A stretch of 36,931 nucleotides of DNA, taken from positions 1 through 36,931 of the forward strand of contig JANMDF010000072.1 in assembly GCA_031376145.1 (NCBI GenBank). Direction: 5' to 3'. Within the stretch, counting starts at the first letter, position 1, and each line of letters opens with the position of its first letter. The position numbers and the translations under genes were made by a program. Positions 1 to 36,931 of this stretch are shown here, piece after piece. The notes under the pieces were generated by a model. It was not told the DNA's origin. It did not search any database and was given only the letters and a program-made list of their open reading frames with translations. This DNA comes from Alphaproteobacteria bacterium (GTDB lineage Bacteria; Pseudomonadota; Alphaproteobacteria; JAJTHO01; CANGXP01).

Positions 1-686
1 GCGGCGCTCAGCGGCGCTGCCGGGATCGGTCGCAAGGGTGTGGTGTTGGCCTGCTGCCAACGTTGATAATGCTGTGCACCGCCACGGTGTTTCAACCAGC
101 GCATCAGGGTGCGGTCTTTAGCCAGCACCTGCATGCGGTAAATACCCAGGTTATAATTGTCTTCCCGTTTATCGCTGGGGCCTTTGGTAACGACCAGCGG
201 CCAGGTGATAAGCGGTGCCGGTTCACCTGGCCAGCACCCCTGAATGGGCAGAATATTTAAATCTATGTCGCCGCCGGTTAAGACGACTTCCTGACAGGGG
301 GCTTTACGCACCACCCTGGGTTTCATGGCCATGACGGTTTTCAGCAGTGGCAGCATGTCCAGAGCTTCCCGCCAGCCGCCAGGTGGCTCCGGCTGGCGTA
401 AAAAGGCCAGCATTTCGCCAACACCGCGCAGTTGCTCAGGGGTGCGATCCATGCCCAGTGCCACACGCTCCACGGTACCAAACAGATTGACCAGCACCGG
501 CATAGGGGATGGGCTACCATCAGCCTTGATGACATTTTCAAACAACAGGGCAGACCCGCCCGCCGCCAGCACACGGCGGTGAATTTCTGTCATTTCCAGG
601 TGGGTGCTGACCGGTGTACGGATCCGGTGCAGTAAGCCCCGCTGTTCAAGTATATCCAGAAAATCACGTAAACTGTTGTAAGGCAT
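1..686 (-). CDS. ubiD: UbiD-family 4-hydroxy-3-polyprenylbenzoate decarboxylase, N-terminal part (continues past the left edge)
   Basis: Absent from the ORF track because it is truncated. Translating the minus strand by hand from ATG 686-684, the frame stays open to position 1. It reads MPYNSLRDFLDILEQRGLLHRIRTPVSTHLEMTEIHRRVLAAGGSALLFENV...VNLFGTVERVALGM, a typical UbiD N-terminus. It starts 4 nt after the ubiA stop, so the two form an operon. Confidence 0.8.
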   Translation of the reverse strand, partial: MPYNSLRDFLDILEQRGLLHRIRTPVSTHLEMTEIHRRVLAAGGSALLFENVIKADGSPSPMPVLVNLFGTVERVALGMDRTPEQLRGVGEMLAFLRQPEPPGGWREALDMLPLLKTVMAMKPRVVRKAPCQEVVLTGGDIDLNILPIQGCWPGEPAPLITWPLVVTKGPSDKREDNYNLGIYRMQVLAKDRTLMRWLKHRGGAQHYQRWQQANTTPLRPIPAAPLSA

Positions 687-690
687 GGAT

Positions 691-1548
691 TCAGGCCAGT
701 AGCAGGGCAATAAAGATATTTCCGCCCATGTAGGCGTTTAGCCGGAAAAACCGGGCACAATGGGCAGCATCCCTAAAATCCAGCAAGCGCACCATCAGCA
801 GCATGGGGATGAAGGAGAAGGCCAGATAAAAAACGCTGAGCAGGCGCAACTGCTCCGTAGCCATGTATATGGCATACAGCATCAATAACAGCATGGTGAT
901 ATATAAACAGGTAAGCCAGATTTTGATATGTGGCTGCATCCACCGTGATGTTGACTGGAGGTGTAACTTTTTATCATCAATCACATCCTGCAGACCGTAT
1001 ACTGTATCATAGGCCAGTGTCCACAGGATCCCAGCGGCAAAAAGATACCAGGCGGATAGTGCCAGTTGCCCCTGTACTTCCTGCCAGCCCAGAAGAATGC
1101 CAACATTAAATACTAGTCCCAGAACAAGTTGCGGCGCAAAGAATACACGCTTGGCCAGGGGATATAAAACCACCAGTGGCATCACCGCCAGTCCCAGGAT
1201 GATGGTGCTCTGTGAGAGCTCCAGTAGCACCAGCAATCCCAGCGACAATAACACCGCCAGGACGATCAACGCTGTTGTGACTGACAGTGCACCTGTCGCT
1301 AGTGGGCGATTTCTGGTGCGCGCAACCTCAAGATCTACATGCCTGTCCCACAGATCGTTGATAATACAGCCCGCACTGCGCATCATCAACGCACCGATGG
1401 CAAACAGCAGGAATAACCGCCAGGGGGGAGGAGCTCCGGCATTGGCCAGTGCCAGTCCCCACCAGCACGGCCATAACAGCAGCAGGGTACCGGCCTGCTT
1501 ATTCCAGCGGATTAAATCTTTGAGTGCCTGGACGGTATAAATTGCCAT
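691..1548 (-). CDS. ubiA: 4-hydroxybenzoate polyprenyltransferase (UbiA family)
   Basis: ORF 691-1677. It is multi-pass hydrophobic, with the UbiA motif region NDLWDRHVDLEVARTRNRPLATG. I chose ATG 1548 (MAIYTVQALKDLIRWNKQAGTLLLLWP) as the start because the longer ORF overlaps the divergent ppx gene. ATG 1590 is an alternative. Confidence 0.8.
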   Translation of the reverse strand: MAIYTVQALKDLIRWNKQAGTLLLLWPCWWGLALANAGAPPPWRLFLLFAIGALMMRSAGCIINDLWDRHVDLEVARTRNRPLATGALSVTTALIVLAVLLSLGLLVLLELSQSTIILGLAVMPLVVLYPLAKRVFFAPQLVLGLVFNVGILLGWQEVQGQLALSAWYLFAAGILWTLAYDTVYGLQDVIDDKKLHLQSTSRWMQPHIKIWLTCLYITMLLLMLYAIYMATEQLRLLSVFYLAFSFIPMLLMVRLLDFRDAAHCARFFRLNAYMGGNIFIALLLA

Positions 1549-1618
1549 AAGGTGATACAGGAGGGTTGCAGTCAATCGCGTTGCTAGCATATGGTGGCAG
1601 GGATTACAAACAGGAAGC

Positions 1619-3067
1619 ATGTTCATGAAATCCGCCAGTATCGGCATCGTTGATCTTGGTTCCAACTCGGTACGCATGGTGTTGTATCGTAAGGTTGGTG
1701 GTGTACTGCAGCCATTCTTTAACGAAAAGTATGCCTGTGCTCTTGGCTTGCATCTGCATCAGACCCGAAAGTTAAATACACAGGGACGTGCTGAGGCTCT
1801 GGAGGTTGTGCGTCGGTTCATGACCATTGCCGGGGCTTATGGCGTACAGCAGTTATATGCGGTTGCCACTGAAGCCATCCGGCGTGCAGATGACGGGCAG
1901 GCATTTGTTGATGATATACACGCACAGACGGGGTTGGCGGTCGACGTCCTCAGTGGTGAGCAGGAAAGCTATTACTCGGCACTGGGTGTAACGCATTGCA
2001 TGCCCGAAGCACGGGGGTTATGCGGTGATCTGGGGGGAGCCAGCCTTGAACTGGCGCACCTGAACGGCAGCACCATCACCCAGACATTAACATTGCCCTG
2101 CGGCGTACTGACTTTTCTACAGCAGGGCGACATTACCACTGCACGCAAACGCATGCAGGCCTATCTGGCAACGATTACAGACTCCCCGGAGCTTGCCGCG
2201 CCAGTATTTTATGCCGTGGGGGGAAGCTGGCGCTCACTGGCACGATTCCATCAGCAGGTGAACGACTACCCCATTGACCAAGCGCATTATTTTCACATTG
2301 ATAGACATGCCCTGCAGCCTACCCTCGAACGCCTGATCAAAAACGGCCACAAGGGGAAAAAACTGCCAGGGGTAGCACGTGGACGTGTGGAAACCATGCC
2401 CTATGCGGCGTTGATCATGGATTGTCTTATTGATCGCTATACTGTTGAACAGGTTGTTTTTTCATCATCAGGATTGCGGGAAGGATATCTGGCGGCAAAA
2501 ATTGCCCATGGTACGAGCCGCAACCTGCTGCTTGATGAAGCTGCCGCCTTTGTCGGCGTGCAGCATGCAGCCGATCCCTGGCTGGCTGACTTGTTGCGCT
2601 GGCTGCAACCCCTGTTTCTGGACGTATCACCGCGTCTGCATGCGTTGATTGAGGCGGCGGCTGTCTTGAGTGACATTGCACATCAGGATGTGCGCGATCA
2701 TCAGGGAATCATTGCCTTTACCCGCTGTCTATATGCACCTTTCAGCAATGCGTCGCATCAGGAACACGCCTTCCTGGCGCTGACGCTGTACATACGTTAT
2801 CATGGAGAGATGGATAACAAGGTATTACTGCAACCTGCTTTAAGGCTGTTGTCCCCAGACTGGCAGCGTCAGGCGTTGAAAGTCGGTCTGGCGTTACGTC
2901 TGGCAAAGAGTTTAAGCGGTGGGGCGGATCATCTGCTTGCAACAGTTCCCGTACAGCTGCATAAAGGAGTACCAGTGATTACCGAGTTGAATACCCTGTT
3001 ACTCAATGGCAGTGAACGGTTCAACCGTCGCCTGCAGAAACTACAGGAGTCATGGTTAAATGATTGA
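1619..3067 (+). CDS. Ppx/GppA-family phosphatase
   Basis: 482-aa ORF. The N-terminal IGIVDLGSNSVRMVLY is the ASKHA phosphate-1 motif typical of Ppx/GppA. A later GGASLEL motif and a long helical C-terminal domain also fit. Confidence 0.8.
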   Translation: MFMKSASIGIVDLGSNSVRMVLYRKVGGVLQPFFNEKYACALGLHLHQTRKLNTQGRAEALEVVRRFMTIAGAYGVQQLYAVATEAIRRADDGQAFVDDIHAQTGLAVDVLSGEQESYYSALGVTHCMPEARGLCGDLGGASLELAHLNGSTITQTLTLPCGVLTFLQQGDITTARKRMQAYLATITDSPELAAPVFYAVGGSWRSLARFHQQVNDYPIDQAHYFHIDRHALQPTLERLIKNGHKGKKLPGVARGRVETMPYAALIMDCLIDRYTVEQVVFSSSGLREGYLAAKIAHGTSRNLLLDEAAAFVGVQHAADPWLADLLRWLQPLFLDVSPRLHALIEAAAVLSDIAHQDVRDHQGIIAFTRCLYAPFSNASHQEHAFLALTLYIRYHGEMDNKVLLQPALRLLSPDWQRQALKVGLALRLAKSLSGGADHLLATVPVQLHKGVPVITELNTLLLNGSERFNRRLQKLQESWLND

Positions 3068-3088
3068 TATATTTATGAAATAAAAATT

Positions 3089-3104
3089 TGGCACACCTTT
3101 TGCA
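3089..3104 (+). promoter_or_regulatory. Candidate sigma-54 (-24/-12) promoter for the flagellin gene
   Basis: TGGCAC-ACCTT-TTGCA matches the TGGCAC-N5-TTGC consensus exactly. It lies about 75 nt upstream of the flagellin ATG. An AAGGAG Shine-Dalgarno motif sits 8 nt before that ATG. Confidence 0.55.
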
Positions 3105-3177
3105 CCAGAACTGGCGTTGGCACCGGTCATCAAGATCAGCGCCCCGAGTTTACGAGTGAGTGTAAGGAGTTTCTGCC

Positions 3178-4746
3178 ATGTTATCCGCCACAACCAACAC
3201 TGCCGCGCTGACCGCGCAACGCTTCCTGGATCAATCCAGTTCAATGGCGTCGTCATCGATTGCCAAGATGTCATCGGGTTCCCGTATTGTTAAGGCTTCT
3301 GATGACGCGTCATCATTGGCGATTGGTAACAAGTTGCGGGCTGACATCTCTGCCTTGCAGCAGGCCACACGAAATGCCTCACAGGGTGCATCACTGTTGC
3401 AGGTTACCAACGGTGCTATTGACCGAATCGGCGATATTCTGACCCGGTTGAAAACCTTGTCTACACAGGTGGTGAACGGCTCACTGTCGACACCAGAGCG
3501 TCAGTTTGCCCAACAGGAATTTACCGAGCTGGTAACCCAGATTGACCAGATTTCTTCACAAACCCGCTGGAACAGTGTATCCATGCTGAACGGGGGTGAT
3601 AAAACCCTGGCCTCTACCAACACCCTTGGCTCAGACGTCAGTGCCGGCGTGTCCGGTGCCAGAGGCAGTGCAACACCAGGTGGTTATTTCAACCCGACTA
3701 CAGCCAGTAACGTGTTTAATACCTTTACTGGCACAGTTGATGGCCAGGCTAAAAGTGTAACAGTGGTGCAGAACGGCTCAGCCAACCAGTTTAAAATCAA
3801 TATCGAAATCGGTAATCAGACCTTTGAAGGCTATGCCTCATACAGCCAGGCCAGTGGTGGCAGTATTACGATGACCAGCACCACCAACAGCCATAATACT
3901 TTTAGAATTGTCAACAACGCGGCAGCCCTGGGTACCAGTGCGGCCACGCTGGAAAGTGACCTGGAAAGTGCGCTGTCTCTGGATACCACCACGTCGCCAC
4001 CGGCAAGTTTCCAATCAAAAGCATTAACGAATGCCAACGCTGCTGCCCTGCTGGAAGCAGGGGCGACCACACTGGGCAGTGTGATCACCGCTACCGGCGC
4101 GGCTGTGGATGGTATTTACAACCTGACCTCACGGCACGATACGGCAACGGGAACCACTACATTTCGTGTGCAGCATGAAGATGGCAGTGTGTATCAGGCA
4201 ACCCTGCCTAATGCCAGTACTGCCACGGGTCAGCAAACGATTGTTTTCAGCAATGGTACTGAATTGAAGCTCGCTGAAGCACAGGCTCAGGCAACCGCAA
4301 CAACAAACCTGGAAGGTGTACGTTTTGAAGTCACCCGTGGCTCAGCCACCACCATGGATTTCCAGGTTGGTGTGAAAGCCACGGATACGATTACCATCAG
4401 CTTTGTGGCCATGACCTCACAAAGCCTGGGGCTGGATGTCTTGAATATTGAGACGCAGGCGGGTGGTACAACGGCTTCAGCGGCGGTATCCGATGCGATT
4501 AACAAGGTAAACATTGCCCAGGCACAATTAGGGTCGATTCAAAGTCGAATGGAATATGTACAGAGCAACCTGTCAACCATCATCGAAAACCTGTCCGCTG
4601 CCAAAGGGATCTTCCTGGATGTGGATATGGCACGTGAGATGACTGAATTTACCAAACAGCAAACCCTGATGCAGGCTGGCGTTGCCATGCTGGCACAGGC
4701 CAACCAGATGCCACAGTCGCTGTTGCGACTGATCCAGGGTGGTTGA
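3178..4746 (+). CDS. fliC: Flagellin (long variable central domain)
   Basis: 522 aa. The conserved N-terminal D0/D1 reads SSGSRIVKASDDASSLAIGNKLRADISALQQATRNASQGASLLQVTNGA. The C-terminus reads AQLGSIQSRMEYVQSNLSTIIENLSAAKG...QQTLMQAGVAMLAQANQMPQSLLRLIQGG. The centre (~300 aa) is T/S/A/N-rich. Confidence 0.9.
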   Translation: MLSATTNTAALTAQRFLDQSSSMASSSIAKMSSGSRIVKASDDASSLAIGNKLRADISALQQATRNASQGASLLQVTNGAIDRIGDILTRLKTLSTQVVNGSLSTPERQFAQQEFTELVTQIDQISSQTRWNSVSMLNGGDKTLASTNTLGSDVSAGVSGARGSATPGGYFNPTTASNVFNTFTGTVDGQAKSVTVVQNGSANQFKINIEIGNQTFEGYASYSQASGGSITMTSTTNSHNTFRIVNNAAALGTSAATLESDLESALSLDTTTSPPASFQSKALTNANAAALLEAGATTLGSVITATGAAVDGIYNLTSRHDTATGTTTFRVQHEDGSVYQATLPNASTATGQQTIVFSNGTELKLAEAQAQATATTNLEGVRFEVTRGSATTMDFQVGVKATDTITISFVAMTSQSLGLDVLNIETQAGGTTASAAVSDAINKVNIAQAQLGSIQSRMEYVQSNLSTIIENLSAAKGIFLDVDMAREMTEFTKQQTLMQAGVAMLAQANQMPQSLLRLIQGG

Positions 4747-4836
4747 TACTGCTGGATAACAGGTTTCCAAGTTCCAAAAAGACTACTGCCTGGAATCAGG
4801 TGGCGTAATATCACATTGCTTTCCCCAAGCCCAAAA

Positions 4837-4867
4837 AACCTGGTGTTTCCCCACACCAGGTTTTTTT
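4837..4867. terminator. Bidirectional rho-independent terminator
   Basis: A perfect 10-bp stem (aacctggtgt 4837-4846 pairing with acaccaggtt 4853-4862) around a 6-nt loop. It is followed by a T7 run on the plus strand and preceded by an A6 run, which is a T-run on the minus strand. It can terminate both the flagellin gene and the minus-strand islet operon. Confidence 0.75.
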
Positions 4868-5003
4868 GGTTACACCGCTGGCATCAGTATGGTCAAAATT
4901 CTTTGCGAACTTTAATCCCGTACGGCTTTTGAGTGCTATATAGCCAATTGAATAATTGACTGCATACTTGCAGCAACACCGCGTAATTCCGGCCTGGCAG
5001 GCA

Positions 5004-5055
5004 TTACCCCCCTACGCAATCGTTGAGATACTTCCAGATTTGTATACTCGCGCAC
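5004..5055 (-). repeat. Degenerate third copy of the lepA 3' terminus (putative distal att remnant)
   Basis: The minus strand reads GTG CGC GAG TAT ACA AAT CTG GAA GTA TCT CAA ... GGGGGG TAA. The lepA end reads ATG CGC GAA TTC GGG AAT GTG GAA ATT CCG CAA ... GGGGGGG TGA. That is 20/32 ungapped nt, with REYTNLEVSQ against [10 protein letters not shown]. Both share the boundary heptamer tcgcgca and a C-run followed by a stop. An internal ~17-nt deletion is implied. On statistics alone this is only marginal; its position and orientation add weight. Confidence 0.4.
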
Positions 5056-5249
5056 CAGCCGTTCGGCCACTGCTTCACTGAGAGCACTGCGTCATGCCGA
5101 ATGCAGAAAGCATGCATTTGTAGGGTGTGGAACTGCTGCAAAATCGCCTGTTCAACCAGCAGTCCCTCAACGCGGGCGGCAATGGTGGTTTGTTCGGATT
5201 CGGGCAAGGTTTTGATGTAATCATCAAGGGAAATGGGGTTGTAGGACAT
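5004..5249 (-). pseudogene. Possible decayed XRE-type antitoxin/regulator ORF running into the lepA remnant
   Basis: 81-aa ORF with no SD motif. The N-terminus MSYNPISLDDYIKTLPESEQTTIAARVEGLLVEQAILQQ resembles the leader of small XRE antitoxins. The expected HTH appears only in the other two frames (AFGMTQ, then SALSEAVAERLV), which implies frameshifts. The 3' end is built from the lepA-like remnant read out of frame. Confidence 0.3.
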
Positions 5250-5260
5250 AAGCTAAATAA

Positions 5261-5704
5261 TTAAATTACAAGGCTAACATCAGGGATTTCCACAAACCAC
5301 TGTGCAAGGCGAGATATTTTTTTCTGGTTGGCTTTTGAGAACGTTCCCCAAACTTCGCCATGATAAGGATTTTCTGGTAGAGGATCATAACCAACCTGAA
5401 AACTCAATTCTCGCAATTTCCCAACATTAAGCAAAATTGAACCTGTAAATTTCGGATTACTGACAAACGTTTTTGCGTCAATTCCGTTTTGTTCAATCAG
5501 ATTTTTAAGATCAACGGACATGCCTCGATTGCCAATGCTCGAGGGCTTATAAAGCATAGAAGAAACTCGATGAGGAATGGCTGGTGGCGAAGGAAAGCAG
5601 GACTCCAAAGATACTCTTCTGATAACAAAGTGTTCATCAAGAATATCTTCATGATTGTGGGGAATTACTTCTCCATCAGCATTACGCGGCGGCGGCTTTA
5701 TCAC
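5261..5704 (-). CDS. Hypothetical 147-aa protein (candidate effector/toxin of the trio)
   Basis: GTG start at 5704, preceded by GGAGG 6 nt upstream. The start lies 23 nt inside the upstream ORF, which suggests coupling. I recognise no family. The sequence contains YKPSSIGNRGMSVD and PENPYHGEVWG. Confidence 0.6.
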   Translation of the reverse strand: MIKPPPRNADGEVIPHNHEDILDEHFVIRRVSLESCFPSPPAIPHRVSSMLYKPSSIGNRGMSVDLKNLIEQNGIDAKTFVSNPKFTGSILLNVGKLRELSFQVGYDPLPENPYHGEVWGTFSKANQKKISRLAQWFVEIPDVSLVI

Positions 5705-6194
5705 TGCTCGCCTCCACGGTTTCTGCGACCCATTTCAGAGCAGTCAAAAAATCATATTCTAAAAGTTGCTCCTCACCATCTTCACCCGTGCTAGGCGTAC
5801 AATGCCATGCTTTTACTTGGTTGGGAGCAATTATATGTAATTCGATATCTATGCCTTCTACATGCCACTCTATCTGCAGGTCACCGTTAAAACCTGGAAT
5901 AATGCTAGGCATTGTAGTATTCTCATTCGCACAAATAAGTCCTAATAGCTTTAGCGTAAAATGTGCATTAGGCGCACTTACAGGTCGCGCTCTGTATCCA
6001 TCCCATCCTACGGGAAGCTGCGCTAGGCTATAAACTCTTTCTATTGCATCATCAAACCACTCCAAGGGTGTAGTGGTCATCCTTAAGTATTGAGTATTAT
6101 TTAGGCGTGTAGGCACGTTTGAAGACCTATTGGAGCGGTCTATGGTAGATGTAGTGCAATCATCTGAGGCGGTACTATTAGAGTCTAACAACAT
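5682..6194 (-). CDS. Hypothetical 170-aa protein (WDGY-motif protein)
   Basis: The ORF track starts at TTG 6209. I prefer ATG 6194, which forms a TAATG stop/start overlap with the upstream gene and follows GGGGGAAG. Motifs are LPVGWDGYRARPVS and GFNGDLQIEWH, with an S/T/N-rich N-terminal tail. Confidence 0.6.
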   Translation of the reverse strand: MLLDSNSTASDDCTTSTIDRSNRSSNVPTRLNNTQYLRMTTTPLEWFDDAIERVYSLAQLPVGWDGYRARPVSAPNAHFTLKLLGLICANENTTMPSIIPGFNGDLQIEWHVEGIDIELHIIAPNQVKAWHCTPSTGEDGEEQLLEYDFLTALKWVAETVEASSDKAAAA

Positions 6195-7012
6195 TATTTC
6201 TTCCCCCAATGTCGGTGTGCCGCATCAGTGGTAATGGCATCAAAGTTCTGAACAATTAATTCACGCCCTTGTCCTAAAAATGCGATTGCGGCTTGTAGAG
6301 ATGACTCCTCAGGTTTTCCTCGAACAGTCATGTTTAGCCTTAATAATCTCTCGCCTTTTGCATTTACCGCGATTGCGCTTTCACAAATCAAACGTCCGCA
6401 AGGCTTATTATTTTTATCGTCTATTGTAATACGAAAGGTATGCTGAAAATCTGCCACTATCGTTTTTTTTTCAAGAAATGAAAAATCTAAAAATTTCAAC
6501 CATTTATTAGCGGTGATATTTTGGTTCTCAGGATGCTCTAACGGAATATGATTTATATAGGTAATTTCCGTTTGATTAATGTTTAAACCATTCCCATCAA
6601 ACCCCTTGAAAAATTCATCAAGCTTTCCAGCTTCTTGCGTAAATTTCGCAATGATACTTTCATAACGCGGATATGGTGTGTCATGCTCATCAATTTTTCG
6701 CCAATTATGCAAAAATCTATCATTCTGAAATTGAATGAGTTCATTTTGATCCCTTGATAGAAACCAAAAACGATCATGTGTAGCACCCGTTATCAAACCA
6801 AAGGGAGATTGTTCTATAGGAAAACCGAAATGCTCAAAAATTGGGGGGAGAGGATGATGCTCTTTTACATCTGGGTAATTTTCTTTATAAAGATTCCAAA
6901 CTTCTCCAGCATGAATTTGTTGATACCCTTGAGGGGTGCTGAACTGAATACCCAAAACAACCTCATGTAGAGGTGGTTTTTCATAATCTGGAAGGTGTGT
7001 GGGTCTACTCAA
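6194..7012 (-). CDS. TIGR04255-like uncharacterised protein
   Basis: The ORF track gives 6194-7045 with a TTG start. A better start is TTG 7012, with AAGGAG 7 nt upstream. The N-terminal PDYEKPPLHEVVLGIQF and the C-terminal FDAITTDAAHRHW resemble the TIGR04255 family as I remember it. Confidence 0.65.
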   Translation of the reverse strand: MSRPTHLPDYEKPPLHEVVLGIQFSTPQGYQQIHAGEVWNLYKENYPDVKEHHPLPPIFEHFGFPIEQSPFGLITGATHDRFWFLSRDQNELIQFQNDRFLHNWRKIDEHDTPYPRYESIIAKFTQEAGKLDEFFKGFDGNGLNINQTEITYINHIPLEHPENQNITANKWLKFLDFSFLEKKTIVADFQHTFRITIDDKNNKPCGRLICESAIAVNAKGERLLRLNMTVRGKPEESSLQAAIAFLGQGRELIVQNFDAITTDAAHRHWGKK

Positions 7013-7110
7013 AATAATGCTCCTTTTCTTTGCTGACTCTAACAAGAAAAAAGTTAAAAATATAGAGCCATTCAGTTATTTATATTGGCTGTGACTAAAA
7101 AGAAATGCAA

Positions 7111-7180
7111 TCTCACCCCCCCGTCTTCAGCACCTCAATAAACGCACTTTGCGGGATTTCCACATTCCCGAACGCGCGCA
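7111..7180 (-). repeat. Displaced copy of the last 22 codons plus stop of lepA (internal att-like repeat)
   Basis: A position-by-position hand alignment to 8468-8537 gives 65/70 identity. It translates as [22 protein letters not shown], against [22 protein letters not shown] in lepA. Confidence 0.9.
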
Positions 7181-7185
7181 GAATT

Positions 7186-8373
7186 TTAATTGAAATCCGG
7201 CATCACTCGTTTCAGGAATTCTTCAAATAACGGCACAGTAAAGGCTGTATCGCCGTGGGCAGGGCTGTAAATCATGCCTTTTTTGATAAGTTGTGCCCGC
7301 AGTGGCGCAATGCGGCTAACAGGCACATTCAATTTCTCGGCAATATCACCTGAACGTTGCGGCGTGCCGCCCAATTCCGCCAATGCTCGTACATAGCGCT
7401 TCTCGCTTGGCGTAAGGCGGTCGAAGCGTACACGGAAAAAGTCTTTGTCTAGTTTATTAATGGCGCGTGTTGTGGCGGTATCTATATCTTCCTTAGTGAT
7501 TTTCTTTGTGGATGCCACATTCCAGGCCTGATACCCCCACTCCTGCAAAAAATAAGGATAGCCTTTAGTAATATTCAGAATTTCTGTAAGTGCATCAGGG
7601 GTAAAGCTAACGCCTTGTTGCAGTACGGGCGCTTGTAGCGCCTGCATAGCGTCTGCTGCCAGTAATTGCCCTACTTGGGGGTAGGTAAACAGCCGTTCGG
7701 CATAAGACTTAGAATTGCCCGCTTTTCCCACCAATTGCGGCAGCCCTGCCCCCACCACTACAAGCGGCAACCCTTTTTGCGAGATGCGATGCACCGCCAT
7801 AATCAGTGCACTAAGTTCGGTTTCCTCTAAATATTGTAATTCATCAATAATAATGGCAATGCCCGTGTTGCGGCTGGCAGCAGCCTCACCTACGGCGATA
7901 AATAAATCGGCCAAGTCAAACTCTAAATCCCCGCTATCAGCCACCCCTTTTTCTGGTTCAGCAATGCTGAAGTCAAAAAGATCATATTTAATTTTGAACT
8001 TGCTGACAAAACTTTGCAGCACGCGCAATGCGCTTTTTACTTGCGTGCTAAGACGTTCCGCATTGTCAAGTCTTAGCAAAATACGCCGCAAGTGCGGCAT
8101 CAACAAGGCAGGGAGTTTTTTGTTACTTCTGTCTTCAATAGCCTCAATAAACGCTGTTTCATACCCCTTGGCGCGGGCGATATTCTCAATTTCATTGAGC
8201 AATACGGTTTTACCCACGCCGCGTAGACCCACCAGCAACATGCTTTTTTCGGCACGACCATTTTTAATGCGCTCCAACGCCACACGCGCCTGCTCCAGAA
8301 TTTCTTGCCGTCCTGCCAGTTCTGGCGGCGGTGTTCCTGCGCCCGGCGCAAAGGGGTTATGCTCTACGTCCAC
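7186..8373 (-). CDS. P-loop ATPase (ORC/Cdc6- or STAND-like AAA, PF01637/AAA_16 type) with a C-terminal wHTH-like region
   Basis: 395 aa with a GTG start. The N-terminal NPFAPGAGTPPPELAGRQEIL is typical of this ATPase class. Walker A is GLRGVGKT and Walker B is IAIIIDELQ. The C-terminal LTPSEKRYVRALAELGGTPQRSGDIAEKLNVPVSRIAPLRAQLIKKGMIY looks like a wHTH. Confidence 0.8.
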   Translation of the reverse strand: MDVEHNPFAPGAGTPPPELAGRQEILEQARVALERIKNGRAEKSMLLVGLRGVGKTVLLNEIENIARAKGYETAFIEAIEDRSNKKLPALLMPHLRRILLRLDNAERLSTQVKSALRVLQSFVSKFKIKYDLFDFSIAEPEKGVADSGDLEFDLADLFIAVGEAAASRNTGIAIIIDELQYLEETELSALIMAVHRISQKGLPLVVVGAGLPQLVGKAGNSKSYAERLFTYPQVGQLLAADAMQALQAPVLQQGVSFTPDALTEILNITKGYPYFLQEWGYQAWNVASTKKITKEDIDTATTRAINKLDKDFFRVRFDRLTPSEKRYVRALAELGGTPQRSGDIAEKLNVPVSRIAPLRAQLIKKGMIYSPAHGDTAFTVPLFEEFLKRVMPDFN

Positions 8374-8392
8374 TATACAAACCTTATGAGGA

Positions 8393-8421
8393 ATTATAAG
8401 AGTTATCTTATGTATTAGTAA
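8393..8421 (-). promoter_or_regulatory. Candidate sigma-70 promoter of the ATPase gene
   Basis: On the minus strand: TTACTA (8421-8416), a 17-nt spacer, then a perfect TATAAT (8398-8393). It lies about 20 nt upstream of the GTG start, within a very AT-rich spacer. Confidence 0.4.
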
Positions 8422-8467
8422 GATTGATAATATACTATAATATTGCTATAAGTGGCAAGAGATTTTT

Positions 8468-8537
8468 TCTCACCCCCCCGTCTTTAGCACCTCAATAAAC
8501 GCGCTTTGCGGAATTTCCACATTCCCGAATTCGCGCA
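8468..8537 (-). repeat. Functional lepA 3' terminus, the proximal copy of the 70-bp repeat
   Basis: See 7111-7180. It covers the last 22 codons, the TGA stop and 2 nt beyond it. Confidence 0.9.
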
Positions 8538-10269
8538 TTTTCTTCTTTCCTTTTTTCTGTTTATCCAGCAGCTTACGCTTTCTTGTTACATCACCACCAT
8601 AACAGCGCGCCAGCACATCTTTGCGGAAGGCCTGCACCGTCTCACGGGCAATAATTTTCGCACCAATCGCGGCTTGAATGGGGATTTTGAACTGGTGCTG
8701 CGGCACCAGATCTTTCAGTTTTTCACACATCGCCCTGCCCCGCTTTTCAGCGGCAGACTTATGAACCAGAATCGACAATGCATCAACAACATCACCATTC
8801 ACCATGATAGACAGTTTACATAAATCGCCTTCCTGGTAGCCATCCAGGTGATAATCAAAGCTGGCATAGCCACGGCTGACAGACTTCAGGCGATCATAAA
8901 AATCAAACACCACCTCATTGAGGGGCAGTTTATAGACCAGCATGGCGCGTGTGCCGGTATGGGTCATGGTTTCCTGCACCCCGCGCCGTTCGGTGCACAG
9001 TGTCAGAATATTGCCGATATATTCATCAGGCACAAAGATGGTGGCCTTAATCCAGGGTTCTTCGATGGTGGCTATCTGTGATGGATCTGGATAATCGGCA
9101 GGGTTATGCAGCTCATAACTCTTACCGTTGGTTTCGGTAATGCGGTACACTACGCTGGGGGCGGTAGTGATCAGATCCAGGTTAAACTCGCGCTCCAAAC
9201 GCTCCTGAATAATTTCCAGGTGCAGCAACCCCAGACACCCGCAACGAAAACCAAAGCCCAGCGCCGCCGAAGAATCCGCCTCATACTGAAAACTGGCATC
9301 GTTCAGTGCCAGCTTGCCTAAACTATCGCGCAAATCCTGAAAATCCGCCGCATCCACGGGAAACAGGCCACAGAACACCACCGGCGTTGATGGCTTGAAC
9401 CCATCCAGCGGCTGTTCCACAGGTTTTGCTTCCAGGGTAATCGTATCCCCCACCCGCGCATCAGCAATTTCCTTAATGCTGGCGGTCAGAAAGCCAATCT
9501 CACCGGCATTCAACGCTGCCACATGCAGGGCTTTTGGTGTAAAAATACCGACTTTATCAACGGTATGGATGGCACCCGTGCCCATCATCAGAATTTTCTG
9601 ACCGCTTTTCAGCACACCACTGACAACCCGCACCAGAATGACCACACCCAGATATTTATCATACCAGCTGTCAATCAGCAGGGCTTGCAGCTTGTCTGTT
9701 GTGGGTTGTCTGGGGGCAGGCAGACGGTGAACAATCGCCTCCAGGGTCTCTTCAATACCAATGCCACTTTTAGCGGAAATCAACAGGGCATCAGAGGCAT
9801 CAATACCGATCACATCTTCAATCTGCTGTTTAATGCGCTCTGGTTCAGCGGCAGGCAGATCAATTTTGTTGAGTACGGGGACAATCTCATGGTGATTGTC
9901 AATGGCCTGATAGACGTTGGCCAGCGTCTGCGCCTCCACCCCCTGGCTGGCATCCACAACCAGCAAGGAGCCTTCACAGGCTTTGAGCGACCGGCTCACC
10001 TCATAGGCAAAATCCACATGCCCGGGCGTATCAATGAGATTCAACTGATACGTCTGGCCATCTTTGGCTTTATAGGTAAGACGCACGGTTTGTGCTTTGA
10101 TTGTAATGCCACGCTCTTTCTCAATATCCATTGAGTCAAGAACCTGCTCGGTCATTTCCCGGGCTTCCAACCCCCCGCAATGCTGAATAAGCCGGTCGGC
10201 CAAGGTGGATTTACCGTGGTCAATATGGGCGATGATGGAGAAGTTACGGATATGAGAGATGTCGGTCAT
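8470..10269 (-). CDS. lepA: Elongation factor 4 (LepA)
   Basis: [27 protein letters not shown]..., then DTPGHVDF and NKID GTPase motifs. The length from ATG 10269 is about 599 aa. The track ORF extends to 10518, but that leader overlaps brnA and is not LepA-like. Confidence 0.95.
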
Positions 10270-10292
10270 ATCCTTGCTATACGCGAGGTTGC

Positions 10293-10604
10293 TTAGCGAG
10301 GCAAGGCAGGGAAATCGTCCCCGCGCCATTTTCCATTCTGCTGTCGTTCTTCGCTGATTTTCTCCTCCAGCAATATCTTCATCAGCGATTGATACGGCAC
10401 ATCGCGTTTGTTGGCCATCACCTTCAGTGCATCCAGAAGATGTGCTGGCAGGCGAAGAGAGATGGTGTGGGTAGAGGGTTTGAGGTTTGGAAAAACAGCA
10501 GAAGCCGCGCTTGTCCAAGGAATATAATCCGTGGAATCATGGGTTTGCCAGAAGGCATCTTCTTCTGCCTCTGTATTAAAAAGTGGGGGGTGTTTTTTGC
10601 GCAT
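10293..10604 (-). CDS. brnA: BrnA-like (CopG/RHH-type) antitoxin
   Basis: Starting at ATG 10604: [28 protein letters not shown]...[34 protein letters not shown]. This is the typical BrnA layout. It overlaps the brnT 3' end by 29 nt. Confidence 0.7.
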
Positions 10605-10908
10605 ATATAGCCCTCTCTTTGCGGTGCATATCGCGCAGCGAAATGATGCGCAGAAAATTCTCTCTGACCGTGAAGACCACAAACAATAAACGTCCGGCGT
10701 TTGTTTGTCCCAAGGCGTAATACCGTAGTTCTGTTGAAGAGTGTCTTGCGTCATCCCCCACCACTAGAGGGCTGTTAAAAAATACTTCTTCAGCCTCTGC
10801 ATTGCGTACCCCATGTTTATCCAGGTTCTTGCGGGTATTGCCTTCATCCCACAAGAACCCTTCGGCCGTGAAGGGCAAAAAAAATCGCGACACCATTGTT
10901 GTATACAA
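10576..10908 (-). CDS. brnT: BrnT-family (DUF497) toxin
   Basis: FLWDEGNTRKNLDKHGVRNAEAEEVFFN...[43 protein letters not shown] matches the BrnT/DUF497 signature (WDxxKxxxNxxKHGV...ER...R.ISAR). ATG 10896 is an alternative start. Confidence 0.8.
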   Translation of the reverse strand: MYTTMVSRFFLPFTAEGFLWDEGNTRKNLDKHGVRNAEAEEVFFNSPLVVGDDARHSSTELRYYALGQTNAGRLLFVVFTVRENFLRIISLRDMHRKERAIYAQKTPPTF

Positions 10909-10963
10909 CCATAATATACAGGAAAGGCAATATTTTTGCAGCGCATACCCATCGTATACTTAT

Positions 10964-10982
10964 CGCACATGAAGAATGTGCG
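10964..10982. promoter_or_regulatory. Perfect 7-5-7 inverted repeat (candidate operator upstream of brnTA)
   Basis: cgcacat-gaaga-atgtgcg, 56 bp upstream of the brnT ORF start. Its 14-nt core acatgaagaatgtg recurs at 11057-11070. Confidence 0.4.
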
Positions 10983-11055
10983 ATGTAACGCTCAAACGCC
11001 GCGCGGGCTTTGCCGCTCGCAAAGTATTTTTACAAATCTTCAGATGCGAGCGGTA

Positions 11056-11070
11056 TACATGAAGAATGTG
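11056..11070. promoter_or_regulatory. Second copy of the acatgaagaatgtg core (weaker palindrome)
   Basis: An exact 14-nt repeat of 10967-10980, 90 bp away. GTATAC hexamers sit at 10954, 11053 and 11081. Confidence 0.3.
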
Positions 11071-11195
11071 ATGTGGATGGGTATACGGGATATAAATCTT
11101 CTACACTGTTGCGCTTATGTAGCGAAGATACAGCAATTTACCAAGGGCAGAAGCTGGGACTTCCATCATATCGCCAAGCAGCGTATGTAGGCATC

Positions 11196-14100
11196 ATGAA
11201 ACTTGCGCGTCAATTTCTGCTGCTTGCTGTAATGCTGGGAATATATGCCAGCACAGGGACGGCACGTGCAGCAGACGTCCCCCTGCGTCTGGGGGAACAT
11301 CCGACGTTTATCCGTGTTGTATTTGACTGGGAAAGCACCCCCGATTACACCGTTGAACGGCGTGACGGGCAGGTCTTAATCATTTTCAAAACAACCGCCA
11401 GCATCAAGGTTGCTGGCCGGTCGAATATCCAGGCAATCAACAATATCAGCAGTGAGCAGCGCGGCAGCAAATTATTTGTAGCGGTTGACCTCAACCGCCC
11501 CATTTACGGCATTCACACGTTTACCAGCGGCACCAAAGTTGTCGTGGATATGAGCACCAGTGCCACTACCAACGGTGCTCCCCTGCCAAAACCAGCAGCA
11601 GCCATGGAACTGAATACCAGCACTGCATCCACCCCGCCTGCACCAGCACCACCAAAAACAATACCTCCTGCCCCGCAGCCAGCACCGACCACTGCAAAAC
11701 CCGCAGCCCCACTACCCGCTGCAGCCCCCTCCCCTGCTACAACACCGGCAGCCGTTGCGGACGGAGCACAACCACCCGAAGATGTCGCACCCACACAGAC
11801 AGTGCAAACCCCGGCCGACAAACCAAAACCTCCTGCTGCCCCTTTTAAAATTGACGTGGCGCAGGGCGATGATGCTTTAAGCCTTAAATTTCCCTGGGTA
11901 CAGGAGACTGGTGCAGCCGTTTTTGAGCGTGCCGGGTATGTCTGGCTGGTATTCGATCAGCCCGCCCAGATCGATGTTGATGATTTGCTGACTAAATCTG
12001 GAAAATTATTGACCAGTGCCAGGCATTACAGTGACCCTAAATTTACCATCCTGCGCCTGCAGCTCAGTAAGCCGCTGCGCCCCAGCGTCTGGCGGCGCGG
12101 CACATCCTGGAATATTGACCTGCGCCTGCAGGATGTGAATCCTGAAGTCGGTGTGGATTTAAACGTTGAGCCCCTGGCGAAACCGCTGCCACGGGTTTTA
12201 CTGGTACTGCCCAGCATTACGCAGGTATTTCGTGTGCTTGACCCCGGCGTGGGTGATCATGTGTGGATTGCGACGGCTGCCGGTGTGAGCTATGGCAACG
12301 TTTTGATGCGTGATCTACCCAATTTCCAACTGCTGGCAAGCGCACAGGGTATCGCTGTTGTCCCCAAAAGCGCCGGAATTCAAGCCAGCAGAACACCAGA
12401 AGGCATCGCGCTGACATCCCCTGATGGACTCCTGGTATCTGCAGAAGCCGCAAAAGGGGACAATGCCAAAACAGCCAACGCCAAAGTTCTTTTTGACTAT
12501 AAAGCCTGGGCGCAAGTCCCAGGAAAAAAATTTTATGCCCGCAAACAATCGTTGCAGCGTGCGATTGTTGATGCCCCAAAAAATCGACGCAGTGCCAAAC
12601 GCATGGAGTTGGCGCAGTTTCTGTTTGCGCATGGTTTTGCCGCAGAGGCTATTGGTGTCGTTGATGTTATCATTGCTGATGACCCGCAAGTGGCCGGCAT
12701 TATTCCCTTAAAATTTCTGACCGGTGCGGGATCATTCCTGCAGTCCTTCAATGATGCCGCCATGCAGTCTTTTCAAGATGACAGATTCGCCGCGTATCCG
12801 GAGGGGAAACTCTGGCAGGCAGCCATTCTGGCCACCGCTGGTGACACTGTAAAAGCCACTGCTGCTGCCGACAGTGCCGGCGGTGTTCCCGCGACATATC
12901 CAGCCAGAATAGCCGTGGCACTGTCCCTGCCGATTGCAGAGGCCTATATTCAGCAGAACAGGCTCGACAAGGCCGCTGTCATCCTCGACGATCTGGCTGT
13001 ACGCGGCGCAACCCCGGCAGAAAAAAATCGCATTGCCTATACAAAAGGGGTGCTGCTGCACGGCAAAGGGAAAAATTTTCAGGCACGCAAGCTCTGGGAA
13101 AATCTGACAAAGACGGAAGATCAATGGAGCCGCACAAGGGCGGAATTTTCCCTGACCATGCTTGGACTGGAAGAAAAAAAATTAAGCCCTAAAGACGCCG
13201 TCGCGGCTTTTGAACGGTTGCGCTATGCGTGGCGTGGTGATGGTTTTGAATTCAAGATCCTGCAGCAGCTTGGCAACCTGTATTTGGATACTAAAGATTA
13301 TCGCCGTGGCCTGCGCACTTTACAGGAAGCCATACGCCGCTTCGGCAAGCATCCGCAAAAAGCTGCCCTTGAAAAGCAGATGAATGATACATTCCGCCTG
13401 TTGTATCTGGAGGGGGGTGCTGATGGGGTACCCCCCCTGACAGCTCTGGCATTATTTGATGAATTCCGCGGTCTTACGCCCAATACGCCGGAGGGGGATC
13501 AGATGATTCAGAATCTGGCTGATCGCCTGGTCGGCGTTGATTTGCTGGATCGTGCCAGCGACCTGCTCAAACACCAGATTCAGGAACGCTTGACAGGCGA
13601 TAACAAAGCCCGGGTTGGGGCACGCCTTGCCCTGATTCAACTGTTGGATCATGATGCGAATGGCGCACTGGAAGGCCTGAATTTATCCAACGAACCCATT
13701 GCTGATCCTGATTTAATACGGAAACGCACCTACTTGCGTGCCAGAGCCTTAGTAATGAAAGATGTTCCCGATGAAGCCTTGTTGCTGCTTGCAGGGGACA
13801 CAACAACCCGCGCCAACGAACTGCGCAGCGAAATCATGTGGGCAAAACAGGATTTCCCAAAACTGATCCAGATTCTGGATAAAATGATTGCTGTTAAGCC
13901 CAATGACACAACAATCAGTGACCGACAGGCGCAATACATCCTGAGTCTGGCTCTGGCATTATCCATGAATCAGGATTACGATCGCCTTGAAAACCTGAAA
14001 AAAGATTACGGTGCCTTAATGCGCCAGACCAGCTATCAGCAGACTTTTGACCTGGTAGCCACCCCGCCACCGGACACCAGCCTGAAAAGCTATAATGAAC

Positions 14101-14198
14101 TGGCTGACCGCTTCGCAGACATTCAGAGTTTCCAGAACTTCCTGGATGATTACCGCCAACAGCTGAAAACCGGCAAACTCAGTGGTACAATGCAGTAG
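11196..14198 (+). CDS. Secreted ~1000-aa protein: AMIN-like beta module(s), a Pro/Ala/Thr-rich linker and a long TPR-like helical C-terminus
   Basis: I place the start at ATG 11196, giving the signal peptide MKLARQFLLLAVMLGIYASTGTARA|AD. LRLGEHPTFIRVVFDWESTPDYTVERRDGQVLIIF is AMIN-like. A PAPAPPKTIPPAPQPAPTTAKPAAPLPAAAPSP linker follows. The C-terminal ~550 aa is helical and repeat-like. Confidence 0.7.
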   Translation: MKLARQFLLLAVMLGIYASTGTARAADVPLRLGEHPTFIRVVFDWESTPDYTVERRDGQVLIIFKTTASIKVAGRSNIQAINNISSEQRGSKLFVAVDLNRPIYGIHTFTSGTKVVVDMSTSATTNGAPLPKPAAAMELNTSTASTPPAPAPPKTIPPAPQPAPTTAKPAAPLPAAAPSPATTPAAVADGAQPPEDVAPTQTVQTPADKPKPPAAPFKIDVAQGDDALSLKFPWVQETGAAVFERAGYVWLVFDQPAQIDVDDLLTKSGKLLTSARHYSDPKFTILRLQLSKPLRPSVWRRGTSWNIDLRLQDVNPEVGVDLNVEPLAKPLPRVLLVLPSITQVFRVLDPGVGDHVWIATAAGVSYGNVLMRDLPNFQLLASAQGIAVVPKSAGIQASRTPEGIALTSPDGLLVSAEAAKGDNAKTANAKVLFDYKAWAQVPGKKFYARKQSLQRAIVDAPKNRRSAKRMELAQFLFAHGFAAEAIGVVDVIIADDPQVAGIIPLKFLTGAGSFLQSFNDAAMQSFQDDRFAAYPEGKLWQAAILATAGDTVKATAAADSAGGVPATYPARIAVALSLPIAEAYIQQNRLDKAAVILDDLAVRGATPAEKNRIAYTKGVLLHGKGKNFQARKLWENLTKTEDQWSRTRAEFSLTMLGLEEKKLSPKDAVAAFERLRYAWRGDGFEFKILQQLGNLYLDTKDYRRGLRTLQEAIRRFGKHPQKAALEKQMNDTFRLLYLEGGADGVPPLTALALFDEFRGLTPNTPEGDQMIQNLADRLVGVDLLDRASDLLKHQIQERLTGDNKARVGARLALIQLLDHDANGALEGLNLSNEPIADPDLIRKRTYLRARALVMKDVPDEALLLLAGDTTTRANELRSEIMWAKQDFPKLIQILDKMIAVKPNDTTISDRQAQYILSLALALSMNQDYDRLENLKKDYGALMRQTSYQQTFDLVATPPPDTSLKSYNELADRFADIQSFQNFLDDYRQQLKTGKLSGTMQ

Positions 14199-14384
14199 AT
14201 GGAACAGTGATTAATCCTTTATTTGCTTAATCCAGCTATTTATAGATCTCACACTGTAAACCTGCACCAGGATGGATCCCAGCCTTGGCTGGGGTCCATC
14301 GTCCGGCAGCGTAGAATCATGGTGCAGTTTTATAGTGTTATGTCTATATCTATATACAAGCGACCGCTAGGGTTTTGGAGCAGC

Positions 14385-15698
14385 ATGCGTATCAGTGTTT
14401 TTGGTTTGGGTTATGTTGGCAGCGTTACCTCGGCCTGCCTGGCCAACGATGGCCATACCGTGATTGGCGTTGATGTTGCTGATGTCAAAGTGAACCTGAT
14501 CAACAACAGCCGGGCACCCATCATCGAAACCGGACTCAATGCCCTCATAGATACCGCTGTTAAGAGTGGCACACTACGCGCCACCACTGACGCTGCGGAA
14601 GCGATAGCACAGACCGACATAGCGATGATCTGTGTAGGCACACCTTCGAAAAACAATGGTGATCTGAATACAGATCATCTGCAACAAACCTGCACACAGA
14701 TTGGTTCAGTACTGGCCAGCAGGATAGATTATTTTACCATCGTCATTCGTTCCACTGTCCTGCCCGGCACGATCAGCAATCTGGTGATTCCAACCCTTGA
14801 GCAGGCCAGCGGCAAGCGTGCCGGTGTGGACTTCGGTGTTGGCAATAACCCGGAATTCCTGCGCGAAGGAACTGCTGTACATGATTATTATAACCCGGCA
14901 AAAACCGTCATTGGCGGCATTGATGCGCGCACCACGGACAGTATTGCCAGCCTGTACCGCCACTTGCAGGCTCCCCTCATCGTCACCGACATGCACACTG
15001 CCGAACTGGTTAAATATGCGGATAATGTCTGGCATGCTGTAAAAGTGGCGTTTGCCAATGAAATCGGGGTTATTGCCAAGTCAGTTAATGTGGACAGTCA
15101 TCAGGTGATGAATATTTTCTGTCAGGATACGAAACTGAACTTATCACCATACTATCTGAAACCCGGTTTTGCCTTTGGTGGCTCCTGCCTGCCAAAAGAC
15201 TTGCGTGCACTGAACTATTGTGCGCGCAGCCGCGATCTCACCCTACCACTGTTGAGTTCTGTGCTGCCCAGTAACGCCCTGCACATTGAACGGGGTATTG
15301 CGGCAATTCTGGCTACACAAAAACAACGCATCGGTATTCTGGGATTCAGTTTTAAGGCCGGCACAGATGATTTACGCGAAAGCCCCATGGTGCAGGTCAT
15401 CGAAACCCTGATTGGTAAAGGTAAAACCCTGCAGCTTTATGATCACAGTGTAAACCTCGCCAGCCTGGTGGGGGCTAATAAAAACTATATTCTTGAACGT
15501 ATTCCCCATATTTCGCGCCTGATGGTAGAAACTATTGAAACGATTCTTGAACAGGCAGAAGTTGTGGTGATTGGCAATCACGATCCGGCGTTTGCCGAGA
15601 TATTACCCAGACTCAAGCCATCACAGCAGGTCATTGACCTGGTGCGCATTACCGATTCCCCCGCAACGCCAGGACAATACCATGGCCTCTGCTGGTAA
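14385..15698 (+). CDS. Nucleotide-sugar dehydrogenase, GDP-mannose 6-dehydrogenase (AlgD)-like
   Basis: From ATG 14385: MRISVFGLGYVGSVTSACLANDGHTVIGVDV..., then NPEFLREGTAVHDY and GGSCLPKD, which carries the catalytic Cys motif. It is closest in feel to AlgD, but the UDP-glucose dehydrogenase family cannot be excluded. Confidence 0.85.
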   Translation: MRISVFGLGYVGSVTSACLANDGHTVIGVDVADVKVNLINNSRAPIIETGLNALIDTAVKSGTLRATTDAAEAIAQTDIAMICVGTPSKNNGDLNTDHLQQTCTQIGSVLASRIDYFTIVIRSTVLPGTISNLVIPTLEQASGKRAGVDFGVGNNPEFLREGTAVHDYYNPAKTVIGGIDARTTDSIASLYRHLQAPLIVTDMHTAELVKYADNVWHAVKVAFANEIGVIAKSVNVDSHQVMNIFCQDTKLNLSPYYLKPGFAFGGSCLPKDLRALNYCARSRDLTLPLLSSVLPSNALHIERGIAAILATQKQRIGILGFSFKAGTDDLRESPMVQVIETLIGKGKTLQLYDHSVNLASLVGANKNYILERIPHISRLMVETIETILEQAEVVVIGNHDPAFAEILPRLKPSQQVIDLVRITDSPATPGQYHGLCW

Positions 15699-16884
15699 AC
15701 CATCAATCAAAAAAGTCCTGATTATTGTTGAAAACCTGCCTGTTCCCTTTGACCGGCGGGTGTGGCAGGAGGCAACAACCCTCCAGCAGAACGGGTATCA
15801 AGTCAGCATTATCTGTCCCACCGGCAAGGGCTGTTATCATCGCTATGAATGCCTGGAGGGCATTCATATTTACCGGCACCCCCTGCCGCTGGAAGCCACT
15901 AATGCCCTGGGTTATCTGTATGAATACAGTGCTGCCCTGTTCTGGGAGTTTATTTTAAGTATCAGGATTTACCGACGGCATGGCTTTGATGTTATCCATG
16001 CCTGCAACCCACCGGATTTGATTTTTCTGATTGGCGCATTCTGGAAACTGTTTGGCAAAAAATTTCTGTTTGACCATCACGATGTTAACCCGGAGCTGTT
16101 TGAAGCCAAGTTCGGCAAGCGCGGCTTCCTCTATCGTACCATCTGCTGGCTGGAGCGCATGACGTTTCAACTGGCGGATGTATCCATTGCCACCAATGAA
16201 TCTTATAAGAAAATTGCTATTGAGCGCGGTAAAATGCCTGCGGAAAAAGTAGTGGTGGTACGCAGTGGCCCCTCCCTGGAACGCCTGAAAATCCTGCCAC
16301 CAACCCCTGCCCTGAAAAAAGGCAAAAATTTTCTGATCAGTTATGTGGGCGTCATGGGGCAGCAGGAAGGGATTCACTATCTGCTGGAAGCCGCCGCGCA
16401 CATTCGGCAACATCACCGTCGTAACGATATTCATTATGGCCTGGTCGGCGGTGGTTCCGAAGTAGACGCCATGCGCCGCAGAGCAGAAGAACTTGGAATT
16501 GGCGATATTATTACTTTTACCGGTCGGGTGCATGATGCTGAAATGCTGGCCATGCTGAATACCGCTGATATCTGTATCAATCCAGACACGTTCAATGCCA
16601 TGAACGACAAGTCCACCATGAACAAAATCATGGAATACATGGCACTGGGCAAACCCATTGTGCAGTTCGATTTGACCGAAGGCCGGTTTTCCGCTGGTGA
16701 AGCCTCACTCTATGCAACGCCTAATGACAGCGTGGATCTGGCCACCAAAATTATTACGCTGCTGGAAGATCCTGGTTTACGACAGCATATGGGTGCCATT
16801 GGCCGCCATCGCATTGAGACCCTGTTTGAATGGCGCTTTGAGGCACCAAAATTGTTACGCGCCTACACATTATTGTCACAATAA
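15682..16884 (+). CDS. Family-4 glycosyltransferase
   Basis: From ATG 15682: MASAGKPSIKKVLIIVENLPVPFDRRVWQEATTL. The C-terminal GT1/GT4 region reads VGVMGQQEG...FTGRV...ICINPD. It overlaps the upstream gene by 17 nt. Confidence 0.85.
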   Translation: MASAGKPSIKKVLIIVENLPVPFDRRVWQEATTLQQNGYQVSIICPTGKGCYHRYECLEGIHIYRHPLPLEATNALGYLYEYSAALFWEFILSIRIYRRHGFDVIHACNPPDLIFLIGAFWKLFGKKFLFDHHDVNPELFEAKFGKRGFLYRTICWLERMTFQLADVSIATNESYKKIAIERGKMPAEKVVVVRSGPSLERLKILPPTPALKKGKNFLISYVGVMGQQEGIHYLLEAAAHIRQHHRRNDIHYGLVGGGSEVDAMRRRAEELGIGDIITFTGRVHDAEMLAMLNTADICINPDTFNAMNDKSTMNKIMEYMALGKPIVQFDLTEGRFSAGEASLYATPNDSVDLATKIITLLEDPGLRQHMGAIGRHRIETLFEWRFEAPKLLRAYTLLSQ

Positions 16885-17007
16885 ATCCACAAAGTGGCAC
16901 TGGTGTTTTACGGAAATATTTTTATACAGTTTAATAGCTAGGATAATTGACAGTGTTATATCACACTCGTATTCCATAGTTTCAGTACAACAAATCAGGG
17001 ATCTGCC

Positions 17008-17391
17008 GTGAATCCGACCCCATCCAACCGGCCATTATCACCGCATTTGCAGGTGTATAAGCCGCAACTGACCTCTATTCTTTCCATCAGCCATCGTTTA
17101 ACCGGCCTCATTCTCTCTGCCGGTGCCGTCATGCTGGTGATGTGGCTACTGGGCATTGCCTTTGACCGGGATTTTTATGATGCGCTGGTCATCAGCCTGC
17201 AGACCATGCTGGGGCGTGCCGCTTTGGTCGTATGGGTGTTTAGTTTCTATTACCACCTGGGTAATGGTATCCGGCATCTGTTCTGGGATGCCGGCAAAGG
17301 TTTTGAGTTGAAGAGTGTCTACGCAAGCGGTTATGCGGTGGTAATTTTTGCAATCGCTGCAACCGTCCTCACCTGGGGAGTGCCTTTATAA
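17008..17391 (+). CDS. sdhC: Succinate dehydrogenase cytochrome b556 subunit
   Basis: GTG start. RPLSPHLQVYKPQLTSILSISHRLTG is the SdhC signature. Confidence 0.9.
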   Translation: MNPTPSNRPLSPHLQVYKPQLTSILSISHRLTGLILSAGAVMLVMWLLGIAFDRDFYDALVISLQTMLGRAALVVWVFSFYYHLGNGIRHLFWDAGKGFELKSVYASGYAVVIFAIAATVLTWGVPL

Positions 17392-17786
17392 TGCGTACAG
17401 AAAAACAACAACTGGCCACCGATCTCGCCAAAGCGCGTGGCCTTGGCTCTGCCAAGACCGGCACGCATCACTGGTGGCTGCAACGCGTCACCGCCGTTGC
17501 GCTGATTCCGTTGTCCATCTGGTTTATGTCAGCCATCATCAAACTGCCGAGCATGGAACATGCCGAGGCTTATGCCTGGCTTTCCGATCCATGGCACGGC
17601 ATTCTCATGCTGCTGTTTGTTCCTACCGCCATTGTTCACGCATTGCTGGGTGTGCAGGTCGTTATTGAGGATTACGTACACGGCCACGGCGCAAAAATTG
17701 GCATGCTGCTGGCGACAAAGTTTCTGGGGTACGGCCTGGCGGTTACGGCTGTGCTGGCTATTATTAAAACTGTTATTGGAGCCTGA
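17391..17786 (+). CDS. sdhD: Succinate dehydrogenase membrane anchor subunit
   Basis: TAATG overlap with sdh[17 protein letters not shown] is the SdhD signature, and there are three hydrophobic helices. Confidence 0.9.
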
Positions 17787-17788
17787 AC

Positions 17789-19579
17789 ATGGCGGCAGCC
17801 TATCAAATCATTGATCATTATTATGATGTCGTTGTTGTCGGTGCCGGTGGTGCAGGTTTGCGTGCCACGCTGGGCATGACGGCTGCTGGCCTGAAAACCG
17901 CCTGCGTTACCAAGGTCTTTCCTACCCGCTCTCACACCGTGGCCGCACAGGGTGGTGTTGCTGCCGCCCTGGGGAATCTGGACGAAGATTCCTGGGTAAA
18001 TCATATGTATGATACCGTCAAAGGCTCTGACTGGCTGGGTGATCAGGATGCCATTGAATACATGTGCCGCGAAGCTATTCCCGCTATTATCGAGCTGGAA
18101 AACATGGGGGTTCCATTCTCCCGTACTGAAGATGGTAAAATCTACCAGCGCCCGTTTGGTGGGCATACGGTTAACCAGGGCGAGAAAATGGCACGCCGCG
18201 CCTGTGCGGCGGCTGACCGTACCGGCCATGCCATTCTGCACACCCTGTATCAGCAGTGCCTGAAATACAATGCTGAATTTTTTGTAGAGTATTTTGCCCT
18301 GGATCTGATTTTTGATGGCGAAGGAACATGCCGTGGTATCCTGGCCTTATGCCTGGAAGATGGTTCCATGCATCGCTTTTATGGACATCAGACCGTACTG
18401 GCCACCGGCGGCTTTGGTCGTGTATATTTTTCCTGTACATCGGCGCATACCTGCACCGGGGATGGTGGGGCAATGGCGCTGCGTGCTGGCCTGCCGTTAC
18501 AGGATCTGGAATTTGTGCAGTTTCACCCTACCGGTATTTATGGGGCAGGCTGTCTGATTACCGAAGGGGCACGCGGGGAAGGTGGATACCTGACCAATTC
18601 CAAAGGCGAACGCTTCATGGAACGCTATGCCCCCAATGCAAAAGACCTGGCTTCCCGTGATGTCGTCAGTCGCTCGATGACCATGGAAGTGCGCGAAGGG
18701 CGCGGTGTTGGTGCGGAAAACGATCATATTTTCCTGCATCTGGAACACCTGGGGGCAGATGTCCTGCATCAGCGTCTGCCTGGTATTTCTGAAACCGCCA
18801 AAATTTTTGCCGGTGTTGACGTAACGAAAGCCCCCATTCCCGTGCAACCCACCGTACACTATAATATGGGCGGTATTCCTACCAATTATCATGGCGAAGT
18901 GTTACGCCCCACCAAGAAGAATCCTGATGCCGTCTGCCCGGGTCTGATGGCTATTGGCGAGGCAGCGTGTGTGTCGGTACACGGTGCAAACCGGCTGGGC
19001 TGTAATTCTCTGCTGGACATTGTGGTGTTTGGCCGTGGGGCAGCCATGCGGGCAGCAGAACTGATCAAGCCTGACAGCCCCCATAAGCCAGTACCTGCCA
19101 GCGACAGTGATGCGGCATTAAGCCGTTTTGATAAAGTCCGCCATGCCAAAGGCGAGGCCAGTGTTGCGGACTTACGCCTGCAGATGCAGAAAACCATGCA
19201 GAATAACTGTGCCGTTTTCCGCACCACCGAAGTCCTGCAGGAAGGCGTCGATAAAATGACCAAAATTGCCAGTCAAGTGGCTGACATCGGCATTAATGAC
19301 CGCTCCCTCATCTGGAACAGTGACCTGGTGGAAGCCCTGGAACTGGATAACCTCATGGCACAGGCCATTACCACCATGCATTCCGCCAACGAACGTAAGG
19401 AAAGCCGTGGTGCTCACGCCCAGGAGGATTTCCCGGATCGTGACGATGAAAACTGGATGAAACACACGCTGGCCTGGGTTGATGCCAAGGGCAAGGTCAA
19501 GATCGACTACCGCCCGGTGCATTACTATACATTGAACAAAGAAACGGAAGTGGTACCGGCGAAGAAGCGGGTGTATTAG
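17789..19579 (+). CDS. sdhA: Succinate dehydrogenase flavoprotein subunit
   Basis: [18 protein letters not shown] fold, SHTVAAQGG containing the His for covalent FAD, and a conserved C-terminus. 596 aa. Confidence 0.95.
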
Positions 19580-19589
19580 GGTTCGCAAT

Positions 19590-19826
19590 ATGCCCACTGT
19601 TTTGCGCCAGCAAGGATACCGCTTTTTCTTTTACTCTTTGGAAGGGAAAAGCAAACCACACATACGTGTGTTCAGAGCAGGCGCAGAGGCAAAAATTTGG
19701 CTTTCTCCCATAGACTTAGCAAAAAATTCAGGCTTTCCTTCTTATGAATTACAAAGCATCTTCAAAATAGTAGAGTCTCACGAAAGCATGTTATTGGATA
19801 AATGGTATGAGTATTTTGGTTATTGA
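19590..19826 (+). CDS. DUF4160-family small protein
   Basis: MPTVLRQQGYRFFFYSLEGKSKPHIRVFRAGAEAKIWLSPI...LLDKWYEYF fits the DUF4160 pattern (FFFYSxExxxPHxHV...AKxWL). It starts 10 nt after the sdhA stop. Confidence 0.75.
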   Translation: MPTVLRQQGYRFFFYSLEGKSKPHIRVFRAGAEAKIWLSPIDLAKNSGFPSYELQSIFKIVESHESMLLDKWYEYFGY

Positions 19827-20082
19827 TGAGGACTGTGTTGCAGCCAAAAAAGTTGTCTGCACCAACACCCACCTTGTTCTCACCCTCGAAGGTGGACATG
19901 AGGTTCACGCCCCACTGTGGTTTTATCCACGTCTACATCAGGCAACCGCGTCACAACGAGCGCACTACGAGATTATGCGTTTTGGCATCCACTGGCCAGA
20001 TATCGATGAAGATTTAAGTATTAAAGGCATTTTAGAAGGCCGCAAGGCTCCTGGTGCAACCCCACCTGATAACATTAATTAA
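19807..20082 (+). CDS. DUF2442-family small protein
   Basis: [56 protein letters not shown] fits the DUF2442 pattern (YPRL..AT...R......G.GIHWPDLDEDLS). It overlaps the DUF4160 gene by 20 nt. Confidence 0.75.
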
Positions 20083-20105
20083 AAGCAGCAAGCATAGGCA
20101 GAATC

Positions 20106-20888
20106 ATGGCTGAATTCACCCTCCCCAAAAACTCCAAAGTCACCAAAGGCAAGGATTTTCCAAAGCCTGAAGGCGCGAAGCGTACTAAAAAATTCAACAT
20201 TTATCGCTGGAATCCTGAGGATACCCAGAATCCGCGCCTGGACAGCTATCATATCGATCTGGAAAAGTGCGGCCCCATGGTGCTGGACGCATTGATCAAA
20301 ATTAAAAATGAGGTTGATACCACGGTCACCTTTCGCCGCTCCTGCCGTGAGGGGATTTGCGGCAGTTGCTCCATGAACATTGACGGCACCAATACCCTGG
20401 CCTGCCTCAAGCCCATTGACGAGGTTAAAGGCGATATTAATATTTATCCCCTGCCGCACATGCCGGTGGTAAAGGATCTGGTGCCGGATCTGAACCATGT
20501 TTACGCACAATATAAATCCATCAAACCGTGGCTGCAGGCCGACAGCAAGCCACCTGCTGGCAAAGAGTTCAAGCAGAGCGTTGAAGAACGGGAATTGCTG
20601 GATGGGATGTGGGAGTGTATTTTGTGCTTCTGCTGTTCTACCAGCTGCCCAAGCTACTGGTGGAATGGGGATAAGTATTTAGGGCCGGCTGTGCTGTTAC
20701 AAGCCTACCGCTGGATTCAGGACAGCCGCGATGAGGCCACCGGTGCCCGCCTGGATGATCTGGAAGATCCGTTCAAGCTGTATCGTTGCCACACCATCAT
20801 GAACTGCACCAAAACCTGCCCCAAAGGATTAAATCCCGCCAAAGCGATTGCCGGCATCAAGCAGAAGATGGTTGAACGGCAGCTGTAA
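20106..20888 (+). CDS. sdhB: Succinate dehydrogenase iron-sulfur subunit
   Basis: It carries the [32 protein letters not shown] and [17 protein letters not shown] cysteine clusters. Confidence 0.95.
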
Positions 20889-20997
20889 AAAGGGTATACA
20901 CGCATGTGTAGCATGTTGGAGATGACCCATTAGCCTTGCCATAAAGTTAAACGATGCATACACCACCCCTGCCGCCATCCAGGCTGCGGATGTTGCG

Positions 20998-22005
20998 GTG
21001 TATCGTCGTCTTGCCGTGTGGCTTCTGGTCTGTTCCGCCATGATCTGGATCATGGTTGTTATTGGGGGCATCACCCGCCTTACTGAGTCTGGCCTCTCTA
21101 TCGTGGAATGGAAGCCCTTCACCGGCATCCTGCCCCCCATCAGTGATGCGGCCTGGCAGGTGGAATTCGCCAAATACAAACAATACCCTGAGTATCAGCA
21201 GATTAACCGTGGCATGAGCCTGGATGCTTTCAAGAACATTTTCTGGTGGGAATATGCGCACCGTATGTGGGGCAGACTGATTGGCCTTGCTTTTCTAGTT
21301 CCATTAATCATCGCCATTCGCAAAAACCTGCCTATGCGTGACAAACGTAATCTAGCGGGTCTGTTGCTACTGGTCGGATTGCAGGGGGGCATGGGCTGGC
21401 TCATGGTGCACAGTGGGCTGCAGCAGGCACCGGATGTCAGTCCGTATCGGTTGACGGCGCATCTGCTGCTGGCGATGGTGCTGTTGACGCTAACCTGGCG
21501 CATGATGTTGTCATACCGTCGCCTGTCGACACCCAACCCCCGTACCATGCATGCTGATCGTCTGCCCACGATCATGCTGGGTCTGTGTTTTGTGACCATT
21601 GCCATTGGCGGCCTGGTAGCGGGACATAACGCCGGACTTATTTATAATACTTTTCCGTTCATGGCTGGCAGCCTTGTCCCAGGGGAGTTGTTTTTTTATG
21701 AACCCTGGTTCAGTAATTTGTACGCCAATCCGGTAACGGTGCAGTGGCTGCACCGGGTGTTTGCCATGGTCACGTTTCTGACAGCTGCGGCCACCTGGTA
21801 TCGTTTTGAACGACAGGACAGCAGCCAGGCATTACGGATCGGTGCACGGGCACTGCTGGCCTCTGTCAGTGTACAGATGATGCTGGGCATCACAACACTG
21901 GTGTGGAATGTACCACTGGTTATAGCCTCCCTGCATCAGGCCAATGCTGTTCTGGTATTGTTGTCTGCCGTCACCGTGGGCTGGTTAGCCCGAAGAGCTA
22001 CCTGA
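20998..22005 (+). CDS. ctaA: Heme A synthase (COX15/CtaA)
   Basis: GTG start. GGITRLTESGLSIVEWKPFTGILPPISDAAWQVEFAKYKQYPEY and WWEYAHRMWGR are COX15 hallmarks. Confidence 0.9.
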   Translation: MYRRLAVWLLVCSAMIWIMVVIGGITRLTESGLSIVEWKPFTGILPPISDAAWQVEFAKYKQYPEYQQINRGMSLDAFKNIFWWEYAHRMWGRLIGLAFLVPLIIAIRKNLPMRDKRNLAGLLLLVGLQGGMGWLMVHSGLQQAPDVSPYRLTAHLLLAMVLLTLTWRMMLSYRRLSTPNPRTMHADRLPTIMLGLCFVTIAIGGLVAGHNAGLIYNTFPFMAGSLVPGELFFYEPWFSNLYANPVTVQWLHRVFAMVTFLTAAATWYRFERQDSSQALRIGARALLASVSVQMMLGITTLVWNVPLVIASLHQANAVLVLLSAVTVGWLARRAT

Positions 22006-23181
22006 AAATAATGATAATCCCATAGCATGGTGTTGTACGCTGCGCTTGAGCGGCGCGCACTGGTCAAAAGCGTATAAGCCAATACAACGCAAGGCATGTA
22101 AGGCAGGATTGTTGTTGGAGAAGAGTGTATTCAAGCCGTGCAATGCAGTTTGCATCACCTGCACATCCAATTGACGGCGGTCGTTGTATGCCTTCAGGAT
22201 ATTACACGCACCAGGATCCAGTCCCAGGCGTTGGTGTGTTTGCAGCAACGCTACAATCGCCTTGGTATCCCGCACCCCCAGGTTAAATCCCTGCCCGGCC
22301 AGCGGGTGCACATGATGCGCAGCATCTCCTACCAGCGCAAGGCGTTCTGCAACAAATTGACTGGCCTGTATCGCCTGCAGAGGATACGTTTTGCGCACAC
22401 TCCCTAACCTTAGAATCCCCAGCGCATCGCCAAACTGTTGCTGCAGACCCTGACAGAAAATATCCTCTGGCAGGGCGGCAAGCTGTTGTGCACGTTCAGT
22501 TGGCAATGTCCAGACCAGCGATGCCTGCTGAACTGGCAGTGGCAGCATGGCGATAGGGCCTGTGGTCATGAAATGCTCATACGCTGTTCCCTGGTGCGGT
22601 TTTTCCGTATGGATGGTAGCAACAATGGCCGTTTGATGATAATCACGATGGGTGACTGGGATACCTGCCAGGCGGCGTACACTGGAAAATTTTCCATCAC
22701 TGGCCAGCAACAGACTGCTGCGTACTGTTTCCCCAATATCAAGATCTGTCATGATGCTTGTACTGTCCCGCTGTAAACCGGTTATGCGTGCTTTGATAAC
22801 CTGTTGTGTGGTAAATTTTTCGGGAAGACTGGCATGCAGTGCCTGACGCAGATCAGGATTGTACACAATATAGCCCATGGGTCGTGTGGTGCTATCAAAA
22901 TGCGTTCTGGCGGTGCTGTGCCCATCACGCACCATAATACGCTGTATGGCCGTTGCCTTGGGCGCCAATACCTTCCAGATGCCAAGATCATCCAGATAGG
23001 CTGCCGTTGCCGCCGAAAGGGCTGTTGTCAGCACGGATTCCTCAGTGGCGGCGTTGATCCCTGCAGGATCCAGCAATACGGGTGTAATGCCTGCCTGACA
23101 CAGAGCATTGGCTAACAGCAGACCATTGAGACCGGCACCAGCCACCACCACCGCATGATGTGTTTGCAACATTTTTTTCAT
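21985..23181 (-). CDS. UbiH/UbiF/VisC/COQ6-family FAD-dependent ubiquinone hydroxylase
   Basis: VVVAGAGLNGLLLANAL dinucleotide fold, LVGDAAHHVHPLAGQGFNLGVRD motif. 398 aa. Confidence 0.85.
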   Translation of the reverse strand: MKKMLQTHHAVVVAGAGLNGLLLANALCQAGITPVLLDPAGINAATEESVLTTALSAATAAYLDDLGIWKVLAPKATAIQRIMVRDGHSTARTHFDSTTRPMGYIVYNPDLRQALHASLPEKFTTQQVIKARITGLQRDSTSIMTDLDIGETVRSSLLLASDGKFSSVRRLAGIPVTHRDYHQTAIVATIHTEKPHQGTAYEHFMTTGPIAMLPLPVQQASLVWTLPTERAQQLAALPEDIFCQGLQQQFGDALGILRLGSVRKTYPLQAIQASQFVAERLALVGDAAHHVHPLAGQGFNLGVRDTKAIVALLQTHQRLGLDPGACNILKAYNDRRQLDVQVMQTALHGLNTLFSNNNPALHALRCIGLYAFDQCAPLKRSVQHHAMGLSLFSGSSSG

Positions 23182-23270
23182 CTCCGGCGTTTCCTTTACA
23201 CTTTATTAACAGGAATACTTGGAAAGTGCCAGCCTGAGGCGTATGCTCCGCCGTAAAAAGGAATTCCAGA

Positions 23271-25586
23271 ATGGCACGTGCCATGACAAAAGATAAGCGC
23301 ATCACCCTGTTGCCACCGGCACTGGCACAGCTGATATCTGTCGCCATGCAGCGTGTGCTGGGCGCAGCCATGATACTGCTGGCCATATGGGTAACGCTGG
23401 CCTGTATCAGCCATGATCCGTCTGATCCCTCGCTCAACACAGCCGGTGATGGTCTGGTAAGCAACAGAATGGGCACTTTAGGCGCAGATGTCAGTGATTT
23501 CCTGCTGCAGACACTGGGACTTGGTGCCAGTGCCGTAATGCTGCTGCTGGCGGGAACAGGATTGAATATGGTGAGTGGGCGGCAGGTATCCCGCTTCAGT
23601 TATCGTGTGCTGGCAGCAATCAGTACCGTCCTGTTGGCAGCGACAGGTTTTGCCGCCATACCTCCAGCCTCCGCCTGGAGTATGTCCAGCAGTATGGGTG
23701 GTGGCGTTGGTATGCTGCTGTTGAACCTACTGAATAACAGCTTTCATCTGTTAACCTACCTGCATGCATATATCGTTGCCGGAACACTGCTGGCAGTGGC
23801 ATTGTTTCTGGGGCAGTATGCCCTGGCACTGCGCTACAGTGCCTTTATACAACCGTTCAAATGGCTGGCGCGCAGAATGGCTGGCGTATCCATTCCAGTT
23901 ATTGCCATGCCTGCTGTGCCCGCCGGTTTAAAAAGCGTCGCTGCCAGCCTGCTGCAGCGACGCCTGCGCACTGAAGCACTGGCAGCAGCACCTGCAGCAA
24001 CTGCTGATGTCGTGCAGACACCGCGCAGCCGTAAAAAAGCCACCGTTCCTAATACGGCAAAGCCCACGGCATCCGAGCGTACACCTGGCATCAGTGTCCG
24101 CAATGACGTCAGCATTGCGTTGCCATCCCTGGACTTACTCAGTATCGCCAAGAGCAAAGGGACAACCGTTGACAAGCGTACCCTTAACGAACGCACCCAA
24201 CAGTTGAACCAGGTGCTGCAGGACTTTGGTATAAAAGGAGAAATTGTTGACTCTCACCCAGGCCCCGTTGTTACACTCTATGAAATGGAACCGGCACCAG
24301 GCATTAAATCGGCGCGTATCATCAGCCTGGCTGATGATATTGCCCGCTCCATGAGTTCTATATCGGCACGTGTTGCTGTAGTGCCTGGCCGCAATGTGAT
24401 TGGCATTGAACTGCCAAATGCCCAGCGCGAAACAGTGCTGTTGCGTCAGATTCTGGCGCATGAAAGCTTTGAGCAGACCAGAACCAAACTGCCGCTGGCA
24501 CTGGGCAAAGATATTGGCGGCAATCCGGTGACTGTTGACCTGGCCAAAATGCCGCATCTGCTGGTGGCAGGGACTACAGGTTCAGGTAAATCCGTAGCCG
24601 TTAACGCCATGATATTGTCATTATTGTATAAACTGACGCCGCAGCAATGCCGCTTTATCATGATTGATCCCAAGATGCTGGAATTGTCTGTCTATGATGA
24701 CATCCCACATCTGCTGACCCCCGTGGTCACCGATCCGAAAAAAGCGGTTGTTGCCCTGAAATGGACGGTGCGTGAGATGGAGCAGCGTTATCAGGCCATG
24801 TCCAAATTGGGTGTACGCAATATTGAAGGCTACAACGAACGTATTCTGCAGGCGCGGGACACCGGCGAAGTCCTGCATCGCCGCGTGCAGACCGGATATG
24901 ATCCGGATACCGGTAAACCTGTCTATGAAGATCAACCGCTATCGCATGAAACATTGCCTTATATTGTCGTTATCGTCGATGAAATGGCTGATCTGATGCT
25001 GGTTGCCGGTAAAGATATTGAGGCCACCATTCAACGCCTGGCACAAATGGCGCGGGCAGCCGGTATCCATATTATCATGGCCACCCAGCGTCCGTCCGTG
25101 GATGTCATTACCGGCACGATTAAAGCCAACTTCCCCACGCGCATCAGCTTTCAGGTAACATCCAAAATTGACAGCCGCACTATTCTGAGCGAGCAGGGCG
25201 CCGAACAGCTGCTGGGTCAGGGGGATATGCTGTATATGGCCGGTGGTGGCCGTATTTCGCGCATTCATGGCCCCTTCGTATCGGATGGTGAAGTGGAAAG
25301 CGTTGTCGCTTTCCTGAAAGAACAGGGCGCACCCCGCTATGTTGATGATATTACCGTTGAGGAAGATGAAGATGCCTCCGGTGAAGCACGTGACAAAAGC
25401 GACGATCCCATGTATGATGAAGCACTGAACGTGATTCTTCGGGAAGGCAAAGTCTCTACCAGCTTCATCCAGCGTCATTTACAGGTCGGTTATAACCGTG
25501 CCGCCCGTATTATTGAGAAAATGGAGCAGGAAGGGGTGGTCAGCAAGGCCAATGCCACCGGCAAACGAGAGATACTGATTCGATGA
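23271..25586 (+). CDS. ftsK: DNA translocase FtsK
   Basis: N-terminal TM helices, a linker, then a motor domain with PHLLVAGTTGSGKSVAVNAMI and VVIVDEMADLM. The C-terminal gamma wHTH reads YDEALNVILREGKVSTSFIQRHLQVGYNRAARIIEKME. Confidence 0.95.
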   Translation: MARAMTKDKRITLLPPALAQLISVAMQRVLGAAMILLAIWVTLACISHDPSDPSLNTAGDGLVSNRMGTLGADVSDFLLQTLGLGASAVMLLLAGTGLNMVSGRQVSRFSYRVLAAISTVLLAATGFAAIPPASAWSMSSSMGGGVGMLLLNLLNNSFHLLTYLHAYIVAGTLLAVALFLGQYALALRYSAFIQPFKWLARRMAGVSIPVIAMPAVPAGLKSVAASLLQRRLRTEALAAAPAATADVVQTPRSRKKATVPNTAKPTASERTPGISVRNDVSIALPSLDLLSIAKSKGTTVDKRTLNERTQQLNQVLQDFGIKGEIVDSHPGPVVTLYEMEPAPGIKSARIISLADDIARSMSSISARVAVVPGRNVIGIELPNAQRETVLLRQILAHESFEQTRTKLPLALGKDIGGNPVTVDLAKMPHLLVAGTTGSGKSVAVNAMILSLLYKLTPQQCRFIMIDPKMLELSVYDDIPHLLTPVVTDPKKAVVALKWTVREMEQRYQAMSKLGVRNIEGYNERILQARDTGEVLHRRVQTGYDPDTGKPVYEDQPLSHETLPYIVVIVDEMADLMLVAGKDIEATIQRLAQMARAAGIHIIMATQRPSVDVITGTIKANFPTRISFQVTSKIDSRTILSEQGAEQLLGQGDMLYMAGGGRISRIHGPFVSDGEVESVVAFLKEQGAPRYVDDITVEEDEDASGEARDKSDDPMYDEALNVILREGKVSTSFIQRHLQVGYNRAARIIEKMEQEGVVSKANATGKREILIR

Positions 25587-26242
25587 AGTTTATCCTTTTG
25601 TGCCTTGCCTGGCTGTTGTCATCCTCGCTGGCGATTGCACAGCCTGCAGACCCAACGATGTACATCCCCGAGCCGAAAGTTTATACAGGTAAGGAGCTAG
25701 AGACTATTAGACGTGTACAGACTTACCTTGCTAATATCACCTCTTTCCAGGCTAGTTTCAAAGAATACAAGGATGATGGCACCTTATACGGCAGTGGCCA
25801 GATCTTTGCCAAACGCCCCTGGAAACTTCGCATTGAATATCGTCCCCCTGTCTATGTGCAGGTGGTTGGCGATGGCAGCCAGTTTGTGTACTATGACAGC
25901 CAACTGGACGAAGTGAACTACGTCAGCAGGTCTGAAAGCAAACTTGATTTTCTGATTGGCGATACCGTCAACCTTTTTGATCCCGAACTTTATGTAACGG
26001 CTGTTGAAAAAGACGGATTTATTGCTGTAAGCATAAGGCCGCGTAGAAACACCGAAGCCCCCCCCATGATTTTATACCTGGACAGAGCTTCCTTGCGCCT
26101 GCAGCAATGGCAGTATTTTGATAATCAAGGCAAGACCCGCACCTTGAAATTTACCGGCCTCAGCACAAACCTGACGCTGCAGGATCGCTTGTTTATTTTC
26201 GCCCGTCCTATTAAAAAAACCGGTTCAGGCGCAGGCCGCTGA
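25583..26242 (+). CDS. lolA: LolA-like outer-membrane lipoprotein carrier
   Basis: ATGA overlap with ftsK, the classic ftsK-lolA synteny. The signal peptide is MKFILLCLAWLLSSSLAIA. The size and beta-rich sequence fit LolA. Confidence 0.7.
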   Translation: MKFILLCLAWLLSSSLAIAQPADPTMYIPEPKVYTGKELETIRRVQTYLANITSFQASFKEYKDDGTLYGSGQIFAKRPWKLRIEYRPPVYVQVVGDGSQFVYYDSQLDEVNYVSRSESKLDFLIGDTVNLFDPELYVTAVEKDGFIAVSIRPRRNTEAPPMILYLDRASLRLQQWQYFDNQGKTRTLKFTGLSTNLTLQDRLFIFARPIKKTGSGAGR

Positions 26243-27556
26243 GATCGCCTCGGCAATTAATCTGGCTACCGTTGCTGCTGCTGTGCGCAAATCCGGCACC
26301 GCCGTAATTTCCAGGCGGCTACCTACTGTTAACGCACCAAGAGCGTACACCCCAGGTGCTGCCCTGAACTGCGCATCCACGGCAATGCCATAACCATTGT
26401 CTGGCGCGGCGATCAGGTGCTGCTGATGCAGGGACTCCAGCAGGGTATTGTTCTTCTGGTAATTGATGCCACGACAGTCAAAAACAACATCTGTTGAGAT
26501 AACCGCACCTGTACTGGTACGAATGTGACAGGCTGTTTCTGTGGTGATTATATTATGCACCCCAGCAGCGGTGATGTGTAACTGGCCACACTGGCGCATA
26601 TCTGTAATAAGGGCTGCCGCTTGTGGTGGCATCCGGTGACGATACACATTCCACAAACCGAAATAACAACGCAGAAACCGCTGCTGTTCTGATGTGGGCA
26701 GGTCGCTCCACAATTGCTGTGTCAACGGACGCAAACCATCCATGACCTGCTGCCAGCTGTGCCCACGCTCTGCCGCCAGCCGCACCTGTTGACGCAGCTG
26801 TTTTAAGAGCATGGAGAGTGTATCACCGCGCAGCATGTCCCGCGACAGTGGCCAGGCTGCACCCGGTGCAGCATGCTCAAAGGGAAAGCGTGCATGGCGT
26901 GACAGCAGGTTAATAGTACCCTGGAACCCTGCTGTTTTTAAGCTGAACAGAACGTCAATGGCCGTCAGACCACTCCCGATAATGGCCACACTGTCTGTTG
27001 TCTTCAGCGTTGCAAGATCATAATGCCATGGCCGGGATGTGTAGCGGATATTGTCTGTTTGTTGTGCTTGCGCATTCAACGTGTTGCCGGATGCCAGTAC
27101 GACGTTTCTGGAATTAAGAGTATCACCCGCCGTAACACTGTAATGATCGGCCTCTCGGTGCAGAGCGGTGGCGGAATGGCGTATATGAACAATCCGGCAG
27201 TTCTTGCGCAAGGCCAGCGCCAGTGTTTCTTCCCAGAGGTGACCAAGATACGCACCATACAGGCAGCGCGATACAAAACATTGTGGCGTGGGCATCTCCG
27301 GCAACGACTTCCCCTGTAACCATGCGCAAAAACCCGCCGCATCATCGGCAAACGCCCCCATATTGCCCGCCCGCACATTCAACAGGTGTTCGGGACGTGT
27401 TGTAGCATAGGCAATGCCCAGGCCAGGGGTCGCTGTGGGATCAATGCACAGGATATTCAGGGGGCGGGCAGTATAACGCACCAGATTTGCTGTAACCATC
27501 AGGCCGGAAAAACCCATGCCGATAATGGCAACGTCATATACTTCACTGCCCATCAT
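26225..27556 (-). CDS. FAD/NAD(P)-binding oxidoreductase of unknown specificity
   Basis: YDVAIIGMGFSGLMV N-terminal Rossmann motif, then a second IIGSGLTAID motif. 443 aa. Confidence 0.65.
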   Translation of the reverse strand: MMGSEVYDVAIIGMGFSGLMVTANLVRYTARPLNILCIDPTATPGLGIAYATTRPEHLLNVRAGNMGAFADDAAGFCAWLQGKSLPEMPTPQCFVSRCLYGAYLGHLWEETLALALRKNCRIVHIRHSATALHREADHYSVTAGDTLNSRNVVLASGNTLNAQAQQTDNIRYTSRPWHYDLATLKTTDSVAIIGSGLTAIDVLFSLKTAGFQGTINLLSRHARFPFEHAAPGAAWPLSRDMLRGDTLSMLLKQLRQQVRLAAERGHSWQQVMDGLRPLTQQLWSDLPTSEQQRFLRCYFGLWNVYRHRMPPQAAALITDMRQCGQLHITAAGVHNIITTETACHIRTSTGAVISTDVVFDCRGINYQKNNTLLESLHQQHLIAAPDNGYGIAVDAQFRAAPGVYALGALTVGSRLEITAVPDLRTAAATVARLIAEAISAACA

Positions 27557-27742
27557 TTTCTCCGTCTTTCCGGAAACATAGGCGAATCCAAGGCTCTGCC
27601 TTGGAACATGCGCCTGTTATCCGGAATCCAGAATTTAAGTGCTGGATCCAGAATAGCTTGGTTTTCTTAGCCATTCGCAATACTCATGGAGAAAACCAGC
27701 GCTCACGATGACGAAAGTGACAGGTGGTTAACGTCATGCACC

Positions 27743-28003
27743 TCAGATATACCAGGCGATGTCATCATAGGGTTCTTTGTTCTCGACAATCCCTTTTTGC
27801 TGCGCACGATTCCGCATCTGCGCATACAGTGCTGTCACCTGATGGCTGGCTGTATGTATGAATAAAAAAGGTAGAACGGCATGTACCAGCAAGGCGCAGC
27901 CGCTATATATCAACCGCGTAGCAAAAGGAATGGCAAAGGCGGCATGTTGGGTATACGTTTCCCCAATACTTTTCGGGTGCGCCGTAAAAAGATTCCGCAC
28001 CAC
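27743..28003 (-). CDS. Small membrane protein, DUF6356-like
   Basis: FTAHPKSIGETYTQHAAFAIPFATRLIYSGCALLVHAVLPFLFIHTAS resembles the alphaproteobacterial DUF6356 family as I remember it. Confidence 0.5.
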   Translation of the reverse strand: MVRNLFTAHPKSIGETYTQHAAFAIPFATRLIYSGCALLVHAVLPFLFIHTASHQVTALYAQMRNRAQQKGIVENKEPYDDIAWYI

Positions 28004-28004
28004 C

Positions 28005-28625
28005 CTACCCTCTCAACGTTAACGTGTCCAGAAACTCGCGCCGCAAAGCAGTATCTGACTTGAATAAACCGGTGAAATGACGGGTAATCATACTCATGCC
28101 TGGCTTATATACGCCCCGCGTCGTCATGCACTCATGCGCACCTTCAATCACCACGGCAACCCCTTGAGGCTGCAGGGCTGTATCAATGGTATCGCCGATC
28201 TGCGCCGTCATCGCTTCCTGAATCTGCAGGCGTTTGGCAAAAACATCACAGACACGTGCCAGTTTACTGATGCCCACCACACGGGTTTTCGGGATATAGG
28301 CCAGATGGATTTTGCCGATAATAGGGGCTATATGATGCTCACAATGCGACTCAAAGCGAATATCACGCAAAATTACCATATCTTCATAACCGGCGCTTTC
28401 AAAAGAGGCCGACAGTAAACACTCCAGTGGGTTTTCGCGATACCCTTCAAAGTATTCTTCAAAGGCACCGACCAGGCGTTTCGGCGTATCCAGAAGGCCT
28501 TCACGGTCCGGATTATCACCCGTCCACAATAGTAGCGTTCTCGCTGCCGCCTCCGCCTCATCACGACTGGGGCGGGCGTTACTGGCATTTGCCAACACTG
28601 GCTTGATCATTGTTAAGGCTTTCAT
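28005..28625 (-). CDS. folE: GTP cyclohydrolase I
   Basis: [20 protein letters not shown] and [22 protein letters not shown] motifs. 206 aa. Confidence 0.9.
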
Positions 28626-29014
28626 TGCAACTGTACGGGTTGATAGGGGCTGTCCAGCGAGAAGGCTGGGATATCCACCAGAAATTCGGAACCATCCTGG
28701 CGGGACATACCATAACTCCCCGCCATGATACCAGACGGTGTTGATAGGGGTGTTCCACTGGTGTATTCAAACGCGCCACCCGCCGGGATCAAGGGTTGTT
28801 CACCAACAACACCCAGACCGTATACCTGCTGTTCGCGCCCCATGGCATCAATAATCTGCCACTGCCGGTGTTGCAGTTTTACGGGAAGCGTGCCTTTGTT
28901 CTCAATACGCACATGGTAAGCCCAGACATAATAATCACTGTCTGGGGATGACTGGTTATCAAGATAGGTTGGCTCTATGCTGACGGTAATATCATTGGTG
29001 GTTTTTTGGTACAT
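28622..29014 (-). CDS. apaG: ApaG (DUF525) protein
   Basis: I place the start at ATG 29014. [33 protein letters not shown]...[25 protein letters not shown] is the ApaG pattern. Confidence 0.85.
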
Positions 29015-29068
29015 AATGACTGTATATAAGCCGCTTCTGGTAAATGGCAAGTGTCGGACGAAAAAGTA

Positions 29069-29359
29069 TTAGGGCTGCATCGTCTGATGTCGCCGTGCCA
29101 ATTCCACCTGAATGTCCGACAACGTTACGCCCTCGTGATACAGTAAAACAAACAGGTGATAGAGCAGGTCACAGGCTTCACTGGTGATCGCCGTACGGTC
29201 GTGCTGCATGGCGGCAATGGCTGTTTCCACGCCCTCCTCCCCGACTTTCTGGGCGATACGCGCTGTGCCCTGCTGCAGTAATCGGGCAGTGTAGGAGTGC
29301 TCAGGCGCAGCACCCGCCCGCTCCGCAATAATTGTGACCAGCTGTTCTATACTAAGCAT
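29069..29359 (-). CDS. hisE: Phosphoribosyl-ATP pyrophosphatase
   Basis: From ATG 29359: [30 protein letters not shown]...[13 protein letters not shown]. It overlaps the hisF stop by 8 nt. Confidence 0.9.
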
Positions 29360-30119
29360 CTGTGAACCTGACGGGAATACCGGCACTGTGCATCGCTTTT
29401 TTCGCCTGCTGCACCGTAAATTCCCCCTGATGAAAAATGGAGGCTGCCAGCACAGCGCTGGCGTGACCTTGTATAACGCCATCCACAAGATCCTGCAAGT
29501 GGCCAACGCCGCCGGAAGCAATCACCGGAATTGTCACCGCATCGGCAATCGCACGGGTCAGGGCAAGGTTATACCCCTGACGTGTCCCGTCACGATCCAT
29601 ACTGGTGAGTAAAATCTCCCCCGCACCATAGACCTGCATACGCTGTGCCCAGCCCACGGCCTCAATACCAGTGGCTGTACGCCCGCCATGCGTAAAGATT
29701 TCAAAGACGCCTGGGCTGGTTTCCTTGGCATCAATGGCAACGACAATACATTGGTTGCCATACCGGTTGGCACTGATCTGCACCACTTCAGGGTTGGCTA
29801 CGGCAGCGGTATTAAAAGAGACTTTATCAGCACCAGCCTGCAACAAAATCTGTACATCATCTGGTGTACGCACCCCACCCCCCACCGTTAACGGCATGAA
29901 GCACTGTTCTGCGGTACGACTGACAACATCAAGCAATGTGCCACGATTTTCATGTGATGCCGTAATATCCAGAAAGCATAACTCGTCTGCACCCTGGGCA
30001 TCATACACCCGTGCCTGTTCTACAGGATCGCCAGCGTCCACCAGGTTAACAAAATTCACGCCTTTCACCACCCTGCCATCTTTGACATCAAGGCAAGGAA
30101 TGATGCGGACTTTTAACAT
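29352..30119 (-). CDS. hisF: Imidazole glycerol phosphate synthase cyclase subunit
   Basis: [19 protein letters not shown]...[12 protein letters not shown]...ASGGVG. 255 aa. Confidence 0.95.
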
Positions 30120-30121
30120 CC

Positions 30122-30868
30122 CTATGCCGCCCGAACGTCGGCCAATACTGCTCTGGCCTCAGTAATGGTAAAGGCATGTTCATACAGCGCACGCCCGACA
30201 ATCGCACCCAGGATATTACGCATGCCGGTTGCCTTTAAATCTTTCAGATCCTGCAGGCTGCCTACGCCACCAGAAGCAATAACCGGTGTTTTGACTGCTT
30301 CCGCAAGACTGACGGTACTGGGGATATTGAGGCCAGTTTGCGTACCATCGCGGGTAATATCGGTAAAAATAAAGGCAGATGCCCCCGCATCCTGCAGTTT
30401 CAAGGCCAGATCAATCACTTTGACCGTTGATGTTTTGTACCAGCCCTCTACAGCCACAAAGCCATCCTTGGCATCAATGCCCACGGCTACCTGCCCGGGG
30501 AACTGCTGGCAGGCTTCATACACCAGGGCAGGATCGTTGAGGGCTGCCGTGCCTAAAATGACCCGCGCAATCCCAAGTTCCAACCAGCGGCTGATTTGCA
30601 GAATGGTGCGAATACCGCCGCCCAGCTGAATACGACAGCCGGTGTCATTGGCAATACGGGTGAGAATATCAGCATGGACAGCACGCCCTTCAACCGCACC
30701 GTTCAGGTCAACAATGTGGAGCCATTCAACGCCTTCCCGCTGAAACGCCAATGCTTGCGCCAGGGGATCAGGGTTATACACCGTGGCGGCGTCCATTTCA
30801 CCACGCATAAGACGCACACACTGGCCGTCTTTCAGATCAATTGCCGGATATAAAATCATGGTCGCCAC
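30122..30868 (-). CDS. hisA: ProFAR isomerase
   Basis: [16 protein letters not shown]...[13 protein letters not shown]. 248 aa. Confidence 0.95.
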
Positions 30869-31482
30869 TTTGCAAAATTTTCAAGGATACGCAAGCCCGT
30901 ACGCTGGCTTTTTTCAGGGTGGAACTGCGTACCGGCAATATTATGATGCCCCACCATCGCCACAACGGATTGGCCATAATCCACTGTTGCTAAGACATGC
31001 TCCGCCTGTTGTGGTTGCAGATGATAACTATGGGTAAAATACACATCATCGGCCACACCCAAACCAGACAGCAGCGCATGTGGTTGTTGTATGTGCAGGG
31101 TATTCCAGCCCATATGCGGAATCTTCAGTGGAGGACTAACCTGCAAAGGCTGTACGGTGCCACCCAGCCAACCCAGTCCTTGATGCGTGCCATGCTCAAG
31201 GCCAGTATCGGCCATTAACTGCATACCCACACAAATACCCAGAAATGGTTTGCCTGCCTGCAGTACCTGTTCCTGCAAAGCATCCACCATACCAGCAACG
31301 CCCTTTAGCCCTTGTATACAAGCAGCAAAGGCACCAACGCCTGGCAGGACAAGATGCGTTACAGCGTCTAAATCGCTGGGATTGCTGGTAATCAATACAT
31401 CAGCACCACTGGCCTGCAGGGCTTTGGCCACAGAATGCAGGTTGCCGGACTGATAATCAATAACACCTATGCGCGTCAGCAT
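30856..31482 (-). CDS. hisH: Imidazole glycerol phosphate synthase glutaminase subunit
   Basis: IGVIDYQSGNLHSVAKAL...LPGVGAF...GICVGMQL...THSY. 208 aa. Confidence 0.95.
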   Translation of the reverse strand: MLTRIGVIDYQSGNLHSVAKALQASGADVLITSNPSDLDAVTHLVLPGVGAFAACIQGLKGVAGMVDALQEQVLQAGKPFLGICVGMQLMADTGLEHGTHQGLGWLGGTVQPLQVSPPLKIPHMGWNTLHIQQPHALLSGLGVADDVYFTHSYHLQPQQAEHVLATVDYGQSVVAMVGHHNIAGTQFHPEKSQRTGLRILENFAKWRP

Positions 31483-31584
31483 GGCTTGCCCTTAGCGGAA
31501 ATACATCATAGATGCAAGCGAGCCTTGCCTTTGCTGATTCCCCTGTTATGCTTTGGTGAAATTTATGTTTAAGGAGCATCATCT

Positions 31585-31881
31585 ATGGCCACCCCTGGAA
31601 ACGTTGCTGGCATTACTGCCGGTCAATTAAAATCATTCATTGAACGCATCGAACGCCTGGAAGAAGACAAGGCTGGTATTGCCGCCGATATTAAGGAGCT
31701 GTTCGCCGAAGCCAAAGCCAACGGCTTTGAGCCAAAAATCATGAAGCAGGTGTTGAAAATCCGCAAGATGGATCGTGATCAACTGGCCGAACAGGAAGAA
31801 CTGGTAACCCTGTATTGCCAGGCACTCGGCATGATTCCATCTGACATTCAGGATATTGCGGATGCGGTAAAGGCGGCATAA
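31585..31881 (+). CDS. UPF0335/DUF2312 protein
   Basis: GQLKSFIERIERLEEDKAGIAADIKELFAEAKANGFEPKIMKQVLKIRKMD is the DUF2312 signature, an alphaproteobacterial family. Confidence 0.85.
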   Translation: MATPGNVAGITAGQLKSFIERIERLEEDKAGIAADIKELFAEAKANGFEPKIMKQVLKIRKMDRDQLAEQEELVTLYCQALGMIPSDIQDIADAVKAA

Positions 31882-31883
31882 AT

Positions 31884-32891
31884 TTGCGCCTGCTGCATGT
31901 TATGGCCGGTGCAGCCCATGGCGGTGCTGAAGCCTTTTTTGAGCGTCTGACGATTGCGCTGCATGCGGATGGTGTGCAGCAATCGCTGGTTATTCGTGAT
32001 GCTGGTGGCAGGGCAGACCGCTTGAAATCAGCAGGCCTTGTTGTAACCACCCTGCCATTCAGTGGCAAACTGGATGTATACACACCCTGGCAATTGCGTA
32101 GACGTGCCCAAACATGCCAGCCCAGCCATATACTGGCCTGGATGAACCGTGGTGCCAGTATGGCACCGAAAGTGTCGGGTGTGCCGCTCATCGCCAGGCT
32201 GGGCGGTTATTATAACCTGAAGTACTATCAACGCTGTGACTATCTGATTGGTAACACGCCGGACATTGTACGCTATTTAAGGGAATCGGGCTGGCCTGAA
32301 GAAAAACTTGCTTATCTGCCCAACTTTGCCAGCCCCCCCCGACCAGACAATACAATAACCACCCCACCCCGCAACAAACCGGTTGTCCTGGCCATGGGAC
32401 GGCTGCACCGTAACAAGGGTTTTGATACCCTGATTGCCGCCATGACGCAAATTCCTGATGCGCAATTATGGTTATTGGGTGAAGGTGAAGATGCCGCCGC
32501 ATTACAGCGGCAGGCAGCAGGGCAGGATGTGCTTTTTCTCCCCTGGCAGGAGAACATAACACCTTATATGATGGCGGCAGATGTCTTCGTCTGCCCATCG
32601 CGTCACGAGCCGCTGGGCAATGTGATGCTGGATGCGATGGCGCATCAGAAACCCATCGTTGCCACGGCTAGTGCTGGCGCATTACATTTACTGCAACACC
32701 GGGAAACCGCGCTTATCACCCCCATTGATGATGCGCCTGCCCTGGCACAGGCCATTCAGGATCTGTTACATGATCACCAACTGGCAGAAAGCCTTGCAAG
32801 CCAGGCGCATGCCGCGTATTTAGGAAAATTCAGCAGCCACGCTGTGGTTGCCCAATATAAAACATTTCTGGAGCATACCCGCCATGGCTGA
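31884..32891 (+). CDS. Glycosyltransferase (GT4-like)
   Basis: TTG start. MRLLHVMAGAAHGGAEAFFERL N-terminus and a C-terminal VCPSRHEPLGNVMLDAMAHQKPIVAT (E-x7-E-type) region. Confidence 0.8.
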   Translation: MRLLHVMAGAAHGGAEAFFERLTIALHADGVQQSLVIRDAGGRADRLKSAGLVVTTLPFSGKLDVYTPWQLRRRAQTCQPSHILAWMNRGASMAPKVSGVPLIARLGGYYNLKYYQRCDYLIGNTPDIVRYLRESGWPEEKLAYLPNFASPPRPDNTITTPPRNKPVVLAMGRLHRNKGFDTLIAAMTQIPDAQLWLLGEGEDAAALQRQAAGQDVLFLPWQENITPYMMAADVFVCPSRHEPLGNVMLDAMAHQKPIVATASAGALHLLQHRETALITPIDDAPALAQAIQDLLHDHQLAESLASQAHAAYLGKFSSHAVVAQYKTFLEHTRHG

Positions 32892-34650
32892 TACCAGCAC
32901 CCTGCCAACCTGGGACTTATCCGATCTTTTTGCTTCCCTGCAGGATCCGAAAATTGCCGCAACGCTGCAACAGGCGCGCACGGCGGCAACCGCATTTGCT
33001 GATAGTTACAAGGGTAAACTTGCCACTGTTGGTGCAGAAAGATTTGTACAGGCTATCCACCAGTATGAAAATCTACAGGAAGATTTAGGCATGGTGATCA
33101 GCTATGCCGGTCTTGCCAGCGCCGCTGATCGGGACAGCACCGAAGTTGCACAGTTTTATCAGTATGCCCAGGAAGAGTTAACGGAAATCAGCAAGCCACT
33201 GTTATTCTTCTCTCTGGAACTGGCCAGCCTGGATGATGCCGTTTACAAAGCATATCTGCAACATCCAGATGTTGCCCGTTACCAAACCTGGCTGGATGAT
33301 GTGCGCAAATACCGCCCGCACCAGCTAAGTGATGACCTGGAGGCTCTGCTGCATGACAAAGCCCTTACAGCACAAGCCTGGGTGCGGCTGTTTGATGAAA
33401 CCATGTCTGGCCTGCGGATTCCGTTTGAGGGTAAAGACCTGACGGAAAGTGATATTCTGCACATCATTGGCAGTACAACTGATGCCGTGCGTCGCGGTAA
33501 TGCTGCGAAAGCCTTTGGTCAGGTTTTACAGGATAACCAGCGCACGCTGTGCCTGATCTACAATACCCTGATGAAGGATAAATCTATCGAAGACAGCTGG
33601 CGGAAATTTGCAACCCCAAGCCACAGCCGCCATTTAAGCAACAGCATCAAGCCTGCCGTTGTCGATGCGCTGGTAACAACTGTTAAAAGCCACTATCCCA
33701 CCTTAAGCCACCGTTACTACGCCATTAAAGCCAAGTGGATGGGACTGGAAAAACTGCAATACTGGGATCGCAACGCCCCCTTGCCAGATATTGCTTTACC
33801 AAACTACCCCTGGGCAGAGGGCAAGCAAATCGTGCTGGATGCTTATCACAGTTTCTCACCCAAACTGGCGGACACAGGCGATGCCTTTTTCAAGAATGCC
33901 TGGATTGACGTACCACCGCGTGCCGGCAAAGATTCCGGTGCCTTTGCCCATCCTACCGTCCCAAAAGCCCACCCGTATCTATTGCTCAATTACCATGGCA
34001 GTGCGCGGGATGTCATGACCCTGGCACATGAACTGGGACACGGCGTGCACCAAGTGCTGGCGGCAAAGCAAGGCGCACTGTTGTCGGATACCCCGTTGAC
34101 CCTGGCGGAAACAGCCTCGGTCTTCGGTGAGATGCTCACGTTCCAGGCGATGCTGAACACGGCCACCGATCCACAGCAACGCAAAGCCCTGCTGGCGCGT
34201 AAAGTGGAAGACATGCTGAATACCGTGATCCGGCAGGTGGCATTCTATGACTTTGAATGCAAAGTCCATGCGTTGCGCCAACAGCGTGAACTAAGCCCTG
34301 AAGATTTCACCGCCATTTGGCTGGAAACCCAGAGTTCGTGCCTGGGCGACGCCGTGCATATAGATCCCGCCTGCCATAGTTACTGGAGCTATATCCCGCA
34401 TTTCATCCATACACCGTTCTATGTGTATGCGTATGCTTTTGGAGAATGTCTGGTGAATGCTTTGTTTGCAGTATATCAGCAACAGCCGGAGGGCTTTGCC
34501 GAAAAATACCTGGACATGCTGGCCGCTGGCGGCAGCAAGCCGTATGATGTCCTGTTAGCACCATTCGGCCTGAATATTGAAGACCCGAAATTTTGGGCAG
34601 GTGGCCTGCAGCTGATTTCACAGTATGTTGACGAATTGGCCGTATTGTAA
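32884..34650 (+). CDS. pepF: M3-family oligoendopeptidase F
   Basis: From ATG 32884. The HELGHGVH zinc motif is present, the N-terminus is LPTWDLSDLF, and the length is about 588 aa. It overlaps the glycosyltransferase stop by 8 nt. Confidence 0.85.
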   Translation: MADTSTLPTWDLSDLFASLQDPKIAATLQQARTAATAFADSYKGKLATVGAERFVQAIHQYENLQEDLGMVISYAGLASAADRDSTEVAQFYQYAQEELTEISKPLLFFSLELASLDDAVYKAYLQHPDVARYQTWLDDVRKYRPHQLSDDLEALLHDKALTAQAWVRLFDETMSGLRIPFEGKDLTESDILHIIGSTTDAVRRGNAAKAFGQVLQDNQRTLCLIYNTLMKDKSIEDSWRKFATPSHSRHLSNSIKPAVVDALVTTVKSHYPTLSHRYYAIKAKWMGLEKLQYWDRNAPLPDIALPNYPWAEGKQIVLDAYHSFSPKLADTGDAFFKNAWIDVPPRAGKDSGAFAHPTVPKAHPYLLLNYHGSARDVMTLAHELGHGVHQVLAAKQGALLSDTPLTLAETASVFGEMLTFQAMLNTATDPQQRKALLARKVEDMLNTVIRQVAFYDFECKVHALRQQRELSPEDFTAIWLETQSSCLGDAVHIDPACHSYWSYIPHFIHTPFYVYAYAFGECLVNALFAVYQQQPEGFAEKYLDMLAAGGSKPYDVLLAPFGLNIEDPKFWAGGLQLISQYVDELAVL

Positions 34651-34678
34651 CACTTCTGATCACAGACCCGAGGCACAT

Positions 34679-36850
34679 ATGACGGATCAACCTACACCAG
34701 CCCAGCAATCCAATAACGATCTGGATTTATCATCGGTACTGAACATCCTGTGGGGGCGTCGGGATGTTATTGCGGCAATTACCGTGGCGATTACCCTTAT
34801 TGTTACTATTGTATTGCTGCAGTTACGTTCGGAATATACGGCAACCGCCTCGATCATGATTGATTCGCGTAAAACGCAAGTAACGGATTTTGAATCTGTT
34901 GTTTCCGGGTTGCAAGTTAACGATGCCGTGGTGCGTAGTGAAATGGCCATCATGACTTCGCAGAAACTGGCCGGTCGGGTGGTAAAAAAGCTGGATTTGC
35001 TGCAGGATCCCGAATTCAATAGCGATCTGCAAGGCAATGGCGGGATCGTCGCCTGGTTGCGTCGTCAGCTTGGCAAGACTACCAAAGCCGCCCCAAAACA
35101 CAAGACCATCAATGCGGTACTGAAAAATTTTTCGGCTGAGAATGATGGTAAATCCTATGTCATTCATGTGAAGTTCCGCTCTGAAAGCCCTGAAAAAGCC
35201 GCAAAAATAGCCAACACCTGGGCAGAGCAATATCTGGTCAATCAGTTGGAAGTAAAATACGAAACCACACAGCGTGCCAATGAATGGTTGAGCGTTCGAC
35301 TGGCAGAACTGAAAGAAAAGGTGGCTATTACGGATAATGCCGTCATCAAGGCACGCGAACAGCATAATATTGTCAATAATACCGATGGTGAGAGCATCGC
35401 ATCACGCCAGATGACCGAGCTCAACACCCAGCTGGTGCTGGCGCAGGCAGAACGCGCCCAGTCGGATGCCCGCCTGCGCCGTGCCCGGCAACTGGCGGGT
35501 TCCAGTGGCTATGACTCCATTGTTGAGGTGATTTCCTCGCCGCTGATTCAAAGTCTGCGGGAAAAAGAATCGGAATTGCGCCGCAAGGAAGCCGAAATGG
35601 CCACCCGCTATGGTGACCGTCACCCGTCGATGATCAATGTGCGAGCAGAAATTCGCGATCTTTCTCAGAAAATCAAGGAAGAAGTCAGCCGCATCATGAA
35701 CAGCCTGGCCAGTGAAGTGGAGGTGGCACGGGCGCGGGAGAACACCATTCAGTCGCAGCTGAAGAATGCGGAAGGCAAAGTCACCACCATGAACCGCGCC
35801 CAGATTGAGGTGGATCAGCTGCAGCGCGAGGCGGATGCCAACCGCGCCCTTTATGAATCATTCCTCAGCCGCTTTAAACAGACGTTTGCCCAGGATGATT
35901 TTCAACAGGCGGATGCCAGCATTATTTCCGAAGCCGTATTGCCAGAAAATCCATCGTTTCCCAAACGCAAGATCATGTTTGCCCTGGCCTTGGTAGGATC
36001 ATTTATTTTTGGGGTTTTTGTCGCACTGGTGCTGGAACTGCTCAACAATACCTTCCGCACCCCTGTGGAGGTGGAGCGCAGTCTGGGTATAAAAACCATT
36101 GCCATGATTCCCCTGGTAGCCAAGGCTGCTACGGGCAACATTACTACATTTCTGCGAGAGCACATTACTGGACAATATGCAGAGGCAGTGCGCTCCACCC
36201 TCACTACCCTGCAGTTATCCCGAGGCGCGCAGGGTGCGGCCAAAGTCATCCTGATTACGTCCACACAGCCGGACGAGGGCAAAACCTTTTTCTCTATTTC
36301 CCTGGCCAATATTGCCGCCATGGGCGGGAAGAAGGTTCTGGTTATTGACGCCGACTTGCGCAAGCCCACCGTCAGTCAGAAACTGCAGGTCAAGTTCAAT
36401 AAAACCCTTGGTGATTATTTGAACGGCAACGCCGCCATTAAAGACATCATGTACCGGGACAGCAACAACAAAGTGGATTATTGCCTGGCCACCACCAACG
36501 TACAGGTACCCCAGGCCGCACTGGGCAGTGACGCCATGCGTGCCCTGCTGGATATGGCACGTCAGCACTATGATTATGTGGTCATTGACAGCCCGCCACT
36601 GCTGGCGGTTTCGGATACTCTGGTACTGGCACCACTGGCTGATCAGGTACTGTATGTGATTCATCACGACAAAACGACCCGAAAAAGCGTGCGTAACGGT
36701 GTGCGTCTGTACGCACAGTCCGGTGCCGAAACCCCAATGAAAGCCGTATTGACCCAGGTCAATATTGTGAAACATGCCCGGTACGGGTATGGTGATGAAG
36801 CACAGTATTATGGTCGCTATGGCGATTATTATACGAAGTCTGCTACATGA
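34679..36850 (+). CDS. Polysaccharide co-polymerase / tyrosine autokinase (Wzc/ExoP/GumC-like)
   Basis: From ATG 34679. There is a Wzz-like N-terminus with a TM helix, a coiled-coil periplasmic region and a second TM helix. The P-loop is TSTQPDEGKTFFS, followed by VLVIDADLRKP and YVVIDSPPLL. The C-terminal tail is Tyr-rich (RYGYGDEAQYYGRYGDYYTK). Confidence 0.85.
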   Translation: MTDQPTPAQQSNNDLDLSSVLNILWGRRDVIAAITVAITLIVTIVLLQLRSEYTATASIMIDSRKTQVTDFESVVSGLQVNDAVVRSEMAIMTSQKLAGRVVKKLDLLQDPEFNSDLQGNGGIVAWLRRQLGKTTKAAPKHKTINAVLKNFSAENDGKSYVIHVKFRSESPEKAAKIANTWAEQYLVNQLEVKYETTQRANEWLSVRLAELKEKVAITDNAVIKAREQHNIVNNTDGESIASRQMTELNTQLVLAQAERAQSDARLRRARQLAGSSGYDSIVEVISSPLIQSLREKESELRRKEAEMATRYGDRHPSMINVRAEIRDLSQKIKEEVSRIMNSLASEVEVARARENTIQSQLKNAEGKVTTMNRAQIEVDQLQREADANRALYESFLSRFKQTFAQDDFQQADASIISEAVLPENPSFPKRKIMFALALVGSFIFGVFVALVLELLNNTFRTPVEVERSLGIKTIAMIPLVAKAATGNITTFLREHITGQYAEAVRSTLTTLQLSRGAQGAAKVILITSTQPDEGKTFFSISLANIAAMGGKKVLVIDADLRKPTVSQKLQVKFNKTLGDYLNGNAAIKDIMYRDSNNKVDYCLATTNVQVPQAALGSDAMRALLDMARQHYDYVVIDSPPLLAVSDTLVLAPLADQVLYVIHHDKTTRKSVRNGVRLYAQSGAETPMKAVLTQVNIVKHARYGYGDEAQYYGRYGDYYTKSAT

Positions 36851-36889
36851 TTGTGAGAACATAAATGACACATTTAACCCCTCACCCAA

Positions 36890-36921
36890 CCCTCTCCCCA
36901 AAGGGGAGAGGGCTTTCTTTC
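36890..36921 (+). terminator. GC-rich hairpin (terminator and/or REP-like element) after the kinase gene
   Basis: ccctctcccc-aaa-ggggagaggg is a perfect 10-bp stem, followed by ctttctttc. The T-tract is interrupted, and the window ends 10 nt later. Confidence 0.5.
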
Positions 36922-36931
36922 TTCTCCCTCT

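Follow-up and report, generated by a model that had tools for sequence, protein, structure and literature searches.

Integrase islands insert at the 3′ end of a tRNA gene or a protein gene, where attL and attR mark their borders. Another mode, insertion with long target duplication, was reportedly described by Nobusato et al. in 2000 (Gene 259:99). It is known for restriction-modification genes, and its mechanism is still unexplained (Furuta, Abe and Kobayashi 2010, NAR, PMC2853133); DNA breakage by the restriction enzyme has been proposed as the cause, and in other genomes the sequence of the repeat is present once, as target DNA (PMC2853133). The class also extends to 'other DNAs' (PMC3457768). 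Homology-facilitated illegitimate recombination in natural transformation, as drawn in Fig. 7a of PMC2884548, brings in foreign DNA by combining one homologous anchor with one illegitimate joint and involves no recombinase.

Here we compare with these systems a locus in an alphaproteobacterial metagenome-assembled contig (JANMDF010000072.1); the whole analyzed stretch of 36,931 nucleotides is called the window. A sequence-only reading had proposed two tandem insertions at the 3′ end of lepA, delimited by three copies of the lepA terminus. The account that we consider the more probable one is that insertion with long target duplication placed a minimal ATPase cassette at the stop codon of lepA, that an adjacent AT-rich trio of genes is separate and earlier, and that the third copy arose by chance.

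Repeats of the lepA terminus and the ATPase cassette

8470..10269, minus strand: intact lepA (elongation factor 4), 599 aa, with Pfam domains GTP_EFTU, EFG_C and LepA_C
8468..8537, minus strand: copy 1 of the direct repeat, covering the final 22 codons and the stop codon of intact lepA, with a weaker tail to 8457
8374..8467, minus strand: AT-rich cassette leader (promoter scan)
8458-8453 and 8434-8429, minus strand: promoter-like TTGCCA and TATATT with an 18-nt spacer, at the leader's outer edge (promoter scan)
7186..8373, minus strand: AAA+ ATPase of 395 aa with a C-terminal winged helix (P0001), the sole cargo gene (Pfam, AF2 model, Foldseek)
7181..7185, minus strand: cassette right arm of 5 nt (AATTC), from the ATPase stop codon to copy 2 (sequence)
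7111..7180, minus strand: copy 2 of the direct repeat, a lepA 3′ fragment that is displaced and non-functional, with a weaker tail to 7100

The repeat that brackets the ATPase is real and derives from lepA. A repeat search of the window pairs 7100-7180 with 8457-8537 (81 nt, 88% identity, spacing 1357), and 65 of the 70 nt in the core are identical. By blastn-short, copies 1 and 2 are recovered (62 nt, 95%, E=4e-24) and the proposed third is not; the repeat, which is lepA coding DNA, is present in two copies only within the 36.9 kb. Copy 2 is also matched by the lepA ends of relatives, at 90.9% in the closest (L168-170) and at 82-86% in L171, L172, L084 and L085. Three of the four codon differences between the copies are synonymous, and the fourth is the boundary codon (GAA/GCG). 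The pair of direct repeats described in the sequence-only reading therefore stands, as does its picture of an ATPase unit at the lepA 3′ end with lepA-terminus repeats on either side and no recombinase.

The unit between the two copies measures 1357 bp and holds one gene with its own promoter-like leader, the cassette spanning from the promoter-like -35 hexamer to 5 nt beyond the stop codon. Ahead of the start codon the leader carries iterated TTATA/GTATA-type boxes; across 74 leaders of the ATPase family, TTATAC/GTATAA boxes are about 8-fold enriched, with 2.7 versus 0.73 boxes per 120 nt, and lie at positions -80 to -10. Minimal cassettes like this one are wedged between housekeeping genes in many genomes. 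The suggestion that the unit may be an eroded remnant of an integrase element is not supported, as it has this same minimal form. In the family as a whole the arms run from 83 to 262 nt upstream and from 5 to 388 nt downstream and their ends are not conserved, and among them minimal boundaries of 83-94 nt upstream and 5-8 nt downstream recur, with right arms as short as the window's in L127 (5 nt) and L145 (8 nt). Right arms this short at three independent loci (5, 5 and 8 nt) and a left edge that falls on the -35 hexamer may point to defined ends, and so to a dedicated mechanism, or just as well to selection acting on random joints.

The cargo protein scores above the cut-offs for AAA_16 (PF13191; 59.6 bits against 32.6) and ATPase_2 (PF01637; 34.8 against 33.2), and Pfam gives a weak MarR match at residues 320-372. 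Its AF2 model (pLDDT 75) has PAB2304, Orc1/Cdc6, RuvB and SSO1545 as its best Foldseek matches, with a TM score of 0.43-0.45 to Orc1/Cdc6; the best structural matches, 2qen and 2fna, which we take to be PF01637 members, are annotated as a Walker-type ATPase from Pyrococcus and an AAA+ ATPase from Sulfolobus. It shares the AAA+ base, lid and winged helix with archaeal Orc1/Cdc6, the PF01637 proteins PAB2304 and SSO1545, and RuvB, and like the genes of origin-binding initiators its gene adjoins an AT-rich stretch of iterated short boxes. In contrast to Orc1/Cdc6, it has no partner genes and its similarity is confined to the P-loop region; the initiator profile TIGR02928 reaches only 28.4 bits (cut-off 181.3) over residues 16-69, and an origin function is unsupported. 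Profile searches found no nuclease, methylase or recombinase domain in the protein. Homologues number more than 8000 (966 clusters at E<=1e-30) and are found across phyla and on 101 plasmids; the GC content of the ATPase gene is close to that of its genome.

The AT-rich trio and the far edge of the block

6194..7045, minus strand: TIGR04255-family protein (NCBIfam), first gene of the AT-rich module (database version P0241, 272 aa)
5682..6209, minus strand: second module gene, about 170 aa, 47% identical to the 165-aa gene after TIGR04255 in L190/L191
5261..5704, minus strand: third module gene, 147 aa, with homologues beside TIGR04255 genes
5136..5249, minus strand: truncated HTH_37/XRE-type antitoxin gene, N-terminal 38 codons, the start of a chimeric 81-aa ORF at 5004-5249
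5004..5055, minus strand: claimed third lepA copy, unsupported and treated as a chance resemblance
4830..4869, no strand assigned: inverted repeat with 17-nt arms, 94% complementary, 84 nt past the flagellin stop codon
3178-4746, plus strand: flagellin gene with Flagellin_N/C domains

The trio next to copy 2 is a conserved three-gene TIGR04255 module whose neighbors recur in L189-L191, and its GC content is 33-44% against about 50% in the flanks. The first gene scores 74.9 bits for TIGR04255 (cut-off 30) and is 49% identical to the L189 and L190 homologues; the second has a weak match to the C-terminal part of PADLOC PDC-M32A (E=4e-8); the third is 46% identical to a 148-aa gene in L189 and 43% to a 104-aa gene in L190/L191. 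Judged by sequence, the trio is a module separate from the ATPase cassette. The claim that it is foreign holds; the claim that a lepA repeat bounds its far end does not, as no such repeat is found there. Beyond the trio, 5136..5249 matches an HTH_37 protein of L082 over 38 aa (61%, E=6e-11, tblastn) and nothing further, and none of its continuations gives an HTH signal. The block had been said to end at the flagellin terminator, and the inverted repeat at 4830-4869 fits this and marks the far edge. Both intervals hold accessory genes only and neither encodes a recombinase, as the earlier reading had stated.

The sequence-only reading had itself named an alignment significance test for the third copy, and the copy fails it. 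At 5004-5055 blastn-short (word size 7, E<=1000) finds no match, the local alignment score of 10 is equaled or beaten by 281 of 2948 window tiles, and when long gaps are made cheap the segment ranks between 46th and 146th of 3664 tiles. The lepA of none of the relatives compared matches it. Aligned without gaps it gives 21/32, the top match in the window apart from the true copies; about 0.2 matches like this are expected window-wide, from the tail of the observed distribution. The third copy looks like a chance match, and the proposal of two tandem insertions delimited by three copies loses its support with it.

The same cassette at other loci and lepA in relatives

Direct repeats of at least 40 bp tightly flank the ATPase cassette at 10 of 59 dereplicated independent metagenomic loci, whereas among 832 other ORFs only 4 have them (odds ratio 42, p=6e-10); since core genes make up most of these controls, some of the enrichment may reflect only how recently the ATPase gene has moved. 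The comparison loci are mostly metagenome assemblies. The repeats are unrelated in sequence, 41-353 bp long and drawn from whichever gene adjoins. Among them are 5′ and 3′ ends of various genes, located to either side of the cassette, and they can be intergenic DNA too. At the window, L145, L122 and L127 one edge of the repeat falls at a start or stop codon.

Differences between repeat copies lie mostly at third codon positions (36/46, p=5e-10), and the codon changes divide into 31 synonymous and 11 non-synonymous (12 and 0 in L123). Because of this bias, the truncated copies appear to bear the signature of functional alleles, which suggests that a truncated copy comes from a different functional allele. 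Such allelic differences suggest homology-assisted integration rather than a staggered cut. However, the synonymous bias is also expected if the intact copy of a true duplication was later swapped by allelic recombination, and under a mixed model of this kind (duplication at insertion, later allelic replacement of the intact copy) its p value is only 0.025. Comparison of L122 with L123 shows a mosaic upstream copy, as gene conversion between copies would give. In L190 a 205-nt repeat of the 3′ end of rnfH flanks a HigBA toxin-antitoxin module; another small module, one without the ATPase, shows this insertion mode too.

At lepA itself, a second lepA end is absent from all 82 other alphaproteobacterial loci. 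The closest relative (P0122, LepA 91% identical in amino acids) has a single terminus without the ATPase, its own ATPase copy lying after uvrA, and L168-172 likewise have one lepA terminus and no ATPase, with downstream genes that differ from the window's and one alignable flank. Because no genome was found in which an empty site aligns on both flanks, we infer the insertion at lepA rather than observe it directly. In Holosporales metagenome-assembled genomes (LepA 77% identical) the ATPase lies a few genes downstream of lepA, and no lepA repeat accompanies it.

Possible routes of insertion and competing explanations

The architecture and repeat lengths at this locus agree with the published class of insertions with long target duplication (PMC2853133; PMC3457768). 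As in that class, a small unit without a mobility gene lies between direct repeats that measure tens to hundreds of base pairs and often overlap the ends of neighboring genes, and their length varies by event (46-423 bp published, 41-353 bp here). The 1357-bp insert has no integrase or transposase and is well below the 20-kb limit of Furuta 2010, and its repeats (70-81 nt, 88-93% identity) exceed that study's 30-bp threshold. Two differences stand out. The published cargo is restriction-modification genes, whereas here it is a solitary AAA+/winged-helix ATPase (and HigBA in L190); and the copies here mostly look like different alleles, whereas in several published cases they resemble each other more than they resemble the empty site.

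On this favored account the repeat would be target DNA adjoining the insertion and not an att site, and homology together with host recombination would be the likeliest route, for which there are two forms. A lepA 3′ fragment and the cassette may have entered together on a circular molecule, by a single crossover within the 70 nt of homology. Alternatively, linear DNA from a relative that already had the cassette after lepA may have been anchored by recombination in the body of lepA, its other end then being attached by an illegitimate joint 70 nt ahead of the stop codon of the resident gene, as in homology-facilitated illegitimate recombination. The outcome of either form would be lepA intact, followed by the cassette and then by the lepA end of the resident copy, now displaced; the trio would have been acquired before. 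Homology-facilitated illegitimate recombination would account for joints that vary, for insertion in either polarity and for an anchor with allelic differences. The insertions of de Vries and Wackernagel (2002) and Prudhomme et al. (2002) reportedly occurred mostly with deletion of recipient DNA, and a joint inside the anchor that yields a duplication would be undocumented for this process.

Other explanations must be weighed against this one. The least probable is that of the sequence-only reading, in which the lepA 3′ end is an att site served in trans by a tyrosine or serine recombinase and two successive elements left three att-like copies. As at attL/attR islands, direct repeats of a gene's 3′ end do bracket foreign DNA and leave the gene intact; the 21/32 match lies in the predicted place and orientation and begins at the same heptamer, with a chance expectation of about 0.006 if the search is restricted post hoc to the 2.2-kb interval; and the Holosporales place the ATPase near lepA. 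Yet that match is not significant in unbiased tests, the Holosporales loci lack the repeat, and no ORF of at least 150 aa in the whole window, the unit included, encodes a recombinase domain. The cassette family has no common core and does not use lepA recurrently (0/82), and the repeats at 10 other cassette loci are unrelated in sequence and length and may equally be gene 5′ ends or intergenic DNA; both the attachment-site claim and a site-specific integrative element are rejected on these grounds. A DNA transposon or insertion sequence is likewise rejected: no terminal inverted repeats pair the ends of the 1357-bp unit, and the duplications (41-353 bp) are not of short fixed length.

A local rearrangement without horizontal transfer, in which the ATPase was an ancestral neighbor of lepA and tandem duplication, followed by recombination or deletion, left a stray lepA end behind, would fit the Holosporales linkage and the unremarkable GC content of the gene, and a chimeric assembly is conceivable for a contig of this origin. 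We regard both as very unlikely: the closest relative has its ATPase away from lepA, the copies differ at synonymous sites, which is unexpected for a recent local duplication, and over 10 independent assemblies show this architecture. As no repeat longer than 18 nt is shared between lepA and the 3′ end of the ATPase gene, the junction is unlikely to be a k-mer-based false join. Also unlikely is an autonomous element, in which the AAA+/winged-helix protein binds the GTATAA boxes of its leader and drives its own insertion, for instance by way of replication restart or of nicks set far apart, which would generate a true target duplication whose length varies. The family's strong association with flanking repeats, its conserved leader of iterated boxes, the recurring minimal boundaries, a fold shared with the DNA-remodeling ATPases Orc1/Cdc6 and RuvB and the spread over phyla and plasmids all speak for it. 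Against it, the protein has no nuclease or recombinase domain, the arms vary and lack conserved ends, the repeat copies look allelic rather than freshly duplicated, HigBA shows the same architecture without this ATPase, and no tandem amplification of the cassette is seen.

There is a small chance that the cassette is an unrecognized self-mobilizing single-gene element, its Orc1/Cdc6/RuvB-like protein acting on the GTATAA boxes of its own leader. If so, the ATPase would promote excision, copying or strand invasion of its own gene without a nuclease or recombinase of its own, and would integrate beside genes with long, variable target duplications.

The lepA-derived repeat and its ATPase cassette

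The 3′-end of lepA occurs twice in the window, and the two copies enclose a single gene; three further genes lie beyond the second copy.

8470-10269, minus strand: lepA (Pfam GTP_EFTU, EFG_C, LepA_C)
8468-8537, minus strand: direct repeat copy 1, the final 22 lepA codons plus stop
7186-8373, minus strand: gene for a 395-aa P-loop ATPase, the sole gene between copies 1 and 2
7111-7180, same orientation as copy 1: direct repeat copy 2 (repeat search, blastn-short)
5261-7045: trio of genes for a TIGR04255-family protein (74.9 bits), a ~170-aa protein and a 147-aa protein

A repeat search of the window aligned copies 1 and 2 at 88% identity across 81 nt with a spacing of 1357; in the 70-nt core, 65/70 positions are identical (E=4e-24 by blastn-short), and within the coding part only three synonymous third-position changes and the boundary codon separate the copies. 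Copy 2 also matches the lepA termini of relatives, at 90.9% for the closest of them (L168-170) and 82-86% for L171, L172, L084 and L085. Judged from these alignments, copy 2 is genuine lepA DNA, as the sequence-only reading had claimed. The last codons of the ATPase gene can pair with copy 2 across their junction through an 11-nt inverted repeat (7150-7160/7192-7202, 91% complementary).

That reading had counted three lepA termini and from them proposed two tandem insertions. Copies 1 and 2 are real, but the claimed third, at 5004-5055, fails as a lepA terminus: blastn-short found no match for it (word size 7, E<=1000), its local alignment score is equalled by 281 of 2948 window tiles, allowing cheap long gaps leaves it ranked 46th to 146th among 3664 tiles, and the lepA of no relative compared matches it. 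Its ungapped 21/32 match is the top non-true match in the window, where ~0.2 such matches are expected, and is unusual only if the search is narrowed post hoc to a 2.2-kb interval. The tandem array is thus not borne out. We also considered whether this segment lies within a decayed HTH_37 antitoxin gene. An 81-aa ORF beside the trio resembles an HTH_37-type antitoxin over its first 38 codons (5136-5249; 61% to an L082 gene, E=6e-11), past which all similarity is gone and no HTH signal appears in anything downstream; because the homology is confined to those codons, we rejected this idea.

The ATPase matches Pfam AAA_16 (59.6 bits) and ATPase_2 (34.8 bits), with a weak MarR-like winged helix at residues 320-372. 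The structures nearest to its AlphaFold model (pLDDT 75) are the archaeal ATPases PAB2304 and SSO1545, together with Orc1/Cdc6 and RuvB, and the architecture as modeled is an AAA+ base, lid and winged helix. Domain searches detected no nuclease or recombinase domain in the protein; its PADLOC matches are weak (mad8, 7.8e-7) and assign it to no known defence system. An AT-rich leader of 83-94 nt precedes the gene, bearing at its outer edge a promoter-like TTGCCA, an 18-nt spacer and TATATT, and just 5 nt separate the ATPase stop codon from copy 2. No terminal inverted repeats occur at either end of the cassette. The rest of the 36.9-kb window consists of housekeeping genes, and no recombinase domain was found among the window’s ORFs of at least 150 aa; the proposal that both intervals hold accessory genes without a recombinase is therefore upheld, and that of an insertion at the 3′-end of lepA lacking a recombinase is supported for the ATPase unit. 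Rfam, tRNA/tmRNA and PDB sequence searches gave no matches, nor did exact-sequence look-ups with the window’s LepA and ATPase, perhaps because the database uses other start codons (P0121 has 619 aa).

The trio in the second interval is low in GC (33-44% versus about 50%). Homologues of all three genes recur together in L189, L190 and L191, which come from unrelated genomes, making the trio a conserved module. Its second gene bears a weak similarity to the C-terminal part of PDC-M32A, a PADLOC candidate. In L190, a HigB/HigA toxin-antitoxin module lies directly upstream of the TIGR04255 module, between 205-nt, 93% direct repeats of the rnfH 3′-end (2261-2465 and 3494-3698; unit 1233 bp), a layout that parallels the window with other genes. 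L191, considered as a possible pre-insertion state of L190, begins inside the repeat.

Direct repeats at other ATPase loci

The ATPase family is large and very uniform. More than 8000 proteins were matched at E<=1e-10 in a first search, and at E<=1e-30 there are 966 clusters (50% identity), almost all of ~395 aa; members were found on 101 plasmids from Proteobacteria, Actinobacteria and Chlamydiae. Plasmids of Sphingobium and Legionella strains carry a homologue. Comparing the upstream and downstream DNA of the gene at 87 loci encoding relatives, mostly metagenome assemblies, revealed tight direct repeats (41-353 bp, 75-97%) at L082, L103, L114, L117, L122-124, L127, L129/130, L145, L146, L158 and L162. 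After dereplication, 10 of the 59 loci with adequate flanks (about 17%) are repeat-flanked, versus 4/832 for other ORFs of 250-600 aa from 167 loci, a control set dominated by core genes (odds ratio 42, p=6e-10). No tandem amplification of the cassette was seen in any locus examined.

These repeats share no sequence with one another or with lepA. Among them are the 5′-ends of downstream genes (L122 and L145) and of a divergent gene (L146), the 3′-ends of convergent genes (L114 and L127), and intergenic DNA (L162); the truncated copy may stand on either side of the cassette, depending on the locus, and a start or stop codon forms one repeat edge in the window, L145, L122 and L127. At L082, the ATPase gene sits between 73-nt units of two facing hairpins (576-648/2171-2243), a REP-like palindrome instead of a gene end, and this case may be an insertion between dispersed repeats rather than a target duplication.

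The leader is conserved in kind among 74 non-identical loci, with a GC content of 38% versus 56% in flanking DNA. The leaders are ~8-fold richer than shuffles in TTATAC/GTATAA hexamers; they hold 2.7 such boxes per 120 nt (0.73 after shuffling, 0.13 in flanking DNA), clustered between -80 and -10. In L173-188, which have no repeats, the cassette in the same minimal form is packed between housekeeping genes with <=3 nt to spare downstream. Within that group, L181-L187 carry a fragment-sized 81-aa cNMP-binding ORF ~100 nt upstream of the ATPase gene, and a convergent coproporphyrinogen oxidase gene terminates 3 nt past the ATPase stop codon; this site may be another disrupted target.

The lepA locus as a target

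In the contigs carrying P0122, the closest LepA (91% aa identity), a single lepA terminus is followed by an ACT-domain gene, and in an 80% relative the site is likewise empty. P0002, the closest ATPase relative (78%), comes from the same samples as P0122 and lies downstream of uvrA between 73-nt palindromic repeats. The 82 other alphaproteobacterial lepA loci examined all lack a second coding terminus within 10 kb, and the ATPase gene is not near lepA in any of them. The sole other linkage of the two genes is in Holosporales metagenome-assembled genomes (lepA, two glycosyltransferase genes, ATPase, metG), and it lacks a lepA repeat. A LepA scan of genome contigs yielded none above 75% among the matches listed, and a search of the literature for integration at lepA, or for PF01637, found nothing relevant.

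Because relatives have single termini, none of the 82 loci is duplicated and the Holosporales linkage lacks a repeat, lepA is not a general target; it is at most a homologous anchor within this lineage. The suggestion that its 3′-end is an attachment site is not supported, given the unrelated repeats at other ATPase loci and the 0/82 count. Relatives do have lepA with a single terminus and no ATPase, but among the loci compared none is an empty site conserved on both flanks.

Immediately upstream of lepA in the window is a BrnT toxin/CopG-type BrnA antitoxin pair (10293-10908, minus strand; Pfam E=5e-27 and 2e-29), in place of which the closest relatives have a different 118-aa gene. In L084, a Holosporales locus, a ~637-nt MITE-like insertion (2917-3553) lies directly past the lepA stop codon; its terminal inverted repeats are 16 nt long (GGGCACCTCTATTAAC), AATA seems to have been duplicated, and L085 lacks it. 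Another element, of 106 nt (window 10955-11059/L083 2083-2188, 86% identical), contains hairpins and has TGTATAC/GTATA-like ends; it behaves like a MITE, as it is present in L083 and absent from the otherwise collinear L082. We rejected the idea that the window’s gene order is a circular permutation of a relative’s, as a circular intermediate would give, because the shared 106-nt block is MITE-like.

Origin of the repeats and relation to known insertions

A fragment decaying in place is expected to gather mainly non-synonymous changes. Across five independent coding cases, the repeat copies show 46 differences, 36 of them at third codon positions (p=5e-10), and the codon changes comprise 31 synonymous and 11 non-synonymous; in L123, all 12 of 12 are synonymous, though its upstream copy is a non-functional 5′ fragment. 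Because in-place decay would give mostly non-synonymous changes, the truncated copies resemble other functional alleles. To our reading of the sequences, these data are most likely explained by import of DNA that carried part of the target gene on arrival, followed by host recombination. DNA from a related genome would arrive with the target-gene fragment attached to the cassette, and host homologous recombination would integrate it either as a circle, by a single crossover, or as a linear fragment, by one homologous anchor and one illegitimate joint, a route summarised in PMC2884548. Alternatively, a duplication made at insertion could give the same synonymous bias if the intact gene later underwent allelic replacement, and the synonymous excess counts against that model at only p=0.025.

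The copies may also exchange sequence once in place. L122 and L123 agree at 99.4% overall, and by eye no difference is visible between their intact copies, while the 188-nt truncated copy (L122 3171-3358 versus L123 383-570) differs, by eye, at about a dozen sites. In L122 this upstream copy combines stretches of its L123 counterpart with stretches of the intact copy, a mosaic that points to gene conversion between flanking copies. Three loci have very short right arms, of 5, 5 and 8 nt, and the left edge falls at the -35 hexamer; defined element ends would account for these features, as would selection acting on random joints.

By the tests that define those classes, the window unit is neither a site-specific integrative element nor a transposon. 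[quoted passage not shown] In that class, small units without mobility genes lie between direct repeats of 46-423 bp that are single-copy in empty-site genomes; many cases are in naturally competent species, the mechanism is unresolved, and breakage of DNA by a restriction enzyme was suggested as the cause, the class being tied to restriction-modification genes (PMC2853133). Furuta et al. 2010 state that most of the proposed life cycle is still without experimental evidence (PMC2853133), and tandem duplication with recombination has been offered as an alternative origin (PMC3457768); we found no later literature settling the mechanism. Whereas the published cargo is restriction-modification genes, the cargo here is an ATPase without a nuclease. 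We therefore file the window unit as an insertion with long target duplication whose cargo family is new to the class and displays the pattern with unusual frequency.

Because the ATPase cargo is nuclease-free and HigBA is also flanked in this way in L190, the insertion mode is not tied to restriction enzymes, and we argue that its mechanism needs none. For annotation, a duplicated gene end next to foreign DNA should not, taken alone, be read as evidence for an att site or a degraded integrase element. With the ATPase family, repeat copies can be compared over hundreds of natural events, and its 1.3-kb cassette is small enough for direct testing. The ATPase cassette family is of more interest here than lepA, as an abundant nuclease-free model of a long-standing unexplained mode of insertion.

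Follow-up and report, generated by a model that had tools for sequence, protein, structure and literature searches.

A TIGR04255-containing three-gene cassette related to PDC-M32 as a candidate bacterial conflict module

Three AT-rich, closely packed genes in a 36,931-nt alphaproteobacterial contig (JANMDF010000072.1, assembly GCA_031376145.1; the whole contig is hereafter called the window) raise the question of whether they form a unit that recurs elsewhere and, if so, whether that unit is a defence or toxin-antitoxin (TA)-like system. Our preferred answer, held with about even confidence, is that positions 5261-7100 carry a self-contained mobile conflict cassette, TA-like or abortive-infection-like, that is a three-gene relative of the predicted PADLOC phage-defence candidate PDC-M32. 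The features of the locus are as follows.

6194..7012, minus strand: g1 (272 aa, TIGR04255 family), from its ORF and an NCBIfam TIGR04255 match (8e-21)
5682..6194, minus strand: g2 (170 aa), from its ORF and homology of its C-terminal part to a PDC-M32A domain
5261..5704, minus strand: g3 (147 aa from a GTG start), from its ORF and homologues
7020..7025, minus strand: Shine-Dalgarno motif of g1 (AAGGAG), 7 nt from the TTG start
6200..6207, minus strand: GGGGGAAG Shine-Dalgarno-like motif, within the 3' end of g1, 5 nt before the g2 ATG
5711..5715, minus strand: Shine-Dalgarno motif of g3 (GGAGG), inside the g2 reading frame and 6 nt from the GTG start
7013..7099, minus strand: AT-rich leader, probable promoter region of the cassette and upstream limit of the low-G+C segment
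7100..7180, no strand assigned: remnant duplicate of the 3' end of lepA, encoding 21 residues, directly upstream of the trio, context rather than cassette
4830..4869, no strand assigned: bidirectional intrinsic terminator, common to the trio and a convergent flagellin gene

The gene layout described in the original prediction was recovered. All three minus-strand ORFs are present, g1 and g2 are coupled by a TAATG at 6196-6192 in which the g2 ATG overlaps the g1 stop, and g3 opens with the GTG at 5704, 23 nt within the reading frame of g2 (stop at 5682-5684). Each start is preceded by its own Shine-Dalgarno-like motif, and the bidirectional terminator has 17-nt arms with an A-run and a T-run. 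The g1 start is the TTG at 7012-7010, which also opens the 272-aa call of NCBI's own annotation (P0161); g3 appears in that annotation only as a 98-aa truncation. The starts of the trio genes agree with the start positions of homologue alignments, and the 23-nt g2/g3 overlap is kept in the same register in 72 of 122 loci. Because each of the three ORFs has hundreds of homologues, they are more than chance reading frames. The terminator lies some 390 nt downstream of the g3 stop codon, past an ORF at 5004-5249, and is probably the end of the trio transcript. No consensus promoter was scored in the leader at 7013-7099.

The composition of the trio is foreign to the window, with a G+C content of 40.2% (g1, 37.7; g2, 44.4; g3, 41.0) versus 52.1% for the remainder, and a GC3 of 29-38% versus 55% in lepA. 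The predicted AT-richness holds, although the value of 32-33% given earlier is true only of local stretches of g1. The trio had also been placed within an att-like, repeat-bounded islet, and this was not borne out. The only long direct repeat (81 nt, 88% identity, 7100-7180 and 8457-8537) is a duplicated lepA 3' end that brackets an AAA_16 ATPase gene (7186-8373) alone; the trio lies outside it, and the position of the repeat rules out such an islet as its vehicle. Nor are the ATPase cassette and XRE-like gene nearby, first read as meaningful context, recurrent partners: no neighbour recurs among the loci, and the ATPase was therefore rejected as a fourth component.

We found the trio, in the same gene order, in more than 100 other bacterial sequences. 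Genome loci seeded with g3 contained g1-g2-g3 in that order in 54 of 57 cases, and of the 67 metagenome and viral loci seeded with g1, 65 carried the full trio, with g1 identity as low as 34%, so that the predicted unit proved to be a strictly co-evolving one. The three genes constitute a single, translationally coupled operon whose members travel and evolve together. A conjugative plasmid of Mycobacterium has the same three-gene architecture after MobF, with a g1 identity of 27%; by hhalign, its second gene matched g2 with 97% probability and its third matched g3 with 66%. Two loci depart from the full set: L022 has g2 and g3 without g1, and Nitrobacter L038 has lost g1, with g2 cut to 55 aa and g3 apparently intact. 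An intact g3 beside a truncated g2 is awkward, and mildly contrary to a constitutively lethal toxin.

Carriers of the trio include chromosomes, five prophages, the Mycobacterium plasmid and a small mobilisable plasmid of 8.2 kb that also encodes MobA and RepA and on which BrnT adjoins the cassette. The taxa are sporadic (Alpha-, Beta- and Gammaproteobacteria, Planctomycetota and Chloroflexota), and the trio is rare, with 64 loci retrieved from the one-genome-per-species contigs of 185,579 species. In tblastn searches, none of 50,697 phage records contained it (g1 and g2 as queries) and 1 of 72,556 plasmid records did, as a distant match (g1 and g3 as queries). No conserved flanking gene was found around 58 loci, where no neighbour family was common to more than three. 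By Pfam profile, the neighbours are mostly housekeeping genes; one locus adjoins a restriction-modification (RM) system, a transposase and an integrase. The suspected enrichment of defence genes was not seen, since the 150 nearest neighbours in these 58 loci included matches to eight PADLOC models, with one neighbour each.

The original prediction could match the trio to no named defence system, and this no longer stands entirely, because the trio is linked to PDC-M32. PDC candidates were predicted by "guilt-by-embedding", from their location inside BREX, DISARM and type I RM operons (Payne et al., bioRxiv 10.1101/2024.01.29.577857); in the literature we found PDC-M32 in this one survey only. 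The window's g2 matches the C-terminal domain of PDC-M32A (profile positions 257-372 of 375, 4e-8) rather than its full length of 375 positions. Among 144 sequences from 48 distant trios, PDC-M32A was matched by 47, expected to be g2 sequences only (best 3e-16), and PDC-M32B by 11 (best 7e-6), which a follow-up scan assigned to g3 sequences alone. The window's own g3 gave no match to PDC-M32B at E <= 1. The two systems share a homologous g2 domain, matches of g3 relatives to PDC-M32B, and the order of the A-like gene before the B-like gene. They differ in that PDC-M32 is listed with two components (profiles of 375 and 123 positions) against three genes in the trio, that the 256-aa N-terminal part of PDC-M32A is missing from g2, and that g1 has no PADLOC counterpart. 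As the original prediction would have it, no phage-structural or metabolic family matched the trio proteins.

The g2 protein consists of a variable N-terminal region of about 45 aa followed by a conserved "LPVGWDGY...GDLQIEWH...DIELH" domain, and it is the fastest-evolving of the three. No helix-turn-helix (HTH), RHH or AbrB DNA-binding domain was detected in it with Pfam and NCBIfam, nor in 36 and 48 relatives, and its hhalign comparison with g1 was non-significant. We propose that g2 is a neutraliser or adaptor. Its C-terminal "AAA" was considered as an ssrA-like ClpXP degron and set aside: the motif occurs in 64 of 123 loci, almost all of them in the clade with the g2/g3 overlap, and is therefore probably a by-product of that overlap. 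The same nucleotides also encode a conserved "PPPR" of g3, and clades without the overlap lack "AAA".

The trio shows the adjacent, co-transcribed small genes and the sporadic, mobile distribution expected of type II TA systems, and might be a plain addiction (post-segregational killing) or selfish TA module with no anti-phage role, with g3 as toxin, g2 as antitoxin and g1 in an accessory role as regulator or chaperone. Besides the small overlapping genes and the sporadic distribution, this reading can draw on the position of the cassette alone among housekeeping genes, as in many TA loci, on its carriage beside BrnT and after MobF on the two plasmids, and on L022. We nevertheless judge it unlikely: sequenced plasmids are nearly devoid of the trio, g2 shows no detectable autoregulatory HTH or RHH domain, and g1, retained in 119 of 124 testable loci, is therefore not dispensable. 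The PDC-M32 relatives were, moreover, found embedded in RM, BREX or DISARM systems (bioRxiv 10.1101/2024.01.29.577857).

The assignment of g1 to TIGR04255, made at first from the letters of the sequence, was upheld by a full-length NCBIfam match (E 8e-21, 74.9 bits versus a cut-off of 30; residues 21-281, profile positions 2-252 of 252). It has 471 homologues, the sources name homologues "TIGR04255 family protein", and a literature search found no paper mentioning TIGR04255. In the structural model (pLDDT 87.5), the order of secondary-structure elements fits a tandem S1-H1-S2..S5-H2 (TBP-like) arrangement, and the invariant polar residues sit on predicted strands. The top Foldseek match was a 178-residue chain of a Pol III pre-initiation complex (probability 0.98, TM only 0.26/0.36), which we take to be TBP. 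Weak matches also included Bet v1/START (StARkin, PYL) and EspG-like folds. By hhalign, g1 versus human TBP and the N-half versus the C-half of g1 were both non-significant. We found no match of g1 to PADLOC models, none to PDC-M32A even in the distant trios, and no SecB match in Pfam; the model resembles a TBP-like fold rather than SecB. In its confident model, g1 looks like a tandem TBP-like fold. In the anti-phage toxin RnlA and in RNase HIII, TBP-like domains are the modules that bind the substrate (PMC8266594, PMC3710099).

The helix-grip folds (Bet v1, StARkin, PYL) among the weak g1 matches would also suit a non-conflict accessory function, for example a Bet v1/START-like small-molecule binder that serves a niche metabolic or stress pathway together with two small partners, and so would the housekeeping neighbours and the want of defence-gene enrichment. 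We consider this distinctly improbable in view of the foreign composition, the prophage and plasmid carriage, the link to PDC-M32, the rarity of the trio and the lack of a conserved genomic context of any kind.

We propose that g3, a small enzyme-like protein, is the effector. Its family comprises 990 clusters at 50% identity; R29, S63 and H115 do not vary, and 117 of 118 sequences have R98. The model has a pLDDT of 93.9, and its structural matches are all non-significant (TM <=0.45, E > 0.7 for each named one). Both lists of these weak matches contain several proteins of the ADP-ribosyltransferase fold: in the PDB Tpt1 (6e3a, TM 0.41), a RES toxin (8gug_A, TM 0.33), DarT (7omx) and AvrPphF (1s21), listed beside two fungal NADases (8r15, 8r17), and in BFVD two viral RNA 2'-phosphotransferases (TM 0.45, 0.36) and a PARP. 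By hhalign, g3 matched E. coli KptA with a probability of 0.2%. Neither g2 nor g3 matched Pfam (39, 36 and 144 members searched) or PDB profiles with narrow and wide alignments, and those of the window did not match PHROGs or NCBIfam. A classical R-S-E ADP-ribosyltransferase triad (R30, S63, E117) was rejected, because E117 is not invariant: it occurs in 91 of 118 sequences (77%), and elsewhere position 117 is K, Q, A, V or L.

That the trio is instead counter-defence or RNA-repair cargo, with g3 a KptA-like 2'-phosphotransferase cleaning damaged RNA ends and g1 its RNA-binding subunit, so that the carrier is shielded from RNA-cleaving toxins, would fit the RNA 2'-phosphotransferases as best-named resemblances of g3, the binding of nucleic acid by TBP-like domains in RNases (PMC8266594, PMC3710099) and the prophage-borne copies, but we regard it as very unlikely, given that none of the loci has a linked gene for a ligase, 2H phosphoesterase, kinase/phosphatase or Hen1, that the similarity of g3 to KptA is non-significant and that a fast-evolving, overlapping g2 suits a neutraliser better than a repair subunit.

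Three groups of known systems offer partial parallels. CmdTAC is a three-gene module with an ADP-ribosyltransferase (ART) toxin (PMC11618068), and the trio resembles CmdTAC and other toxin-antitoxin-chaperone (TAC) systems in its compact three-gene form and, in our proposed reading, in having an ART-fold effector checked by a labile partner while a third protein senses infection (PMC11618068). It differs in lacking a SecB-like chaperone, in the TBP-like fold of g1 and in gene order; we detected no similarity in sequence, and only a weak structural resemblance stands behind the assignment of g3 to ART. KptA/Tpt1 and RES-domain proteins (Xre-RES, MbcT), which are NAD+-using enzymes of the ART superfamily, supply the best-named structural matches to the g3 model, are of similar size and, like it, rely on Arg, His or Ser and not on an invariant catalytic Glu. 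The similarity is, however, non-significant (TM 0.33-0.45), g3 has no Pfam RES or PTS_2-RNA match, and the partner proteins are unrelated, the trio having no Xre antitoxin. In RnlA and LsoA, TBP-like modules occur together with a toxic enzyme in a mobile TA system directed against phage, as proposed here for the trio. In contrast to the separate g1, their TBP-like domains are fused to the toxin (with HEPN), the effector is another one, and no sequence similarity was detected.

Returning to the trio as a mobile conflict cassette, we infer its biochemistry and phenotype as follows. The g3 protein would be an NAD+-using enzymatic effector that modifies or depletes a nucleotide or nucleic-acid target, NAD+ use being suggested by the invariant Arg-Ser-Arg-His set together with the weak resemblance to the phosphate-directed KptA/RES branch of the ART fold. 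The g2 protein may be its cognate binding partner or neutraliser; of the three genes, g2 evolves fastest, and the start of g3 lies within its 3' end. With its conserved polar sheet, the tandem TBP-like g1 would bind a trigger or nucleic-acid substrate, and this binding could couple sensing to the release or targeting of g3.

A bolder extension, which we offer tentatively and think doubtful, is that TIGR04255 marks a hitherto unrecognised, phylum-spanning, three-component immune or addiction class, from Proteobacteria to Actinomycetota, in which a stand-alone tandem TBP-like g1 senses or recruits nucleic acid and controls, through a dedicated adaptor with the WDGY domain also seen in PDC-M32A, a new minimal NAD+-using branch of ART-fold effectors with an Arg-Ser-Arg-His tetrad. 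If g3 is indeed a new NAD+-dependent effector under a TBP-like sensor, this would be a new effector/sensor pairing for bacterial immunity and TA biology.

For TIGR04255, an orphan family of hundreds of clusters, the trio would provide the first functional context, and the same context would be gained by the g2 and g3 families, which have no Pfam, NCBIfam or PHROG match. PDC-M32, a predicted PADLOC candidate, appears to be part of a much broader family of modules that includes some with three genes. The analysis also names four mutable residues of g3 (R29, S63, R98 and H115) and identifies cultured hosts of the trio, namely Rhizobium sp. Root274, Afipia massiliensis DSM 17498, Rhodoplanes azumiensis, Croceibacterium aestuarii and Hirschia litorea.

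The three overlapping minus-strand genes g1 (272 aa), g2 (170 aa) and g3 (147 aa, the proposed effector) form one unit. At least 218 close homologues of g3 were found, together with at least 40 homologues of g2 and at least 471 of g1. In a full HMMER scan, the g3 family comprised 990 clusters at 50% identity, the best 150 of which were all short proteins (77-225 aa) nearly covered by the g3 domain. A g3-seeded scan using one genome per species yielded 64 loci, 57 with sufficient upstream DNA, and g1-g2-g3 occurred in this order on a single strand in 54 of these 57. When metagenomes and viral contigs were scanned with g1 as the seed, 85 loci were obtained, and the full trio was present in 65 of the 67 with sufficient downstream DNA, persisting at g1 identities of 34-37%, where g2 and g3 were barely detectable. 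Both scans bear out the three-gene module of the original prediction. On a Mycobacterium paragordonae plasmid (NZ_CP025547, 4983-6722), which carries the only TIGR04255 match in PLSDB, an actinobacterial counterpart of the trio, with three overlapping genes of 261, 180 and 142 aa, lies directly downstream of a MobF relaxase, the first gene being a TIGR04255 gene 27% identical to g1. The 180-aa protein is homologous to g2 (hhalign 97%), and the 142-aa protein is probably homologous to g3 (hhalign 66%, E 5e-5).

Incomplete loci were also observed. A Chloroheliaceae MAG carries g2 and g3 without g1 (3700-3830), with a short tandem repeat upstream whose translation reiterates the motif 'VCNRLG'. 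On the Nitrobacter sp. TKz-YC01 chromosome (7600-8440), g1 is absent, g2 is reduced to its last ~55 codons and g3, which retains every invariant residue, looks intact; the locus may have decayed recently, or it may indicate that g3 alone is not lethal.

The predicted reading frames, overlaps and SD-like motifs were all found, the frames by ORF reading and the remainder by reading the minus strand:

6194-7045, minus strand: g1 ORF (from 7012 with the TTG start)
5682-6209, minus strand: g2 ORF (from 6194 with the ATG start)
5261-5704, minus strand: g3 ORF
7025-7020, minus strand: AAGGAG, 7 nt ahead of the g1 TTG at 7012
6207-6200, minus strand: GGGGGAAG, SD-like motif ahead of the g2 ATG
6196-6192, minus strand: TAATG, overlap of the g1 stop and g2 start
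5715-5711, minus strand: GGAGG, 6 nt ahead of the g3 GTG at 5704

The start sites are the exact first positions of the homologue alignments, and the NCBI annotation of g1 is the 272-aa form, matching the TTG 7012 start. For g3, the NCBI annotation (P0001) has only 98 aa, from the internal Met50, and misses the N-terminal 49 residues with the invariant R29. Conservation of these residues shows the true start to be the GTG at 5704, rather than Met50. On the minus strand this GTG lies 23 nt within g2, in an overlap register common to 72 of 122 loci. The Ala-rich g2 C-terminus 'AAA' and the g3 N-terminal 'PPPR' motif are encoded by the same nucleotides (window 5682-5704, plus 122 other loci), and the 'AAA' tail is essentially confined to the clade having this overlap.

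No flanking family occurred in more than three loci (531 flanking ORFs, 58 loci). The 150 nearest neighbours were chiefly housekeeping genes (M16 peptidases, MetK, DctP, LepA, EF-G), with two integrases and one transposase; only eight PADLOC models matched among them, each in one neighbour, and enrichment near known defence genes was not found. The trio was seen on diverse carriers:

A locus adjoining an RM system, a Mu-type transposase and an integrase
L002, a 16.2-kb contig (ENA ERZ26692472) in which an 8.2-kb plasmid occurs about twice, head to tail (concatemer assembly); the plasmid encodes a 489-aa protein, MobA, RepA_C, BrnT/A and the trio
A Croceibacterium chromosome, with the trio beside rpsL
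Five genuine prophages with terminase, portal, tail, integrase and S24 repressor genes
The conjugative M. paragordonae plasmid, with the trio directly after MobF

No copy of the trio was found among 50,697 phage records queried with g1 and g2, and almost none among 72,556 plasmid records queried with g1 and g3.

An NCBIfam profile match placed g1 in TIGR04255, the family originally proposed, and no match was obtained in Pfam, PHROG or PADLOC. Its model (pLDDT 87.5) contains two S1-H1-S2..S5-H2 repeats. Only one Foldseek match reached E <= 1e-3, at prob 0.98: a 178-residue chain from a human Pol III initiation complex, which we infer to be TBP. The TBP-like fold is a putative assignment, with a low TM (0.26/0.36). 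Further weak matches were Bet v1/START, EspG and MOG1. Residues at least 96% conserved among 130 sequences (E17, Q23, E60, R81, Q94, Q96, N103, W104, R105, Y114, Q147, E149, Y152, N154, R207) are polar and placed on strands in the model.

In g2, a variable N-terminal region precedes a conserved domain (W64, P96, E109, W110, H111, E118) that matches the C-terminal 115 positions of PDC-M32A, from the PADLOC phage defence candidate PDC-M32. In the set scanned from 48 distant trios, PDC-M32A matched 47 members and PDC-M32B eleven, the latter on g3 sequences according to a follow-up scan.

The g3 model (pLDDT 93.9) gave no significant structural match in two structure libraries. Each library yielded weak matches to ART-fold proteins, which taken together are Tpt1/KptA (TM 0.41, 0.45), RES toxin, DarT, AvrPphF and PARP; two fungal NADases are listed apart from these. 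Every match is sub-threshold, and an ART-like fold is a tentative assignment from the model. Among 118 sequences, R29, S63 and H115 are invariant, R98 is 99% conserved and E117 only 77%.

The cassette is real and well conserved, and our results show that its three translationally coupled genes make up a self-contained, mobile unit with a relationship to PDC-M32. It represents a new three-gene variant linked to this already catalogued candidate; PDC systems were proposed owing to their embedding in BREX, DISARM or type I RM operons (bioRxiv 10.1101/2024.01.29.577857). A toxin-antitoxin or defence function is a plausible candidate role, better grounded than before. In such a system, g3 would be the enzymatic effector, possibly a phosphate-directed NAD+-user of the KptA or RES kind (background in PMC9503650), g2 would neutralise g3 or act as its adaptor, and g1 would serve as a TBP-like binding module. 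Domains of this type mediate substrate binding in the anti-phage toxin RnlA, as well as in RNase HIII (PMC8266594, PMC3710099). A functional precedent is CmdTAC, whose three genes include one for an ART toxin (PMC11618068).

The foreign composition originally claimed holds, with 40.2% G+C in the trio versus 52.1% in the rest of the window and GC3 of 29-38% versus 55% in lepA. Since the low-G+C segment spans ~5258 to 7100, the foreign DNA comprises the trio and its leader alone. The placement of the trio inside an att-like repeat-bounded islet was wrong. The sole long direct repeat of the window (81 nt, 88% identity, 7100-7180 and 8457-8537) is a duplicated lepA 3' end, whose inner copy (7100-7180) still codes the last 21 LepA residues; only the AAA_16/ORC-like ATPase gene (7186-8373) lies between the two copies. 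This 1.28-kb cassette encodes no integrase, just the ATPase, which has a MarR-like wHTH at its C-terminus, and it has the appearance of a site-specific insertion into the 3' end of lepA. In a Phyllobacteriaceae MAG (2875-6477; LepA 74% identical), the trio lies ~50 nt from the lepA 3' end, without the repeat and convergent with lepA; in the window the two are co-directional. Because that trio also adjoins the lepA 3' end, this site may be a recurrent insertion hot spot.

The predicted bidirectional terminator is real (4830-4869) and is situated past an 81-aa ORF (5004-5249) rather than directly at the trio end. This ORF begins 12 nt past the g3 stop and has a host-like G+C of 51.6%; by eye, its N-terminus and the out-of-frame downstream pieces 'AFGMTQ' and 'EAVAERL' resemble a frameshifted XRE/HigA-type HTH gene. 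Upstream of lepA, overlapping 110-aa and 153-aa ORFs (10293-10908, minus strand) look like a toxin-antitoxin pair of the BrnT/BrnA type; the shorter one is weakly similar (24% identity, E 3e-4) to the PF04365 BrnT beside the trio on plasmid L002.

Follow-up and report, generated by a model that had tools for sequence, protein, structure and literature searches.

In the window, by which we mean the whole 36,931-nt stretch of DNA analyzed, the 3′ end of the conserved gene lepA is present twice in direct orientation, with a single gene lying between the two copies (Table 1). A repeat search returned the pair as its only family (81 nt, 88% identity), and blastn delimited a 62-nt core (95.2% identity, E=1e-23). 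The repeat takes in the last 22 codons of lepA, the TGA stop codon, and a few bases past it; the final 68 nt of lepA itself belong to the proximal copy. The distal copy lies in the +1 frame relative to the intervening gene, yet still reads a stretch of 21 amino acids, and it runs on into a downstream low-GC islet. Between the copies there are an 83-nt promoter region, a gene encoding a 395-aa ATPase, a 5-nt joint, and no other gene. Hence, the preliminary description was accurate on the anatomy: direct repeats of the lepA end frame a cassette made up solely of the ATPase and an AT-rich spacer, with the ATPase stop codon 5 nt from the repeat. The joint sequence, AAAAT, also occurs in lepA immediately ahead of the repeat and is a possible microhomology. 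Blastn found no additional lepA-end copy elsewhere in the window, and the whole 1.7-Mb metagenome-assembled genome (MAG) holds only these two. A candidate third, degraded copy near position 5004 was rejected, as its best local alignment score equaled the null.

Table 1. Features of the interval behind lepA, in window coordinates
Feature	Position	Strand	Evidence
Distal copy A of the lepA terminus, displaced and untranslated	7100-7180	-	Repeat search, blastn
Joint between ATPase stop codon and distal repeat, 5 nt	7181-7185	-	Read from sequence
AAA+ ATPase gene, 395 aa, GTG start, TAA stop	7186-8373	-	ORF, Pfam, AF2, Foldseek
AT-rich cassette leader with promoter, 83 nt	8374-8456	-	Read from sequence, promoter consensus scan
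Proximal copy B, working lepA 3′ end: last 22 codons, TGA, ~13 nt further	8457-8537	-	Repeat search, blastn
lepA, anchor gene, 599 aa + stop	8470-10269	-	Pfam GTP_EFTU, EFG_C, LepA_C

The translation of the ATPase gene contains the Walker A (GLRGVGKT) and Walker B (IIIDELQ) motifs that had been read from it earlier, and every family-invariant residue is kept. Searched over its whole length against Pfam, the protein matched AAA_16 (PF13191) at 59.6 bits (cut-off 32.6) and, marginally, ATPase_2 (PF01637) at 34.8 bits (cut-off 33.2). A confident AF2 model (pLDDT 92.3, pTM 0.90) predicts an AAA+ base, a lid, and a C-terminal winged helix, i.e., the architecture of Orc1/Cdc6 initiators. The best Foldseek structures were 2v1u, 2qen, 2qby, 1fnn, and RuvB, with E about 1e-11 and TM 0.46-0.50 for 2v1u, 2qby, and 1fnn. 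The suspected C-terminal wHTH-like segment is thus a winged helix in the model, and the profile, fold, and structure matches together bear out the proposed ORC/Cdc6 or PF01637 type. The initiator profile TIGR02928 itself reached 28.4 bits against a cut-off of 181.3, over residues 16-69 only. The protein also does not fit the STAND NTPases: the three core domains wholly take up its 395 aa, leaving no sensor repeats or effector domain, and nSTAND5 (21.2 versus 34 bits) and nSTAND6 (18.6 versus 27.7 bits) both fell under their cut-offs. The family comprises 7,991 clusters at 50% identity with E<=0.001, or 966 with E<=1e-30; in most of the best 150 matching clusters the length is 380-410 aa, and members from more than 15 phyla share 53-78% identity, with 53-66% also given for members in these phyla. 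Our literature search returned nothing specific on it. This is a very large, uncharacterized, Orc1/Cdc6-like family.

In PADLOC-DB the ATPase scored best against mad8 (26.9 bits, E=8e-7), where the match is partial and confined to AAA sequence; weak cross-matches were to AAA_14 (E=5e-5) and to PDC-S01 (E=2e-3). We found neither a convincing match to a known anti-phage system nor a recurrent partner gene, and the flanks are ordinary housekeeping genes, so that a conflict-island setting was not supported. Defence against invading DNA as the cellular role is a guess, and a tentative one.

We then considered the leader. The promoter reads as described before, with a -35 element TTACTA (8421-8416), a 17-nt spacer, and a -10 element TATAAT (8398-8393); a consensus scan instead lists TTGCCA-18-TATATT (8458-8429). 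A short inverted repeat, ATAAGA-TAAC-TCTTAT, covers the -10 box in the window, where palindromy is weak (none of at least 8 nt). Leaders of the three nearest homologs carry palindromes of 17-38 nt, and that of the related genome G009 surrounds the -10 box. Across the family, leader GC is 15-30 points under that of the gene, even in hosts of 60-70% GC. The motif AAGTTAT lies upstream of the gene at 27 of 86 loci versus 0 of 150 controls. The type of upstream motif, iterons or palindromes, is clade-specific and follows the protein clade. The iterons lie across the promoter, as operators do. From these sequence patterns we suggest that the ATPase most likely regulates itself through ATP-dependent binding to the iterons or palindromes that cover its promoter.

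The gene is patchily distributed, being carried by 5 of 41 relatives. Together with its own conserved upstream block it stands alone in at least 85 unrelated contexts, and the tree of ATPases mixes phyla. A conserved partner gene was sought and rejected: no neighbor recurred in 85 loci, and the 130 flanking ORFs belong to housekeeping Pfam families, with no integrase or transposase in the 25 commonest of them. Cooperation with the neighboring trio of genes in the window, an option raised in the preliminary description, was not supported. Separate acquisition, for which that description also argued, was: G009 has lepA, the ATPase gene, and the repeat without the trio, and TIGR04255 is not a recurrent neighbor. 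We also rejected the idea that the ATPase is a small-plasmid replicon or phage gene, since homologs occur in 122 of 72,556 plasmid records, the 30 listed all being large (58 kb to 2.5 Mb), and a single phage record matched. Contigs of 1.45 kb, considered as possible episomal circles, lack terminal overlap and are pieces of longer contigs.

These data bear on whether the ATPase promotes its own dissemination. With iterons beside it, an Orc1/Cdc6-like initiator could constitute an integrated mini-replicon, firing in place or as an excised circle and generating both duplications and re-inserting circles. A fold of the Orc1/Cdc6 type encoded beside iterated AT-rich sequence recalls the orc1-origin pairs of archaea, one locus (L121) has its leader block three times, and the bracket of repeats is enriched at the ATPase gene (see below). 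Against this stand the plasmid counts, the fragmentary short contigs, the operator-like placement of the iterons over the promoter, and a confident model with no nuclease or recombinase domain. We regard it as very unlikely. A bolder version would make the whole a new recombinase-free element, a mini-replicon that pops out when the duplicated host-gene ends recombine, is amplified or persists as a circle, and re-enters genomes sharing the gene end, the bracket being the mobility device by which the ATPase promotes its own spread; this, too, is quite improbable. Nothing indicates that the gene moves itself, and where the earlier text called the unit mobile, the word is to be taken as moved by host recombination.

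Does the bracket recur? At 8 of 67 loci the ATPase gene is flanked by direct repeats of at least 50 nt, versus 2 of 242 shifted control intervals (Fisher p=1e-4). The other 88% of loci carry the gene without a bracket, a point against the recombination model favored below. Together with the 85 contexts and the empty site described below, the enrichment upheld the view of a minimal cargo unit of one gene plus a promoter. The duplicated pieces are the ends of lepA, of genes for a PALP enzyme and a GFO/IDH/MocA oxidoreductase, and of slyX, and the start of holA. The distance from repeat to gene varies (56-437 nt upstream and 0-258 nt downstream), which argues against fixed cassette ends and thus against a transposase-like mechanism.

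Three cases are informative. First, in G009 lepA is followed by an ATPase gene (77% identity) and a 142-nt repeat of the lepA end at 99% identity; the DNA is collinear with the window from lepA through the ATPase gene, and in each genome the repeat copies resemble that genome's own lepA. Second, a paralogous cassette lies at holA in G001, where G002, of the same genus, has a single copy in place of copy-cassette-copy, i.e., an empty site. Both G001 copies carry the host's own variants, differing at 1 of 54 nt, so this case by itself may reflect either allelic import or a long target duplication. Third, at locus L070, whose upstream gene encodes the PALP-family enzyme, three copies of one gene end surround two different lone genes, i.e., cassettes are stacked. 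Two pattern scans for an empty lepA site or a circle junction corresponding to the window gave no match among metagenome contigs, a set that may leave out near records.

MAGs are the source of the window and of most loci, and contigs of relatives break at or near the repeats, as they might if strain mixtures in metagenome bins had been misassembled. Such an artefact is, however, extremely unlikely. Assembler repeats are exact and the bracket copies differ by 1-24%, the G009 junctions are identical in two independent Logan run assemblies, and contigs of 100-360 kb and a chromosome of 3.5 Mb have brackets too.

We next asked how the copies differ. Over the five coding brackets the differences lie mostly at synonymous sites, with a pN/pS of 0.17, a pooled value dominated by L070 and L064. 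Had the copies decayed in situ, a value of about 0.5 would be expected (binomial p=8e-6; with the window left out, 4e-5). The window's own value of 0.08 is a test on 5 differences, and the three copies at L070 gave 0.17-0.28. Because the differences are mostly synonymous, we read the bracket copies as diverged alleles of the end of the host gene.

The lepA locus offers a further perspective. At the amino acid level the window's LepA is 91% identical to those of same-family genomes and 77-78% to those of the remaining order. The final 150 nt are among the most conserved of the gene (84% within the family, 79% to G009), with lower identity to two other genomes of the order. A mosaic lepA from a distant donor was rejected, as sliding identity revealed none. 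What follows lepA depends on the genome: across the order the slot holds the ATPase gene, glycosyltransferases, a SIR2_2 gene, or others. We found nothing specific in the literature on lepA as an integration site.

lepA and the ATPase gene are adjacent in three genera of the order, which allows for an old vertical linkage. The repeat would then have arisen by duplication in situ (as a long target duplication or the relic of a tandem duplication), being kept similar by gene conversion and often lost by repeat-mediated deletion. The ATPases form one supported clade (98), their divergence resembles that of lepA (77% versus 78%), the window and G009 are collinear as noted, and both G001 copies bear host-specific variants. 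This reading is nonetheless unlikely. The inter-copy pN/pS rejects decay or conversion in place, and a non-functional copy of 81-142 nt would not remain 95-99% identical across family-level divergence. Furthermore, the window and G009 differ in repeat length and joint, G001 and G002 of the window's own family lack the gene at lepA and possess only 53-60% paralogs elsewhere, and the tree within the ATPase clade departs from the genome grouping. The adjacency in three genera, with its similar divergence, could still have been inherited rather than re-acquired.

Integrative islands are classically recognized by direct repeats that restore the 3′ end of a conserved gene, and the variable slot behind lepA fits that picture. 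A site-specific element, with its integrase in the island or in trans and an attP mimicking the lepA terminus, may have left the ATPase gene behind after accretion and deletion; the MAG does encode two tyrosine recombinases of 400-420 aa. Both are on other contigs, however, and there is no recombinase, tyrosine-type or other, in the window or in the commonest flanking families. Pieces of five host genes bracket one and the same cargo, which leaves no att site common to all. The window and G009 have repeats of unlike length (81 nt and 142 nt) and unlike junctions, each with copies like the local lepA, and a random leftover would not always equal exactly one gene plus its leader. We consider such a remnant rather unlikely as well.

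We therefore favor, as the probable reading, an autonomous one-gene cassette that lacks a recombinase of its own and came to lie behind lepA through homologous recombination at a spare gene end. The cassette would carry along the spare end of a conserved host gene, and recombination inside the final ~70-80 nt of lepA would place it; one copy would then complete the host gene and the second would stay beyond the cargo. The spare copy might act as the single crossover site of a circular molecule (gene end plus cassette), in a Campbell-type pop-in/pop-out, or, on linear DNA, as a portable homology arm on the right, the gene body serving as the left one. RecA and ComEC are both encoded in the MAG. 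If the two copies recombined with each other, the cassette would be lost precisely and lepA restored, and such loss would explain the patchy distribution. RecA-type recombination is inefficient between segments of 60-190 nt differing by 5-18%, which counts against this model, and the first origin of a bracket at a new gene lies outside what it explains.

In several phyla this gene lies between duplicated ends of host genes, a recurrence suggesting that ordinary homologous recombination is enough for small genes to spread, with no mobile-element enzyme. This would be a route by which bacterial chromosomes gain single genes next to housekeeping genes in the absence of a transposase or integrase, documented here by a statistical test and an empty site. 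With a spare conserved-gene end on the cargo supplying the homology, it could account for many of the "orphan" insertions and variable slots near conserved genes like lepA. The analysis also draws attention to lone Orc1/Cdc6-like ATPases as a very abundant and strikingly conserved family (~8,000 clusters in more than 15 phyla), each member with a co-evolving putative operator. Both the route and the family can be tested by simple genetics in laboratory strains.

The closest proteins of known structure are archaeal Orc1/Cdc6 (2v1u, 2qby, and 1fnn) and the PF01637 "Arch_ATPase" PABY2304 (2qen), which likewise have ~390 aa, AAA+, lid, and winged-helix domains, and intact Walker A and B motifs; the archaeal orc1/cdc6 gene, too, adjoins an AT-rich block of iterated sites. 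In contrast, the cassette ATPase is bacterial, is transferred across phyla, has a patchy, non-essential distribution, and scores far under TIGR02928 (28 versus 181 bits). Its iterated sites overlap the promoter, and none of the 30 plasmid records listed for the family is small. Lone AAA_14/DUF4143 ATPases (COG1373; PADLOC candidate PDC-S01) are similarly single-gene, presumably self-regulated Arch_ATPase-like cassettes, but the present protein is of another family and has neither a DUF4143 domain nor a nuclease-like module.

As for the bracket, Campbell-type suicide-vector pop-in/pop-out and IS26 translocatable units share a repeat-cargo-repeat structure in which one repeat arrives on the incoming molecule and excision occurs between repeats. 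The cassette has the same structure, its copies read as diverged alleles of one host sequence, and a close relative has a single-copy empty site at holA; its repeat, however, is a housekeeping-gene fragment and not vector or IS DNA, and its natural carrier molecule is a putative one. Integron gene cassettes are promoterless ORFs with an imperfectly palindromic attC behind them, whereas this gene is preceded by a promoter of its own and its repeat consists of non-palindromic lepA coding sequence. CIMEs are integrase-less derivatives of integrase-mediated islands at gene ends. Such islands and CIMEs, like the cassette, insert at the end of a conserved gene, have direct repeats that keep it intact, and can accrete in tandem (as at L070); the cassette differs in having single-gene cargo, a repeat that is a diverged local host-gene allele, and neither a cognate recombinase nor an att core shared between hosts, its repeats being lineage-specific. 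Examples of integrase-mediated islands at gene ends are SGI1 at trmE (PMC8409611) and the dusA islands (PMC4482086). Minimal mobile elements, described from Neisseria (Saunders and Snyder 2002, cited in PMC3787668), are summarized there as variable cargo between conserved genes, exchanged by homologous recombination in the flanks with no mobility genes. The slot behind lepA is likewise variable, lies beside conserved genes, and is free of mobility genes. As PMC3787668 presents them, the Neisseria elements sit between two different conserved genes with no repeat, whereas at lepA the duplicated end of one gene would provide the second arm, so that the downstream context need not be shared.

The MAG that holds the window (1.7 Mb, 88% complete) encodes a LepA protein with 77% identity to LepA of MAGs named Holosporales. 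The terminus of this lepA gene occurs twice as a direct repeat whose core spans 62 nt at 95% identity (E=1e-23), with no further copies in the window or elsewhere in the MAG. A candidate third copy near 5004 was unsupported, with a local alignment score equal to the null. Between the two copies lie only the leader, the ATPase ORF and 5 nt. A preliminary description had read this interval as a minimal ATPase cassette between direct repeats, and its promoter hexamers, Walker motifs and 5-nt distance are all present in the window sequence. On the other side of the distal copy, the low-GC islet also carries a 147-aa and an 81-aa ORF, both on the minus strand; we found no repeat bracket around this islet.

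Coordinates of the features discussed, with the size and identity of repeats
Locus	Feature	Position	Strand	Size, identity	Remark
Window	lepA	8470-10269	minus
Window	BrnT/BrnA toxin-antitoxin pair	10293-10908			directly upstream of lepA
Window	bracket, lepA 3' end	8457-8537, 7100-7180		81 nt, 88%
Window	AT-rich leader	8374-8456		83 nt	between repeat copies
Window	ATPase ORF	7186-8373		395 aa	between repeat copies
Window	low-GC islet	4870-7099			39-44% GC; flagellin terminator to distal lepA-end copy
Window	TIGR04255 protein	6194-7045	minus	283 aa	in islet
Window	protein resembling C-terminus of PADLOC candidate PDC-M32A	5682-6209	minus	175 aa	in islet
L034 (G009)	bracket, lepA 3' end			142 nt, 99%	second copy is last 142 nt of lepA
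L034 (G009)	BrnT-like gene and small partner gene	9-621			adjoin lepA; orientation opposite to window
L010	two glycosyltransferase genes at lepA 3' flank	3614-5916
L036 (G007)	SIR2_2-domain gene	2806-3939			begins at lepA stop
L021 (G001)	bracket, start of holA			54 nt, 98%
L070	bracket, PALP enzyme gene 3' end	3733-3924, 5533-5724, 7550-7739		192 nt, 82%	three copies
L064	bracket, GFO/IDH/MocA oxidoreductase gene 3' end			156 nt, 88%
L099	bracket, 3' end of convergent slyX			126 nt, 94%
L118	bracket, non-coding stretch			315 nt, 91%
L121 (Dehalococcoidia chromosome)	bracket, cassette's own leader			122 nt, 97%
L121	iteron/promoter block	4823-4995, 6334-6455			three copies: two in tandem upstream, one after ATPase
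L008	70-nt double-hairpin REP-like palindromes	576-648, 2171-2243			flank ATPase homologue
L058 (Opitutaceae, Verrucomicrobia MAG)	lepA and ATPase, divergent	~810-2707			ATPase 155 nt from lepA start; no repeat
L129 (metagenome contig)	BrnT gene	2598-3105			follows an ATPase homologue

The ATPase belongs to Pfam AAA_16 (59.6 bits), with ATPase_2/PF01637 marginal and a weak MarR-like match at residues 320-372. Its top NCBIfam match, Orc1/Cdc6, scores 28 bits, below the cut-off of 181, and a PADLOC search returned only a partial mad8 match. With 51 homologues as input, AlphaFold gave a model of high confidence (pLDDT 92.3, pTM 0.90) in which an AAA+ base is followed by a lid and a winged helix. 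These three domains fill the chain and leave no space for any nuclease, recombinase, sensor or effector domain. The closest PDB structures are archaeal Orc1/Cdc6 (2v1u, 2qby, 1fnn), PABY2304 (2qen, PF01637) and RuvB, and the nearest solved chain by sequence is ORC4. The ATPase may work in the manner of Orc1/Cdc6 proteins but is not a member of that family. Neither this ATPase family nor a bracket of lepA ends is described in the literature searched.

The family is both very large and uniform: clustering at 50% identity gives 7991 clusters at an E-value threshold of 1e-3 and 966 at 1e-30, with lengths of 380-410 aa for the majority of the top 150. A genome scan returned 593 loci, the best 80 of which, at 53-66% identity, come from over 15 phyla. 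Phyla are intermixed on a tree with short branches, gene GC tracks host GC from 36% to 70%, and 5 of 41 relatives of the window's genome carry the gene. Across 85 loci no neighbour gene recurs; the 130 directly adjoining genes are ordinary housekeeping genes, with integrases and transposases absent from their commonest families. Taken together, these data show that the ATPase gene is solitary, horizontally transferred and slow to evolve. Amoeba-associated or intracellular lineages are numerous among the carriers (Holosporales, Coxiellaceae, Berkiella, Legionella plasmids, Parachlamydiaceae and Rickettsiales). Homologues occur on 122 of 72,556 plasmids and in one phage record; in the two plasmids inspected the gene sits in accessory regions. 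The boldest reading, that the unit is a self-driven mini-replicon, is improbable, as no circles were found and the 30 plasmid matches listed include no small plasmids, all being at least 58 kb.

Within the window's order, what follows lepA differs between genomes, which makes its 3' flank a variable slot. In G009, a genome from a different family, lepA is followed by 96 nt, an ATPase (77% identity), 20 nt and a second lepA end. In the window and in G009 alike, both copies resemble that genome's own lepA; repeat lengths and joints are not the same. G004-type MAGs carry the ATPase (72%) after two glycosyltransferase genes, with no repeat, G007 has a SIR2_2-domain gene, and different small genes occupy the slot in G001 and G002. 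The four ATPases of the order form one clade (support 98). The lepA-ATPase adjacency at L058, in another phylum, may be chance. An assembly artefact is an unlikely source of the bracket, given that the copies are not identical and that independent assemblies concur, with identical joints in two independent run assemblies of G009.

Brackets are not confined to lepA. Direct repeats of at least 50 nt flank 8 of the 67 ATPase loci with enough flanking sequence versus 2 of 242 shifted control intervals (Fisher p=1e-4); 88% of the ATPase loci have none. G001 and G002, which share a genus, form a clean empty-site pair within the window's own family: the holA site is uninterrupted and single-copy in G002 and reads copy-cassette-copy in G001. 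At L070, the PALP gene ends surround two lone genes, the ATPase and an AlbA_2/HATPase_c_4/HTH gene, and this stacking of two cassettes is accretion. Its copies are diverged yet still readable, and the third is fused behind an N-terminal fragment unrelated to the PALP gene. At L008, the closest homologue (78%) is flanked by the REP-like palindromes in place of a host-gene end. An integrase acting in trans fits poorly with brackets that derive from five distinct genes and lack a common core, even though two phage-type recombinases are encoded on other contigs of the MAG.

We then compared the copies of the five coding brackets (window, G009, L070, L064 and L099). They differ at 40.8 of 145 synonymous and 24.2 of 518 non-synonymous sites, a pooled pN/pS of 0.17 that leans on two loci and to which the window contributes five substitutions; by locus, the ratios are 0.08, 0, 0.17, 0.16 and 0.27, respectively. 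Decay in place, or gene-conversion patching of one copy, is expected to give about 0.5; the data reject this value (p=8e-6, or p=4e-5 when the window is left out). The three L070 copies give 0.17-0.28 at pS 0.54-0.69. The low ratio indicates that most divergence arose while each copy was a working gene end, i.e., in different lineages. Such a pattern speaks against staggered-cut target duplication and for a spare gene end imported with the cargo. Vertical inheritance of lepA-ATPase, with the repeat duplicated in place, would account for lepA and the ATPase gene having diverged to a similar degree; we consider it unlikely in view of this allelic test and of the repeat identity of 95-99%.

The ~130 nt upstream of the ATPase are AT-rich even where host GC is 60-70%. 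Iterated heptamers occur in these leaders and are lacking from control DNA: AAGTTAT is found at 27 of 86 loci versus 0 of 150 controls, and AGTTTAT at 26 loci versus none. Motif type matches protein clade, GTATAAC in one and GTTTAT/TAAACT in another. Leaders of the three closest homologues contain palindromes of 17-38 nt, stronger than that of the window; in G009, the -10 box lies inside the 11-nt spacer between the arms. This co-variation is the pattern that an autoregulated DNA-binding protein would produce, with the leader as its putative binding site.

We propose that the unit [gene end]-[leader + ATPase]-[gene end] could be passed on through homologous recombination alone. A circular form with one gene-end copy would enter via a single, Campbell-type crossover. 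In a linear form, homology on the left would come from the gene body and on the right from the distal copy, acting as a portable arm, so the recipient's downstream sequence would be irrelevant. Few parts of lepA are better conserved at the DNA level than its 3'-terminal 150 nt, which would make the gene a suitable anchor; the MAG encodes RecA and ComEC. A crossover joining the two copies would excise the cassette without a scar, and such loss fits the patchy distribution of the ATPase. SGI1 at trmE and the dusA islands are likewise inserted at gene ends, but the ATPase cassette has no integrase. Neisseria minimal mobile elements are similar, except that they use two flanking genes whereas the ATPase cassette uses a duplicated single anchor.

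Follow-up and report, generated by a model that had tools for sequence, protein, structure and literature searches.

The common picture of a toxin-antitoxin (TA) system is that of an autonomous bicistron which regulates itself and resides on a mobile element or island. In DhiTA of Dickeya dadantii 3937, the DUF4160 toxin gene comes first and overlaps the DUF2442 antitoxin gene by 3 nt (listed as -3 bp), the genes are co-transcribed, the toxin is toxic and is neutralised by its partner, and the pair is an autoregulated, free-standing bicistron with its own promoter within 100 bp upstream (PMC8198452). In Thermus thermophilus, a plasmid-borne tandem of the same two domains stabilises its replicon and enhances plasmid persistence; a plasmid without the second ORF could not establish, whereas a plasmid without the first ORF could, which is genetic evidence that the second ORF neutralises the first (PMC12724237). 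In the Menshen antiphage system, DUF4160 is the predicted effector domain of NsnC, and no confident structural homologue of it was found (PMC12065111). A literature search for TA cassettes inside sdh or pheST operons returned nothing relevant.

The window analysed here, a stretch of 36,931 nucleotides, belongs to a 1.7-Mb metagenome bin (genome G000; 319 contigs, GC 0.509) from a family of streamlined Alphaproteobacteria known from metagenome bins only, one sister bin coming from Lake Mendota. It carries a succinate dehydrogenase operon on the + strand in the order sdhC-sdhD-sdhA-cassette-sdhB, with Pfam support for all four sdh genes: sdhC (cytochrome b subunit, 17008..17391; Sdh_cyt, E 4e-31), sdhD (membrane anchor subunit, 17391..17786; Sdh_cyt, E 1e-18), full-length sdhA (flavoprotein, 17789..19579; FAD_binding_2 and Succ_DH_flav_C) and full-length sdhB (iron-sulfur subunit, 20106..20888; Fer2_3 and Fer4 domains), the last being single-copy in the genome (one match). 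Residues 1-596 of sdhA are 89% identical to those of the two sister genomes, G001 and G002. Between sdhA and sdhB lies a 526-nt gap filled by two ORFs on the + strand. The sdhA stop coincides in part with a weak Shine-Dalgarno-like element (AGGG), a 10-nt spacer (19580..19589) separates that stop from the ATG of ORF1 (78 aa, 19590..19826), ORF2 (91 aa, 19807..20082) overlaps ORF1 by 20 nt, and a 23-nt spacer (20083..20105) holds the sdhB ribosome-binding region with AGG at -11 to -9. These coordinates confirm the preliminary description, which had reported two overlapping ORFs of this size on the operon strand with spacers of 10 and 23 nt.

The DUF4160 and DUF2442 signatures claimed for the two ORFs were upheld by Pfam searches, which ruled out chance ORFs. 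ORF1 matched DUF4160 (PF13711) over profile positions 1-64 of 65 (E 6.4e-16, 58.8 bits, cut-off 23) and is a homologue of the toxin DhiT, while ORF2 matched DUF2442 (PF10387) over positions 2-71 of 72 (E 7.5e-15, 55.3 bits, cut-off 23.9) and is a homologue of the antitoxin DhiA; each domain occurs once in the genome. The earlier suspicion that the pair is TA-like is borne out by the experimental validation of DUF4160/DUF2442 pairs as type II TA systems in Dickeya (PMC8198452) and Thermus (PMC12724237). By its architecture, the ORF1/ORF2 pair is a predicted DhiTA-type (DUF4160 toxin/DUF2442 antitoxin) type II TA cassette. It shares with DhiTA the two domains, the toxin-first order, the overlap of the genes and the small size of the proteins (about 80-90 aa) (PMC8198452), and its 20-nt overlap with the toxin gene first, longer than that of DhiTA, is the modal overlap in 57 homologous pairs. 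ORF1 is a member of the same superfamily as Dickeya DhiT and not its equivalog, scoring 19 bits (E 0.0016) against a cut-off of 100 with the NCBIfam toxin_DhiT equivalog model NF048015, and its E-P-x-H-x-H motif is degenerate. In contrast to the free-standing DhiTA bicistron, the window's toxin ATG stands directly behind sdhA, with no separate promoter space. The Thermus module differs in being plasmid-borne and replicon-stabilising, whereas the window copy is chromosomal and intra-operon, with a toxin that is probably disarmed.

AlphaFold2 models were confident for ORF1 (pLDDT 92) and for ORF2 (pLDDT 84), and the predicted fold of ORF2 matched the DUF2442 structures PDB 3k8r and 2x8n. For the predicted fold of ORF1, no PDB analogue was found (best E 1.2), in keeping with the missing confident structural homologue described for the same Pfam domain in Menshen NsnC, and a PDB sequence search gave 0 matches; unlike NsnC, ORF1 is a small protein that stands alone, is partnered by DUF2442 and lies outside any Menshen locus. 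Among 5.8 billion clustered proteins, ORF1 had no relative above 55% identity.

The cassette is most likely read through on the sdhCDAB transcript, because the spacers of 10 and 23 nt leave no non-coding room for a promoter or terminator, a crude motif scan of positions 19580-20105 detected no promoter-like or terminator-like site on the + strand (with totals not above those of shuffled sequence), and the sole sdhB lies downstream. The same crude scan gave no sigma-70-like site on the + strand, either within the cassette or immediately ahead of it, although a promoter may lie inside the sdhA coding sequence. The alternative is an sdhB promoter inside the cassette's own coding sequence; otherwise, the cassette must be transcribed through. 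Under either expression route, the free-standing autoregulated arrangement of DhiTA would have been lost. A short palindrome, CACACATACGTGTG (19657-19670), which coincides with the codons of the degenerate ORF1 motif, was flagged by the scan as terminator-like on the minus strand and is probably a chance occurrence.

We compared base composition with that of all G000 ORFs of at least 200 aa (mean GC 0.518, sd 0.035). The GC content of ORF1 was 0.392 (0.6th percentile of the long ORFs; GC3 0.392) and that of ORF2 was 0.467 (7th percentile; GC3 0.413), so that both ORFs ranked among the bottom 1-7% of long ORFs for GC as well as GC3; the sdh genes were at or above the median. The distribution of the insert was assessed in the order, which comprises 14 species genomes, three of them (G000, G001 and G002) in the window's family f1. 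DUF2442 was present at the sdhA|sdhB junction in all three genomes of family f1 and in none of the other 11 genomes of the order (0/11). In an even sample of the class (401 genomes), 48 genomes carried DUF2442, and in none of the 47 other carriers did it lie within 5 kb of sdhB. Among the best 80 of the 460 closest loci from 185,579 GTDB species genomes, the only DUF2442 in an sdh operon was that of G002. These results indicate that the pair is an insertion, since its GC lies far below that of the genome, and that the insertion is old, because all three family f1 genomes carry DUF2442 at the junction. The preliminary description was thus right that the cassette is foreign to the operon, as the percentile of ORF1 and the absence of the cassette from this site outside one small family show; the cassette is neither recent there nor unique to this genome. 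Its comparison of junctions in relatives comes out between the two: DUF2442 occupies the site throughout family f1, which partly agrees with the refuting outcome that the description had named, and was absent from it in the 11 other genomes of the order.

The statement that sdhA and sdhB are normally adjacent held in part. Across 29 relatives, the sdhA-sdhB gap was at most 99 nt in 14 (14 nt in G009, an order-level relative), but 6 had inserts of 374-1256 nt and 9 had an sdhB with no sdhA inside 1.5 kb upstream. Within the order, eight genomes had this last arrangement, namely G003, G005, G006, G008 and G010-G013 (family f2 and G005), and in G003 and G005 longer regions still lacked sdhA to about 4.8 kb, the operon being split exactly here. 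The junction seems permissive for cargo. In two genomes of a sister family, G004 (L040) and G007 (L042), it is occupied by an unrelated ORF of about 170 aa that has no Pfam match and whose N-terminus resembles a signal peptide with a Cys after it, as in lipoproteins. The gap of G033 (L025) contains a 230-aa ORF, also without a Pfam match, and the 374-nt gap of G026 (L034) contains no clear ORF.

Within family f1, the inserts of the two sister genomes, which belong to a sister genus, differ from that of the window. G001 has the order sdhA-DUF4160-DUF2442-sdhB, with a toxin 39% and an antitoxin 53% identical to those of the window. The DUF2442 protein of G002 is 71% identical to ORF2, and no toxin remnant was detected in this gap (L038) by a family HMM search at maximum sensitivity. 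In the 1256-nt gap of G002, the first ORF (53 aa, hydrophobic, two helices) has an ATG that overlaps the stop of sdhA; DUF2442, a 107-aa HEPN-like ORF (Pfam E 3.6e-5) and a 141-aa ORF without a family come next, and then sdhB. The extra genes may represent another TA-like pair that has accumulated at this site.

One ancestral insertion in the family f1 ancestor followed by rapid divergence is the favoured and most parsimonious account of these three genomes. The junction may instead have been hit more than once, with the G001 cassette as an independent acquisition or replacement at a permissive hot spot, a possible but doubtful history. It is suggested by the G001 pair, which is no closer to the window's than unrelated alphaproteobacterial pairs are although sdhA is 89% identical, by the unrelated cargo found at the junction elsewhere (the ORFs of G004/G007 and G033 and the HEPN-like genes of G002), and by the free antitoxin tree, in which G000, G002 and the cassettes downstream of rho (L133) and at glyA|nrdR (L129) form one clade (SH-aLRT 97) and G001 falls outside despite sharing the genus of G002. 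However, AU tests did not reject a single sdh clade (antitoxin P = 0.47, toxin P = 0.69), the constrained toxin tree even had the higher likelihood, and the pair trees rest on alignments of just 78-92 columns, long G001 branches and a family of three genomes; a single insertion with fast divergence also explains presence in 3/3 genomes more parsimoniously.

The closest full relative of the window pair lies at glyA|nrdR (L129 1967-2453, also L130-L132), with a toxin 53% and an antitoxin 67% identical; its toxin motif, EPPHVH, is intact, and its host bacterium has a higher GC. In G000, the glyA-nrdR junction is empty (156 nt). At the rho site, an orphan DUF2442 gene (L133 478-772) is 69% identical to ORF2 and is preceded by only a 17-aa C-terminal remnant of the toxin.

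We then examined the toxin motif E21-P22-x-H24-x-H26 in 157 aligned homologues informative at these positions. The results showed strong conservation (E21 in 154, P22 in 151, H24 in 156 and H26 in 155), while the window toxin reads S-K-P-H-I-R at codons 21-26 (19650..19667) and thus deviates at positions 21, 22 and 26 with H24 kept, a three-position deviation unique among the 157. The G001 toxin carries E-P-P-D-I-H (H24D), and a single further homologue, P0022, deviates in the histidines, with H-I-R like the window. Histidine deviants accounted for 2/2 sdh toxins versus 1/155 others (Fisher P = 2e-4, a post hoc value that ignores shared ancestry). The terminal branch of the window was 0.53 in the toxin tree, about 4 times the median of 0.14, and 0.16 in the antitoxin tree, equal to the median. 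ORF2 keeps 24 of the 28 positions conserved in at least 80% of homologues, its four deviations being largely common to its clade, and the antitoxin core is kept in all three family f1 genomes.

When TA systems decay, the toxin is expected to be lost first and the antitoxin to survive. We read the pattern in family f1 as toxin decay because three lineages show three different lesions and all have kept the antitoxin. The window cassette is most likely an attenuated or fossilising TA remnant and not a live addiction module, as far as sequence can tell; attenuation of the toxin is probable from motif conservation, the role of the motif in toxicity being putative for DUF4160. The reading frame of ORF1 is nevertheless unbroken and its fold is predicted with confidence, so it may retain toxin or another function. 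The description of the pair as an addiction-type cassette is not supported in that form, given that G000 and G001 have lost the motif, G002 lacks the toxin gene altogether and the toxin is probably non-working. What survives of the proposed selfish addiction cassette in an essential operon is the selfish origin, the essential operon and the difficulty of loss; the insertion is not a recent one, nor is it demonstrably addictive today.

Taken together, we consider it probable that the window holds an old horizontal insertion of a DhiTA type, acquired in family f1, read through within the operon and with a decayed toxin, which is today a disarmed remnant. Such a cassette would have entered sdhA|sdhB horizontally, once, in the family f1 ancestor and would have been transcribed through as part of sdhCDAB; its toxin side would then have decayed while the antitoxin core stayed. 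The remnant would persist as it is cheap, and imprecise deletion would damage sdhA, sdhB or the sdhB translation start. That the cassette is instead still a functional addiction or defence TA, in which ORF1 is toxic, ORF2 neutralises it and the module stabilises itself within an essential operon, appears unlikely. Both ORFs are intact with a family-typical overlap and confident predicted folds, toxicity and neutralisation by DUF4160/DUF2442 have been proven in two hosts (PMC8198452, PMC12724237), and another family member, P0022, also has H-I-R. Against this, E21, P22 and H26 are all changed in a combination found in no other of the 157 homologues, the sister genomes bear independent toxin lesions including loss of the whole gene, the lengthened terminal branch is confined to the toxin, and neither ORF matched a PADLOC-DB 2.0 defence model at E up to 0.1.

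Domestication would also explain why the antitoxin outlives the toxin: the pair, or DUF2442 by itself, could tune sdhB translation or stoichiometry, or could act in anti-addiction against incoming homologous toxins. Retention of DUF2442 with an intact core where the toxin has been lost (G002, L133 and 9/49 pheS|pheT loci) and recurrent nesting between subunit genes of heteromeric enzymes are in line with this idea. We nevertheless regard it as very unlikely, as nothing ties DUF2442 to the function of SDH, PheRS or PCC, the host junctions are diverse and also include glyA|nrdR, rho, guaA and gyrB-like sites, the junction carries no insert in G009 or in most of the class, the composition of the pair is still foreign, and survival of the antitoxin is the order in which TA decay is expected to run.

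To place the sdh copy among its relatives, we surveyed the context of the closest DUF2442 loci (L050-L128, the best 79 of 460 subclade members) by clustering, Pfam and tblastn. The results revealed that 49 of these best 79 loci lay at pheS|pheT (both flanks seen in 42) and 12 at pccB|pccA, the propionyl-CoA carboxylase beta/alpha junction. The other 18 of the 79 lay elsewhere, including 5 upstream of guaA, 4 of those within 13-40 nt, and one each behind a gyrB/parE-like and an H+-pyrophosphatase-like gene, these neighbours being named from sequence and not by profile search. The full toxin was missing and the antitoxin kept in 9 of the 49 pheS|pheT loci. Relatives at pheS|pheT and pccB|pccA (Hyphomicrobiales and other Alphaproteobacteria) and at glyA|nrdR (L129-L132) belong to the same DUF2442 subclade (45-69% identity). 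Their genes likewise overlap by 17-26 nt, and the toxin ATG follows a housekeeping gene of the same strand at a distance of 0-20 nt. They differ from the window pair in their host operons and in a mostly intact E-P-x-H-x-H motif, the sdh site being used only in family f1; G000 itself has no insert between pheS and pheT.

Among the closest pairs, the median distance from the toxin ATG to the same-strand upstream stop was 4 nt. The toxin lay within 20 nt behind a same-strand ORF in 40/57 pairs of this subclade versus 2/10 pairs of other subclades (Fisher P = 0.004, post hoc and ignoring shared ancestry). Site context was strongly clustered on the antitoxin tree: it changed 12 times, compared with a mean of 32.4 after shuffling, and 0/200 shuffles were as low, which implies that cassettes relocated rarely and were then retained for long periods. 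DUF2442 lay beside pheS in 0/47 carriers of the even class sample. Nesting as a trait of all DUF2442 genes was rejected, as none of these 47 lay next to sdhB or pheS and close placement was seen in just 2/10 pairs of other subclades. A conserved third gene ahead of the toxin was likewise rejected: the upstream proteins (PheS, PccB, SdhA, GlyA, Rho and others) are not one family. We did not find this operon-nesting habit of the subclade described in the literature, and it is a more interesting result than the sdh copy itself.

At four guaA-site cassettes, the 5' end of guaA recurs on both sides as a direct repeat of 83, 40, 23 or 14 bp. The longest, in L052 (3667-3748 / 4253-4335), had 97.6% identity (E 2e-38), followed by 40 bp in L055 (3657-3696 / 4258-4297), 23 bp in L056 and 14 bp in L058; a fifth guaA-site locus, L081, had no flanking repeat. 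No integrase or transposase was found near the guaA-site cassettes. Recombinase-free insertions with long target duplication have been described for restriction-modification genes. The guaA repeats are the eroding footprint of an insertion with a long target duplication. The window's sdh site retains no such repeat, the best flanking match being 12 nt (E 0.95, chance level), and none was found at the pheST, pcc and glyA sites. By analogy with the guaA relatives, the sdh cassette could have entered by the same mechanism, namely an insertion duplicating the end of the target gene.

From these observations, we tentatively propose, as an idea that may well prove wrong, that members of the subclade are promoter-less passengers. 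They would insert with target-end duplication, prefer the subunit junctions of essential heteromeric enzymes (PheRS, propionyl-CoA carboxylase, succinate dehydrogenase), ride the host transcript and persist very long, past toxin decay, since deletion endangers essential neighbours. If this is true, sdhCDAB would be a further operon occupied in this way. The placement itself, a few nt downstream of a housekeeping gene and mostly amid the paired subunit genes of a single enzyme, is habitual in the subclade: of the best 79 (of 460) members, 61 lie between PheRS or propionyl-CoA carboxylase subunit genes, and those of family f1 lie between sdhA and sdhB. The subclade offers a natural system for operon entry without breakage (the guaA footprint), for difficulty of loss and for the toxin-first order of decay, and it bears on annotation and on how operons and subunit stoichiometry are modelled for sdh, pheST and pcc in Alphaproteobacteria. 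Should no more than the local result stand, what the window contains is a decaying TA remnant of an ordinary kind at an unusual site.

Several features of the individual host loci were also recorded. The pccB|pccA loci include L051, L057, L061, L062, L069, L072 and L089, and the hosts at this junction are Stappia, Mesorhizobium, Aliihoeflea, Hoeflea, Jiella, Aurantimonas and a Rhodobacter bin. The extra gap genes of G002 showed no homology to the extra ORFs of pheS|pheT loci nor to anything in G000. Examples of the pheS|pheT arrangement are L086 (3784-4270), L099 and L110, with the toxin ATG, where a toxin is present, usually a few nt from the pheS stop, and some pheS|pheT loci hold more small ORFs ahead of pheT, of 143 aa and 155 aa, as well as a 346-aa ASCH-domain protein.
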